From Octopus vulgaris (lineage: Eukaryota): 64,000 nt of DNA. The notes under the pieces were generated by a model. The model searched no databases. It was not told where the DNA came from and was given only the letters and a program-made list of their open reading frames with translations. The stretch spans positions 142,104,001-142,168,000 of the forward strand of contig OX597815.1 of assembly GCA_951406725.2 (NCBI GenBank). Direction: 5' to 3'. How positions within the stretch are numbered: the stretch's first letter is position 1; every line of letters begins with the position of its first letter. A program made the position numbers and the translations under genes. Positions 1-64,000 of the stretch are shown here, one piece after another.

Positions 1-129
1 CTGGATATGAAACGTTATGCATATCGAAAAAAAAGTTATGAGTATGTGGCCTGAAGACTTTCAAAAGACATGAATAACAACATGAAGCGTATCCTTTCTT
101 GGACGCATGATCACCACATCATATCGAAT

Positions 130-765
130 TTCGAAGGGTATGCATTTTAAATCCTAATGAGCAAGAAAGACATTGAAAGCGTTAGAGTTCCAAGATGAAC
201 GAAAATTTAGATTGTCATATCCTGTGGACGGCATTACACATGTAATTAGCAGCTGCCAAAAATGTCATGAAAGTAGTACTTACCCATGAGATATGACGTT
301 GTTAAATAGCGGTATGCAATACCATTCTCAAAGAAGACTGTCCTAGAATAACTATAGAGAACATACTTGTTGTTGAATACATACACAAACATCAACACAA
401 GGAATATAAGTGGAACATCTCACTCAAAACATCTGTGAATTATAAACATATCAGACTGGATATTGTTGTTTAGGACAGAGCGGAAAAGTATGTGCCGTCA
501 AAGAGATCAGCTGACCTGCTGACGTTAGTATTTTTTGAAAACCAATGAGAAAGAAGACAATTATGGACAACTGCTTGGGAAAGTACTTCTATATCCAGAT
601 GGTATACCAATAATTATCGGTGCACTTAATTTTGTAAGTAAATGCTGATAATATGAAAGAGTTAGGGTTTTCAGAAAAATAAATCAGCCGATTGGCACAA
701 TACTATTTCAATCTGTAAGTTGGACAATAGAAAAAGGGAAGACTTTTCTCCTGTTTAAAATGTGA
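130..765 (+). mobile_element. Degenerate RLE-type non-LTR retrotransposon 3' fragment (R4/NeSL-like group)
   Basis: Broken translation gives ITHVISSC (zinc-knuckle end), MRYDVV (RHD motif) and KHIRLDIVV*D (RPD-type restriction-like endonuclease). It has many stops and frameshifts and is homologous to 55835-56100. Confidence 0.65.
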
Positions 766-921
766 CTTTGTTTTTGTTATCTACATTCCAACCGTGGAAC
801 TCTGTATCTGTGTTATAAAGCATCTCCTTCTTCAGAAGTAGAATTTAAATAATTCAAAACAGAAGAAAACGTATATGCATACACACTTGCATGCTGGCAT
901 ACATACATACATACGAATTTG

Positions 922-1034
<113 letters not shown>

Positions 1035-1780
1035 ATATCTATCTGTCTGTCTATCTTTCTCTCTCTCTATATATATATATATTGGGACGTTTCCATATCA
1101 CCTTCCAGCTTCATTGATATCCTCTTAGTCGTGTATCAGTATGTGTCGACATTTCTTCTCCGCATTAATTATACTCTCATCTCAGCCTCCTCCCAGTCCA
1201 CTGCACAATAACGCAGTATATATAAGTGTTCACCGTGGAGAATAATTGTTTCTTCTTCGATGATGTGCAACTTTTTCTTATGAAGAAATGATAAGTGACT
1301 GTGTCAATGGTACTGCTTCATTATCTCTCTCGAAGCTGAGAAAGACTAAATGGGTGTAAAATGAGAAGCATAATGACATTTTGTATGCCAAGGAGTGTGA
1401 CTGGTGTACATATGTATTCTGCGTTTTTGCGGTTGCGTTTAGCAGTTATTATTGGAAACTACTGTTAGGTGATGATATAATTTAATAACCAGAACAGAGA
1501 CTACTTCAAAATTGTTTGATACGTAGTTACCTGCTATAAGCAAATATTTAATAGTTGGTTGAAACTATATATGGTTATATAAAGGCACTGAACATAAAAA
1601 GCACACAGTTTCGATAGTGTGGAATATATATTCTTACTGTCGGAGTGTTTCTGAACGTAAAGAATTATAAATTAAAAATGTGAGGCTTAAATTGAGGCGG
1701 ATGTTACGTGTAAAGAGGTAGTGTGCCTGGAAATTTGAAATGTATGGAGCGAGTGTTTTGCTAAGTTTTAGTGTTCTAAT

Positions 1781-1900
1781 TCAAAAGCGTATGCTCGAAA
1801 CGTAAAATACTTTTTCTACTCCTGAGCGTTATACTAATACAGTTGTTTGTTTTGTACTCCACCTGTCTTCGTCTTTTGTTTTTTTCGTAAACTCTCCCTA
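1781..1900 (+). mobile_element. PLE pseudo-LTR 3' fragment with truncated hammerhead (AGC-GTAT-GCTC-GAAACGTA)
   Basis: Homologous to the reverse complement of 29940-30065; ends in (TA)n. Confidence 0.6.
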
Positions 1901-4900
1901 TATATATATATATTATCATAGGTTACTTTCCAATTTAACTCTCTCGATGTGATATGGATTTGTTAAACAATATTAATGGTTACTTTTCTTTATATTTAAT
2001 GTTACCGAGATATGTTTCCTAATAGCTTTACCACGAGGGAGGCTGTGTAGCGTATGTTGATGTGATGCATTTTGCGCAACAGTTTTTGGAAGAGATTTTA
2101 GGATTTCTATTTTGAAAACTGCATAATTTTATAAATATCATTGTTGGAAATGTCTGTTAACATGATGAAGATATTAAGTCAAATTATTTGCCAAATAGTT
2201 TTAAGAAATAGAAAGGAGGTGTGAAAGACTACGTTGCACAATTTAATTTTATAACAAAAAGATTTATGATAGTTTCTAAATAAGATTTTGAGGCACGTAA
2301 CTGCTGTTTAGAGAATGATAAGCTCGACAAAGTGATATATTTTTCAATAATTATATTTAATTTGCATTTAGAAACGTTTGTCTAACGTTTTGATTCATAA
2401 TCTTACGTTCGAAACATTATTAGAGTAGGAGTAGCCGGTGACACAATACACCATTTGGTTGCTATGCCTATTTCTACTTGAGGCTAGAAGTTGATCTTGG
2501 AGGATTAGAGCAATTAGAGTTACTGGAGTGAAGGTTTTTATGCCGAGAAGCATGCTTATTTTACTTAGTATTAATCAATATATATTTAACATTTACATTT
2601 GTAGATTTTTATAATTTTAAAAATCGTCTAATAGCACAACGCGCAATGTAATTTAACACGGTGTTCCAGCAGGGCCGCAATCAAATCACTGAAACAAGTA
2701 AAAGAATAAAATGATATAAGAATATACAAATATGATGCATTATATGCAAATGATTACAAAGTATGGCAGACGTCCAACCGGGAATAGATTCCTCGGTGGT
2801 ATATATAGCTAGTATATATATCTGTCATATATTCGTATGTGTTTGTGTTTTTGAGTGGGCGTGTAGAAACTATGGGCATACAACAACGAATTATATACAC
2901 TTATTAGTGTTTAGGTATCGGAAAATATATTGTTTCTGGATTTTATTCGTATTATTATGCCCAAGCAGGTGAAAGCGAAGTCCGTGATATACTACGAGTT
3001 CGTGTTTTTGTGTTTTATAGTAGTTCCTTTGTGTATACGTATTTGTGTATGTTAAGGTGGACGTCAATGTGTGTACATATGTGCGTGCGTGTGTGTGTGT
3101 ATATATATATACACACACCTAAATATATATATTGTTATAAATATTTATACACACACACACACACTCACACACACACATACACACATATATATATAAGCAT
3201 TATTATTTTAGTAGATGTGGATTTGTAGTTTTTATGGTAATATTCTGATAATATGCCTTTATTTATTAGATGCATTCTGGAACAATAGCCTCGTTAATAT
3301 ACGCGATCAAAGAGTGTTTGAACGTGCTTATCAATAGTCCACAACCTATTTACTGTTATATTGATTCAAAGCTACGGACTGTGAAGATATCATGAACACA
3401 ATACTTTTTGCAAATTCCAAAAGCAAAAGTATGTGATACCTATTGAACGGAATTTCGGGATACAAATATATCGTTTATAGTATTCTGTCCAAAATCTTTA
3501 GAAAATTCTAGCAAACCATTTCTGGATATGTGCATCTATCCATTAGCAAAGACTTTTCATAACGTGCATTTTCTGTATATTATATTTGTTTATTTATCGT
3601 TGTATTTCTAATACATTTTTTGGTTTATTATATAAAATCGAGTGTTAATTCAAACAGAATCGTTTAATATATTTTTATTTCTTCATAAGCTACACTTACT
3701 ATAAATAATTTAGAGTAAATATGTGTAATGTAGTGTCTCCATATTTTTGTTTTTGATTATGTTTTTTTTTTATCGAAACATACCGATTTATCTATTTCGG
3801 TTTCAACAATAAGACATTGAGTAGTGTTTCTACTTTAGTCTAAATCTCACTTTATAGTTGTTTTATTCCCGACATTAGATTGAAGTACAGAATTATTTTC
3901 AGTCTAATTTCTGCGTTAATGCATTTCCTGCATTACCTAATATAAGATACACACATTTCCATTTATTGGTTCTTCAGTTGTACGGAATATTACATAGCAT
4001 TGTTGTATTAAATTATATACTACATTTGGTTAACGCACTATTTTATAAAATTTTTTTCATAATGAACATACCTCTCTTGAACATGACTTTGCTGTTGAGT
4101 ATGGTTTTTAATTGCAATTAGTATTTTCACTAACCAATTTTTCGATACATTTTTGGAAGAATACTACACTAAATATTTTCTAATATATCATTCCGTTTTT
4201 AATTCATATAAAACATATTATTCCCGTACTGTGTTACTGACCGTAAAGATGATCACATATACACACGAACTAGTTTGGGAGAAATGTATATAAGTGAATA
4301 CACATTTAGATGGAGTCTGTATATATAGTGTATCTATATATATAAATGTATGGACAGTACATATTTTATATGTAACACAATAATATCTGTGATATTAATA
4401 AAAAACGTCGATGAGGTGCAATTTGAGCACTGTGCAGAAACATTATCCCTGATTATTATTGGGTTTATATTCAAATTCATTGATATTTTCGTTGTCTCTA
4501 AGTTACAGTATGTTTCTCATTTCATGAACTCAAGTTTTTCTTCCATTGTCTACATTATAAGATATAACCGAAGAGTATCCATTGATGGCTAAAACAAGTT
4601 CAAGTTATAAAAGCTAGAGAATACATTGGAAACAGTTATCTTTATATGTCTTTATCATCATGTGCACCTTGTGCCCAAACACAATCCTGCATACGCATGC
4701 ACACACAGAGGCACACACACATACAAACACACACACACACACTCACACATAATGGTATGATCGGAGAGACAAAAATAAAATCACTCCTAATACCTCTAAA
4801 GAGGTTAATGGCCACGCCAGTAGCATTGTTAGGTAAGGAATACAAGAGTAACTAGAACGAAACAAATAGAGGCAGTACCCTATCAAACTGCTGAAAAGAA

Positions 4901-5495
4901 ACATGGCCGTGTTATAGAAAACATCTGACTTTCTGCTAAGGAATCAGTTATATTTCTTCACAGAAGAACTTAGTCTACATTGCCTGAACTCAACCAGAAA
5001 TCCCGAATAGATATCTGATTATTCAACTTCGACTTAAGCCATTGAAGTCTGATACTGGTGTACAATAGACTTCATGGCGTTAACGTTATTACGCATTACG
5101 CAACCAAAAGCAAAGTGCTTATTCGGTCATGAGACAAACGCCTATACTTTCGAACTTTTTAGCTGTTCTTCAAAGAGATACAAAGGCACATATACATATA
5201 ACTGTATTTGCTACGTGAGTGAGTCCATGTGTGTCTATGTGCATGTTTGTGTATGTGTGTCGTTCTTGTGAATCTATCGGTGGGACATTTAGTAAATGTT
5301 AATGCATTACGCAGCTCGTATTACGAAACCTAATAAAATTTTAATATAGGGAATATAAATTTTGAAATTTTCGCTGTATAATGTGAAGCCCGCATACACA
5401 CACACATACACAAACACACATACAGATAATAACTTGGGTGTGTATGTAAGTATTTAATTTCTTATTTACTGGAAGGAAGCAATCGTACTTTTTTT

Positions 5496-6160
5496 TCAGT
5501 AAAATGAGCGAAGGTCGAAAGACAAATACTCCGAAAACAAAACAGTTAATCTCAGTCTTCCGAAGACTCTCGAATGGATACCCGTATTGTCGTTTACTTT
5601 GATCTCGGCAACCAACCATAAAATAATAGTTTTAAAAAAAAATACCCCTTCAAATACTTCGCTATAGTTTAGTCTTGTGAAAGCCTCGGAATTCATCTCT
5701 GTATTCCATTTCTTGGAGAGATTTATTGCTTTTTGACATTCAAAGAAAGCATGTTCTAAACAGACATATACCGACAAACCGACCTCATTTAAGTCTCCCG
5801 AAATACCGACCTCATTTAAGTCTCCCGAAATATAAACAAAACTTTCGTAAGCAATGACATTTTTGCCCTTATATTTCTTTTCGTTTACTAATACTATTTA
5901 TCAATACAAAATCTGCTTTCTGTTGATTTAACGCGATACTTTCTCTTCCTTAAATCCTATTTTCTTTTTCCTAATTCTTCGAGTAAATCCATATAATTGC
6001 TCTCTATATCTCCAAGAAGTATATCACTAAATCGGCGATGCCCTTCACCTGTTTAATACATCTTTTCTTGTTTGTAAAACGATTTTTAAACGCCTACATA
6101 ACCTTTCTGCCTATACTAAATCCGATATACTCATAACTACTTCTTAAGAAGTCCTTCAGC
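5496..6160 (-). mobile_element. Degenerate L1/Tx1-like LINE ORF2 C-terminal fragment
   Basis: ORF 5496-5777 contains LEHAFFECQKA, resembling the E-H-FF-C end of the L1/Tx1 CCHC motif. A perfect 27-bp tandem duplication lies at 5778-5831. Confidence 0.4.
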
Positions 6161-7104
6161 CAAAAGTAGAATGCATATTTGAATTTACTACTACAAATTC
6201 TCATGAAATCTTTATTTTAACATTTCTTCATATCTTCTTTTTTCTGCAAATATGAAACTAAGAAGACATTGCAAATTGAGGGGTTCAAACTGTTTATGGT
6301 TTATTCTAGTTGTCCTTGATAAATTTAAAGGAAAGATTCATATTTAACTACATAAACATATGAACATGAAATGCAGATACAAATATTGTAAATAAGAGAT
6401 AATAAAAAGAAAAATCTAGGACATATTCCTATATACTTAGCGTTTGCATTAAAACGATGTTACAATATTTTAATTAATTTTAATGAATTAACAGTAGCTT
6501 TGCAAATTCGGTCCAAATATCATAAAGCAATTTAGTTAGTATGCAATGTATTTTAAGTGTATCATAGTTGCTGCAATTAGTTGTATAATATCAGCTTCCT
6601 TCAAACGATAAAATTACTGACTGCAAAGAATATTTAGATGAGTAATCCTGTAAAAATTTTGAAGCCATACTTTGGCAAATCTCATATAGTGATAAACATT
6701 TTCCTATAACATGTCGCATTGAAATATATCCAATTTTCAGCCCTCACTCGAAATATATTTTTAATGCATAACGAAAATTACTAAGCCATACACATGCGAA
6801 TACACTCTGCACACGAGAGTGTGTGCTGCAAGCATATGCATGCATATGAGCACTTGATTCTTACTGCTAAGCTTTCTGAAGCAATTTGAATTATATTGAA
6901 GGAAGACAGAAAAAGTGATATAACAACAATAAAATATTAATTATGAATGAGAATCCATATATTTCCAGATATTTTGGTCTTTGTTATATTGTTGCTGATA
7001 TTAGAGTTATATGACTTAGATTAACATACGACTATCCATATCTTTCTTTTCTTCCACATATTTTATTCTCCTTTTAATTTCCTCTCTCCTTTTCTTCTGT
7101 AAAC

Positions 7105-7142
<38 letters not shown>

Positions 7143-7700
7143 GAGTGAGCGAGCAGAGCATGCCATCAAAGTGACACTGGGGTAAAATATACGAAGCCCA
7201 ATATACCCATCATGACTACCCGTCTGATAAGGGTACACCAGGCACATGCATCACAACCATATGTGCGCGACATGGTGATCTCATATCAAGATAAACAGCA
7301 CATGACCTTGCAGGTGGAGCCCAGTTAGAATTTTCTTCAGATCGAGTAACCCATCCCGCTCAAAAGGTCCCTGAATAAGGGTTGTTTAAGGATGTTGAAA
7401 GAACCACCCATGTTTCCAGAGGTGAATTATTCAAACCCCAAAGAATCCTTCTCAACACATGGCTATGATGCTCCCCCACTACTTCTGCTCGTGATCAGAG
7501 ATGCACATATCGTCAGCCACTAAGGGACATGCTCAACTGGTTAAGGTCAAACAACTGACAAGCAAATCTGTGGTATTGAGCAGAATATTTGCTGTAGCCC
7601 ATCTTTTATACCAAGACAAAACAATGTACATGATAACACTTCCAACCAGTTAAGATCAGAAGCCATGAGAGCCACTGCCTGGTACTGCATCAGGGCATTT
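7143..7700. mobile_element. ~560-bp non-coding interspersed repeat embedded in (TTA)n
   Basis: Flanked by (TTA)n on both sides; a diverged colinear copy lies at 23659-24170. Confidence 0.75.
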
Positions 7701-7708
7701 ATTATTAA

Positions 7709-7775
<67 letters not shown>

Positions 7776-7788
7776 AATGATGATGATG

Positions 7789-7861
<73 letters not shown>

Positions 7862-7990
7862 TAATAATAATAATAATAATAATAATAATAGGAAGAAGAA
7901 GAAGAAGAAAAAGAAAAAGAAAAAGAAGAAGAAGAAGAAGAAGAAGAAGAAGAAGAAGAAGAAGAAGAAGAAGAAGAAGAAGAAGAAGAA
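7701..7990. repeat. Compound microsatellite (TTA)n-(TAA/TGA)n-(GAA)n
   Basis: Direct reading. Confidence 0.98.
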
Positions 7991-10900
7991 TATTGCTATT
8001 ACATTTCCTGCAGAATGCGTTAGATGTGTTTCCGAACACTATGTCTTCTGGAAAATTATTTGTTTCAACGGTTTGTTGCAGTTGTTGTAGAAGATTCGTT
8101 GGAATTAATTGCTGAGAATACGATGTACTTTTTACTACAGCTCCCTGGTCGTTTTGTCCCGTAGGGGGCAATATTTTTCCCCCACTACCACCATCACCAA
8201 TAAAAAAAAGTAATGCTCGTTTCATGTTTAGAAGCAAAGTCCATCTTAATATTTTGTCGTCCAAGGAAGAAAGGACGGCCTTACCACTGACAAAACAGCC
8301 ACTGCTATACCAACACCAACACGTCAAAATGCACAATACCAATGATAACGGAGGTGAGGAGGTATCTATGAGATTTTGGGACAACTGTTGCATTTACTCA
8401 CTTTAAACCTGAAATCAAAATCCATATTACCACTTCATTTCTATTCATACCTATATATTTCACGTGTAGTATCACACGCAAACATAATTTCTCTACTTAT
8501 CTCGCTCCCTATATCCCTGCAGCATAATCTGCAGCCCAAGAGCCGGTAATAGCAGCAACAAAGGTGACAGTAAGCAGAAACAGCCGCAACAGCAACTGCA
8601 TTAGTAAGAGTAACATCAGCCACAACGACAATACCACCACAATGATCATCACCAACATCAACAAATTTCATATTTGGACAGGCCACACCGCTTTTAGAAA
8701 TACATAAGTCACATCTTTCATAATAGGCTTGACATAAATATGTGGCTGGTCTTCTTGATTTCCGCTTACTTATATTCGAGAATATAGTTACTGTGTCATT
8801 ACCAGGGACTATTTTTCTTGTATGCTTTAACTTCACCTTTTTTTAGTATTTCATAGTGCACTGGTAGAACTGTCTTCGGGTGCATTATGTTTCCATACAA
8901 TTGTCATACCTGCAAATGTAATTTTCTCATGGTTAAAACTGATCAGTAGTTTACAATTTCGTTAGATGTCTATTCCTATTCCGTCTGCTATATTAATTTC
9001 AAACCCAAATTTTAGCTTAGTTTTTGCATATTTCACAAGTTCTGACTTCGTATCTTTTTTCTCTTCAAAATAATTTATTATTACAGACTGTAGTCTGTGT
9101 TCTTTTGCATTACTTCAGTGAGAAAATACTTTATTTTGATTGTTTTAGCAAAATGTATGTATTAGATTGCAACTTTTCTTGACTATGCAGTCTTGCATAT
9201 GAACATTGAATGTTCTATCATTGTCTCAAACTTCATTTCATATATTACCTACTGTTTTGTATTGATGACAAATCTAATTTTTCAGTTTCATATTTTTCTG
9301 TAGTTTTTTAGTTTTATTTTATTTTCTCTCTCTGTCTTGTGCTATGTCATTTATCGTCAAGTTGAAGATAATAAAACTGAAGCTTATTTTAGCGGGATAT
9401 ACAGCTTTGATAGACACTACCTTACTTTTTGTATGTACCTGGGTGTTTGGTCTAATTCTCATGTTCTTTTTGTTTTTTTGTTTTTTATGTTGAATGATTT
9501 TTTTGATTTTTAATTAATTTTTTTCTTTCTTCAAAGATATTTCACACTTATTTTCATCAGAATAACGCTTTACCCACTTACAAAAATAAAAATAAAAGAA
9601 TAACAAATAAGAAAACACATTAACAATATAGTCGTATCTACACTCAACCGAATCCCAGCAGCCCCAACACCACTACCACCAAAAATAAACAAATAAATAA
9701 ATAAAAGATGTATAGTCACGGCTGAAATACGTTTTATCATGATCTACTTGACTAGGTTCACCTAGGAGAAAACATTAACAAGCGCACAGACGTATGTAAT
9801 CAATGAATGTAATATTATGTCATGAAATTTATTTACATTATGATATTATTTGTATTGCGTTCAGTGTTTATAATATGGCAAAAGTATATATTAATACTCT
9901 GTTTGCTATAAGTAGATGTCATACATTCTCGCAGGTGAAATCACTCCTTTTACACTATTGAATATTTATCGTGGTCTTTTAAGCACCTGTAAGTTATTAT
10001 CAACATAAATATCCAGAAGTCTACATAGTTCTTATATATAGTAGCCTCGAGAAATAAATTGTGTTTACGACTGCTATATTTGACTTGAAACTTTAGAGAA
10101 ATCGGAAAGTTTTATCGATTTAATGTTTACCATCCTTTCATATGTAAGAAACGCCATGATTGTCTTGCACTGTAGGCAATATCCGGTATTGGATATAACT
10201 GGTGATGGTCTGTGTTTGGCAACTATTACTACTAAGTTTTACAGTTCACGGGGAAATCGATGAGTTCAATTGGTGTGAGGGTTGTAGAATCTAAACTTTC
10301 GGATATTCAGAATCAAAAATACAGGGAAATATAGAGAGAGGGTGAAAACGATGTACAGAGACCGATAGAAATAGAGAAATTGTACATGTTCTGACACTAT
10401 ACATGAATTACAGGAGAAGGAATAGATGTGAAGTGATAATATGGTTTGTGATTTGAAATGTGAAGTGAGCGAATGCAAGTTTGCCCAAAATCTCAAACAT
10501 ATCTCAACACAAACTTGCAGAGATTATTGTTTACAGACTGTTTAAATATCGATACTTAGTAAAATGTATAATTGTTTCCGTTGTATTTCTATTGTATTAT
10601 AGAGTAATTATTACTAATATCATGAAATAGCGAAGTTAAGAAGACAACGCTGTATTCCTAAAAATGTCCTCTCCCTTAGAAAACAATTTCGATAAAATTT
10701 TCGTTCAGAAGAGGAGTATATTGCAGCTGAACATTATGAGACTCAAAGCTTTGTAAATTACAACAAATGATAAACGGAAATTCTAAAACATCCCGTTCAA
10801 GAGACCGTTTCCTCAACTTGGTAAGACACTTAGTCTCTCGTAGAATCCAGTATAGTGTAAGCAGCGAGGGAACGCTAGAGTCTGATGATAGCTCTTCATT

Positions 10901-11599
10901 TATTCAACAATCTCACAAGCGCTGAAATGCGCCAAATTTAATGCCATTCTATCTGACACTAACTTATGCCAGAGAAGCAGCAAAGGAACGAAGAAACAAA
11001 ATTAATTATACACAATATTAAAAAATAACCTTTTTGAGTAGGAGAAAGCTCCAAGTCATTTAAACATCGTTAAACATCACTGTCATAATCCTGCTGCTTA
11101 CAATGAAACAGGTGTTGAGTAGTTGTACCTGAAATTAAAGAATTGGCAAACTGTGATAATAGAGACGTAAAATTTTAATTAATTTTCATCTAATTATTCT
11201 GATGCAAAAACTCTTAACTGTGTAATGTTCCAATGAATTTATACGCATATTTCTTGCTCAGCGACTACAATGCTATTGGTAAATATTTATTGATATCCCA
11301 AACTTTGCACTTCCTTTAGTCACATTCTTGTTTCATTCTCGTTTCTTCTATCTGCGAATATTCCATTTTCTGTGTGTGCGTGTTATTACTCTTATTTCTC
11401 TAAGTTCTAGATTACCCGTCATTATAATTTATACCTGAAATACGCTTTTGTTTCTGATAGTAGACAAATGTATTCTTCAATGCATGTTTAAAACGTTTAC
11501 GTGAGAAATTGTCTATATTTATATATATGTGTGTGTACGCGTGTTTGTGCTTGCGCAAAAGTAAAGTTTCTTTCTTGGGTCATATCGATACATAAGAGC

Positions 11600-11813
11600 T
11601 GGTGTCTTGGTTCTTGTGCCGTATATAGTCTCCACCTGGACGTGATGCCGCTCTGTCGCAGGATTGCTTATGTTGGCCAGATGAGTGAAATGGAGCAGCA
11701 TGAAATGAAGTGTTTTGCTCAAAAACAGAATGCTTCGCCTGGTCCAGGAACCGCAATCACAATCTGAGGATCATGAGACTAACATCCTAACCACTAAGCC
11801 ATGAGCCTTCACG
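11600..11813 (-). mobile_element. tRNA-derived SINE (family 3), degraded
   Basis: Minus strand reads TGGCTTAGTGG (A box) and then TTGAGCAAAACACTT; similar to 17931-18232. Confidence 0.65.
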
Positions 11814-12526
11814 TGTTTGTATGTGTGTGTGTGTAATTGATTATACGTAATTAAGGCTGAAGTGCTTTGTTATTAAACTTTGTGACAAGAACATACACTT
11901 CCACTACCCAACGGGCTTCTCTTATTTTTCTGTTTTAAACTTAATCTAACGTTTGTAATTAAACTGCTATAATTTCGCAAATACAATTTCTGTGACGTAA
12001 CCGAGGAGAAAATATGTTATGAATCATAACTGCGAAATAAGTGAAATATATAACATTGTATATATAAATAAATCAGTCAGTAACTCATTAAATAATCAAA
12101 CTTATTTCCATGCGGTAGATATATTTTAATATTTGCAAACTTCTTACTGATCTGCTCTAGGTCTGGTGTCCAATCAACAGACTGGTGTGAAGCAATTTCT
12201 TTTGAAATTTCTTGACGTTTACCTGCACATTTATGTTTAATATAGCTAAGAGATAGCGGTAAATAATCGAATAAACGAATTTCCTATCTATTTTCTTGTA
12301 GACAATTTGGTTTATCCAATAGAATTCTTTCAGTGTTTTGAAAATGCAATTATGCTGATTAGATTTCCTGACAAACAGATAAAGCTTTACTATGAATCAT
12401 TGTCCTTATGTTAAATGAAATTCTGAACCTTCGAGAAACTTAAATGATGTTTCGCGGATGTTTCATCTGCATTCTATAAGTGTGTCGCCTATGAATATAA
12501 TTAGACCTTGTTGTTATTTCTTCTTG

Positions 12527-13568
12527 TTCGAAGTGATCGAGACGAAAAGGATCGCTTGCATACGACTCGAGTTGCCGTTCGGAGTTACGTACTTAGTAGA
12601 ACTGCGATCTATTGAGTAGTAGTTAGTCATAGTAATTCGGAGCGATCGAAGGCGACGATATCGACCGCGAGTGAGTGTCTGTGTGTTAGGCTCGTGGCCG
12701 AGGCGGCGGTCGACGGTTAACGAGTTCTAGGTCGTCGTAGTCAGCGGCATCGAGCACGAGTGCGTGTGCCAGGCGGCCGGTCGGCGCTCGAACACGATCT
12801 CTGCTGCTCCGAGTCGGTTGCGAAGAAGACACGCGTCGTACGAAGCTCGTGCAAACGGCAGGAGTAACTCAGATTCGGCGCATTGAGTAATAGTCAGTTG
12901 TAGTAGTTCGGAACGATCGAAAGGTCGTCGTCTCGGCGGCAGCGATATCGACCGCGAGAGTGTATTTCCATGTGTTATGCACGCGGCGGAGGCAGAGGCC
13001 GACGTCTAATGATTATTCCGACGGGGCCGTGGCTGCGTGGTCGTTACCACCGCTCGTTATCCCGGCATCACTGCTTTGGCGCGTTGTCGCCGCCGACGCC
13101 GGCGACGACCGTTATCGCACACGTTCGTTGACCGCCGTCCGGACGCAGTTCGTAGCAGCCGTTTGGAAAGGCGATCGCGCGCGCTCGGGCACGGGTCAAG
13201 TTGAGAAGCAGCGGGTCCGCTGCACTTCGCGTCCTTGTTCACCGTCCGCTGCCGCGTCGCGCGCTGCTGCTCGAAACCGGCCCACTTGCTTCTTCTTCGA
13301 CCCGCACCAGCGCCCATCCTTCCACAGCGGCCCGGTGTGCGATAGTCGGAGCGTAAACTGTTTCCTCCTCGTCGGACGCGCGTATACGAACGGCCATCGA
13401 CTGGACGAATCCCGAGCGCTTGCCAGATGGCGGTGGCCGATTCCGATTCTCGCCGTTCCCCGCGTGGTGGTGGCGGTGGGGGTCGTCGCTTGGCTACGGC
13501 CGCGTACCGACTCGCGGAGAAAAAAGAGGCTCTGCTCGCTGATCCGCATCGTCAAACGATCGCGATGA
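12527..13568 (+). other. GC/CpG-rich 5'ETS/spacer-like segment of an orphan rDNA copy
   Basis: Abrupt GC rise directly upstream of the 18S start, with two diverged sub-repeats (~12605-12730 and ~12878-13020). Confidence 0.65.
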
Positions 13569-14122
13569 TATCTGGTAGATCCTGCCAGTAGTCATATGCT
13601 TGTCTCAAAGCTTAAGCCATGCATGTGTAAGTTCATGACGTAAATGAATGGTAAAACCGCGAATGGCTCAGGAACTGAACCTTATCCTCGGGACCGTATT
13701 CCTCACCGCGAGGAGAGTCGATGACAGTGACAATTCTAGAGCTATTACATGCAACCGAAGTCGCGATTGTATGTCGCACCCGGGCGTCGGGTCGAAAAAC
13801 GGCGTTCGGTAACCGCCTCCTCTCACCATCGGCACCAGCTCGGCTGGTCCAGCGCGGCGTACATACGCATGCCTCCCGATCGCGACAATGTGGTCGGCCT
13901 TCCCTATTGTCCGCGTCACAAATATTAGACTGAGACCGACGCATACGTGCCGTCACAACAGCCACAACGCTCCGAGCGGCTGGCGTCGTCGAGCGTCGTC
14001 GTTCGCGTTCGTGAACGCGTCCACTTCCCGGTAGTTTCGGCCCGCATGCTTCCTCCGAGGGTGCTCTTCGCCGAGTGTCCGGAGCGGCTGGTACGTTCAC
14101 TGTGAAAAAATTAAGCGCAGGC
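13569..14122 (+). pseudogene. 18S rRNA pseudogene fragment (5' end through V2, joined to V4)
   Basis: TATCTGGTAGATCCTGCCAGTAGTCATATGCTTGTCTCAAAG matches the eukaryotic 18S 5' end. Also present are ACCGCGAATGGCTCA, AATTCTAGAGCTA and the V4 motif GGTGCTCTT...GTGAAAAAATTA. Invariant positions are substituted and the interior is deleted. Confidence 0.9.
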
Positions 14123-14649
14123 ACGGGCAACCGACGGAGACGGGTTAAGTCACGTGAGCAAGTCGGATGCAATGAACCGCACGCTGCCGCGTCGCCTCCC
14201 TTGCGAGAGAGTGGCTCGCAGCGATCCCGGGACTGCCCTATAAGCCGACCGCTACCGCCGGTCAGCGACGAGCATCGGCAACCTGCTTCACCCGTCTTGA
14301 AACACGGACTGAGGAGTCCCAGTCGACTGCGAGTCGATGGAGCCTTTCACTTCGCGAACTCCGACGGCAAGCAAAAGCGAGAACGTGACGCGTCATCGCT
14401 CGCGTGGCCGGCGTCGGTGCTTCCGGGGGCCTTCGTCGAGACTCACGCGGTGCCTCGGAGCTTCGTTCTCTGGTCGGGTCCGTGCGTTCGTGACTGCGTT
14501 TTCGCACATCTTCGCGTTCCCGCTCCGACTCAGGTGTAGCAGGCGGCCGGTAATCCGAAAGATGGTGATCCACGCCTGGTCGGGAACTCTGGTGGAAGTC
14601 CGAAGCGCCTCTGACGTGGAAATCGATCGTCGGAACCAGATGTAGGGGC
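14123..14649 (+). pseudogene. 28S rRNA pseudogene fragment (end of D2 through D3 and following core)
   Basis: Conserved 28S cores ACCCGTCTTGAAACACGGAC (14290), CCGAAAGATGGTGA, CTGACGTGGAAATCGATCGTC and TAGGGGC. Confidence 0.88.
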
Positions 14650-14661
14650 TATTAGTAATAG

Positions 14662-14692
<31 letters not shown>

Positions 14693-14694
14693 TA

Positions 14695-14832
14695 GACGTG
14701 CTTCTTTTATTTTCGGTCTAGCAAATCGAATCCGAAGTCTTTGGTCGGCCCGACGACATAGCGGAAGACACCTTACCAAGTTACCACGCTGTAGGACTGA
14801 ACCCGTTACCATGTGTTTGAGAAGCAAAGTTC
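14695..14832 (-). mobile_element. SINE family 1, 5' half, degraded
   Basis: Similar to 25945-26105 (TTTGGTCGGCCCGA...GAAGACAC...GGACTGAACCC). Confidence 0.7.
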
Positions 14833-15599
14833 TCCCAAAGTTACCACCCAGGCTTTCACCAGTAATAAATATAGAACGTTCAACTTCTTAGAGTATGCTT
14901 AATTGTTTTTATGGTTTTCTAAAACAAACGATAAGTGTGTGTGTTTGTGTGTAAGTATGTGTGTGTCAGTCTGTGTGCCAGTGTGTGTGCCAGTGTGTGC
15001 CAGCGTGCCTGTAATGTTTCGCCTATTATTCTAATCTTAGATTATCTTTAAATTCTACGTTTGATAATGAAACACTTTCAATAATTCAGTAAAACATATT
15101 TTGTCATGTACACAACTATTATGAACCAATTTGAAGGAATGTTCGCTCTGGAAAATCGTCTGCAAGGGCGAAAGGAGAAAGAATTGTGTAACTAAATATA
15201 TGAAACGCTAAAACTGTTAGGTTAATTGAAATTCCATTTGTTATACAATTTAGTGCTGAGACGAATAAGGCATTAACATTAGAATATTTGAAAATAATTT
15301 CCTCTTGGGTTAAACGTGCATGAACTAAATATATTGCATAATGTAGAATATTGAATATATTACTGAATATAATATCTCACAGTGTTAGTATTTCAATAAG
15401 CATTTAAGACAGTGAGGCGGCTGAATATTTTGTACATTCAACATTTCGGGATCGATAAAATAACTACCATTTGAGCACTTGGAGCCGCGTAATCGACTTA
15501 CTCCCTCCCTCGAAATTGTTTTCTTTAGACTAAAATTTGAAACATATAAACATTATATATAGTAAGTCGCATAATATATATATATATATATATATATAT

Positions 15600-15830
15600 A
15601 ACGTGACGTATATTTGCCACCTAAATGTGGCTAACACTTAAGCGTTGAAGCTACTGTAGCTTTGTAGCCCCAGGAAGGGATATTATCCAGCTGGCTATTG
15701 ACACATTATCTGTGTCCTATCGTTATTTGCAATGTAAAGTCATCGTTCCCATCTCCAGCTTGGCGTGATACACACGGACCGACCCGAGTTTCTGGTGGCA
15801 AATATACTTCATAATATCGTGCAGCTTCTG
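15600..15830 (-). mobile_element. Repeat family A (pLTR-like tail with hammerhead remnant)
   Basis: Minus strand AGGACACAGATAATGTGTCAA...CCTGGGGCT...GTCACGTT-(TA)n matches 21160-21305 and 41805-41943. A GAAACTCGGGTC remnant sits at the homologous hammerhead position. Confidence 0.6.
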
Positions 15831-15849
15831 TTTATACCTAGCTCAGAGA

Positions 15850-17520
15850 TTTATTATTGTGTTATTCAAATGTTTATACTTCCGACAGATGTTTCGAAGA
15901 AAACACTGGTATTATTTATACATATTATGAGTCACTCAGCAAGTCGCTTTCTTCAAGAAATGCGATTCGTTTCCACTCAGACTATTCGTTCCATGACTTT
16001 GCTGATGTCAGGGACATATGCCTATAATTTTTGGCATCTGCTCTGCTTCCTCTTTTATGGATTGGGCATATTATTTCTTCCTTCAGTTTGCTTGGTAGCT
16101 TGTCATTTGCAAAATGTTCTGGAAGTTATTTTGTAGTGGTTTCACCAGGACATGTTTGCACGATTTGAGGAGGATTGCTGAGAAACCACCAGGGCCACTA
16201 GTTCAGATTGCCTCCACTTCATCTATGGCTAGTAGCATATAATCTTCGCTAATGCCGATGTAATCCATCGTAACTGCCTCGCTGGATATAGGCGAGGCAG
16301 CAAAGAACACTTGTTCGTTCACTTTTCTGTGTTTCGAGAGGGTGATAAAGAGACTTTTGAACTGGCCTTTCATTACTTCACTGATCTTCGTTGGATTATC
16401 CGTGTGGGAGCGTAGTGAGTCGTTTCTTTGGCATACTGAAAGAATGGCTTTGAGTTTGATTTGGTGTTTCTCCACACCAGACATTGAGATGAAAACAGAA
16501 TATTTCATGTCTGTTGTTGATGTTCTTATGTAACCAAAGTTTCTTTGTCTGCTCTCTCCTTCACATTGAATGGCTCTAGGCTTTTTTTCAATCTCCATCA
16601 GTATAGTGTCAGGCGGCACCTGTCACTACTTTTGGGATGTTGGTTGAAGTAATTTGCCACCTTCGTCCGTCGTCTCTGGAGGATCCTCCTGTTCCTTAGA
16701 ATCTTGTTCCTTTTTGTGTTGGCCCTGTGCTCTGCGACATTTCTGGTAATATGCTTTATACAACAGTGCTTTACACGACCAGTGCTGTCTGAGGTTCTCT
16801 TTTTGGATTGATTTCTAGTATGCTTTGTGGAAGTTCAGATTGAAGAGATTTTGGATGTTTCCTTTCGGTTGTATGTCTCTGGCTACTTTTGGTCCATACA
16901 TAGACAGGTTTATTATGCTGTGATTCGAAACTAATGTCGGCGTCGCTTTCACATTATGAACGCCCTCCGAATTGTTTGTGATGCGGAGATCACAAAAAGT
17001 TATTCACCCTGGTTGGTCAAAGCACAATTGCTGTATGAATAGGGCATTGATGAGTTTGAGCAGGTACTATACCTGTACTTGTTTACAATGAGTCATTTAT
17101 GAGAACATGAGGCCCAGGGGCCATTTGACACTGAGAGAGTTCAAATCACACAAAAGAAACACACTCACGTGAAGTTCCAGTTTCATGAATTCTTTTATTC
17201 TTATGAGGAAATATTCAAACTTGAGCGTGTGCTTTGGAGGATCCGGTGGGCGATGTGTATTGCACATGAGAATATTCTGTTGATTTATGTATACAACTAC
17301 AATGTCATCTACTGAATTTGAGTATGACAGTAGAAGGTGAAGTGTGAGATCTTCAAGGATGTATACAGCAACTACACCATGGCTCGTTTCTCTTCTATCT
17401 GTTTTCAGTATGGTATATTATGATACGAGTACTTCTGCAACCTCTCTATCAGACCTTAGATGAGTTTTCACGACTGCTATGCATAGGGCTTGATTGTATA
17501 CAGTAAGGTCTCTGAGGGAA
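15850..17520 (-). mobile_element. Degenerate CR1/L2-group LINE ORF2 (APE endonuclease to pre-RT region)
   Basis: Minus-strand motifs HGVVAVYI, HRPPD and LLCDLN (EEP domain), then ISEVMKGQFKSLF and SGPGGFSAILLK (pre-RT PGPDG motif). Confidence 0.75.
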
Positions 17521-17930
17521 AATATTTTGATTGTGTTGTTGTGATGCGACAGGTAAAAATATTGGTGTGACGTCTGTGCTAGCGTTAGGGGAGGCCATCC
17601 CGAGTTTGTAGACAGTCGCGGTCTTGCACAGCGGTAGGTAAGGTTCCATGTTTGCGCTTGATATAGCCACTATGTATGCTATATATACGTACACATATAC
17701 ACACTCACACACGCACACAGTCACTGACGCACACAGTCACTGACGCACACACACACACACGGACACAGTCACTGACGCACACACACATATAAAGAAAAAA
17801 CAGACATTATTTATGCAACTTCCATGAGTTTGAAAACTTTCTCATCTTTTACCCCCGTTCAATTAAATAGCAATCAGTCTTTTTGTAAGCACTTTTATAT
17901 TAAATTTGCGAAAATAATATCTAAATCATG

Positions 17931-18232
17931 AAGGCGCATTGCTCAGTGGTTTGAGCGTCGAGCTTACGATCGTGAGGTTGTGAGTTCGATTCCGGGACGG
18001 GGCTGTGTGTTATGTTCTTGAGCGAGACACTTTATTTCACGTTGCTCCAGTTAACTCAGCTGTAGAAATGAGTTGCGACATCACTGATGCCGGATAACAT
18101 CAGGTTTGTGGAGAAGAGAAGCTGGTATGCATGGGTGACTTCCTTTCATAAACTACCTTGCCCGGATTTATACCTCAGAGGGTAACATACTAGATGCAAT
18201 CTCATGGTCATTCATGACCGAAGGGGGTTTCC
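17931..18232 (+). mobile_element. tRNA-derived SINE (family 3; V/Meta-like central domain)
   Basis: A box TTGCTCAGTGG, B box GAGTTCGATTCC, then TTCTTGAGCGAGACACTTTA...ACTCAGCTGTAGAAATGAG. Confidence 0.75.
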
Positions 18233-21098
18233 CAAATATCTAAATCCTTTCATTTTGTGTTTTTTAACAGTTGCTGTAATGTTTTGGTTTGAAGGAATTT
18301 GTGAAGAATTAAGATATTCTTGCGTGCAACCCTCTGTATATATTCTGAAATTATTTGCTGAATTTCCTTCTATTCCATCCTTGAATATTTTCCATGAACG
18401 TTGTTATTTTTCGTCTTTAAGAGAAAAGATATATAATCAATAGTTAAATCCTATGTCCTTGAAGTAGATGATGCTGGCAAGGCATGAATAGCTGGATTAT
18501 AGGTACAGCTCTCCCTTGATTGCAAAAGGAAGCGGTTCCCCTTTAGAAAATGTCGATTTATTTTGCAAGATTAACTTTTAATCTGTTGTGAAAACATTTT
18601 CTTTCATCTGTGCATTACACAAATTTTATGAAAGGTTAGGTGTAGATATTTAGCATCTCTCTGTACACTCAAAATGTTATCTAAAAATCTTAAGAGTTGT
18701 CTATATTGCATCATAGCATCCGTCAATCTATTAAATCTAAGTCACAAAAAATATATCATTTTATTTAAATCGACATTTATATAACTCTAGTTCATCAATG
18801 TGTTTATGGATATTGGATTGATATTTATTATCTCCATGACAGTTGAATTGCGTATACATTTACTGAATGTGTACGCACTTCGTATGTATTGAAACTTCTC
18901 TTTATTCTACTCATGAAAACGTTATAGGAAATGCATTCTGTTTCTTCCAACAAGGAATTTTTTTCCGTTGAGCCCCATATTATTCTTTAACAATTTATTT
19001 AAAGCACTAGTAATTTGTTACTGGAACTGGTGGAGATGAATGCATTTTTCTTACTCAGATAACTAAATTATCCGATATACTGAAGCTCTTAGCAATAAAG
19101 GTTTTAAAACAATATGTCTTTGTAGAGTTTACATGGGAGCACACGGCCTGTCATGCGCGTACACTATCGCAAATGATCGTCGTCCCTTTTCTTGAAAATG
19201 TTATACGCAATTTTACATTGAGGCACAGAAAATCATCATCGCCCAAAATATAGTTGATGCGCAGAAAATTTTTTAAAATTATTTGTTAACTGACTAAATA
19301 GTTTTTGAGTAGTATTCTACTATAATACTGATTAGACAAAAACTAACGAAACACTTTCAGAGTCACTTTGATCTTCAGTAAGCTCACAATTCCTTTGAAA
19401 AATTATGTGAATTACCGAAGACAGATACATTCATATACTGACTAATGATTAATTTCAAATTAATTAGGATATTAGATATTTTTCGTGCCAGTCTTTCATA
19501 CTTTACTTATTTACTTTACTTATTCAGCGAGTATATGACATTGCATGAAATGAGTTCGTTTTTGTCAGCTTATCTGACTTTGTTCTTCGATTTTTTTTTT
19601 AAATGTTAGAATGTATTTAGATCTCTAATCCTTTCCCAAAAAATGTTTGAAAATTATTATATTGTTATAAATAGAATTAGACTACAAATGTGGACCAATA
19701 TGAGAAAAAGTTCTCCCTCGTCTGCTAACATAAAATTACAGATCCTCTTTGTTTTGTTTGTTTATATTTGTTAACATACACTTTGAATTTAAGAGAATAG
19801 AATAATTTTAAATGCTTGAAATTATCTCCGCGTTCATTTTGAAATCTTTTACATTTTAAGTTAATCTTATGTTTTCTTTCCTGAATGAAGATAAACATTT
19901 TAATGTTTTAAATGTATTTAGGTTCGGCTTTCTCTACATCAGTCCTTTATTTGTCGAAATTCATGCCATTAACCCTCTATAGCAATTTACATCTAGTTAT
20001 TTCCTTCTGTATTTTTGGAAATAAAGGCCTAATCTTAATCAGTGTTTCTTTGATAACACATGCCCGGAATCAACAACCTCAGATACAGTCACTCAAATGT
20101 TATTAAAAGTTCAGCAGTTGCTCAGCTTTTTATTTTGTCTTCACATCACTGTTCTCATTTAAATTTCCTGTAAAGCCATATTTATCTCTTATTAAGAGAT
20201 ATCTCTAATTGAGTGGTAGTCGCTTTGGTGGTAGTTTCATTGCACTAGCCAGGTGATTTGGAATCATATCGTGAGCATATTCCTGCAACCATCCCGCTGC
20301 ACATTTACTTTTACCTTCAAACACCGACAGAGGAAGGTTCCATGCAAATAATAGTAGCATACAACTGCACAGTCAATTTACTGGGTTTCGCTAGAAATAC
20401 AAATACAGAAACTTCAAATTTTTGTTTCGAGTTATTGCTCAATTTTTGCTCATTGAATGGAAAAAATATTGTTTTGTTTCATATGAAAACAAAGTATCTT
20501 ACACAATTTGCCACGAAGAAACTTAGATTCAGGAATACGCCAACACAATGGTATGTGTGTAAATACGTTTACACAATTATATTTACCCAAAGACATTATG
20601 TTTACAAAAGATATGTACATAAAAACAAATACACAAAGACGATCTACAAAAAAGTATTTGAATAAATTCATTAACAAAAGACTTTTACCTAAATACATTT
20701 ATGCAATAATATTTACAGAGACGAATGCAAATATATTTACTCTTAAACATTTATACATACTCGTCTACATTCTGTTTTCAGAATTGGATAAGAATGAATA
20801 TTTAGACAAAGCAGTTTACACAAATATACTTAGACAAAGATGCTTATAAAAGGTATTTACACAAAGACAATTACCTAGACGGTTATGCAGTCATATCTAT
20901 ACAAACTCGATTCCAACACTTATTAACCTCATAATAACATTAGAAAACACACCGTCTCTAGTTTAAGCAAATGATCATCAAAATATTTCGATCAACATGT
21001 CAATGTCCTTACGTTCTGAAGTTATTTGGTGTATTATATAGTGTTTACTGTCACTTTTGCCGAAGCTACTTTTGTACATATCGGAAACACGCGAGGCA

Positions 21099-21154
21099 GG
21101 CTACTCAGAACTGACGACGAGCAATAGACTCAGAAACATATGTCTTCGGGTGCC
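21099..21154 (+). ncRNA. Type I hammerhead ribozyme (family A)
   Basis: Stem I GGCTACTCAGAA/TTCGGGTGCC (bulged), core CTGACGA, stem II GAG..CTC, GAAA, palindromic stem III CATATG, GTC cleavage triplet ending at 21144. Confidence 0.8.
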
Positions 21155-21305
21155 TTGTCCCAGCTTGCGGGGGTGATTGCCTCCCCTTTGCAAATATAAG
21201 GACACAGAAAATGTGTCAAAGCCGACAGGAGACGTCGATGTTTCCTAGGGCTGAATGGCGGTGGTGTAATTCCTTTACGGGACTGTCACGTTGAGTTGAC
21301 AGTAT
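21155..21305 (+). mobile_element. Repeat family A 3' tail downstream of the hammerhead
   Basis: Homologous to 41805-41943 and to the reverse complement of 15600-15770. Confidence 0.65.
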
Positions 21306-21368
21306 ACGAGCACTATATATATATATATATATATACTTTATTTTAAGCAGCAGAAAATTCAACAAAAT

Positions 21369-21406
21369 CTGTTACTCTGAGTTTCTCGTTGCCGTTCATC
21401 AGACAG
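21369..21406 (-). ncRNA. Minimal type I hammerhead (family B), left arm of the palindrome
   Basis: Reverse complement of 23484-23521. Confidence 0.8.
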
Positions 21407-23483
21407 TTTTTGCTAGAATGGAACATATATATTAATTCAATCTATACTCTTACAAACGCTACACCTTTAAAAAGAAATGGACTTGTTTGATTGGCCCTTT
21501 AGAAAAAACGGTCAATCTTCGAGCGATAAACAAAAAGGTCAAAAATATATGTATATATATATAAAAACTTATAAAAATTATAAAATCCGAGGAAAATACC
21601 GAGGAAAAAACCTGTTGCCGTTAATGAAGACAGTACAAATTAATGCATAGAAATTAAACCTGTTATAAATACTGCAATACATATTTATATTAAAATCCAC
21701 ATATATATCAACATACACAAAAGGATGCGCGTAAACGCCATACATACACATACAGACGTATGAATATGAATCTAAATTATACACATAAAAGCATGTGTAC
21801 ATATATTCACGCAAACCGTCTCGCACGCAAGCTAAAATTCATCTATGTAGCAATTCTCATATACTGAGCAAGGAGGGGGAACGAAAGAAAGGAAAGAGAG
21901 AAAAAGAACGGAGGAGGGTGGGGGAAAAAACTTGTAGCTATGTTATTTGGCATCTATAGAGGCCTGTATACATACACAAGTTTGAATTGATACATATACA
22001 TACCGTCGTGTATATGTGTGCTTAAGCACAAGCATACTTTCACTCACACATACATAGATACGCATGCTTACAAATACATATGCTTTGCTATACACAAACT
22101 TATATAAACATTCTAAATTTGACAACATTGCTTTTTTTTATAAAAAAACATTGCTTTTAAAAAATGGGTGCATTAATAAAAATATATACGAAAGACCTAT
22201 AAAATAAAATATAACATCCTATTTTGGGTCATTTATAAATAATCAAGGTAATATAAATAATCAAGGTAATCTTATGCAATACAATAACATGAAAACAAAG
22301 TTTGTAGGTTTTCCTAATATATATGTAGAAACAATAAGACTTTTGCTATAGGTCCGTTGTAGCTCTCAAGAGTCAAAATCAAAATCAAAAAATCAAAATA
22401 CAAAATATATACTCTATCCATATGGTATATTTATATTCGACATATAATGTCGAATATAAATATACCATATGGATAGAGTATATATTTTGTATTTTGATTT
22501 TTTGATTTTGATTTTGACTCTTGAGAGCTACAACGGACCTATAGCAAAGTCTTATTGTTTCTACATATATATTAGGAAAACCTACAAACTTTGTTTTCAT
22601 GTTATTGTATTGCATAAGATTACCTTGATTATTTATATTACCTTGATTATTTATAAATGACCCAAAATAGGATGTTATATTTTATTTTATAGGTCTTTCG
22701 TATATATTTTTATTAATGCACCCATTTTTAAAAGCAATGTTTTTTTATAAAAAAAAGCAATGTTGTCAAATTTAGAATGTTTATATAAGTTTGTGTATAG
22801 CAAAGCATATGTATTTGTAAGCATGCGTATCTGTGTATGTGTGAGTGAAAGTATGCTTGTGCTTAAGCACACATATACACGACGGTATGTATATGTATCA
22901 ATTCAAACTTGTGTATGTATACAGGCCTCTATAGATGCCAAATAACATAGCTACAAGTTTTTTCCCCCCACCCCTCCTCCGTTCTTTTTTCTCTCTTTCC
23001 TTTCTTTCGTTCCCCCTCCTTGCTCAGTATATGAGAATTGCTACATAGATGAATTTTAGCTTGCGTGCGAGACGGTTTGCGTGAATATATGTACACATGC
23101 TTTTATGTGTATAATTTAGATTCATATTCATACGTCTGTATGTGTATGTATGGCGTTTACGCGCATCCTTTTGTGTATGTTGATATATATGTGGATTTTA
23201 ATATAAATATGTATTGCAGTATTTATAACAGGTTTAATTTCTATGCATTAATTTGTACTGTCTTCATTAACGGCAACAGGTTTTTTCCTCGGTATTTTCC
23301 TCGGATTTTATAATTTTTATAAGTTTTTATATATATATACATATATTTTTGACCTTTTTGTTTATCGCTCGAAGATTGACCGTTTTTTCTAAAGGGCCAA
23401 TCAAACAAGTCCATTTCTTTTTAAAGGTGTAGCGTTTGTAAGAGTATAGATTGAATTAATATATATGTTCCATTCTAGCAAAA

Positions 23484-23521
23484 CTGTCTGATGAACGGCA
23501 ACGAGAAACTCAGAGTAACAG
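23484..23521 (+). ncRNA. Minimal type I hammerhead (family B), right arm of the palindrome
   Basis: CTGT-CTGATGA-A-CG(GCAA)CG-A-GAAA-CTC(A)GAG-TA-ACAG; predicted cleavage after A23517. Confidence 0.82.
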
Positions 23522-23658
23522 ATTTTGTTGAATTTTCTGCTGCTTAAAATAAAGCATATTACTCTACCACTGGTATTTGAGTACTCTTTTTTCCACCTTG
23601 TTTCACATTTATGTGTTTACTCCGTATATATATATATATATATATTATTAGTATCACT

Positions 23659-24170
23659 GAGTGAGAGAGCAGCGCATTCCATCAAATGACACTGGGGTAC
23701 AAATATACGAAGCCCAATATACCCCTCTTGACTACACATCTGATGAAGTACAATAAAAGCATGTACCACAAACATATGTGCATTACATGGTGATCTAATA
23801 TGAAAATAAACATTGCATGAGCTCTGCACATATGACCCATTTTTAACTTTCTTGATGTCAAGTAACGCATCCGCTCAAAACTTCCCTGAATAAAGTTTGT
23901 TTAAGCATCATGAATGAATCACCCATGTTTCCAGATTTGAACCTTTGAAATACCAAATAATTCTAAATGATGCTCCTACACTACTCACGCTGGTGATCAG
24001 AGATTCGCATATCTTCCGCGGGTTAAGGTCAAACAGCTGACAAGCTAATCTGAGGTACTAAGCAGAATATTTGCTGTAGACCATCCTTTGCACCAAGGCA
24101 AAACAAGTACATGATAACACTTTCAATAAGTTGAGAAGCCATGAGAGCCACTGCCTAGTACAGCATGAGG
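23659..24170. mobile_element. Diverged copy of the 7143-7700 repeat
   Basis: Shared GAGTGAG..AGCAG, GACACTGGGGTA, GGTTAAGGTCAAACA and GAAGCCATGAGAGCCACTGCC. Confidence 0.8.
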
Positions 24171-24182
24171 ATGTTCTTCTTA

Positions 24183-24331
<149 letters not shown>

Positions 24332-25100
24332 GCCTTTGCAGAGCTTCTGACGCTGCAGATGTATTACCGTGTCAGCTGTTCACTACCAGCGAACTAAGTT
24401 AACACCTCTAATTTTTCGAGCACCGTCCGGAGTATTCAAGCGGTTCCAAGCAGTCCTGTTTTCTGCAACTACCCCACCTTCATTGCAGCCCCTATTTATT
24501 CCACGTACCTCTCGAGATTTTTGCTCCCTGTTCCCAGAGCAACGACAATTATTGGTACTGCTGCTAGCTTTTTCATCGAAAACAACTGCTTAACTTCACA
24601 AGCTAACCTGTCATATCATTCAACTTTCTTTCTTCATTATCACATACCTTGTTGTCAGCTGGACATGCTATATCTATGATCTAGCACCGTTTGTTTTCTT
24701 TCTCAATTAAGACTATGTCCAGATTCCTATTTTCTATCTCGTGGTCGCACTGAATCATAAAATCCCATAGGATCTGTGCATTTCCATTTTTCCACAATGC
24801 CTTCCGGTTTGTGGTAGTACCAATTTTTGCTCTGTCAAGTCCATATGTATTGCAAAGTGTCCAATGGACAAGCCTGACTATATTATCGTGGCGGCTCTTA
24901 TATATAACAACGCTAGTGGCGTACATTGACTGGTAATATGCCATACGGTTTCACCGTTTTGCCCACAGATTCTGCACTTGTCACTTTCTGAGGTGCTGTC
25001 TGTTCTATAGTTTATGTAGTTTGTTCTTAGTGCTTGTTATTGGGAAACACATTAGAACTTTCGTTTCCGATTTTAAATCTTTGCTTTACTTGCCACAAGG
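24332..25100 (-). mobile_element. 5'-truncated R4/Dong-like RLE retrotransposon remnant
   Basis: Minus strand gives CRICGQNGETVWHI, SRHDNIVRLVHWTLC, ILWDFMIQCDHEIENRNLDIVLI and IIDIACPAD; ends in (TAA)n. Confidence 0.85.
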
Positions 25101-25564
25101 CGCTGTTTTGCTTCATGGTCTACGGGTATGGGCGTATAAAGACGTGATTTACTCTTTGTATACACCCTTATATCTTTTTTGTATATTGTTACCCTTAGCA
25201 CTGTTTTTTCTTGTGCTTGTGCGTATATAGACGTGTGTATGAACCGTTATGGTGCGCGTGTGTATGTGGGAGTTTGCATGTATATACATATACATTTGGC
25301 GAATGGTGTGGGTGAGGGTGTGTACGTTTTCAAGTGAGGATGGATGAATGTATAATTTTAGGCGCACGCACGTGGGTGTGCGGCCGCGCATGAGTAGGTA
25401 TGAACATGCTCGCTTACGCGAATACTATCAACATTTCCCCCACCTTATTTTTACTCCCTCCCCTCAATTAGCTGTCATTCATATAGCGCTTTTGTCTTAA
25501 TAACGGTCAATCACACAGTAATTTCCCTTTGTATAATGGTCATTTTTTATAGCATTTTCTCGAT

Positions 25565-25636
25565 GGCCGGATAACTGAAGAGATGGCGGCATGGATTTTT
25601 ACCTAGGCATCCGAAACTTGGAGATTTATCATGGCT
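25565..25636 (+). ncRNA. Degenerate type I hammerhead in pLTR-like sequence (~25110-25660)
   Basis: Stem I GGCCGGATAA/TTATCATGGCT, CTGAAGA, stem II GATG..CATC, GAAA, stem III CT..AG; U16.1 appears mutated. Confidence 0.55.
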
Positions 25637-25704
25637 ACCGAATAATTATCACATATTACATATATATATATCTTTATATATATATATATATATATCTTTA
25701 CTCT

Positions 25705-26103
25705 CCTTTACTCTTTTACTTGTTTCAGTCATTTGACTGCGGCGATGCTGGAGCACCGCCTTTAATCGAGCAACTCGACCCCGGGTCTTATTCTTTTGTA
25801 AGCCCAGTAGTATTCTATCGGTCTCTTTGCCGAACCGCTAAATAACGGGGACATAAACACACCAGCATCGGTTGTCAAGCGAGGTTGGGAGGGGACAAAC
25901 ACAGACACACACATACACATACATATATACATATACATATATACGACGGGCTTCTTTCAGTTTCCGTCTACCAAATCCGCTTACAAGGCTTTGGTCGGCC
26001 CGAGGCTATAGCAGAAGACACTTGCCCAAGGTGCCACGCAGTGGGACCGAATCCGGAACCATGTGGTTGGTAAACAAGCTACTTACCATACAGCCACTAC
26101 TGC

Positions 26104-26105
<2 letters not shown>
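25705..26105 (-). mobile_element. Full-length tRNA-derived SINE family 1 (octopus OK/OR-like)
   Basis: Minus-strand tRNA head GTGGCTGTATGGTAAG...GGTTCCGGATTC, then CTTGGGCAAGTGTCTT core, an internal (TA/TG)n and a ...GAAACAAGTAAAAGAGTA tail. Nearly identical to 47540-47945. Confidence 0.85.
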
Positions 26106-26151
<46 letters not shown>

Positions 26152-26159
26152 ATATTCCA

Positions 26160-26510
26160 CCTGCTTTTTTTTGTTTCCCTCTACCAAATCCCCCCCCCAC
26201 AAGGATATAGCCATGCGACTATACTAGAAGACATTTTCCCAAGGTTCCATACAGCGTGATTGAACTTGGAGTAATGTGGTTGTGTTATGTCGTAATACTA
26301 CACAGTGGCTTGTTGTTTCACGAAATCCTCGTCGCCACTGTTATGTCGTACATTCGGATGCTTCTACTCTGTTCTGGTCTACTCTATTCTGACGACGTCT
26401 CGACTTCTCCCTCTACATCTACGTATTTAGCTAGTCTACTTCATCGTCTGGGGACGTCGACACAACAGGTTGGGAAGCAAGCTTCTTGATACACACCCAC
26501 GTGTGCCTAT
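26160..26510 (-). mobile_element. Degraded SINE family 1 head, split by a solo LTR
   Basis: CTACCAAATCC...GAAGACATTTTCCCAAGG...ATGTGGTTG resumes as GGTTGGGAAGCAAGCTTCTT after the insertion. Confidence 0.7.
26283..26467. mobile_element. Solo LTR (185 bp) with 5-bp target-site duplication GGTTG
   Basis: Inverted termini TGTTATGTCG...CGACACAACA (1 mismatch); GGTTG at 26278-26282 and 26468-26472. Confidence 0.8.
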
Positions 26511-27735
26511 TTATAACGCAACTTGGGCATGCAGCTCTCCACGTTTCTTTGTGTTACATGTTTTCCCCTATATGCATTGATCCATTCATTCTATGTTAGT
26601 AAAGCAACACTGTTATCAAGCCTTAGTACCAACTGAAGGTCAACTTCGTAATTAACTAATTTTGCGTTAGTATAAAATGCAGTCATGTCAGAATTCGAAA
26701 CCTAAATGATTTTGCTATCTGGAAACATCTTTGTCTACTCTGTATGTATATCAAATCATCATTAAAATGCTACGGTACACAGTACACATTGAACAGGAAA
26801 TACGTATATGTAAGTGTATCTCGATAGAAAATAAAAATTTAGAATATAAATACAGGGCCCACAATTTTGGCTTATTCATAATCGATTGCATAGTGACATT
26901 CTTAGATTTCATTTTAAAAAAGGAATAACACCTGATTGAGTTCTTTGTGTTTTTATATTCGTGGCATATGTTAAAGTAGAGTGTCTACTATCCTCTTACC
27001 TAGACACATTCACACACAGACAAATTTCTATTTTTAAGACATAGAGACCTAGAAGCATATACACACATACAATCATATAGATACACGTGTCTGCTTGTGT
27101 CTGCTTATACGTATGTTTGCGTGTATATGTGTGAGTATATATGTGTTAGTGTGTAGATCACTATGTGCGTTTATGTCCTAGTAGTAAGTGAGGGAGAAAG
27201 TGAATCTGTTCGAGTGTTTTCAATTTTGCCATTTCATTTCTTTTACAACAAGCTCTGCTGGAAAGGAAATTTTACATATTTGTTTACTTGATTTAATATC
27301 TGATGCAATATAACGTGAAACGTCTCTAATACGAGAACACCTGCTTTGAAAATGTTTTTTCTCAAACTTACTTTTTCCAGCAATATTACAATATTTGATT
27401 ACTTAAAAGGAACTAAAATTTCAATCCTTCACAATCAATATTGCAGATAGATTATAAACACCTACACAAACAATAAGGTATGTATATATGCATCTTAGGC
27501 TTCGATTATTGGAATTTTATTAATATGTGTAACTTTTACTGGAAAGTATTTTTTTTAAGCTGCGAGTGTTTTGCGATTATATGTGACACATTTTAATATC
27601 CTAAGCATTAGACTACATCGATTATTTAAAACCAGGAGATTTTATTTATAATAATGTATTTTGTAAGAATATATGTGTGTTCGTGTAATTACATATATAT
27701 ATTCAGAATCATATATTTCAGTATATGTTTTTATT

Positions 27736-27766
<31 letters not shown>

Positions 27767-27861
27767 TGACATACACACACGCACATATACAAACATACAA
27801 ACATATATCCATATATACATGCAATTATGCATACACACATATACACACTCTCACACACACG

Positions 27862-27916
<55 letters not shown>

Positions 27917-29514
27917 TCGTCTATACGATTCCTTCTATTTTTAATTTCCGGTTTGGCTAAGTTCTGATAACATGCCTCTTACGAATAAAGATATTTTACA
28001 ATTCTACGCAAAAAAAAGAAAGAGAGTAAAATTAATAAGCCTATGCACTCAGTCACTACAAAATTTAGTCTAATAAATTAGAAGACATATTCTATAGCTT
28101 TCGGCATATCACTATATCACTTATCTGATTATCTGATTACCACTCTTTCTAGACAGATATTCTCTCGCCTTTTATCTTCCACAATTCCACACAAACATGC
28201 GAGTGTGCATGCATGTTTGTATACATATGTAGACGTATACACACGTATATACATGCATATAATTATATATATACATATATATATATATGTGTGTATAATA
28301 CATATATATCTGTATATATATATATATACGTCTGTCTCCTCTATCCTCTATCATTAAATTCTTTTCTGTATCATTTTATATATATCACATGAATATATGC
28401 GTGCAGTTGTATATATATATATATATGTATGTATGTATATGTATGTATGTATGTATGTATATATGCGATCCCAAAAATATGGTATCAACCTATAGACCTA
28501 TAGAGAAGATTTATTCTTTTTTGCAATCTTATTAAGATACTTACTAATTTCCGAACGTTTCCTATTGCAGAGAAATATCTTCTAGCATTCCTGTAGACAT
28601 CAGTTCACCGTAAATGTTGACATGGAATTTTCCTCTTTGTACTTCTGTCTTTCATACATCATGAAAAACAATGTCTTTCTCGCTTGAAGCTTTAGTCTCT
28701 ATATTTTAGTTGTCAATATATGAATGGAAGTATCATAGATATTTGGAATGTTGAATCAATTGCTTCAGTCTATGTTTTCTTTATTCTTCACATTAATTTT
28801 CTCTCCGTTTTCAATAAACAATACTCTCACTGACACACAGATATATACACACATATACACGCATGCACGTACACACACACATACGCACACCTTTGTGTGT
28901 GCGCGTGTGTTTGTGCATGTGTGTGTGTAAGGTAATGGACAAAATTATTCATATTTTCGTTTTCAAAACTTTTATGAGTAAATTATCTGTCCTCTTTGAA
29001 TCTATTTCAATCTTTTTCAAATTATTTTTCTTTCCGCAGAAATTCTGTCATTATTATAAGTGTGATACTACTTCCAGTCTTAATGCCTTTCCAAAACTAC
29101 CTTCTCAATCGATCACCTTCATATATTTGCGTTTGATTATTTGCACTTTTTAAGAATTACACACATACACTTATAATGATTCTATTTACATTTTTTCACA
29201 CACCTTCTTTGGTACAGATCTATTGCGTTTTTTTTTTATTTATTTTATTTTTCGACTACCTACATATCCATCTCCATCCTTCTCTCTGTCTTCCCCTGTT
29301 ATTATATATATCTGCATGTATATGTGTATATATGTATGTGTGTGTATGTATGTATACATGTATATAACTAAACTAACTCGAGGTAAAGCTCTAGATTATA
29401 AGAAAAGTATTCTAATTGATACAGATTTATACCAATAGATATAACTAAAAGTGCATTATAAAGTGTTTCACTATAAATGTATCAAAATAATCTAACACAA
29501 TTATTGGTTTCATA

Positions 29515-29720
29515 TTTTGGACAAGGGCCAGAAATTTTGGGGGAGGGGATAAATTGATTACATCGACTCTAGTGATCAGCTGATACACATTTTATCGACC
29601 TCGAAAGATGAAGGCAAAGCCGATAACAGCGGCGTTTGACCTCAGAGGGTAAGTCGGAAGAAATCCCGCTACACATTTTTCGTGACTCGGTAACGGTTTT
29701 CCTAGCTCGCCGTCTTAATC
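29515..29720 (-). mobile_element. SINE family 2 (Nin/Deu-like domain), degraded
   Basis: TTTATCGACCTCGAAAGATGAAGGCAAAG. Confidence 0.65.
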
Positions 29721-29939
29721 TAAAACAAATATTAGAAGAAGAATATGTATATTTTGGAATATACAACTATTCAACAAAGATGTCACCCATTATATTATCA
29801 TTTGAAATGAAGACGACCTAAACAAACAGGCACGGAACAATACATAAAATTTCATTACATTGGAGCAGTAGTAAAATATTGTAAAGCGGTGCAAGGAACA
29901 CGAATACATCTAAAATTCAATAAAACGTCATATATAAAT

Positions 29940-30120
29940 ATAGGGAGAGTTTACGAAAAAAAAAGACGAAGACAGGTGGTGTACAAAACAAACAGATGTA
30001 TCAGTATAACGCTCAGGAATAGAAAAAGTCTTTTACGTTTCGAGCCTACGCTCTTCTACAGAAAGGGACACAGAAAAACAAGGAGAGAAAAAATGTGTGT
30101 AGTGGCTAACGATCTATCAT
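29940..30120 (-). mobile_element. PLE pseudo-LTR fragment with variant hammerhead at 30030-30065
   Basis: Minus strand CTTT-CTGTAGA-A-GAGC(GTAG)GCTC-GAAA-CG-TA-AAAG; second copy at 1781-1900. Confidence 0.65.
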
Positions 30121-31186
30121 GATAGATAACGATCTATCGTGATATATTATATAAATATATATAAATATAGATTCAAATTTACACGCGTATTCTCAATACA
30201 TTTAAATGGAAAAATGCAAAAAATCCAGCAGCATATTTCCATAGAATTTATATCCCTAAATAGCTTAATATAACATAAACATTTACATTTCCCCGCTTCT
30301 TCGACATTTTCAGAGCTCTTAACGGAAACATCCTAACTAATGATTCTTGCATATACAAATGTGACATAACTATATCAGATGGTATTGAAATATTATGATC
30401 AGGTTTGACAGACTGTATATTTCAGGACTCTGTATAAGCAACTTATTCATTCATTCAAATTCAGAAACAAAGTTATCACCAAACTAATAGCACAATGATT
30501 ATTTGAAAAAGTAAAGCCAATGATTTCTTACTGTAAATTGGAAGTTTCCAAGAAAGACAATGAACGAAAACAATGTGTCAGGAGATGTAATTTTAAAATA
30601 AAATAGATAAATTACTCAGATGAATTAGTCACGGTGCACGAAAAAATAATTGCGAGCTTCACTTTTTAAATATATCCCATTTTGTAAGCAGTTTGGAAGA
30701 TCTCCAAATTGTTCATCGTATAAACAATAAGGACTGATTTGTCCTAGATCTGTAAACAGAAAATGCTCCGATGGAAATTGCTGAGTGTAGATTTCTGAAT
30801 ATCTCAAAGAAGCTTAAATACAGAAGATGGTGCTTCTATATAAAGAAGTGTTTTAGAGTAGTAATAAAGCATTTATACATTGTTTTCCTTAGGCACTTCT
30901 TGTATATTGGAGACACTGATTTATTTCTACAGTTACACAAAGTAACATCAAGGCAATTATTGTTAAGCATATTGGGTCCTGCAAGAATATGTATGGTATC
31001 TCCATAAATAAACTTACATGTAAATTTACATTTACGGTTTCGTTCTCATTTGAAGATCTAATTGCATTGTTATCACAAGCGAGTCAATATGGAAAAATAA
31101 ATATCTCTCCATCTCTTACATCTGAATTCATACACATTTATATTTATATATTTATATATATATGTGTGTGCGTGTGTGTGTGTGTA

Positions 31187-31219
<33 letters not shown>

Positions 31220-31434
31220 ATATATAAACATATATACAGAGTGTTTGAAGTGTTATACAAATATTGTGAATTGAGAAAATTGAGGCAGTCAGAATTTTAG
31301 ATAATTCTTTATCAGCGCTTTCTTTCGCTTAATCTCACTCATATATATATATATATATGTATGTATATGTATGTATATGTACAGAGAGAGAGAGAGATTC
31401 AGATGAATATGGTACTTAAGAATATCGAGAGGTA

Positions 31435-31523
31435 ATGCGGTACGATCGTTTCATGTAACTCCATTTATTTGGAGAATGCAATCATTACATCAACTTAAAA
31501 TGTAGAACAATCTTCAGCTGCAC
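31435..31523 (-). ncRNA. Type I hammerhead with long stem II (in pLTR-like sequence ~31400-31920)
   Basis: Minus strand GTGCAG-CTGAAGA-[long stem II including CTCCA/TGGAG and ATGTAA/TTACAT]-GAAA-CGATCG-TA-CCGCAT. Confidence 0.7.
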
Positions 31524-31984
31524 AGAGTCATAGAATTTAATTAAATTAGAAGAGATAATTATACCTAACATCTCAAAGAAGTTAAGGAGATAGACAAATA
31601 ACATGTACCTACAACAGTAGAGTCGTAACTAAACTTTTCAAGGAGACACTGCCTGTCACTTACTCTTTTATGGGGTCAGTTTTAAATTATAGACTAGTTT
31701 ATCAAACCCCTTGTATATTTAAGGCTGAGAGAAACAGAGGGCAGTATTTGTTTGGGGGTAAGGCCTGGGAGAGTAGACAGATATTTTAGAATACATTTGG
31801 GTATACATCAAACTCTGTTGTGGTAAATTTTCATATACCCAAAAGTATTCATAAATTCCTATCCTTTTGTTACAATATTCTTCTTCATAATCTTTTGAAT
31901 AACCCTAAACTTCTACTGTATACAATATAGCAACATTGTTTTAAAGTACTTAACTATAATAACTATAATACTACATGATAAAAG

Positions 31985-34750
31985 ACCTTTCTATGTTTCA
32001 TCGCAGCGTACATATTGAAAATAGGCAGCGAATTTACTTCACAGAAGATAACCTCGTACAGTAAGCAGCTGCCCCACCTAAGATCACTCTCACTGCCTTC
32101 TTTCACCTTTGCAAAGTCGACTTCTTCACAAATTCTATATTGTAGGCTGAAGTGCCACATTATTATATATGGGATCAGTCACCTACCCAGTGGTAACGAT
32201 GAAACCAAGACCGGTCTACGCAGTTGGATCCAGCCGTGTACAAAGGGTTCTCAGTTCACCCTTTAAAATCCGAATGCTTTCAGCTGTGGCTCTTACTTCA
32301 TGTCATTAAACGACCGACCTCCTTCGACGACTTTCTCACAGTGGACGGCCACTAATGCGGCACTTTCAAAGATACCTGGTCTAAACGAGGTCATATCGAT
32401 ACAGATGATCTATAAGATAATGTACTCGAAAAGGCCTCTCTGTGTCGTTCACCGAACAAGCACCAACACCTTTTTCGTAATAATGCTCGTTTTTTGCAAT
32501 CTGACAGATGCACAATCACTTTGGAATAAATACAAAGACTCAATGTGCCATGGAATTTTGCAACAGACTCGCCAAATCACAGTTAGCGTTGACACTCCCA
32601 CTACCCTTGCCACTTACAACAGAGGGCTTCTTCTCCTGGAAAACTTAGTTATAGCAATTGGAGGACAACGATTGGACGCTTATTCGTTCAACTCTCCAGG
32701 CAAAAATTAAGACGCATGTCCCAATCACGTCATTCTCAGTCAAACATCCTACAACATCCATAAACTGAAACAGTACATTGCTGACAACGATTTCCTTCTG
32801 AATTTCGATTACACTCACGTATAGAATTTTGCCGTCGGAAACATATACTTACACAATGGCAGAATCATCTTAGACGCACTCGGTGGGATTGGAAGAACAT
32901 TCTTCCTGGATATTCTTCTTGCGAAATTGCGATATAATAGTAACCTTGCTGTTGACTCCTCAAGAAGAGTCTTGACTCTCATCGATGGCAGACGAACAGC
33001 ATACTCTATATTAAAGTTGTATTTTAATGTAGCACAACAAGAAACCCAAAGTACCACATAATGCATTCCTCGGACGAAGCAATAATTTTGAAAAAGTGCA
33101 AACTCATTGCTGGTGATGAAGCGACTTTGTACTATAAATATTTCCTATAACCACTTGACATCACAATGAGACACCGTTATTCGAGCAACAAAATCCTACG
33201 AGATGCGACTCTACTTCTTGCAGATTTTCAATAAACTCGGCCTATGTATTTCCCTGTCTACTATACCGAAAGGAACACCCACTGAGGAACTTAATGCCTG
33301 CTTTAAAAAGTTCCTCCTTTGGTCGCATGTGAAATCGAAACAACTTATCATCAACATGAGCTCACTCCTACAGACTAGTCAACCTACAACCTAGTTTTTA
33401 GAAATGCTCTTTCAAATCGACAATGGACAAATTAAGTCCACCGACAACAGATACGTTGACACAGCCGCCATTAGCCACACTGTCTGAAGCCCTGATAACT
33501 TATGTTCTGCTGTTTACTCAAATCTTACAACGGAATACATAAAATCTGATTGGCTTCGCGACAGTACTGTTCTTGCACCTACAAATGCATCTGTCACCAT
33601 TCTTAACAACAACTTAATCAGTCGGCTACCTTCCCAAGAACGTTGTTAGAGATAAGTTGACACCGTTATCGACCTCGGTCAGTTTACACACTTTCCAACA
33701 TAATTGCTCAACTCCCAAGATCCCCCCAGGACTCCATCCCCACGAACATCATTTAAACGTTGGTTGACCTGTCATCCTCCTAAGTAATTTAAACGCAGTC
33801 TCACTATGCAATGGAATTCGCCTTATGGTCAAACAAATGATGGATGACGTCAATGAAGCCCGAATTATAACGGGCCACGGCAAAAACGATACCGTTTTCA
33901 GTCCGAAAATACTGCTAAGTCCCAACAGACTGTTCCTACCCTATGCAGAGACTTCGGTTCCTTCTCAAATTCAGCTTCACCATGACAATTAATAAAGCAC
34001 ATGTTCACACTTTGAAAGTTGTCAGATTGGACCTTCGAACATCGTGCTTTTCACATGGACAGTTCGACGTCGGTTGTTCCAGAGTTGACCATCCATACAA
34101 CATACTCATCTATGCTCCTTGAAGGGAAAAACTAATATGCCGTCTACAAAGCCACTCTACGGTAGTTGTTCCTCTACTGCAATCTTCACATATACGCCAA
34201 ACAGTAGCTGTTATTAACCAGACTTCCTGCAAGCATTTCATTTCTACTTTGCCCCATTTCCCAGATTGCTTTTAACAGTACATTACCTTCAATGATCCTT
34301 CTTACTTCACGCTGTTCGCTCACAAGCATGTTCTGACATTTATTTTTGTATATATCATTATTTTATTTGTGTATTTGTTATAAATTTGTGTATTTGTTTG
34401 CTTTTCTTTATCATACATGACGTTTAAATAAAAAAAAATCTTCAATGCGGTTGTGTCAGGCATTACGAGAAAAATAGGTGCATGATACAAAACGCTTCAA
34501 GTAAGATATAGGATCCCTAATGCCTACTGAAATTTCGATCTCATTTCATAGACGTTTATTTATTACTAACTGCCAAATCTGTATTCAAAATATTTATTCA
34601 TTACTTACGTTACTTAATTCCATAACATAAAATGATAACGAAAATGGTAATTATAAATTTTACCCTTATCAGCTTGAAGCGATTTCTAACTGCGAGCTAA
34701 TTTAACTTAATAATAAATTACAACGCCCAAAGGACGGGTGCATCAGCTAT
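31985..34750 (+). mobile_element. Helitron remnant: degenerate RepHel PIF1-like helicase region plus 3' end
   Basis: VHIENRQRIYF; LLLHVIKRPTSFDDFLTVDG; LDALGGIGRTF (Walker A); AGDEA (Walker B); LAPTN; LCNGIRL; FTMTINKAH; FSHGQFDVGCSRV. Subterminal hairpin GCCC..GGGT at 34725-34739 is followed by CTAT (CTAG-like) at 34747-34750. Confidence 0.92.
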
Positions 34751-35187
34751 TATTATAATATAACTGTTTAAATTTTTAACTATCCGTCTAATAATACCAG
34801 AAGTGAAATAGAATCAGTGTTTCTTTATTTATTAACATATTCTCCCACGATACAACAAATTACAATTTAACAGGCTTTCTCATCAACAATCTTGCAAATC
34901 GAAAACAAAAGAATATATGCATATACATATTTTACTATTAATAACCGCGTCGCAGTACCCAATACAAAGGCTGATCAAATATCATCGGAACTGGTGCTAT
35001 GTTAACGGAGCTAAAACACGCAGAGTTCAGGTTGACTTTGAACTCTGTGGTATACGTATACTTCAGAATGAAGCGTTAGTCGTGCACAGGGAGAGATAAT
35101 AATTAAATATAAATGGCAAATGAACAAGAAATTATAACATAATTGTAGTTCATTTGCCATATATATATATATATATATATGCATAGG

Positions 35188-35237
<50 letters not shown>

Positions 35238-36572
35238 TATGTGCGTGTGCGTTTGTGCGTTTTATAGTAACACAAGTTTATATGCGTTACTTGATTTATA
35301 CCACACGGCAGTATAGGTCAAAAAGAAGTATTTGGATATATAACAGTGTTGCAAATCATATCAATCGTACGCAATATCATCAATTTAGAGTTAATTGTAC
35401 CTCAGCTGTCTCAATTGTTTGATTCTATTAATTTTGGGGGTCTTCTTCACAAACACATAATTAGTCAGTAATAGTCAGTAATTAGTCAGTAATACAGTAA
35501 TAGTACGTTATTGAGTAGGATATAAACATTGTTTATAAATATTCAACTTCGTATGTTTATTTCTGCTAATGTTATTTTCTTTATTTTTTGGGGGTTTTTT
35601 TGTGGGTGTAGATTTTTACTTTCACAATATCCTTTGTAGAATATCCTTTTCACTAAATAATTTCAGTAGACTTGTGCAGCGTATATCTAACAACATTTTA
35701 GATGAAAGAAAATTGACAGCCTTATATTTATATATTATTTGCAGTTAATGTGAGGATTTAGTTTGTGTATGTTTGTGTACATGTGTATGCTTAATTTCCT
35801 TTGTCAGTATTGAATTGTAGTTAAAGGAGAGTGAAAAGCTAATTTGAATTAAAGATAAATGTAAAATCTAATTACAGTATTAATCACGTATATTAACAAT
35901 TCTAATGTTTAAATCAGTACTGAGAAAAATACGTCAGTTTTCATTTCTATTCGGAAAAGATCTGAAAGAAATGACTGACAAATTTCGAATGGAACAAAGT
36001 GACATTAGATTTCTGATATAGCGACACAGACCTCTGTAAAGCAAACTCTTGTTAGCATCATAAAAAATAAGCTTACATCGCGAATAAATGACTGAATTTT
36101 GGTGCTATCGACCGATACTAGAATCACAATGACTCCTTCATGCAAGGGACTACGGTTTTGTATCTACGATTTCTACTTCGTTTTTTTTATGTCACACGAG
36201 AACACAAACAGCAACTGTAATTTACAATGCTCTCTATGTCAGTAAATTTGTGTCTGCCGTAAGTCTACAGGCCATAAAGCGAGCTCCGTAACATAGCGGG
36301 AAGACTTTTCTATGGCTATTGAACCAACTGAGAATTCTTCACCCGATCATCCTCATCAATTTAGAAAATGTGATAGTTCACGTTGAATAATTTACTGTAG
36401 GATATACTATGTCTCATACCAATCAGGGTATCGTAACGCTTTAAATGATCTTCGCGATAAGTGTGCTAAATCTCTCTGGACAACAGTTCTATATGTAAGA
36501 GATGACGAATTATGTACACTATTTACATTATTTACACTTCACGGATATTTGTCCTCATCTTGATTGTTGTTT

Positions 36573-36616
36573 ACACAAGTTTTCGGCTGATATACTCTCC
36601 AGCCATCATCAGGTGT
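36573..36616 (-). ncRNA. Hammerhead motif (family C), inverted copy
   Basis: Minus strand ACAC-CTGATGA-T-GGCTG..CAGCC-GAAA-AC-TT-GTGT. Confidence 0.65.
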
Positions 36617-37245
36617 CTTGGAGAAATTTTTAACCTGGGTTCTCATTCCTAAGGTAATTTTCGATGTTATTGTTATTGTTGTTGTTGATGTTGTTGTTAT
36701 TCAGGTCACTGCCTGGAATCGAACTCGGAAACGTATGAAGAAAAGGGAGGATGAAGTCAATAAACTGTCTACAGTTTGTCTATCGTATGTGAAAGACCTC
36801 TCCGGAAAGTTACAAAAGATATGCGGCCTATGTAACATCAGGACAGCATTCAAGATTAATACAATACTTCGCAAATATCTCCTTCTGGTAAAACCAACAA
36901 TAGAAGAGAATATGACCAGAAAACTGCGTGTACTCCATCCTATGAAGCTGTGGTAGGTTATACAAAGGCGAAACATGCCGCTCCCTCAAAATAAGGATAG
37001 AGGAACATCGCAAAGCTGTGACACAAGGAGATATTGATAAATCGAGTATAGCTGATCGTGTCTATTATTTTAACGTCACCTCACATGAAAATACGAAAAC
37101 TAAAAGTAGCAGCATATATGCTAGGACATAGCAACATCCTAAGCACATCGAGTGCAGATATGAATAGCATATGGGAACCGGTATTAAGGAAGGGTAGGAA
37201 AATATTAGATTTATGATCCCTAAAATTCACTCCATAATTGCCCAT

Positions 37246-37320
37246 GGGCATATGGCGTAGTGGTTTAGAGCGGGGGCTACTAACTCCAAGTTTCCGAGTG
37301 CTATTTCAGGCAGTGACCTG
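37246..37320 (+). promoter_or_regulatory. tRNA-like segment (Pol III A/B boxes) inside the PLE 3' pLTR
   Basis: A box in GGGCATATGGCGTAGTGGTTTAGAGC. The B box is degenerate here but intact in the inverted copy (GGAATCGAACTC at ~36715 reads GAGTTCGATTCC on the minus strand). Confidence 0.65.
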
Positions 37321-37322
37321 AA

Positions 37323-37356
<34 letters not shown>

Positions 37357-37405
37357 ATCAAAAAATACCTTAGGAATGTGAAACCAAGTTCGAAATTTCC
37401 CCAAG

Positions 37406-37449
37406 ACACCTGATGAAGGCTGGAGAGTATATCAGCGGAAATGTTGTGT
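37406..37449 (+). ncRNA. Hammerhead motif (family C)
   Basis: ACAC-CTGATGA-A-GGCTG..CAGCG-GAAA-TG-TT-GTGT. Confidence 0.68.
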
Positions 37450-37769
37450 TAACAACAAACAGGAGAGGACATGTAAATAATGTACTGTCTGGACAAGTAT
37501 ATAACGACATATAAATACGACAACCTTCATGCCAGAGGTGAACTAGCAACACTTAAGAATAAAATTTCCATCTCATAACCATATGCAACATGTGTGTATA
37601 TTTCTGAATATGTTCGGGAACTGGCATGCAATTGTTATATTCGTTTCTTCTTTGATATACTCGTGTACAATTGAAATATTCGTTTCTTCTTTGATCTGAC
37701 TGCTTCACTCATGATACAAATGGAAAATGCTTCTCGAAGCACACTACACGGTTAAAGAATTATTAACTG

Positions 37770-37910
37770 AGAGGTTCGGTGAAACAGACCGATAGAATAA
37801 GTACTGGGCTTATAAAGAATTAGTCCTGGAAAGAATTTGTTTGATTGAAGGCGATGTTCCAGCATGGCCGCAGTGAAATGACAGAAACAAGTAAAAGAAT
37901 AAAAGAGTAA
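37770..37910 (+). mobile_element. SINE family 1 3' fragment (others at 2660-2710, 48390-48555, 62405-62595; 5' fragments at 49975-50090 and 54330-54480)
   Basis: GACCGATAGAATAAGTACTGGGCTT...CCAGCATGGCCGCAG...GAAACAAGTAAAAGAATA. Confidence 0.75.
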
Positions 37911-38099
37911 AGCACGAGCAAAATAATGTTTAAAATGATGTGTGTGGATGTTTGTGTTTGCGTGCGTATGTTTGTGTGTATGACATTTTTCCTGTAATTG
38001 AACAGCTTTACGGCAAATAGTCTTTCACTCTAGGTATACAATGTCGTTCTTATGGGAAGACTCCCTGCCCTCCACAACGTCTAGTGATGAATTCAATAT

Positions 38100-38712
38100 T
38101 CTTTTCTATTCTAGGCACAAGGCCCGAGATTTTCGGGGAGGGGGCCAGTCAATTAGATGAATCCCAGTACGCAACATGTACTTAATTTATCGACCTCGAA
38201 AGGATGAAAGGCAAAGTCAACCTCGGTGGAATTTTAACTGAGAACGTAAAGACAGACGAAATACCGATAAGCATTTCGCCCGGCGTGCTAACGTTTCTTA
38301 TTTCTTTACTACCCACAAGGGGCTACACACAGAGGGCACAAGCAAGGACAGACAAACAGATTAAGTCGATTATATCGACTCCAGTGCGTAACTGGTACTT
38401 ATTTAATCGACCCCGATAGGATGAATGGCGAAGTCGACCTCGGTGGAATTTTAACTCAGAACGTAGCTGCAGACGAAATAACTATTTCTTTACTACCTAC
38501 AAGGGGCTAAACACACCGAGAACAAACAAGGACAAACGGATTAAGTCGATTATATCGACCCCAGTGCGTAACTGGTACTTATTTAATCGACCCCGAAAGG
38601 ATGAAAGGCAAAGTCGACCTCGGCGGGATTTGAACTCAGAACGTAACAGCAGACGAAACACCGCTAAGCATTTCACCCAGCATGCTAACGTTTCTGCCAG
38701 CTTGCCGCCTTT
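38100..38712 (-). mobile_element. Tandem/nested cluster of three SINE family 2 units (Nin/Deu-like domain)
   Basis: Three copies of TCGACC(C/T)CGA(A/T)AGGATGAA(A/T)GGC(A/G)AAGTC; tRNA-like head AAGCTGGCAGAAACGTTAGCA on the minus strand at ~38700. Confidence 0.85.
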
Positions 38713-40739
38713 GATGAATCCTATATTCTGTTATGTCGTGGTCTGGGCATGTAATTTTTCAAACAGCTCTTCCATTAAGTTACACCAGCAGATTAACCAC
38801 TCTAAAGGAGGGCAAAGTATTCTCAGGGAGAGTGTTGCAATTGCAGTTTGAGATTATTAGAATGATACTCATTCCGACCAGCTGCGAGCGTAGAGAGCAT
38901 TGATATCGTTCCATAGACATTTTTATAACGGACGTGTTATGTTTTGATTATGTGTTATACTAATTATTTAAATATTTATTTAAATCATACGATATTTTCA
39001 TATTATATTACCAAAAATATATTACTTTCGTATATGAGGTGAACATTCTACCGTAATGTCGTTCCAGAGAATCTCTAAATTGTAGAGAGAAAGATTTTAT
39101 AACCGCAAAACCTTATCTTCAAATGTTTTGTGAATCGAAAGACGAGGATTGTCAGAATAGTTGGAGTAACGGACGTGTGCCTTGCAGTATTCACGGAAGT
39201 TTATTTGTGTTCTGATTTCCAAATACCACCGAGGTAGCGTTTACTACACATTATAAGTAGAGTGAAAAAATATATACTAGTCAATTACTGGTACGTTAAG
39301 GTAGGCAAAACCCCTCCGCAGCACTTGAGATTTAGTTTCTATTTTAGTAATTCATATTTCTTATAAATCAAGCAATGAGCTGGCAGAAGATTTAGCAATC
39401 CCGGCAAAATGATTAGCGGCATTTCGTCAGTGCTTGCGTTCTGTGTAAATTCCGCCGAAGTCTTCGTTGCCTTTCTTCCTTTCGAGTCGGATAAAATAAC
39501 TACCAGTTGAGCATTGAGATCGACTTCGCCTTGTGCTGAAATGTGAAACCAATATTTCCTCTAAACCAGGTTGACATGAGTTATATATATTTTCTGCCTT
39601 CGTTTATATTTTATCGTTTCTCTTTATGCATTTTAATGTTCATTATAGTTGAATTGCATCCATTCTCACGGATCTGAAAGACGAAAGTATAAACTTATGT
39701 ACGTATATCTGCTAAAATACAAGGGACAATAATTATTTCATTTTCCATAATATTTTATAAATATGTACAAGTCTAGATGAGTTTTAAAGATAGAGGGAAT
39801 ATGTTCACATATATATTATAGCGAAACAATGCATTTCTAGGAAACTAGTTATAGCATCCTCTTCCTTTTGAAAAATTAATTTATTCCATCTTATGAACAT
39901 TTTATGTTACATATTCTTTGATCGATTGCTTTAATGGTGCTCTAAACATAGACACTGTTTATCATTGTTTTTGCTCTTCCTTGCATTTAAAATAGTAATT
40001 TAAGCGGCAGCAATGGAAAGTGTCACGTAGATTCATGTCAAAAGTATATAGTCTAGTGATGTACAATTTTATAAATCTTTAAAGAAATCTAATTAACATT
40101 ATATGAATATTGAAAACTAGACACATAGGAAAATATATAAAAATTAATAAAGGAATTTATCAATTTATTATATTCCCTATTATTCTTCCATGCTACCTGT
40201 GCTAATGTTTCTCATTTATAGAAAATGTAACACATGTGTAGTACTGTTAACTGTGTAAATCAGGCAATAATTGATATTATCCTAAATAGAATATTTGGCA
40301 AAAGTTTTCAAAGCTAAGACTGAAGACTGATAATGTCTTTACTATACTACCTACTCAAACCAGCAATAAAGTATGTATAAACTGTCGTTTTTTAGGAGTT
40401 GCGGACATAGTTCGAATGTATTTACTGTTAAATAACCATTGTAAATTGATTTGTTTATCTTTATTTTTAAATATTTTACTCAACTTCATCTATTCTGCGA
40501 AAATTACTCTGAAATTTGGATATATTAAATTTTTAAAAATACACGAGAATAAATTACTTTATAAAGAACAATAAAAAATAATGACTATGCATGTACGTAA
40601 GATTTTTATCGCCGTAGTTGTTTTCATTTAAATTCATAGTAGATTTGCTAGCAAAAACATACAGCAAACGGTCTTCCCAGCATCTCTCTACTTTTCATAA
40701 TTTCAGAAATGCAACATCTAGAATTATATTATCAATCGA

Positions 40740-41110
40740 GTGAACTGAAGACGATTTCGGTATCATTTCTAGTGGACGCAGATGCAGTTCTGTGATTAAG
40801 GATTTCGATTAAGAGTTTCCAGATATTCAAGCACACTGCATTTCCCCGAGAGTAAGTGTCTTCCATCATGATATTATTTTGACCAAAATATAAAATTCCG
40901 ATGATGGGAACGTTCTCGTTTTTGGTGTTAATCTTAAACTTTGATGCATATTTACAAAGCGTAGTGGCCTTTAGAAATTTTGTCACACTACATTGTGTCT
41001 CTAAAATTTGGATCTAACTTCTGGTTTCAGTAGAAAACCCACCTTGCAACCCAAAAGGGATTTTGATCGACCTCTGTCCATTATTTACAGGGGCCGGCCT
41101 TCACACAAAC
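40740..41110 (-). mobile_element. Possible LINE APE endonuclease scrap
   Basis: Minus-strand KVGFLLKP...EFY...TLTLGE resembles the EEP motifs GV.IL, FY and GDFN; heavily decayed. Confidence 0.3.
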
Positions 41111-41804
41111 CTAAAGTTATGGTGTAGGTGATTTCTTGCTTTTCAAGTGTATATTTAAATATATTTTCGTACACATTTAAATATATTTGCCGATTTGTAG
41201 ACAATTCCTTACCTGTATTTGATATTATGTCACGAGAGAAAGATACTATATAGCAATTACAGTGTTAACAACCTCCCTATTGACATAATACTAAATGGGA
41301 AAACGGCATGAAAGCAGACCGCGGAGAACCGAAGCGAAATATGCATGCCATACCGCCTGACGTTCTAAAGACTCTCCTAATCGGACAAGTTTTTTTTTTT
41401 AAATTCTCTCTCTCTCCCACTCTATATCTTTCTCCCTTCTCTCTTTCTCTTTCTCTCTCTCTTTCTCTCTCTCTGTGTCTCTCTGTCTCTCTCTCTCTCT
41501 CTCTCCTTCTCTCTCTCTCTATATATATATAATGCTACGGAATATTGATGCTGATGATAATAGTCGGTATATTTTTTCAACTTTAGCATGAAATGAGGTT
41601 TATAGATTTAGTTAACTATTTTTGTTATGCTCAACTACAACCTGTGAGGTGGCGTCTATTTCCAGCGCGTGGAGAGGCATATTTCCAATCACTTGTTATA
41701 ATTATATAGATAATTATTAATATATATATATATATATACATTTCTAAATATCTCAGAGGGATTTATGCAGTAGTGGTACGATAAAGTAGTTGTATACTCT
41801 TAAC

Positions 41805-41939
41805 TCACCCAGCTTATCTCCTCCTTGTAAACGTAAGGAAACAGGAAATGTGTCAAGGCCGAAAGGAAGCGTTGCTGCTTGCTAGGGCTAAATAGCAGTA
41901 GTATGATGTCCTCCATGGGAGTGTCACATTCAGTTGACA

Positions 41940-41943
<4 letters not shown>
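41805..41943 (+). mobile_element. Repeat family A 3' tail
   Basis: AAGGAAACAGGAAATGTGTCAAGGCCGA...CTAGGGCT...GTCACATTCAGTTGACAG-(TA)n matches 21160-21305. Confidence 0.7.
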
Positions 41944-42001
<58 letters not shown>

Positions 42002-42116
42002 TATATATTCATATGTATATAGATATATATGTATGTACATATGTATATATTTCCCTACATATATATAATATATAGTATATATATATATACATGCATATTT
42101 ATATATATATATATAT

Positions 42117-42190
42117 ACTTTATTTAGCAGAAAATTCAACAAAATCTGTTACTCTGAGTTTCTCGTTGCCGTTCATCAGACAGTTTTTGT
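42117..42190 (-). ncRNA. Family B pLTR end with intact minimal hammerhead (42146-42183)
   Basis: Identical to 21369-21406 over the ribozyme, with the same CTTTATTT boundary at (TA)n. Confidence 0.8.
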
Positions 42191-42300
42191 TTTATCTATA
42201 TATATTTGTGGCTGGAATTGGTGAGAGCAATTATGTGGCAAGAAATAAGCGTTAAATCTCTTAAAGCTGCAGGGAACACAAATTTCTGTACATGAAGCAA

Positions 42301-42380
42301 TGGGGTGACACTACTGCTGATGAGTCCCGAATTAAGGGATGAAATCTAGCTTTGTTCATGTGGCGTATATCTCCCCTGTC
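42301..42380 (+). ncRNA. Degenerate hammerhead
   Basis: CACTACTG-CTGATGA-GTCCC(GAATTAA)GGGAT-GAAA; stem III and stem I 3' strand are imperfect. Confidence 0.55.
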
Positions 42381-44129
42381 AATGTATAGAAATAAGTATT
42401 TCACGCAGCATCATGCGTTTTACATCCTGCTTGCAGTATAGGTAGTCTCAGTACATTCAGTCACAATTAGTGACGATTATATATGTAGCAACTCTTTTGC
42501 ACCTTGAAGTAAACGTTTACTAGTGATATTAATATAAACTAACATCATGCATACATATGTGTGAGGAAATAAAAACGGACGTTGAAAATGGGCCACAGAT
42601 AACTCGATAGTGGTTTAATTCAAATACATCTCATAATAAATTGTATATGTTCCATTACTATAATGTATTGGCTAGCAATTGGTGTTTAACAGTATGATAT
42701 ATCCTATTTTGATAATTACAATCGACCTCTGATATTCTGTATGATAATAGTGTATCTATTTCATATCGATACTGCCTCAGAAATGTGTAATCATGTTACG
42801 TTCGAAGTAACATGTATTATTCAATATTAATTTAATGCCAACTGAAAGTGTTCATGTGTGCTGGAATTGCTAAGCATTATCACCAGAATCTGAGAATATT
42901 AAATTCTTTGCAAAATGGTGCAGATATCGCTTAGTATTGATTCAATCAAAGATGATTTCTTGCTAACATTAAGTTGACACTCAAGTATTTGTACTCAGAC
43001 GATTGTTAATGAAATTTCTGGTGCAATCTGAAGCATATCTTGATTTGAATCTCTGCTAGAAGGGGAAATTACCAAAGCGTATAAATACATAAACGAAACG
43101 CGTGTTCACACATTCAGATGTTGAGAAATTAAGTGCATTTAACTTGTCAAATGAAGAATTCCCAATTACAGTTGATTAATTCAATGATGTCATTTTTAAT
43201 CAATACATATCCATCAGTTAATTTATTTTCCTAAATTGCCTTCCATATCATCTTCACGTGATCTCAGTTTTTCAAGAATACTCTCAGATTTATCAAGTAA
43301 TAATGATATAAAAAAAGTATTTCGCTGAGAGTACATTTTTATTTGGATATAAATTTAAAACATATAGTATATTTATTTAATTATTAACGATATATCCACA
43401 AAATGTTAAGTAGTTCACAATGAATTTTATGTTATGTATAAAAAAAAACAACCTGTTGACAGTTTTAAGTTGGAATGTGAGATTAAATTTCAAAATCTAA
43501 GCCATTGTGTTCAGTCTTTTACGTATCAAACTATTTCCATTAATATTTTTAAAATGCAATATGCGGGAATATAGAACGGATAATTATATAGATGCATTTA
43601 AGTGCATCTATATATATATATTGAACGATGCGCGATCGTTTAAGCCAATTAATTTAGACATCACTACAAGTAATATCTTCTTTTCATTGTGTAATCAGAG
43701 CAAGTAATGCAGTAACTTCATTGAATGTAAGCCGTTCGCATCTGTAAATTTGTATGTTGTACTGAAATATAAGAAAATATATTAATGAAATGATTATGTA
43801 CATTCCTCCTGCGTTTATAAGAATTCTCTCTTGATATGTATAGTGAAATACTGGAAGTTATAAACGAAGACATGTCGTGCAAGGATTAAGAGAGACAAAA
43901 CAGTAACGTATATAATGGGAAAATACAATATCACAATACATGGTGATAACGATCAAATATCGCTGCTGGTGTATTTAGCAAAATCCATAATACAGAAGTT
44001 CTATTGCGTGTACAGGCTTGAAAAAATAATTGCATCTCAAATGTTACGTAATAATACCGTTTCCGGTTTCAGTATTATCACAAATGTTTTTCTTATGTAT
44101 GTACTGTTGCTTTCCTTGATGAAACTGGA

Positions 44130-44800
44130 GTTACTACCTTGCTTCCTTTGCCTGAAAGAAGGTACGTTGGAGCATATCCTTCCTGCCACTTCAAAGGCTT
44201 TAGGTTGGTGTACTTACCACTGGTGCGTTGACGCTGCCCTGAAGAATATAACCAACATTTTAGAAGGATTAGCCATTAGTGTAGCAAGGAGCTATATCAC
44301 CTCTTCAACTGAAGCTGATATCAGCTGCTAGGAGTCCCTACTGTAACGTGCTAGCCAAGACAAAAATCAAATAACTAAACATTGATTTGCGAAAGCTACG
44401 GAATTGCCAGAAGCCACCAGAACACAATTGATTACGTTAACTTGGAAAATATCTCCAAAATATCTGAGTAGGTTAAGTTATTAGAACCCCCTATCCCTTA
44501 GGAAATCTTTGTTGAGGAAATAAAGGAGAGGAAGGGATTGAAATTTGATGCTTTGTTGAATTATATCTAACTTATCTAAGAGGGGTTGCAAGATCGACGC
44601 AGAATATTTTTAGGCTGGTTACAGGAGCAAATAAGAGAAAAGCCTTCAAGTTAGCTGTCATGACAAAAGAAGTAGATTCGTGATGGATGTGATTCAGTTG
44701 TGAACCGTATATCGTTATCACTATCTTAACGCAATTCGAAATATGATCAACATTTGTTGTGTCACCCGGGAGAGCGTGTCGGATTATGGAATGAGCCAGT
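44130..44800 (+). mobile_element. HERO-like RLE retrotransposon 3' remnant
   Basis: CFLCLKEGTLEHILPATSKALGWCTYHWCVDAALK resembles HERO C-x2-C..TLEHILSSC.KAL..GRY.WRHD.VL; a degenerate ELTVPWE-like motif follows. Confidence 0.6.
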
Positions 44801-46048
44801 AATCATATAAGGCTCACACCTTGATCCACATCCACAATGAATCTACTTTAAACAATACAATTAACAATACAGAAGAGGAATTTCGGTGTATCACAAAATG
44901 GTAGCAGAAGAAAAACTATAACTGAATGATTATCACCTGCTTTGTGAAATATCCTAAACTCAATTTGGAACTTCATAGAAATTTGTCGCAAACTGCAATC
45001 AAAGAGTGCCATGCCGGGTTTATATATCCCTTTATATCATAAGCATTGCTCATAATATATACCTTTTATATGATAAAAACATTTTTTGCTGATATACCAG
45101 AATCTAATTGATTTACTCCAATGTAAATATGTTATCTTAGTTGAACTAAATATATTCTAACAAACATATACTCTGGAATATAAATGTCTCCGCAATTTAT
45201 ATATTATGCATTCCGTGTAAATGGTGAACGATATATATAGGTACAAAATACACGGTTGATGAACAGCAAATATTGGGATTTACATGTTACAATCATATAT
45301 AGGATATATATTGTAACAGCCAAGATTTCAAATTATAAACTATGTGCTATTTCAAATCAGTGTATTTTGAGAACATTTGAAAGAGATAAAGACAATCTTG
45401 ATTTCTCAGAGATTTTCTAAAATAATTTAGAATTGGCTTTTTACCAGTTGATATGAAATCGTTTTGGCAATGTTCTAAAGAATATTTCCAACCCTAAGGA
45501 TAGTTTTCTATGATTCAGATTCTTTGATTTTTCCTTCTGTATCTACGAATTGTTGTTTTGCCAGGAAGGAGATCAAAGTAATTTACTTTGAAGACGTATT
45601 TTCTTTTATTGTTAGGCAGTTGAGAAAGTTACAGTTAATGTACATGTTGACTATCAATTTCACATGTATTCATATGAGGGAGTAATCAGTAAGCAGTTAT
45701 AAACTATAAATAACAAACTACATTTCCATCACAAAATCACTTTGTTAACTTCAATTCCGTCTTTTTGTTTACTGCAATAAAACAAAATAAAATAGACACA
45801 ATCGTAAATAAACAGCATAATATTACACAAAATCTATAGAATAAAAGTAAAATAGATTTTCATTCATGAAAAAGTTATTGTTATCAATGGCATTTCTTTA
45901 TCATCAAGATATAATTCGTATTCAGCGTAGAGAAAACGAACCTTTTTGAAATGGCTGTTACTCAGCCCAAGGGGTGGGGGGGCATATATCCGACAGGTAT
46001 CATTCGGTCCGTAGTGTCTTAACATTTATTTGCTTTTCAGGTAAAGTC

Positions 46049-47039
46049 ATGGTGCTGTGGACGATAGAGAATAGCGCGTTTTCCTATGCCAAAGACTAAG
46101 GAGTCTGTCACAGCAATTTAGCGTGAGTTTCGGCGACACTTCAACATTCACCTAAATCAGGCTGGTCCCACAAGTAATACAATCTTACATTGGGTGAATG
46201 CACTTCCTACACGAGGTACATTAATGAATAGAAGATTGGCGGGGTCGCCACGAACGGGAATCGATCGGAAAGGCGTATTTTGCTTGAAAACTTGCATTCC
46301 CAACTGTACACATTTGTCATAGGGCAACAGTTGAAACCATGGGGCTATGCAGAGCGGCTTAACTTCGTACGTCAAACGGAAGCAATTTTTGAGGCAAATG
46401 ACAAACTCATTTTGTTAACGAGTGATGATGCTCATTTTCATCTCAGTGACATGGTGATTAAACAGAACTGTCGTTATAGAAAATTTGAAAATTCGAGAAA
46501 CTGCACGAAAAAACACTTCACAGCCCAAAGGTGACAATCTGTTGTGCTGTTGGAAAAGTTGCCGTCGTTAGTCTTTACTTTTTTAAAGATAATAATGATA
46601 ATTTTGTTACTGTGAACTCTGAGCGTTACATCGAGATGATAAACAACTTCTTTGTGCCTGAATTCCGTCGAAAACGCATGCATATTCGACGTGTGTGGGT
46701 TCAGCAAGATGGGGCGACGGCCCAGACAGTCAGAGCATCAATGGGCATTCTTCGGCATCTCTTCCGTGACAGCCTTATTTCCAGATTTGCTAATATTCCT
46801 TGGCCCCATCGGTCCACTGATTTGATCATGTGTGATTATGTATTGTGGGAAACCTGAAGATACGTGTGTATGCGCATATGCTCCGTACACAGGATTATTT
46901 GAAGGAAGCTATTCACGTGGAAGTCGCCCAAATCGACAGAGCAATGCTAGAGAGAATAGAGGCCAATTTCCAAGAATACTTTCTGAAATGCATCAATGAA
47001 AACTGTCACTACAGGATGGATATTGTTTTCCAAACGTGA
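46049..47039 (+). mobile_element. Tc1/mariner DD41D (rosa/Visitor-type) transposase pseudogene
   Basis: N-terminal REFRRHFN..TILHWV; TSDDAHFHL; TVNSERY; QQDGATA-...-WPHRSTDLIMCDY with 41 residues between the second and third D; several frameshifts. Confidence 0.9.
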
Positions 47040-47308
47040 TTTTGAGAAATGCTTATACAATATAAAGACATTAATGTCAAAAAAATAACTAATGTAGGAT
47101 AAAATTTTTTTCCCGAAAAAAATTTTATCAATGGCCAGCATGTCAAAAAATACCTTTAAATGTTAAATTTATAAATAATTTACAAAATAAGGGCAAAAGA
47201 AAAATTCTAATGTCAAATATGCCGAAAAAAAAAAACAAAATTGTCAATAACTATTATAATTTATGCGTCTCGAAACAAACCGATAGAAATTTCTACAAAA
47301 TCCGTTAT

Positions 47309-47367
47309 TACCGTATTGGTCCCAATTACGGGGTTAATTCATAAGAATTTTCCCCTCTTCAGCGATA
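47309..47367 (-). ncRNA. Type I hammerhead with one core substitution
   Basis: Minus strand TATCG-CTGAAGA-GGGG..AATTC/GAATT..CCCC-GTAA(for GAAA)-TTGG(GA)CCAA-TA-CGGTA. Confidence 0.7.
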
Positions 47368-47539
47368 AATACGTGAGATATAAGTGAAATACTTACTCAT
47401 ACCCATGGAAAAATTAAGCACTAAGTCCTGGGCAGATCTAAGTACCGCAAATATATCCAAAATAGAAAATCTTCGGCTCATTTCGAGACACATGTGATTC
47501 GAACTAGAAACTTTCACAGAAACCCATAAATTATAATGG

Positions 47540-47945
47540 TTACTCTTTATACTCTTTTACTTGTTTCAGTCATTTGACTGCGGCCATGCTGGAGCACCGC
47601 CTTTAGTCGAGCAAGTCGACCCCAGGACTTATTCTTTGTAAGCCCAGTACTTATTCTATCGGTCTCTTTTGCCGAACCGCTAAGTGACGGGGACGTAAAC
47701 ACACCAGCATCGGTTGTCAAGCAATGCTAGGGCACAAACACACACACACAAACACATATACACACACATATATATATATACATATATACGACAGGCTTCT
47801 TTCAGTTTCCGTCTACCAAATCCACTCACAAGGCATTGGTCGGCCCGGGGCTATAGCAGAAGACACTTGCCCAAGATGCCACGTAGTGGGACTGAACCCA
47901 GAACCATGTGGTTAGTTAGCAACCTACTTACCACCCAGCCACTCC
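47540..47945 (-). mobile_element. Full-length SINE family 1
   Basis: Colinear and highly similar to 25705-26105. Confidence 0.87.
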
Positions 47946-48006
47946 TTTTGTCTTTTTTTCGGCATATTTGGCATTAGAATTTTTCTTTTGCCCTTATTTT
48001 GTAAAT

Positions 48007-48055
<49 letters not shown>

Positions 48056-48689
48056 ACAGTGGTTTTAGTATGAAATTTATAAATATTTAATACATCGCAT
48101 AATTTTGACATCAGAGTCGGCATCCTTTGCATTTGTACAGTATAGACCGTATTATCCGTGGGCATCCGGATGATCATCATTGTTGATCATTACATCTGGC
48201 GATGCTGCATTATTGCTGCACTATTGGATAAATTTCACAGGGATGCTCATCCTTTTTGCCAGGATGATGTCTAATCTAGCGATGTGGGTATTTCTGTAAG
48301 TACTTGGTAGGTTGAATTTATCTTTTACCGACACACACAGTAGTCAGTGTGTCCGTGTATCTGTGTGTATGTTAGTGTGTTTGTGTCTGTTCCTCCAGAT
48401 GCTAGCGTGTTTACGTCCCCATAACTAGCGGTTTGGCAAAAGAGACCAATATAATCAGAGGCTTACAAAGAATAAGTCCTGGGGTCGATTTGCTAGACTA
48501 AAGGCAGTGTTCCAGCATGGCTGCAGTCCAATGCCTGAAACATGTAAAATAATAAAATAATATTGTTGTATGTGTCTCTTTAACTCTGTAGTGTCGCACA
48601 TGCGGGACACATTTCTCCTTACTCTGATGATGTCTGCCATCAATATATTAAATTTGGCATTGTCTACGATAGCTGAGTTCCAGTGGATC

Positions 48690-49466
48690 AGGTATTTAGA
48701 GGCCATAGCTTTGGTAAACCTAGACATACAGCAATTCGTTCACCGCATGCAATTCTCAGGACACAACCTTTGAGAAAGTATCAGAGCATATAAAGAAGCC
48801 ATGAGGGTATTTGAAACTATCATACCTAACGATAGGAATGGGATTTGCCCTCTCTATAGAAGCAAGTTATGGAACATCATTGAAAGTACCAAGAAGAAAC
48901 TAGGAAGGCCAACTCATAGTATGATAATCACAAATACCAGAGTGTCATGTTCGTCGACACCGCCCCTAGAGGAGAATAGCATTAGAAAGACCATAGACAA
49001 ACCTAAGCTAAGAATTAAGGTTGTAGAAAGGCAAGGTAAGCTTATCAAATCCCTAATCGGTAGAAACTACCCTGATAGGAACTGTATTGTATGTCGATTT
49101 AGCCCACAAATAATCTGTAAAGCTAGGAATGTAGTCTATAGTATAAGATATACAGAGGGGCGGTGCAGTAACAAGACAATGTCGTACGTAGAGAAGACAG
49201 CGCGAAGCATAGGAGAGCGGGTAAATGAGAATTGGAAGGAACTTAAGGAAGAGAAGAGCTCATCGGTTCTATACCAGCATGCCGAGCTGGAACACATGGG
49301 CTCACTCAATAACATAGAAGTTAAAATTGTGTCCACACATAGAACAGAAGCAACGCTTAGTCAAATTACGGAAGCTACACACATAATAGAAGATAAACTT
49401 AGCCTGAATAGAAAAGTAGATTGGAACACTAGCACACACACCCACACAGCACAACATATGCCCTAA
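48690..49466 (+). mobile_element. Penelope-like element C-terminus (thumb, linker and GIY-YIG), Naiad-like
   Basis: FVHRMQFSGH; GICPLYRSKLW; RIKVVERQG; CIVC..C.ARNVVYSI...SYVEKTARSIGERVNE; LYQH; terminal LNRKVDW. Confidence 0.8.
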
Positions 49467-50159
49467 TAAGATCCCTATAGTCTGATAATATGAAGATAAT
49501 ACAATACACTGATGAATAAATGGAATTAATTAACTGCAAATAAACAAAATAAATTCAATTAAATTAGTACAAAAAATAAGTAGATATAAGCAAAGGAATA
49601 AAATATATAAAAGTAAATTAAACGAACATGTATAAACAGGGGATACTGATAATGTAGGCATCATACACATTCACACACACACACACACACACTCACTAAA
49701 CATAGTGAAACTAAATATAGACACACACAGATATATATGCATGCGCAAATAACTACACATACAACAGGAATATAAAATGGCAGATCGTTATTTAGGAGAG
49801 ACACACAAACAAGAAAGAAGAAAACAAAGGACCACTGCTGAGGTTAAAAAAGTGTGACGAAAGAACTCTGGCCGAAATACAATTAGTATGAAGCATGTAA
49901 ACACCAAATATATAGTGCATGTTTTCAGTGGCTAAACTGGCAACATGGCCATATATATATATATATATAGTTACTACGGGTGTCTTTCACTTTCCGTCTA
50001 CTAAATCCAATCTCAAGATTTTGGTTGGCTTGAGACTATGGCAGAAGTCACTTGCCCAAGACGCTACACAGTGATATTGAACCTGGATTATATTTGTACT
50101 AAGAATATGGCTTCAGTATTCTGATTAAAATGTGTTGAAGTACTATTCCATGAAAATAA

Positions 50160-50350
50160 GGCAGCGAGCTGGCAGAACCGTTAGCACGCCGGGCGAAATT
50201 CTTTGCGGTATTTCGTCTGCCATTACGTTCTGAGTTCAAATTCTGCTGAGTTCGACTTTGCAATTCATCCTTTCAGGGTTGATAAATTAAGTACACAGTG
50301 CGTAACGGGGTCGATCTTATTCACTGGCCCCTTTCTCAAAAATGTCGTGC
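50160..50350 (+). mobile_element. SINE family 2 (other degraded copies at 15410-15545, 39375-39550, 51745-51875, 54065-54250, 56885-57085)
   Basis: GGCAGCGAGCTGGCAGAACCGTTAGCACG head, GAGTTCAAAT B box, TTCATCCTTTCAGGGTTGATAAA domain. Confidence 0.8.
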
Positions 50351-51085
50351 CATGCATATACATTCTCTGAACACCAAGATTTCTATAATACCTAACAATC
50401 TTCAAAATGATATTTAGCAGCAACACTTAAACATTTGAGTTCAATTCCTGCTAAAATCTTATTTGTGTTAATATTCCAGGTTCAACAGGAAAATATATAT
50501 TTCATGCATTAAAATCGATTTCATCAATTTTGTGCTCCCAACCATTAGAGATATTCTGCCAGAGTGATAAATCAATATTAGAAATAAGCAATATAATTGT
50601 TGTTGTAAAAATATATATGGAGAGAACTGTTTTTATTTCAAACATCAACATAGATATAAGAATAGAGTAGAAAAAAATATAGATTGTATTATGCCATTTG
50701 GAAACGTGTTAGTGCAAAACTCCCAGAGCAGCATATATACTTTGTTTTATCCTTTTTTTGTTTATGAAATTTGTGTCTTTTTCACGTTACATATGTTCGA
50801 GAATATTGGTGAAAATAAAAATCGAATCAAGTGAAATAGTATATGCTGCAAAAATGAAACAAAAACTATTATTAAAATTTAGTTTGGAGATATATGTCTA
50901 TATTTACTAAATTTACGTTGTTAGATAAAAGTTAAGATGTGCTTTACCGTATGTATTCTAATGGATTCTTTGTTATATGAAAGAGAATATAAACGTTCGT
51001 ATGGTGTACATCATATGAAAGTTAAGCCGAAAATTAAAAAAGCGCTTCGTCTCTCTATCTTCCTCTTTCTGTTTCTCTCCATCAC

Positions 51086-51126
<41 letters not shown>

Positions 51127-52512
51127 TGTAGTATAATAGTATAATATATCTTTAGTAGCATATTAGAATTTATGTCGCACATAAACGTATCACCAATATT
51201 GTGTGTAACGGAAAATCTGAAACATTTTTTCCACACATAGCTTCATAAGCTGTCTTTACAGATTTATAGACGGTATTGTGACTGATAAATCAGACTTTGT
51301 CGAGTATGATATGACAGATGTAACTTAACAGACATTCCAATCATAATTATTACGAGAAAGTGCTGATTCCTATTTCCGAGGAATTGCGTAGATAATATAC
51401 TTCCGAAAACTGTTTAATATTGCTAAACAATACTTTCATAATAGGTATGGAAGAAATATTGTTCATCATCATATCTGAAATATTATTTTTCATTGTATTT
51501 TCTACAACACTGAGTATTACAAGCCGAAGACAATGCGAAACGTTAGATGAAACATATGCAAAGCTATGCTAATTTTACCACGCAAAGGAAAACACATCTA
51601 ATCGAAGTGCAATATATTTTATAGTGATTAGATTGTTATATAAGAATAATTTTAAAGATTTTCCATTATATAATTCATGGTGCCTAAACCTTATCCACAG
51701 AATTTTGACTCGTTGTCCAGTGAAATAGTTAACAGAGTTCCCAAACTTTGGCACATGACCTGCAATCTCTTTGGAGAGACTTAGTCGATTATAATAACTC
51801 GAGGGTTCAACTGGAAATTATTTTATCGCTCCTTAAATGATGATCAGCGATGTCGATCCCGGCGATATTTGAAATGGGAAGGGAAGAAAGACTAAAGAAA
51901 ACTGTGGTAATGATTCAGCCACATGGTTGCTTTGAAATATATAAATATTGAAATACTGTGACTAACTTTCCAATTGAATTGTGACATGTATAACACCCAC
52001 TCACTTTTATGTTTTAGTACTTTACAAATTACATTAAAGTTAAATGGTAGTTTCGTAACGACAACAAACCACATCAACGCGATACAGAATTACATACAGT
52101 AATATTTTTAATTCAAACTTTCTGTGGGCTTAAAGCATCGTCAAAACAATGGAATCAATGTAAAAAACAATACGAAATTCATTTATTAAATTTAAAGGCT
52201 CGTGGAATCGTTATATACATCAGATTTCATTAATTATTTATGTGTTAGAGATCATTGAATTAGATTTTATGTTTCTTATCTTAGATGTTGGCAATTATCT
52301 AAATAAACGGACTAATACGAAACAAGAATTTGCATATTACTACGTATGGCTTATAATATTAACGCATGTATACATCTATAGAGACTATCACTAAGATTTT
52401 TAAAACTAATATTGTGTGTGTTGTATCGTATCTACTTCATTTATTGCTAAGAAATGTTGTCTGGCTTTGGTCTAATTATCTTATTTCATTTGCTTTATCG
52501 AGCGCCCGCTCT

Positions 52513-52712
<200 letters not shown>

Positions 52713-52734
52713 TACAAATACAAACAAGAAATAA

Positions 52735-53712
52735 CCCACCTAATAAACACAAAGAAGAAGAAGAAGATGATGAAGAAACAACAAAAGCTATAAAACAAAT
52801 GAAATCCAAACTAAAAATAGAACAGCAACGAGCCATGATAAAACGATGGCAAGAAAAGCCCCTTCATGGTAAATACTGCACTAAACTAAACACAAAAGAA
52901 ATAGACAAAGAAAAATCCCAGCAATGGTTGAGAAGCTCAGGACTCAAAGCAGAAACAGAGGGATTTTTAATTGCAGCACAAGACCAAAGCCTCCCCACCA
53001 GAAATTACCAAAAACATGTAATGAAAAGAAATATTACAAGTAACTGCAGAATATGTGGAGATGGACAAGAAACAATAAATCATATTATCTCTAGCTGCCC
53101 AGTCCTGGCTAAGAAGGAATATATTCACAGACATGACAGAGTTGGAACCTACATACATTGGAAGCTATGCCAACATTATGGAATAACAACAGAAAAAAGA
53201 TGGTATAGGCACACACCAGAAAAGGTCACAGAAAACGAGAAAGCAACCATACTCTGGGATATGCCGATACACACAGATAGAGAAATTAAGGCCAACAGAC
53301 CGGATGTAGTTGTCAGAGATCATGAAGAAAAAATGCTTTCTAATTGATGTATCAATACCGGCAGATGACAACGTGTCTCTAAAAGAAATGGAGAAACTCT
53401 CAAAATACAAAGACCTGGAAATAGAGATAACTAGAATGTGGAACCTGAAAACAGAAACAATTCCTATCATAGTAGGTGCATTAGGCATGATAAAAAAATA
53501 TTCAGACAAATACATAACAAAAACACCAGGACTTACAAACACATATAACATACAGAAAATTGCACTACTAGGCACTGCACACATCCTACGCAGAACACTT
53601 TCCATACAATAACCATCAGAGCATCACAACAAATAACAGCACATACCCAAGGCACACAGAGCTGCGCTCGGTAGTGAAGTGAAAGCACGCTATAAAAATA
53701 AAACTACTGAAT
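52735..53712 (+). mobile_element. Young 5'-truncated R4/Dong-like retrotransposon (CCHC plus RLE endonuclease, 3'UTR) beside (TAA)n
   Basis: WQEKPLHG; AAQDQSLPTRNY; CRICGDGQETINHIISSC; RHDRV; RPDVVV; one frameshift near 53330; LIDVSIP..K..KY; LLGTAHILRRTL*. TAA repeats lie on both sides. Confidence 0.93.
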
Positions 53713-54716
53713 AACAATAATAATAATACTATGATTCTGATTATTTTCTTTACTTTCACAAGGAAATTTAACAGATAAATCATTTCATCAATCTATCTCA
53801 TAATTAACAATAGTTTATACTGTATAACTGGTTCGTGGCATTTTTGTGTGTGTAATATATTTCCTAATTATCTTTTATATATAGAAATATTCTATTAACA
53901 TTGCTAAAAATGATTAAACCTCAATGAAACTGTGTCATTAGAATGATTAAATTTCTAAACACTTGAAACTAAATGAATGTGAACTTCTTGAATAGGGAAA
54001 AATTATTGGAAGGAAAGTAAAAGAAAATCAAGAATTACCTAGATAATATTGATTTCAGAAGTTTGTAGAAGGCCAGAAATTTTGGACGAGTGGGCAAATG
54101 GTTTATATCGATCTCAGTGCTCAACTGGTATGTCTTTTATTGACCCTGATGAGATGAAAGGCAAAGATGATCCCGGTGACACTTGAACTCAGCAATGACG
54201 CTATGCATTTTGTCCGACGCGGTAACGCTACCATCAGTTCGCCGCCTTAATTATATAGAAAATATTGAGTATTAGATAGTTGTAAAATGTACAAGCGATA
54301 AAGAAGGAAATATGCGGGGTTTAATCGCATTCAAACAACTGTGGCAAGAAGCTTGCTTCCCAACTGCATGTTACCGGGTTCAGTCCCACTGCGTGGCAGC
54401 TTGGGTCTTCTAATATATCCTGGGGCCGACCAAAGCCTTTTGAGTGGATTTGGTAGATGGAAACTGAAAGAAACATGTCATATATATATATATATATATA
54501 GTAGAAATATGTTGCGAAATGAAAATATAAAATACACGTGGAAATGTAAGGCAAAATATGAAAAATCAACGAAAATGCATATTGCAAATAGAAAAAGGCT
54601 ATTTATGACAGGTAACGACAAATATATACATCTAGATTGACTGAGGTAGTAATACGAGTCATAAAAGTCATTATTATGAGATGATTACAAGATGATAAGA
54701 AAGTAAGAGAACAAAA

Positions 54717-54756
54717 CGGACATGCATGTTTCTGGGTCCTAACCCGTCATCAGCCC
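54717..54756 (-). ncRNA. Type I hammerhead with palindromic stem III
   Basis: Minus strand G-CTGATGA-C-GGGT(TAGG)ACCC-A-GAAA-CATGCATG-TC-C; stem I is weak. Confidence 0.7.
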
Positions 54757-55834
54757 AGGATAGTGAGATATACATATATACATATGTGTATGTATATGCA
54801 TTTTTGTGTTTGTGTTTTTCCCCTCACCACCACCATCTTTCGACAAAAGATGCTGGTGCCCCAGTGTGACTACAGTCGAAAGACTACACAAGCACAAGAA
54901 AAGATAACAGATACTGACAGCAAATGTTGTTGCTAAGAATAACGTAGCATACAGCCTTCTGTAACTCAGTCTATGTCTTGTTTGCGCTATTAATTCGGGC
55001 AATGATACAAGCAAAAATTTCAGGCGTGACTAGGAATTATTTTCTTCTTTACCTTACTTTCTTTCGTTTCTCTTATTTTTTTTCTTTTTGGGAAAGGAAT
55101 TTATTACTGTCGGTGGCTAATGCAGTTTCAAATATATTTTTCAATTACTATGGATACTATCATTAAGTTGAAATATCTAATGTGTCATGCTTCAAATCTG
55201 TGTTCAAACATATTATTAGCGCGATTCGCTGGACTCGAACAATTTCGATAATTAGGAATGTGAAAATGTTGTAAAACATTTCTCTCTTTCAACTCCGACA
55301 ATTGTATATTGATACTTCCAATAGACATTCTTGTAATGCAGAAGAAATCTACTGGTCGATATGTAATTTGCTATGTCTAGTTTCGTGAGATATAATTATT
55401 TATGTGTTAAAATAACATTAATTTGTCTTACAGCCACAACTAATCTCTGTGGAGTATGTTTATGCGCAATATATCTCTTTTCTTGAGTAGTGTCATCAAC
55501 GAAAATATCAAGTCGCAAGCATTTTATTTTATTGAAATTTTCTGTCTCCAGAGCGCAGCACAGTCGTTCTCAAGGCTGCATATATAACGACTGTTGTTTA
55601 TTTATCTCTTTATTTATTCGTTTTTGCCTCGCGCAGACTGTAATTATTTATACAGCAATTTAAAATAGGAGAATATCCATATAGTGTTTTAACTTTTACG
55701 ACAGAATGCTGTTCTGATAATTTTATGGAAATTCGGTATATCGCTGTTATTTTAAAATCTACCCTGCAGTTATTCTCTATTAGATCCAAAACATACATAC
55801 ATACAAAAGTATAGAGATACAGGAAAACCAGTAA

Positions 55835-56100
55835 AATGTGACAACTGAAGCAGACTTTGTGGAGCTGACGCTGAATATATCACCCACATCATAAGCTGTT
55901 GTCCGAAAATGACATCACAATGAGACATGGAGTTGTAGCTAAGACACTCTATAATGAAATCCGCCTGAAGAATAATATAATCCCGAGAACAAAGAAATAA
56001 GATCCCAAAATATAATAGAAGACATAGCCACGCATAATAAAAAGGAAGACTGCTGTAATGTACCAATGAAGACCTCGGATGAAAGTGAAACATTAGAAGC
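55835..56100 (+). mobile_element. RLE retrotransposon fragment, same family as 130-765
   Basis: RLCGADAEYITHIISCCPKM...MRHGVVAKTLYNEI. Confidence 0.7.
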
Positions 56101-56349
56101 AAATCGAAATCTTAACCGAAAATGACGTTAAGTTGTGCGACCCGACTTCGTTTCCGAGGTTATTTTGTCTTAACAAACAGTTGTTGTGCCAAATAATACT
56201 TTATTTGGTAGTCGAACGATTACAGAATATTTTCATACCAGATACGTGAAAATCGTCCTCTCAGTTTTCTAATCCATAAGTAACATACGCACTCACGCAA
56301 CCTCACACATACACACACGCACACAAACTTTCTTTTATTATATAATATA

Positions 56350-56400
56350 GATAGATAGATATCTAGATAGACAGAAAGATAGATAGATAGATATATAGAC

Positions 56401-56477
<77 letters not shown>
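56350..56477. repeat. (TAGA)n microsatellite (others at 35185-35237 and 61300-61471)
   Basis: Direct reading. Confidence 0.97.
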
Positions 56478-57559
56478 CAGTTTACTCTTTCGTTAAGAAC
56501 GTCGAAAGAAATATACTCTCATCCAGTGGGAGATAATTATCGTTTAATGTACACAGTGTAAAATTATGTGCTACTAGTATTTTCTTGCGATGAAGGATTG
56601 TCTCCAAGCAATCTCCTTGTTCTGAGCTCATGGTCTCTTTCATTCTACTAATGTGGATAACAAAGAATAGTTGCATTTTTGAATGCTAAACCACAGAAAT
56701 AGGGAGATAAACATTTTCTTCGCATGTTAAGATTATCTCAAATTAAAGGTATAGTATTGGTTCATCCTATGTCCATGAATATACTGCATATGATCTGTAA
56801 CACCAGTCAAATTAATTTTAAAATGTATGTTATACAAAGAAATTTTAAAATATAATTGTACAAATATATGATGATTTCAAAGTTGGGCACAAGCCAGCAA
56901 CTTCGTTAGAGATATAAGTCGATTACGTCGATCCCAGTGTTGTTCTGGTACTTACTTCAACGAAACCGGAAGGATGACAGGCAAAGTCAACCTAGTCTTA
57001 ATTTGAACTCAGAACGTAAAGATGGATGAAATGCCGCTAAGCATTTGGCCTGGTGCCGTAATAAGTCTGACCTCTCGCCGCCTTCTACTAATATATTTTA
57101 ACATGTGTTATTCTATCCTAAAAGATAGCCTAAAGCGTGATGTCTAATCAAAACATATTATCAAATAGTCTCTCATAACACAGATTGTTGAAGGGATGTC
57201 TTTAATAGTCTATTCTATTCTGTATATGATAGAAACTTTCTGACAATCGACGAAAATTATGCATTACCCGACACGATACACCACACACACACTGACACTC
57301 ACACCCACTACCACTGCCATACCATATCACACCACCCACAGACAGACAAACACACCACTTATAGATACACACACACGGCACACGCATACAGAAATACAAA
57401 TATTTATATACACACATAAAAAGAAGCATATATTCACCAGAGCCATATTGACATTGGTACCAACAACAGTCTCTATGTCGCAATGCAGTCTCAATCAACG
57501 GAAACCTACCTAACCTTTGTTTTACCTGCAAAATACATTTTAATTCAGTATCGCTGGAA

Positions 57560-58250
57560 CCGCTAGAGATGACGGAGACTATTAACAAGAAAATCATTTA
57601 CAAGCTTGTTCCAAGTAAATTTACTCTTAAAATAGTATTGAATATATAATCCCTGAAACGTAACTTAGTGTGATTCAACCTTTCTATCCAATCGAGTATC
57701 ATTTATGTAACAAGAAAATGTAACCTAAAAACTCGTCACTCATTCTTTCAAGACATCTGAAGAACGATCATGCGCATTAAACAAAATATGAATAATTTGA
57801 ATGAATAACTACAACAATTTAACTACCTATACGAGAATGCAAAATTGCAAACTTTAACAACAAGTATCTATTAGATATCAATTCACATCTCTCAAAGAAG
57901 GTACGAACTTAAAATTACAAATAATATATGACGAAAACAAGACAAATGTTGATAGAAAAATTCTATAAGAATAGTTGTAAAATATAAGAGATGAGACATA
58001 AATACCCATGAGAAATTACAAGAAAAGCTTCATAACAAAGGAATAAGCTAATACAAAAGGTGACCTTTTGAAAAGAGGGGCATATCTTGAAAAAAATATC
58101 ATCTCATAAATATAAGCAAGAATAAGAATATTTGAAATGCTCGTAATCAAAAATAGGAAAAAAAAATGCAAAATTGTTGAATTTTATTCCAACTATGCAA
58201 AAACATGACAAATAATTCAAAATCAAAGGGTAACAATTTATTGTTAAATA
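57560..58250 (+). mobile_element. Highly decayed Penelope-like linker/GIY-YIG region
   Basis: KRNLV*FNLS resembles the PLE RNIIWFNPP motif and is followed by HLKNDH; A-rich coding-like composition. Confidence 0.35.
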
Positions 58251-59083
58251 CTGGTTAGAAATACCAGAATGGCCAGTCGCTTGCGTTAAAGAGCGGAAAC
58301 GATCAATGGCTATTTGAGTTCACTCAATGCTGTCTGGCAATTGATTACGACTCCAGAAATGAATGTGTAATAATCTGAACAATTGTTCAGAATTGACACG
58401 CTATTCCAGAACGCACTTGTTTACATGTATGTTAAATCAGTAGGCGTCATCATGCCAGCAATTTCGAGCCTTATTTTCAGATGACCCACTTAGACATAGT
58501 AAAAATAGAACGCGACGTTAATAACAAGGCAATTTGTAAGAATCACGCGTAATTGGACTAAATACCATGTGCATTTTAAAGAATGTGATTTGAAGATTAT
58601 CTCCAATTCTGATGTGAAGTCGGTACTAACTATCAATTAGCTATTGGACTAATTTGTTGAAGCACAGATAATTTCACTTAGGCAGCTACGTAACTTCTAC
58701 AATGTTTGTATACATAAAAGAAGTATCTTTATATGTATGTGTATGTCTGACTTTTTTAATATATAGAGAGATAGAGAGATGCATAATACGTTATAGAATA
58801 AAGAGTATAAGTGATAGACAATTAGTAGAGAATGCCAATAATTGAAGACTAATTGTCAAGAATCCTGTCATAAAATACAAACAGAAAATGCAGTTAAACA
58901 TTTGAACAACGGTTGCCTAGTGGATATTAAGCCATCTCATGTAGGCAACAATAATCTGCACATGTCCCTGGTAGTAAACTGATACGATGCTCATATATGT
59001 ATGTATGTAAGTATGTATATATGTATGTATGCATGTATGTATGTATGTATGTATGTATGTATGTATGTATGTATGTATGTATG

Positions 59084-59660
59084 TGGTAGCTGCTCTACTA
59101 AGCATGTCACTCCGTTATGTCAGATCACTTTCGAGTGCTACTGGTAACATGTAACCCGTACAACCTGTTGCATGGTCGGGTCGTCTGCGCCAAAACTGGC
59201 AACCCCACCAAGCTTGCTTGGTGAGGAGGGTTGGACACCATGCGGGATGAAAAACAAAACCCGTCAAAGGGCGGAGGAACTATTGAGAATCAACCGCCAT
59301 CCAATAAATGTCTTAAGGCTGTATCTTACGCGGGGACAGAAATAATCGGACTGAATACCCGATCGCGCGGTTAAACCACTGGGAGTGACAGACTCCTAGC
59401 CTTTGTTAGGGCATCCTTCTAGGAGAAGGTAACTCAGGTAACTGGGATAACTGTGACATAAAACCTGCGGCTCAGTGGTTACCGATGACGTTGACTTCTT
59501 CTTTTCGGATTATGGCTGTTGTTGCTTAGTTAGTGGGATTGACTCAGTGCACAGCCTTTCCTCACTTTAAAAAATCTTCTGTTACACAGGCATTGCACGA
59601 TAACAACATTGATTAAGCTTCGCGCAATGGCCATACTCGATAACGAGGGGGCAGCCACCA
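59084..59660 (+). mobile_element. ~575-bp GC-richer non-autonomous element inserted in (ATGT)n, with an RTE-5'UTR-like motif
   Basis: GGGCATCCTTCTAGGAGAAGGTAACTC resembles the RTE-clade 5'UTR motif GGCAACC.GTCTAGGAGAAGGAAAACTC. ATGT repeats lie on both sides. Confidence 0.5.
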
Positions 59661-59952
59661 TGAATGTATATATGTATGTATGTATGTATGTATATATGTA
59701 TGTATGCATGTATCTATCTATCTATCTATGCATGTATGTATGTCTATCTGCAGATTTGTAAAAATTGCTTTATGTATGTATTGTTGCATATTTAGACTTG
59801 CTCATATATATGTAAATGATAAACTTCTGGAAAGTTTGACAGATATTCAGTTCCAGTGAGGGACTGGATCTGTAGTCTTCGAATTAGCTTTCCCCGTTTT
59901 GGTTTTGAGAAGCCTAATTTCTCACGCACGAATGGTATTTAGGCAGTGTGGT

Positions 59953-60045
59953 GTATGTATGTATGTATGTATGTATGTATGTATGTATGTATGTATGTAT
60001 GTATGTATGTATGTATGCATGTATGTATGCACGTATGTATGTATA
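59953..60045. repeat. (TATG)n microsatellite (also 58995-59083)
   Basis: Direct reading. Confidence 0.97.
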
Positions 60046-61347
60046 TACCATACATTTTGCGTCACAGATTTCGGATCTAATATTAATCCATTAAGTCGAA
60101 AAATATACACGTTTTTGCAAATCGTGTGATGTCATGAATATGTGTTATGGGTAAGTTATACATATCTGTGTAGGGAGGAATTCTGGCATCAGTTTCTGAT
60201 GGAGCACACGCCTGTAATGTAAAAAACAATTGATAATCAATATCCAAAAATTTACCCAGATTGGATAGGTAGATATGTGTTTGAGAAGGTAGCGGTGTTA
60301 TGCATGAAATTTCGAAGTGTGAATTGCTGTTTATGCATGCAAGAGGAGACGCTTATTTCACTAATATTCAAAATATTTACTGTTGATCTTCATTTTAGTT
60401 TTCTGTGACACAACTATTACATTTTCTGCCCCGTCCCCTATTCATACTGGCATTAGCTATGTTGCTTCAATTTACAAGGCCCATTCTATATTGGATAAAG
60501 TTAATATATGTCATATATATATATGTGTGTTTTTGGTTCTGAACGAAGTATAGTGCTTAGTGTGTTTCTCCTTGAAGAATACTCCAGTCATTCCCATATA
60601 AGTTTTTGTTCCTTTCAATTTTTCAATGCTGTCTTTGTAACCCAGTTTTTTCCGAGATTTTGCAGGGAATAATCATTGAAGGATCCACGATTACAAGATC
60701 TTCGAGGGCTGCTTCTAGTGTTACTTTTCTTATTGTTATTCAAAATCATCGAACCTTTGTTTTTGTTGGCGGACAAAAACAAGTGAAGTTCTTAAAACTG
60801 TCATAACATATTTGCCTCAAAAATATTTTCTGTCCTGTCCACTCTCGAGCGTGTAATTTTATTTTTTTATACTTAAAAATATTTTTTGTATTAAATTGCT
60901 AACATAACATCATTGCTACAAAACATGCTGAACATTCAAGTGTGTATCATGTATTACCGATATGAAATTCCTTGTATATTTGTACTTTATTTTTTATGCA
61001 ATTTTACCCTGAAACCTAGTGAAGACATAATTTTTGACCGTGCTTTATTGATAAGAAATCTTTCTTATGCAAGTTCTTTCTCTTACAACTTAATCGTTTT
61101 AAACTTCTTTCATTTAACATCGAAAAAGAAAGAAATGTATCAAAGAAATGTATCAAATTTTAATAAACTATAAGACATTAAATGTAACTTGGACCTAAAA
61201 TGTATTTTCTAAAACACGCGCGCGCAAACACGACCATATACATGCAAACTCTCATACACACACGCATTTACATATATTTTGAAGCATATACAGATAGGAA
61301 GATAGATAGATAGATTGATTGATTGATAGATAGATAGATAGATAGAT

Positions 61348-61471
<124 letters not shown>

Positions 61472-62605
61472 TTGTCTATCAATATTTGCTTCTTCTGCGT
61501 GCATATATTTCTGAGAGTACAGTGCAGAGCAATATCTAAAGTGATATTACTTTGTCGAACAATCTTCATCAGTTGCAAATTTCCTGCTCACCGTTGCATT
61601 GAATCATCTTACACGAAACGTATCAGAGTTTATCGGAATATATGCATATTGGCGAAAACAAGCGAAGTAATCTTTTTTCATTATTTCTGCATTATCTCAG
61701 AATATTTACATATTTAACTACAAGTATATTTATACCAATATCTACGACGAAAACTAATCTTCCTCTCAGGGAACTTTACATTACAATAGAGATAACATTT
61801 CAATAATCTTCAGAAATGCTTGTCTGGTTAATGCAGATGTTCACACAAATAAATGGTAAACAAAACGAATACTTAATAGTATAAATCTATATGGAACACA
61901 TACCGGCTCTTCCGTGTATTTACATATACCTCAGCACAAAAACATATGCACAAATACAGCTAGCCATATTGAAAGACAATCCTGCAAGTATTAAAGCAAG
62001 CACACACATATAAACATGAAGACATACATGAAGATACACACACAAACAACCAAATGGTTATATAATCAGTGACAGACAGATGTGTACGTGTGTATGTGTC
62101 ACTGAGTGTTATGATCCTGTACTCAAATCTAAGAAGACCTAAACATAGCGAAATGTATAGTTGTATAAATATAATATTTTTTATCATGGTATATGCAAAA
62201 AAACACGAATCGCCATGTTATGGAATTAAAGATACATCTTTGGTTAAATATTACTCCCAAACAAACACACATTCAAGCACACACATAGTGACACATGTGC
62301 ATATGTATGTTTATACTTATATATGCATATTCATGATATACACCAGCGCAAATACACATGCATGTACACACGTCGTGCGTGTGTGTGTTTGTGTTTGTCC
62401 CCCGACATGGCTTCTCAACCGATGCTGGTGTGTTTAACTCCCCGTAACTTAGCGGTTCGGCAAAGGAGGCTGATAGAATAAGTACAAGGCTTACAAAGAA
62501 TAAGTCCTAGGGTCGATTTGCTCGACTACAGATTTTGCTCTAGCATGGCCACAGTCAAATAAATGACTGGATCAAGTAAAAGAAAAGAATAAAAGAATAT
62601 ATATA

Positions 62606-62646
<41 letters not shown>

Positions 62647-62659
62647 TTACATATATATG

Positions 62660-63080
62660 TATGTATAGGACGCCACAAAACGTAAACAACATGAAATACG
62701 AAAATAACTTTGGGTATGCAAAGAACAAGAGAAACAAATGGAAAACAAGTCAAGTAACATAAAAAACGACCCGTGATCAGTTGTTGGGTTTCTTTCTACT
62801 CCTTATTTTAAATAATGAACAAGATAAATCTTTGAAGGCAGTTACTCCCACGAACCAAAATAAAATTCGGGATTTGCGAAGGTTCAAAGTTTGTAACCAA
62901 AAAGCGGAAATACAACAAAACAAACGAAACGAATACGAACAGTGAGGGCCGTTAGGCTCAGACGAGATAATGTAGGGACTGGTGGAAGAAAATTCTTTGA
63001 TAAGAGAAAAGATAGGAGAGGAGACAGATAGGAATGCGTCTGGACTGCACAACAAACTGAAGGAAAAGAAAGGTGATCGT
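62660..63080 (-). mobile_element. Probable PLE pLTR-like interspersed repeat between (TA)n tracts
   Basis: Complex sequence bounded by TA/CA repeats, with only a mutated CTGATCA core at ~62775. Confidence 0.3.
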
Positions 63081-63108
63081 GTGTATACATGCTTGTGCAC
63101 ATATATAT

Positions 63109-63155
<47 letters not shown>

Positions 63156-64000
63156 GGTGCTTACAGTTATCAAGTACTTACCTGGAATTTTCTGTATATG
63201 CATATACATATATATATATACACATACATACATATATATATACATGCTTGTGCATATATATATATATATATCTACATATATATATACATTCACAAGTACC
63301 GTGTGTGTGCGTGCGTGCGTGTCTTTGTGTATGCAGACATATACAGAATGTGGGCGATGCATTCAACCGAGTCGTTCCACTAGTATCTGATTCCTGAAGT
63401 GCTACAATTCAGTTTATATACCTATGTTTTCTAGATTGCTGACATTTATTAATGGCATTTCCCATTGAGTTGATGTGACATTTTCTATCATTAATAAAAC
63501 TGTTATCATTTTTGTCGACACAGGTATGTTAGTTATAGATAACAGCAGTGATATAGCCTAAGTCCTGTTTATTCGGTATTTAAAGTGATATGTTTTGTAT
63601 TAAGAAACTTTTTATATAAATTTAATCGCTTATATCTATATCACAAATGTTGAAACCGCTTATAGTGTTATCAAGAAAATAATACATATCATGTCTTATA
63701 TTGTTTCAACAATTTACTAAGAAACATATCCTCTTAGAACAATTAGAATGTAACATACCCAAAATAGAATGGATTTACCTATAGTATATATATTTGAATA
63801 GAAAAACAAATTAGTACTCAATTTGAGCCTTTCATTTTTGCCGTGGATACAGTGATTGCCGACAAAAGAATATTAACATGAATGCTATCATAATTCAAAA
63901 AACAGTGACGTTAAAATTATTCTATTACACCACTGTTTTGGCTAAACGTCGCCTTTCCTACACACTGAAAAATGATTATAAATGAATAGTTTAAATTCAA

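Follow-up and report, generated by a model that had tools for sequence, protein, structure and literature searches.

A tRNA-derived head at the start of the terminal repeat in a Penelope/Poseidon family of Octopus vulgaris

Introduction

The closest coding relatives of the element described here are PAc of Anolis carolinensis and Penelope of Drosophila virilis. According to the available parts of the reports on them, both carry a single ORF in which a reverse transcriptase (RT) is followed by a C-terminal GIY-YIG-type domain, and both have their promoter in the terminal repeat (pLTR), which also contains the start of the ORF and a minimal hammerhead; they further share two classes of 3′ end (the 'tail') and inverted, 5′-truncated arms (PMC11167929, PMC2377424). 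In the account given of PAc, the pLTR body doubles as the beginning of the ORF, the RT initiates internally at two sites in the early part of that ORF, the RNA used as template is uncut and cleavage by the ribozyme is dispensable (PMC11167929). More widely among PLEs, an inverted upstream arm is described as the usual pattern, a zinc-finger linker as the mark of the Neptune/Nematis elements and an N-terminal endonuclease (EN) as that of Naiad/Chlamys (PMC8557442, in the parts available). The minimal type I hammerhead of pLTRs is defined by an extra base after A9, a G10.1-C11.1 pair and a palindromic 15.2-16.2 (PMC4209133).

Autonomous retrotransposons are held to need Pol II, with Pol III serving only short non-coding passengers, and Kojima (2024) argues, in the portion of that article available, that the processivity of Pol III rules out its use by autonomous elements (PMC10886601). 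From the same source, the TRIMp3 elements (Cassandra, Helenus and Ajax) carry a small-RNA-derived Pol III promoter inside their terminal repeat and are non-autonomous LTR elements of 0.3-1.3 kb whose autonomous partners are expected to use Pol II (PMC10886601). Excerpts on Sm-alpha/Sj-alpha of schistosomes describe a tRNA-derived, Pol III-type head combined with a type I hammerhead in tens of thousands of copies, Sm-alpha being non-coding, often tandem and ribozyme-processed (PMC6765202, PMC2770079). Animal non-LTR retrozymes, as far as the excerpts available go, are non-coding, hammerhead-bearing and pLTR-related, and are thought to be moved by PLEs (PMC7229834; bioRxiv 10.64898/2026.07.22.740005); the accessible text of the preprint contains no occurrence of tRNA, Pol III or promoter. 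We found no PLE with a tRNA-derived promoter described in the full-text literature, and the present family may sit in Repbase, Dfam or SINEBase under a Penelope or SINE label.

The element studied here lies in a 64,000-nt stretch of the Octopus vulgaris genome (GCA_951406725.2, contig OX597815.1, 142,104,001 to 142,168,000, forward strand; 'the window' below), part of a 2.8-Gb assembly of 227 contigs. An initial annotation, made from the letters alone, had suggested that a PLE family captured a tRNA or SINE head upstream of a hammerhead, which would give a Pol III-transcribed, ribozyme-trimmed short RNA and amount either to a SINE mobilised by the PLE or to an internal promoter for the element itself.

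Results

The insertion in the window

The locus is a single insertion of 1,001 nt (36484-37484) flanked by a 12-nt target-site duplication with 11/12 matches (36472-36483 on the left and 37485-37496 on the right, both on the plus strand); the duplication moves the start of the element from 36523, where it had been placed initially, to 36484. The insertion is a minus-strand pLTR arm joined to a plus-strand arm that holds the last 480 nt of a Penelope/Poseidon ORF and the pLTR. With family positions numbered so that the head begins at 0 (window 37246), the minus-strand arm (36484-36730) corresponds to +46 to +272 and the plus-strand arm (36734-37484) to -552 to about +246.

The minus-strand arm is an inverted, 5′-truncated pLTR with a B box, triplet spacer, ORF start, hammerhead and long tail and without an A box. 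Along it lie an intact B box (36715-36726), the ORF start codon (36644-36646) and a minimal hammerhead, recognised by sequence, in which helix III positions are decayed (36572-36617). The plus-strand arm opens with the 3′ end of the ORF (36734-37216; family -552 to -30), which covers the end of the RT thumb and a GIY-YIG-type endonuclease and is frameshifted, with an internal deletion. A 29-nt spacer from ORF stop to head (37217-37245) leads to the tRNA-derived head (37246-37324; family 0 to +78), the hot spot of 5′ ends in the family, whose A box (37253-37263) agrees with the family and whose B box (37296-37307) is degenerate in this copy, with several mismatches. There follow a triplet-repeat spacer, likely the 5′ leader (about 37325-37354), which is (ATT)n here and (AAT)n in the family and is highly variable in length across copies; the ORF start codon repeated in the 3′ pLTR (37376-37378) and, in this copy, then a stop; a minimal type I hammerhead within the first codons of the ORF (37405-37450) with a predicted cut after 37445; and an N-terminal ORF segment that runs, with a short internal deletion, to the short class of 3′ end at about +246 (37451-37484).

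Much of what had been read from the letters is borne out by this map: the PLE remnant with its GIY-YIG-type end, by translation and family comparison; the A/B-box segment, with its boxes at tRNA spacing; the AT-rich triplet spacer; and the inverted module on the 5′ side, which is 80% alike in the two arms. No arm keeps a full pair of intact boxes: a good A box goes with a decayed B box in the plus arm, and the minus arm has a good B box and no A box. The hammerheads of both arms are altered next to the core. On its sequence, this copy is dead. Target duplications were clear here and in one other copy (L108), and not in 6 other simple copies checked.

A repeat search of the whole window was dominated by microsatellites, and four other structures were seen. 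Another abundant short repeat lies at 38118-38298, 38340-38710 and 50174-50354, with an inverted pair 81% alike and a partly tandem stretch at 38280-38710; we take it to resemble an octopus SINE. The stretch 33000-34150 is decayed and coding-like and resembles, by eye, the end of a Helitron/PIF1 helicase. Positions 21408-23483 form a near-perfect 2-kb fold-back, two of its arms (498 and 244 nt) being 100% complementary and a third (211 nt) 95%; it is either a young inverted-repeat element or an assembly artefact. A 191-nt inverted pair, 85% alike (47566-47756 and 62376-62566), probably represents two copies of a dispersed repeat.

ORF structure and clade

Our working majority reference is a 2,640-nt unit whose single frame of 830 codons opens at +118, before the hammerhead; its order is head, (AAT)n, ATG, 830-codon RT/endonuclease ORF, 29 nt and head again. 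The ORF has an RVT_1 match with an E-value of 6e-05, under the curated cut-off, and its C-terminal endonuclease motif was recognised by eye, local Pfam returning no GIY-YIG match in the ORF. Homologues bear PF00078 and PF26215, with PF01541 in 2 of 20, and a PDB search returned group II intron-like RTs alone. An RT followed by a C-terminal GIY-YIG-type endonuclease in a single ORF is the arrangement of Penelope/Poseidon elements, and the translations show no zinc-finger linker between RT and EN and no N-terminal EN. The pLTRs arising from partial tandems, the inverted 5′-truncated arm (present upstream in 55 of 90 hammerhead-anchored copies) and the optional tail are those of a PLE. By these domain features, and not by a tree, the family is assigned to the EN+ PLEs of the Penelope/Poseidon clade.

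On the reference sequence, the 'body' and hammerhead of the short module are the first codons of the 830-aa ORF, and the N-terminal peptide pattern that the hammerhead encodes recurs in P0003, an unrelated homologue. Parts of the end repeat lie in direct orientation upstream of the ORF N-terminus in 6 of 30 N-terminus-anchored loci, with head, body and tail at one (L080) and body and/or tail at 5 more. No single copy spanning the head start, the whole ORF and the second repeat was seen; L071 begins in the spacer, and L080 has the head and no endonuclease match in the DNA examined.

The head and its copies

Compared with 30 host tRNA genes of few isotypes, the family head scored 55 against tRNA-Arg(TCG), the best only within this set, where the best of 200 shuffles reached 36.5. 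It is colinear with host tRNAs, position 0 aligning with tRNA position 1. The acceptor and T stems are broken and the A and B boxes persist in the sequence, as in SINE heads, and the placing of such a head at the 5′ end is that of a SINE2 element. Its fold was no better than those of shuffles, and neither ARAGORN (80% threshold) nor Rfam called a tRNA on the window or on a good copy. On these alignments, the head is derived from a tRNA and its cloverleaf has decayed.

The head belongs to the family and not to this locus. In ORF-anchored searches it lies downstream of the ORF at 27 of 30 loci, the window locus included, which upholds the initial proposal that the family captured a tRNA-type head. 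Anchoring on the head itself gave the triplet spacer next in 30/30 loci, the ORF directly upstream in 2/30 and the PLE body within 800 nt in 28/30; with the last result, the possibility that an independent SINE had merely landed here falls away. When a same-genome PLE control family was sought with a distant protein, the best 30 loci of that search all belonged to this single family. The ORF-head junction is not private to the octopus assembly, since it is bridged by contigs from runs of organisms B and F; contigs of four runs showed family presence only. In 80 metagenome loci, many of them too short, no B-box match marking a tRNA-headed relative was found up to 900 nt past the match.

First-look searches gave 2,941 candidates for the module, 2,841 for the ORF remnant and 349 for the N-terminal ORF piece. 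Exact matches to a 44-nt word from the hammerhead came to 925 and those to a 42-nt word from the head to 455; reversed controls gave 0. Random sampling of sixty 10-kb stretches at round coordinates found 10 insertions in 599,900 nt, one of them at a stretch edge, which corresponds to about 47,000 genome-wide (95% 22,000-86,000); ORF 3′ sequence was present in 0/10. A figure of about 10,000 arms from exact-match fractions was set aside as biased low.

The short copies are, as judged from their majority bases, solo pLTRs rather than a SINE lineage of their own. In a comparison that left out 41 unclassified repeats, the majority base of 73 solo repeats agreed with that of 36 ORF-linked ones at every listed site. 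Lower divergence among solo copies (4.9% vs 7.0%) was rejected as evidence, those copies having been picked by exact match. The distinct PLE-mobilised SINE lineage suggested initially would call for a solo-specific majority variant and, as in SINE2, a non-autonomous family distinct from its autonomous partner, and neither was found. A separate SINE family with a tRNA head and hammerhead tail, ribozyme-trimmed, of its own lineage and inserted beside PLE remnants, would agree with most insertions being short and lacking the ORF. It is at odds with a head-to-ORF junction fixed in 27/30 copies, a body that is the ORF's own start, the uniform majority bases of solo repeats and 3′ ends that do not fall at the cut site. 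That reading, like a purely local insertion, is already largely refuted and has a very small residual probability.

Family copies are 5-10% diverged from the reference, and the family looks extinct or nearly so by this measure. Variants at +63, +156 and +225, one of which is a variable position of the hammerhead core, co-segregate (P below 1e-4), pointing to a possible minor subfamily. At C11:56.26 Mb, two adjacent inverted blocks that carry the element (L084 and L088) are 99% identical, a recent inverted duplication.

Ends of copies and the hammerhead

Ends were mapped in the first 90 of the 925 hammerhead-anchored loci. The 5′ end lay at -20 to +8 in 29 copies (first pass 26), inside the head in 15 (first pass 14) and in the body in 15 (first pass 16); 5 copies reached into the ORF (first pass 4), and the remaining 26 (first pass 30), which stop in the triplet spacer or have no head within reach, went unplaced. 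Thus 29 of the 34 copies that reach +8 stop between -20 and +8, a stopping rate per base 13-fold that inside the head (P about 3e-20), and the 5′ ends of 24 of 30 head-anchored copies fall at -18 to +5. This pile-up strongly indicates that the head marks the 5′ end of the RNA, and it fits the idea of an internal promoter for the element. No such meaning attaches to the inverted arm of the window, which had been said to start exactly at the B box: it stops 4 nt before that box, at +46, an ordinary truncation that can be put down to chance because 15/90 sampled copies end at scattered sites inside the head.

A 5-bp palindrome with a 2-nt loop (-7 to +4) straddles the ORF-head junction. It could blur or attract ends in fold-back copies, and it looks like a fossil fold-back at the 5′ end of the head, suggesting how the head may have joined the ORF. 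The palindrome is also one ground for regarding the head as a passive relic, with the pile-up produced by RNase P-like cutting or by an RT stop or fold-back hot spot; the ends are centred on tRNA position 1, and many copies fold back exactly at the head start. However, RNase P needs acceptor and T stems, which are both broken here, six copies without an inverted arm (L108, L155, L164, L165, L170 and L175) also start at the head, a 5-bp stem with a 2-nt loop is unlikely to act as an 85% block, and the scarcity of TTTT described below would go unexplained. We regard a passive head as unlikely.

All 3′ ends of hammerhead-anchored copies fall at +208 to +282, with clusters at about +237-246 and +264-282. 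In the head-anchored set (n = 30), which is free of hammerhead-anchor bias, 28 copies with a body end at +240 to +286. Copy 3′ ends therefore lie about 20-95 nt past the hammerhead cut site (+187), where none of the 90 hammerhead-anchored copies end; that anchor needed reach to about +191, which excluded copies ending exactly at the cut and left a peak just past it detectable. Because the 3′ ends lie beyond the cut in both the 90 and the 28 copies, the copied RNA was not ribozyme-trimmed, and the trimmed RNA of ~200 nt proposed as the mobile unit has to be given up. The two clusters match the two internal RT starts of PAc, which contradicts the trimmed-RNA idea as well. In raw RNA reads of another organism, loose ends occur at the same two sites.

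The family 44-mer has the extra base after A9, the G10.1-C11.1 pair and the palindromic 15.2-16.2, which makes it a predicted minimal type I hammerhead. For the plus-strand copy in the window, the initial annotation of a hammerhead after the spacer holds at the level of the motif, a minimal one at 37405-37450, and of stems I and II, which appear in the fold. It gains nothing from the stability of that fold (z -0.65, not beyond chance alone) or from Rfam, which returned no hammerhead match on the window or on a good copy, and the core region carries two changes.

Evidence on transcription

The sense strand of the 2,640-nt unit has no TTTT run; the opposite strand has 31. A synonymous shuffle expects a mean of 2.9 runs (P 0.028) and four-fold-site frequency resampling a mean of 5.3 (P 0.0014), and Markov models of orders 0, 1 and 2, applied to a first reference 18 nt shorter, gave P 0.01, 0.057 and 0.24. 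Single copies of the family have 42 runs in 104,719 nt (0.40/kb; 66 segments, some counting the same place twice), where a neutral-decay simulation from zero gives 0.63/kb. Related PLE ORF segments from other animals have 262 runs in 54,272 nt (4.8/kb; n = 45, chosen from 80 loci by a minimum of 900 matched nt; these are single copies from few hosts and not independent). Other transposon ORFs of the octopus genome have 30 runs in 12,399 nt (2.4/kb; n = 13, identified by Pfam out of 50 scanned). TTTT is missing from 2/45 of the relatives (L218 and L221) and from 1/13 of the same-genome ORFs (L404), and T-poor controls have about 1 run per kb. G4 runs are also absent from the unit and are rare in all controls. 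The TTTT gap is one observation in one family; it would fit Pol III read-through of the whole coding unit, and we treat it as supportive, not decisive.

Promoter patterns differ between the family and its relatives. Of 12 relatives examined, three carry a TATA-like box that precedes the hammerhead by 39-40 nt, in two cases along with an initiator-like word; a B box was found in none. On these metagenome contigs the boxes lie at L211:2280-2360, L217:4440-4510 and L235:1650-1720, and a similar one, missed by the pattern, was seen by eye at L243 about 3000-3060. From its position and pattern, the TATA-like box in the pLTR of these relatives is likely a Pol II core promoter. The pLTR of the tRNA-headed family has no match to the simple TATA and initiator patterns scanned. 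Those patterns would miss a TATA-less promoter. The available account of the pLTR of Drosophila Penelope describes an internal one (PMC2377424), which would likewise place 5′ ends at a single site; on that model, the head region would serve as a Pol II promoter inside the element, its likeness to a tRNA incidental to present function. Yet the A and B boxes are retained at the right spacing from the 5′ end, and the scarcity of TTTT fits Pol III and not Pol II; we give this arrangement little credence, even less than a passive head.

Three raw, unstranded RNA runs of another organism covered both strands alike. Between 80 and 86% of the mapped reads run into unrelated sequence, from copies embedded in other transcripts, and no common start or end of many molecules was found in these runs.

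Taken from the genomic record, it is likely that Pol III made the head-initiated RNA, and the odds that it read the whole ORF are about even. The head could instead be a working Pol III promoter for short RNAs only, which are copied into solo repeats, with the coding RNA coming from Pol II or from host-gene read-through. A promoter so restricted would explain the 5′ pile-up and the excess of short copies (no ORF 3′ sequence among the random insertions) equally well, avoids an uncapped mRNA of 2.9 kb and matches Sm-alpha, which the excerpts cited describe as tRNA-derived, hammerhead-bearing and apparently transcribed by Pol III (PMC6765202, PMC2770079). It gives no reason to expect an ORF free of TTTT; without a terminator in the unit, Pol III starting in the 5′ repeat cannot stop before the 3′ end; and the repeat offers no TATA or initiator match from which Pol II might start. 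We consider it possible and somewhat doubtful, with a better claim than any of the other alternatives above.

Discussion

The best explanation of these observations, to which we assign a probability of roughly 0.6, combines an RNA initiated at the head, internal priming and read-through of the coding unit by Pol III. The promoter would lie about 250 nt upstream of the internal RT start sites. Any RNA begun at the head and primed close to its 5′ end would then give a SINE-like solo repeat of ~250-280 nt, and a long RNA primed in its downstream repeat would give ORF-bearing copies like that in the window. The sense strand would have lost TTTT because Pol III had to read through. How the uncapped RNA might be translated is a matter for guesswork: the AU-rich (AAT)n leader is one candidate, and a hammerhead-cut, re-ligated circle restoring head, ATG and ORF would be another. 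A fuller statement of the case is that an autonomous, coding Penelope exchanged a Pol II promoter for a tRNA gene it had captured, rid its unit of TTTT and was transcribed over its whole length by Pol III. The uncapped RNA would have served as mRNA and, primed internally near its 5′ end, shed tens of thousands of solo repeats, so that the element would resemble a LINE and a SINE together and offer a model for the origin of Sm-alpha-type elements; in that form we would put it at a toss-up.

If true, a protein-coding element driven by a tRNA promoter and free of terminators would overturn the division of labour between Pol II and Pol III, and would raise the question of how an uncapped Pol III RNA of 2.9 kb gets translated. 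The family offers a route from PLEs to tRNA-plus-hammerhead elements such as Sm-alpha. For genome annotation, tens of thousands of 'SINE' or 'unknown' entries in the octopus genome may be Penelope end repeats. Its importance at the level of the host is historical, as the family looks extinct or nearly so.

Set against known systems, the feature is, on present sequence comparisons, a real one: a new variant of a Poseidon-type PLE in which a tRNA-derived head opens the terminal repeat. With PAc and Penelope the octopus family shares every trait listed in the Introduction, from the RT with its C-terminal GIY-YIG-type domain and a promoter in the pLTR to the ORF start and minimal hammerhead there, the two 3′ end classes and the inverted arms; as in PAc, the body of the pLTR is the ORF start. 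It is unlike its Penelope/Poseidon relatives, so far as the available descriptions of them reach, in that a tRNA-derived A/B-box head stands where they show TATA-like boxes or a TATA-less internal promoter, and further in a sense strand without TTTT and in solo repeats that begin at the head and vastly outnumber the longer copies. The A/B-box head, the decayed cloverleaf and copies that start at the head recall SINE2, but here the head sits within an autonomous element, there is no poly(A) or LINE-derived tail, and no separate lineage was found. Retrozymes, in the excerpts at hand, form tandem arrays that make circular RNA, whereas the octopus copies are dispersed singles or inverted pairs; tandem units cut to monomers, as in retrozymes and Sm-alpha, are not the arrangement of the 90 loci, where inverted pairs dominate over head-to-tail arrays. 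Like Sm-alpha/Sj-alpha, the family joins a tRNA-derived Pol III-type head to a type I hammerhead in tens of thousands of copies; in contrast to Sm-alpha, its module is a terminal repeat together with the first codons of an autonomous ORF, and it is not cut at the ribozyme site. Like TRIMp3, it would place a Pol III promoter derived from a small RNA inside a terminal repeat, but where TRIMp3 elements have LTRs with PBS/PPT and are non-coding, the octopus unit is coding and has PLE structure. The nearest precedents are therefore Sm-alpha and TRIMp3, both of them non-coding.
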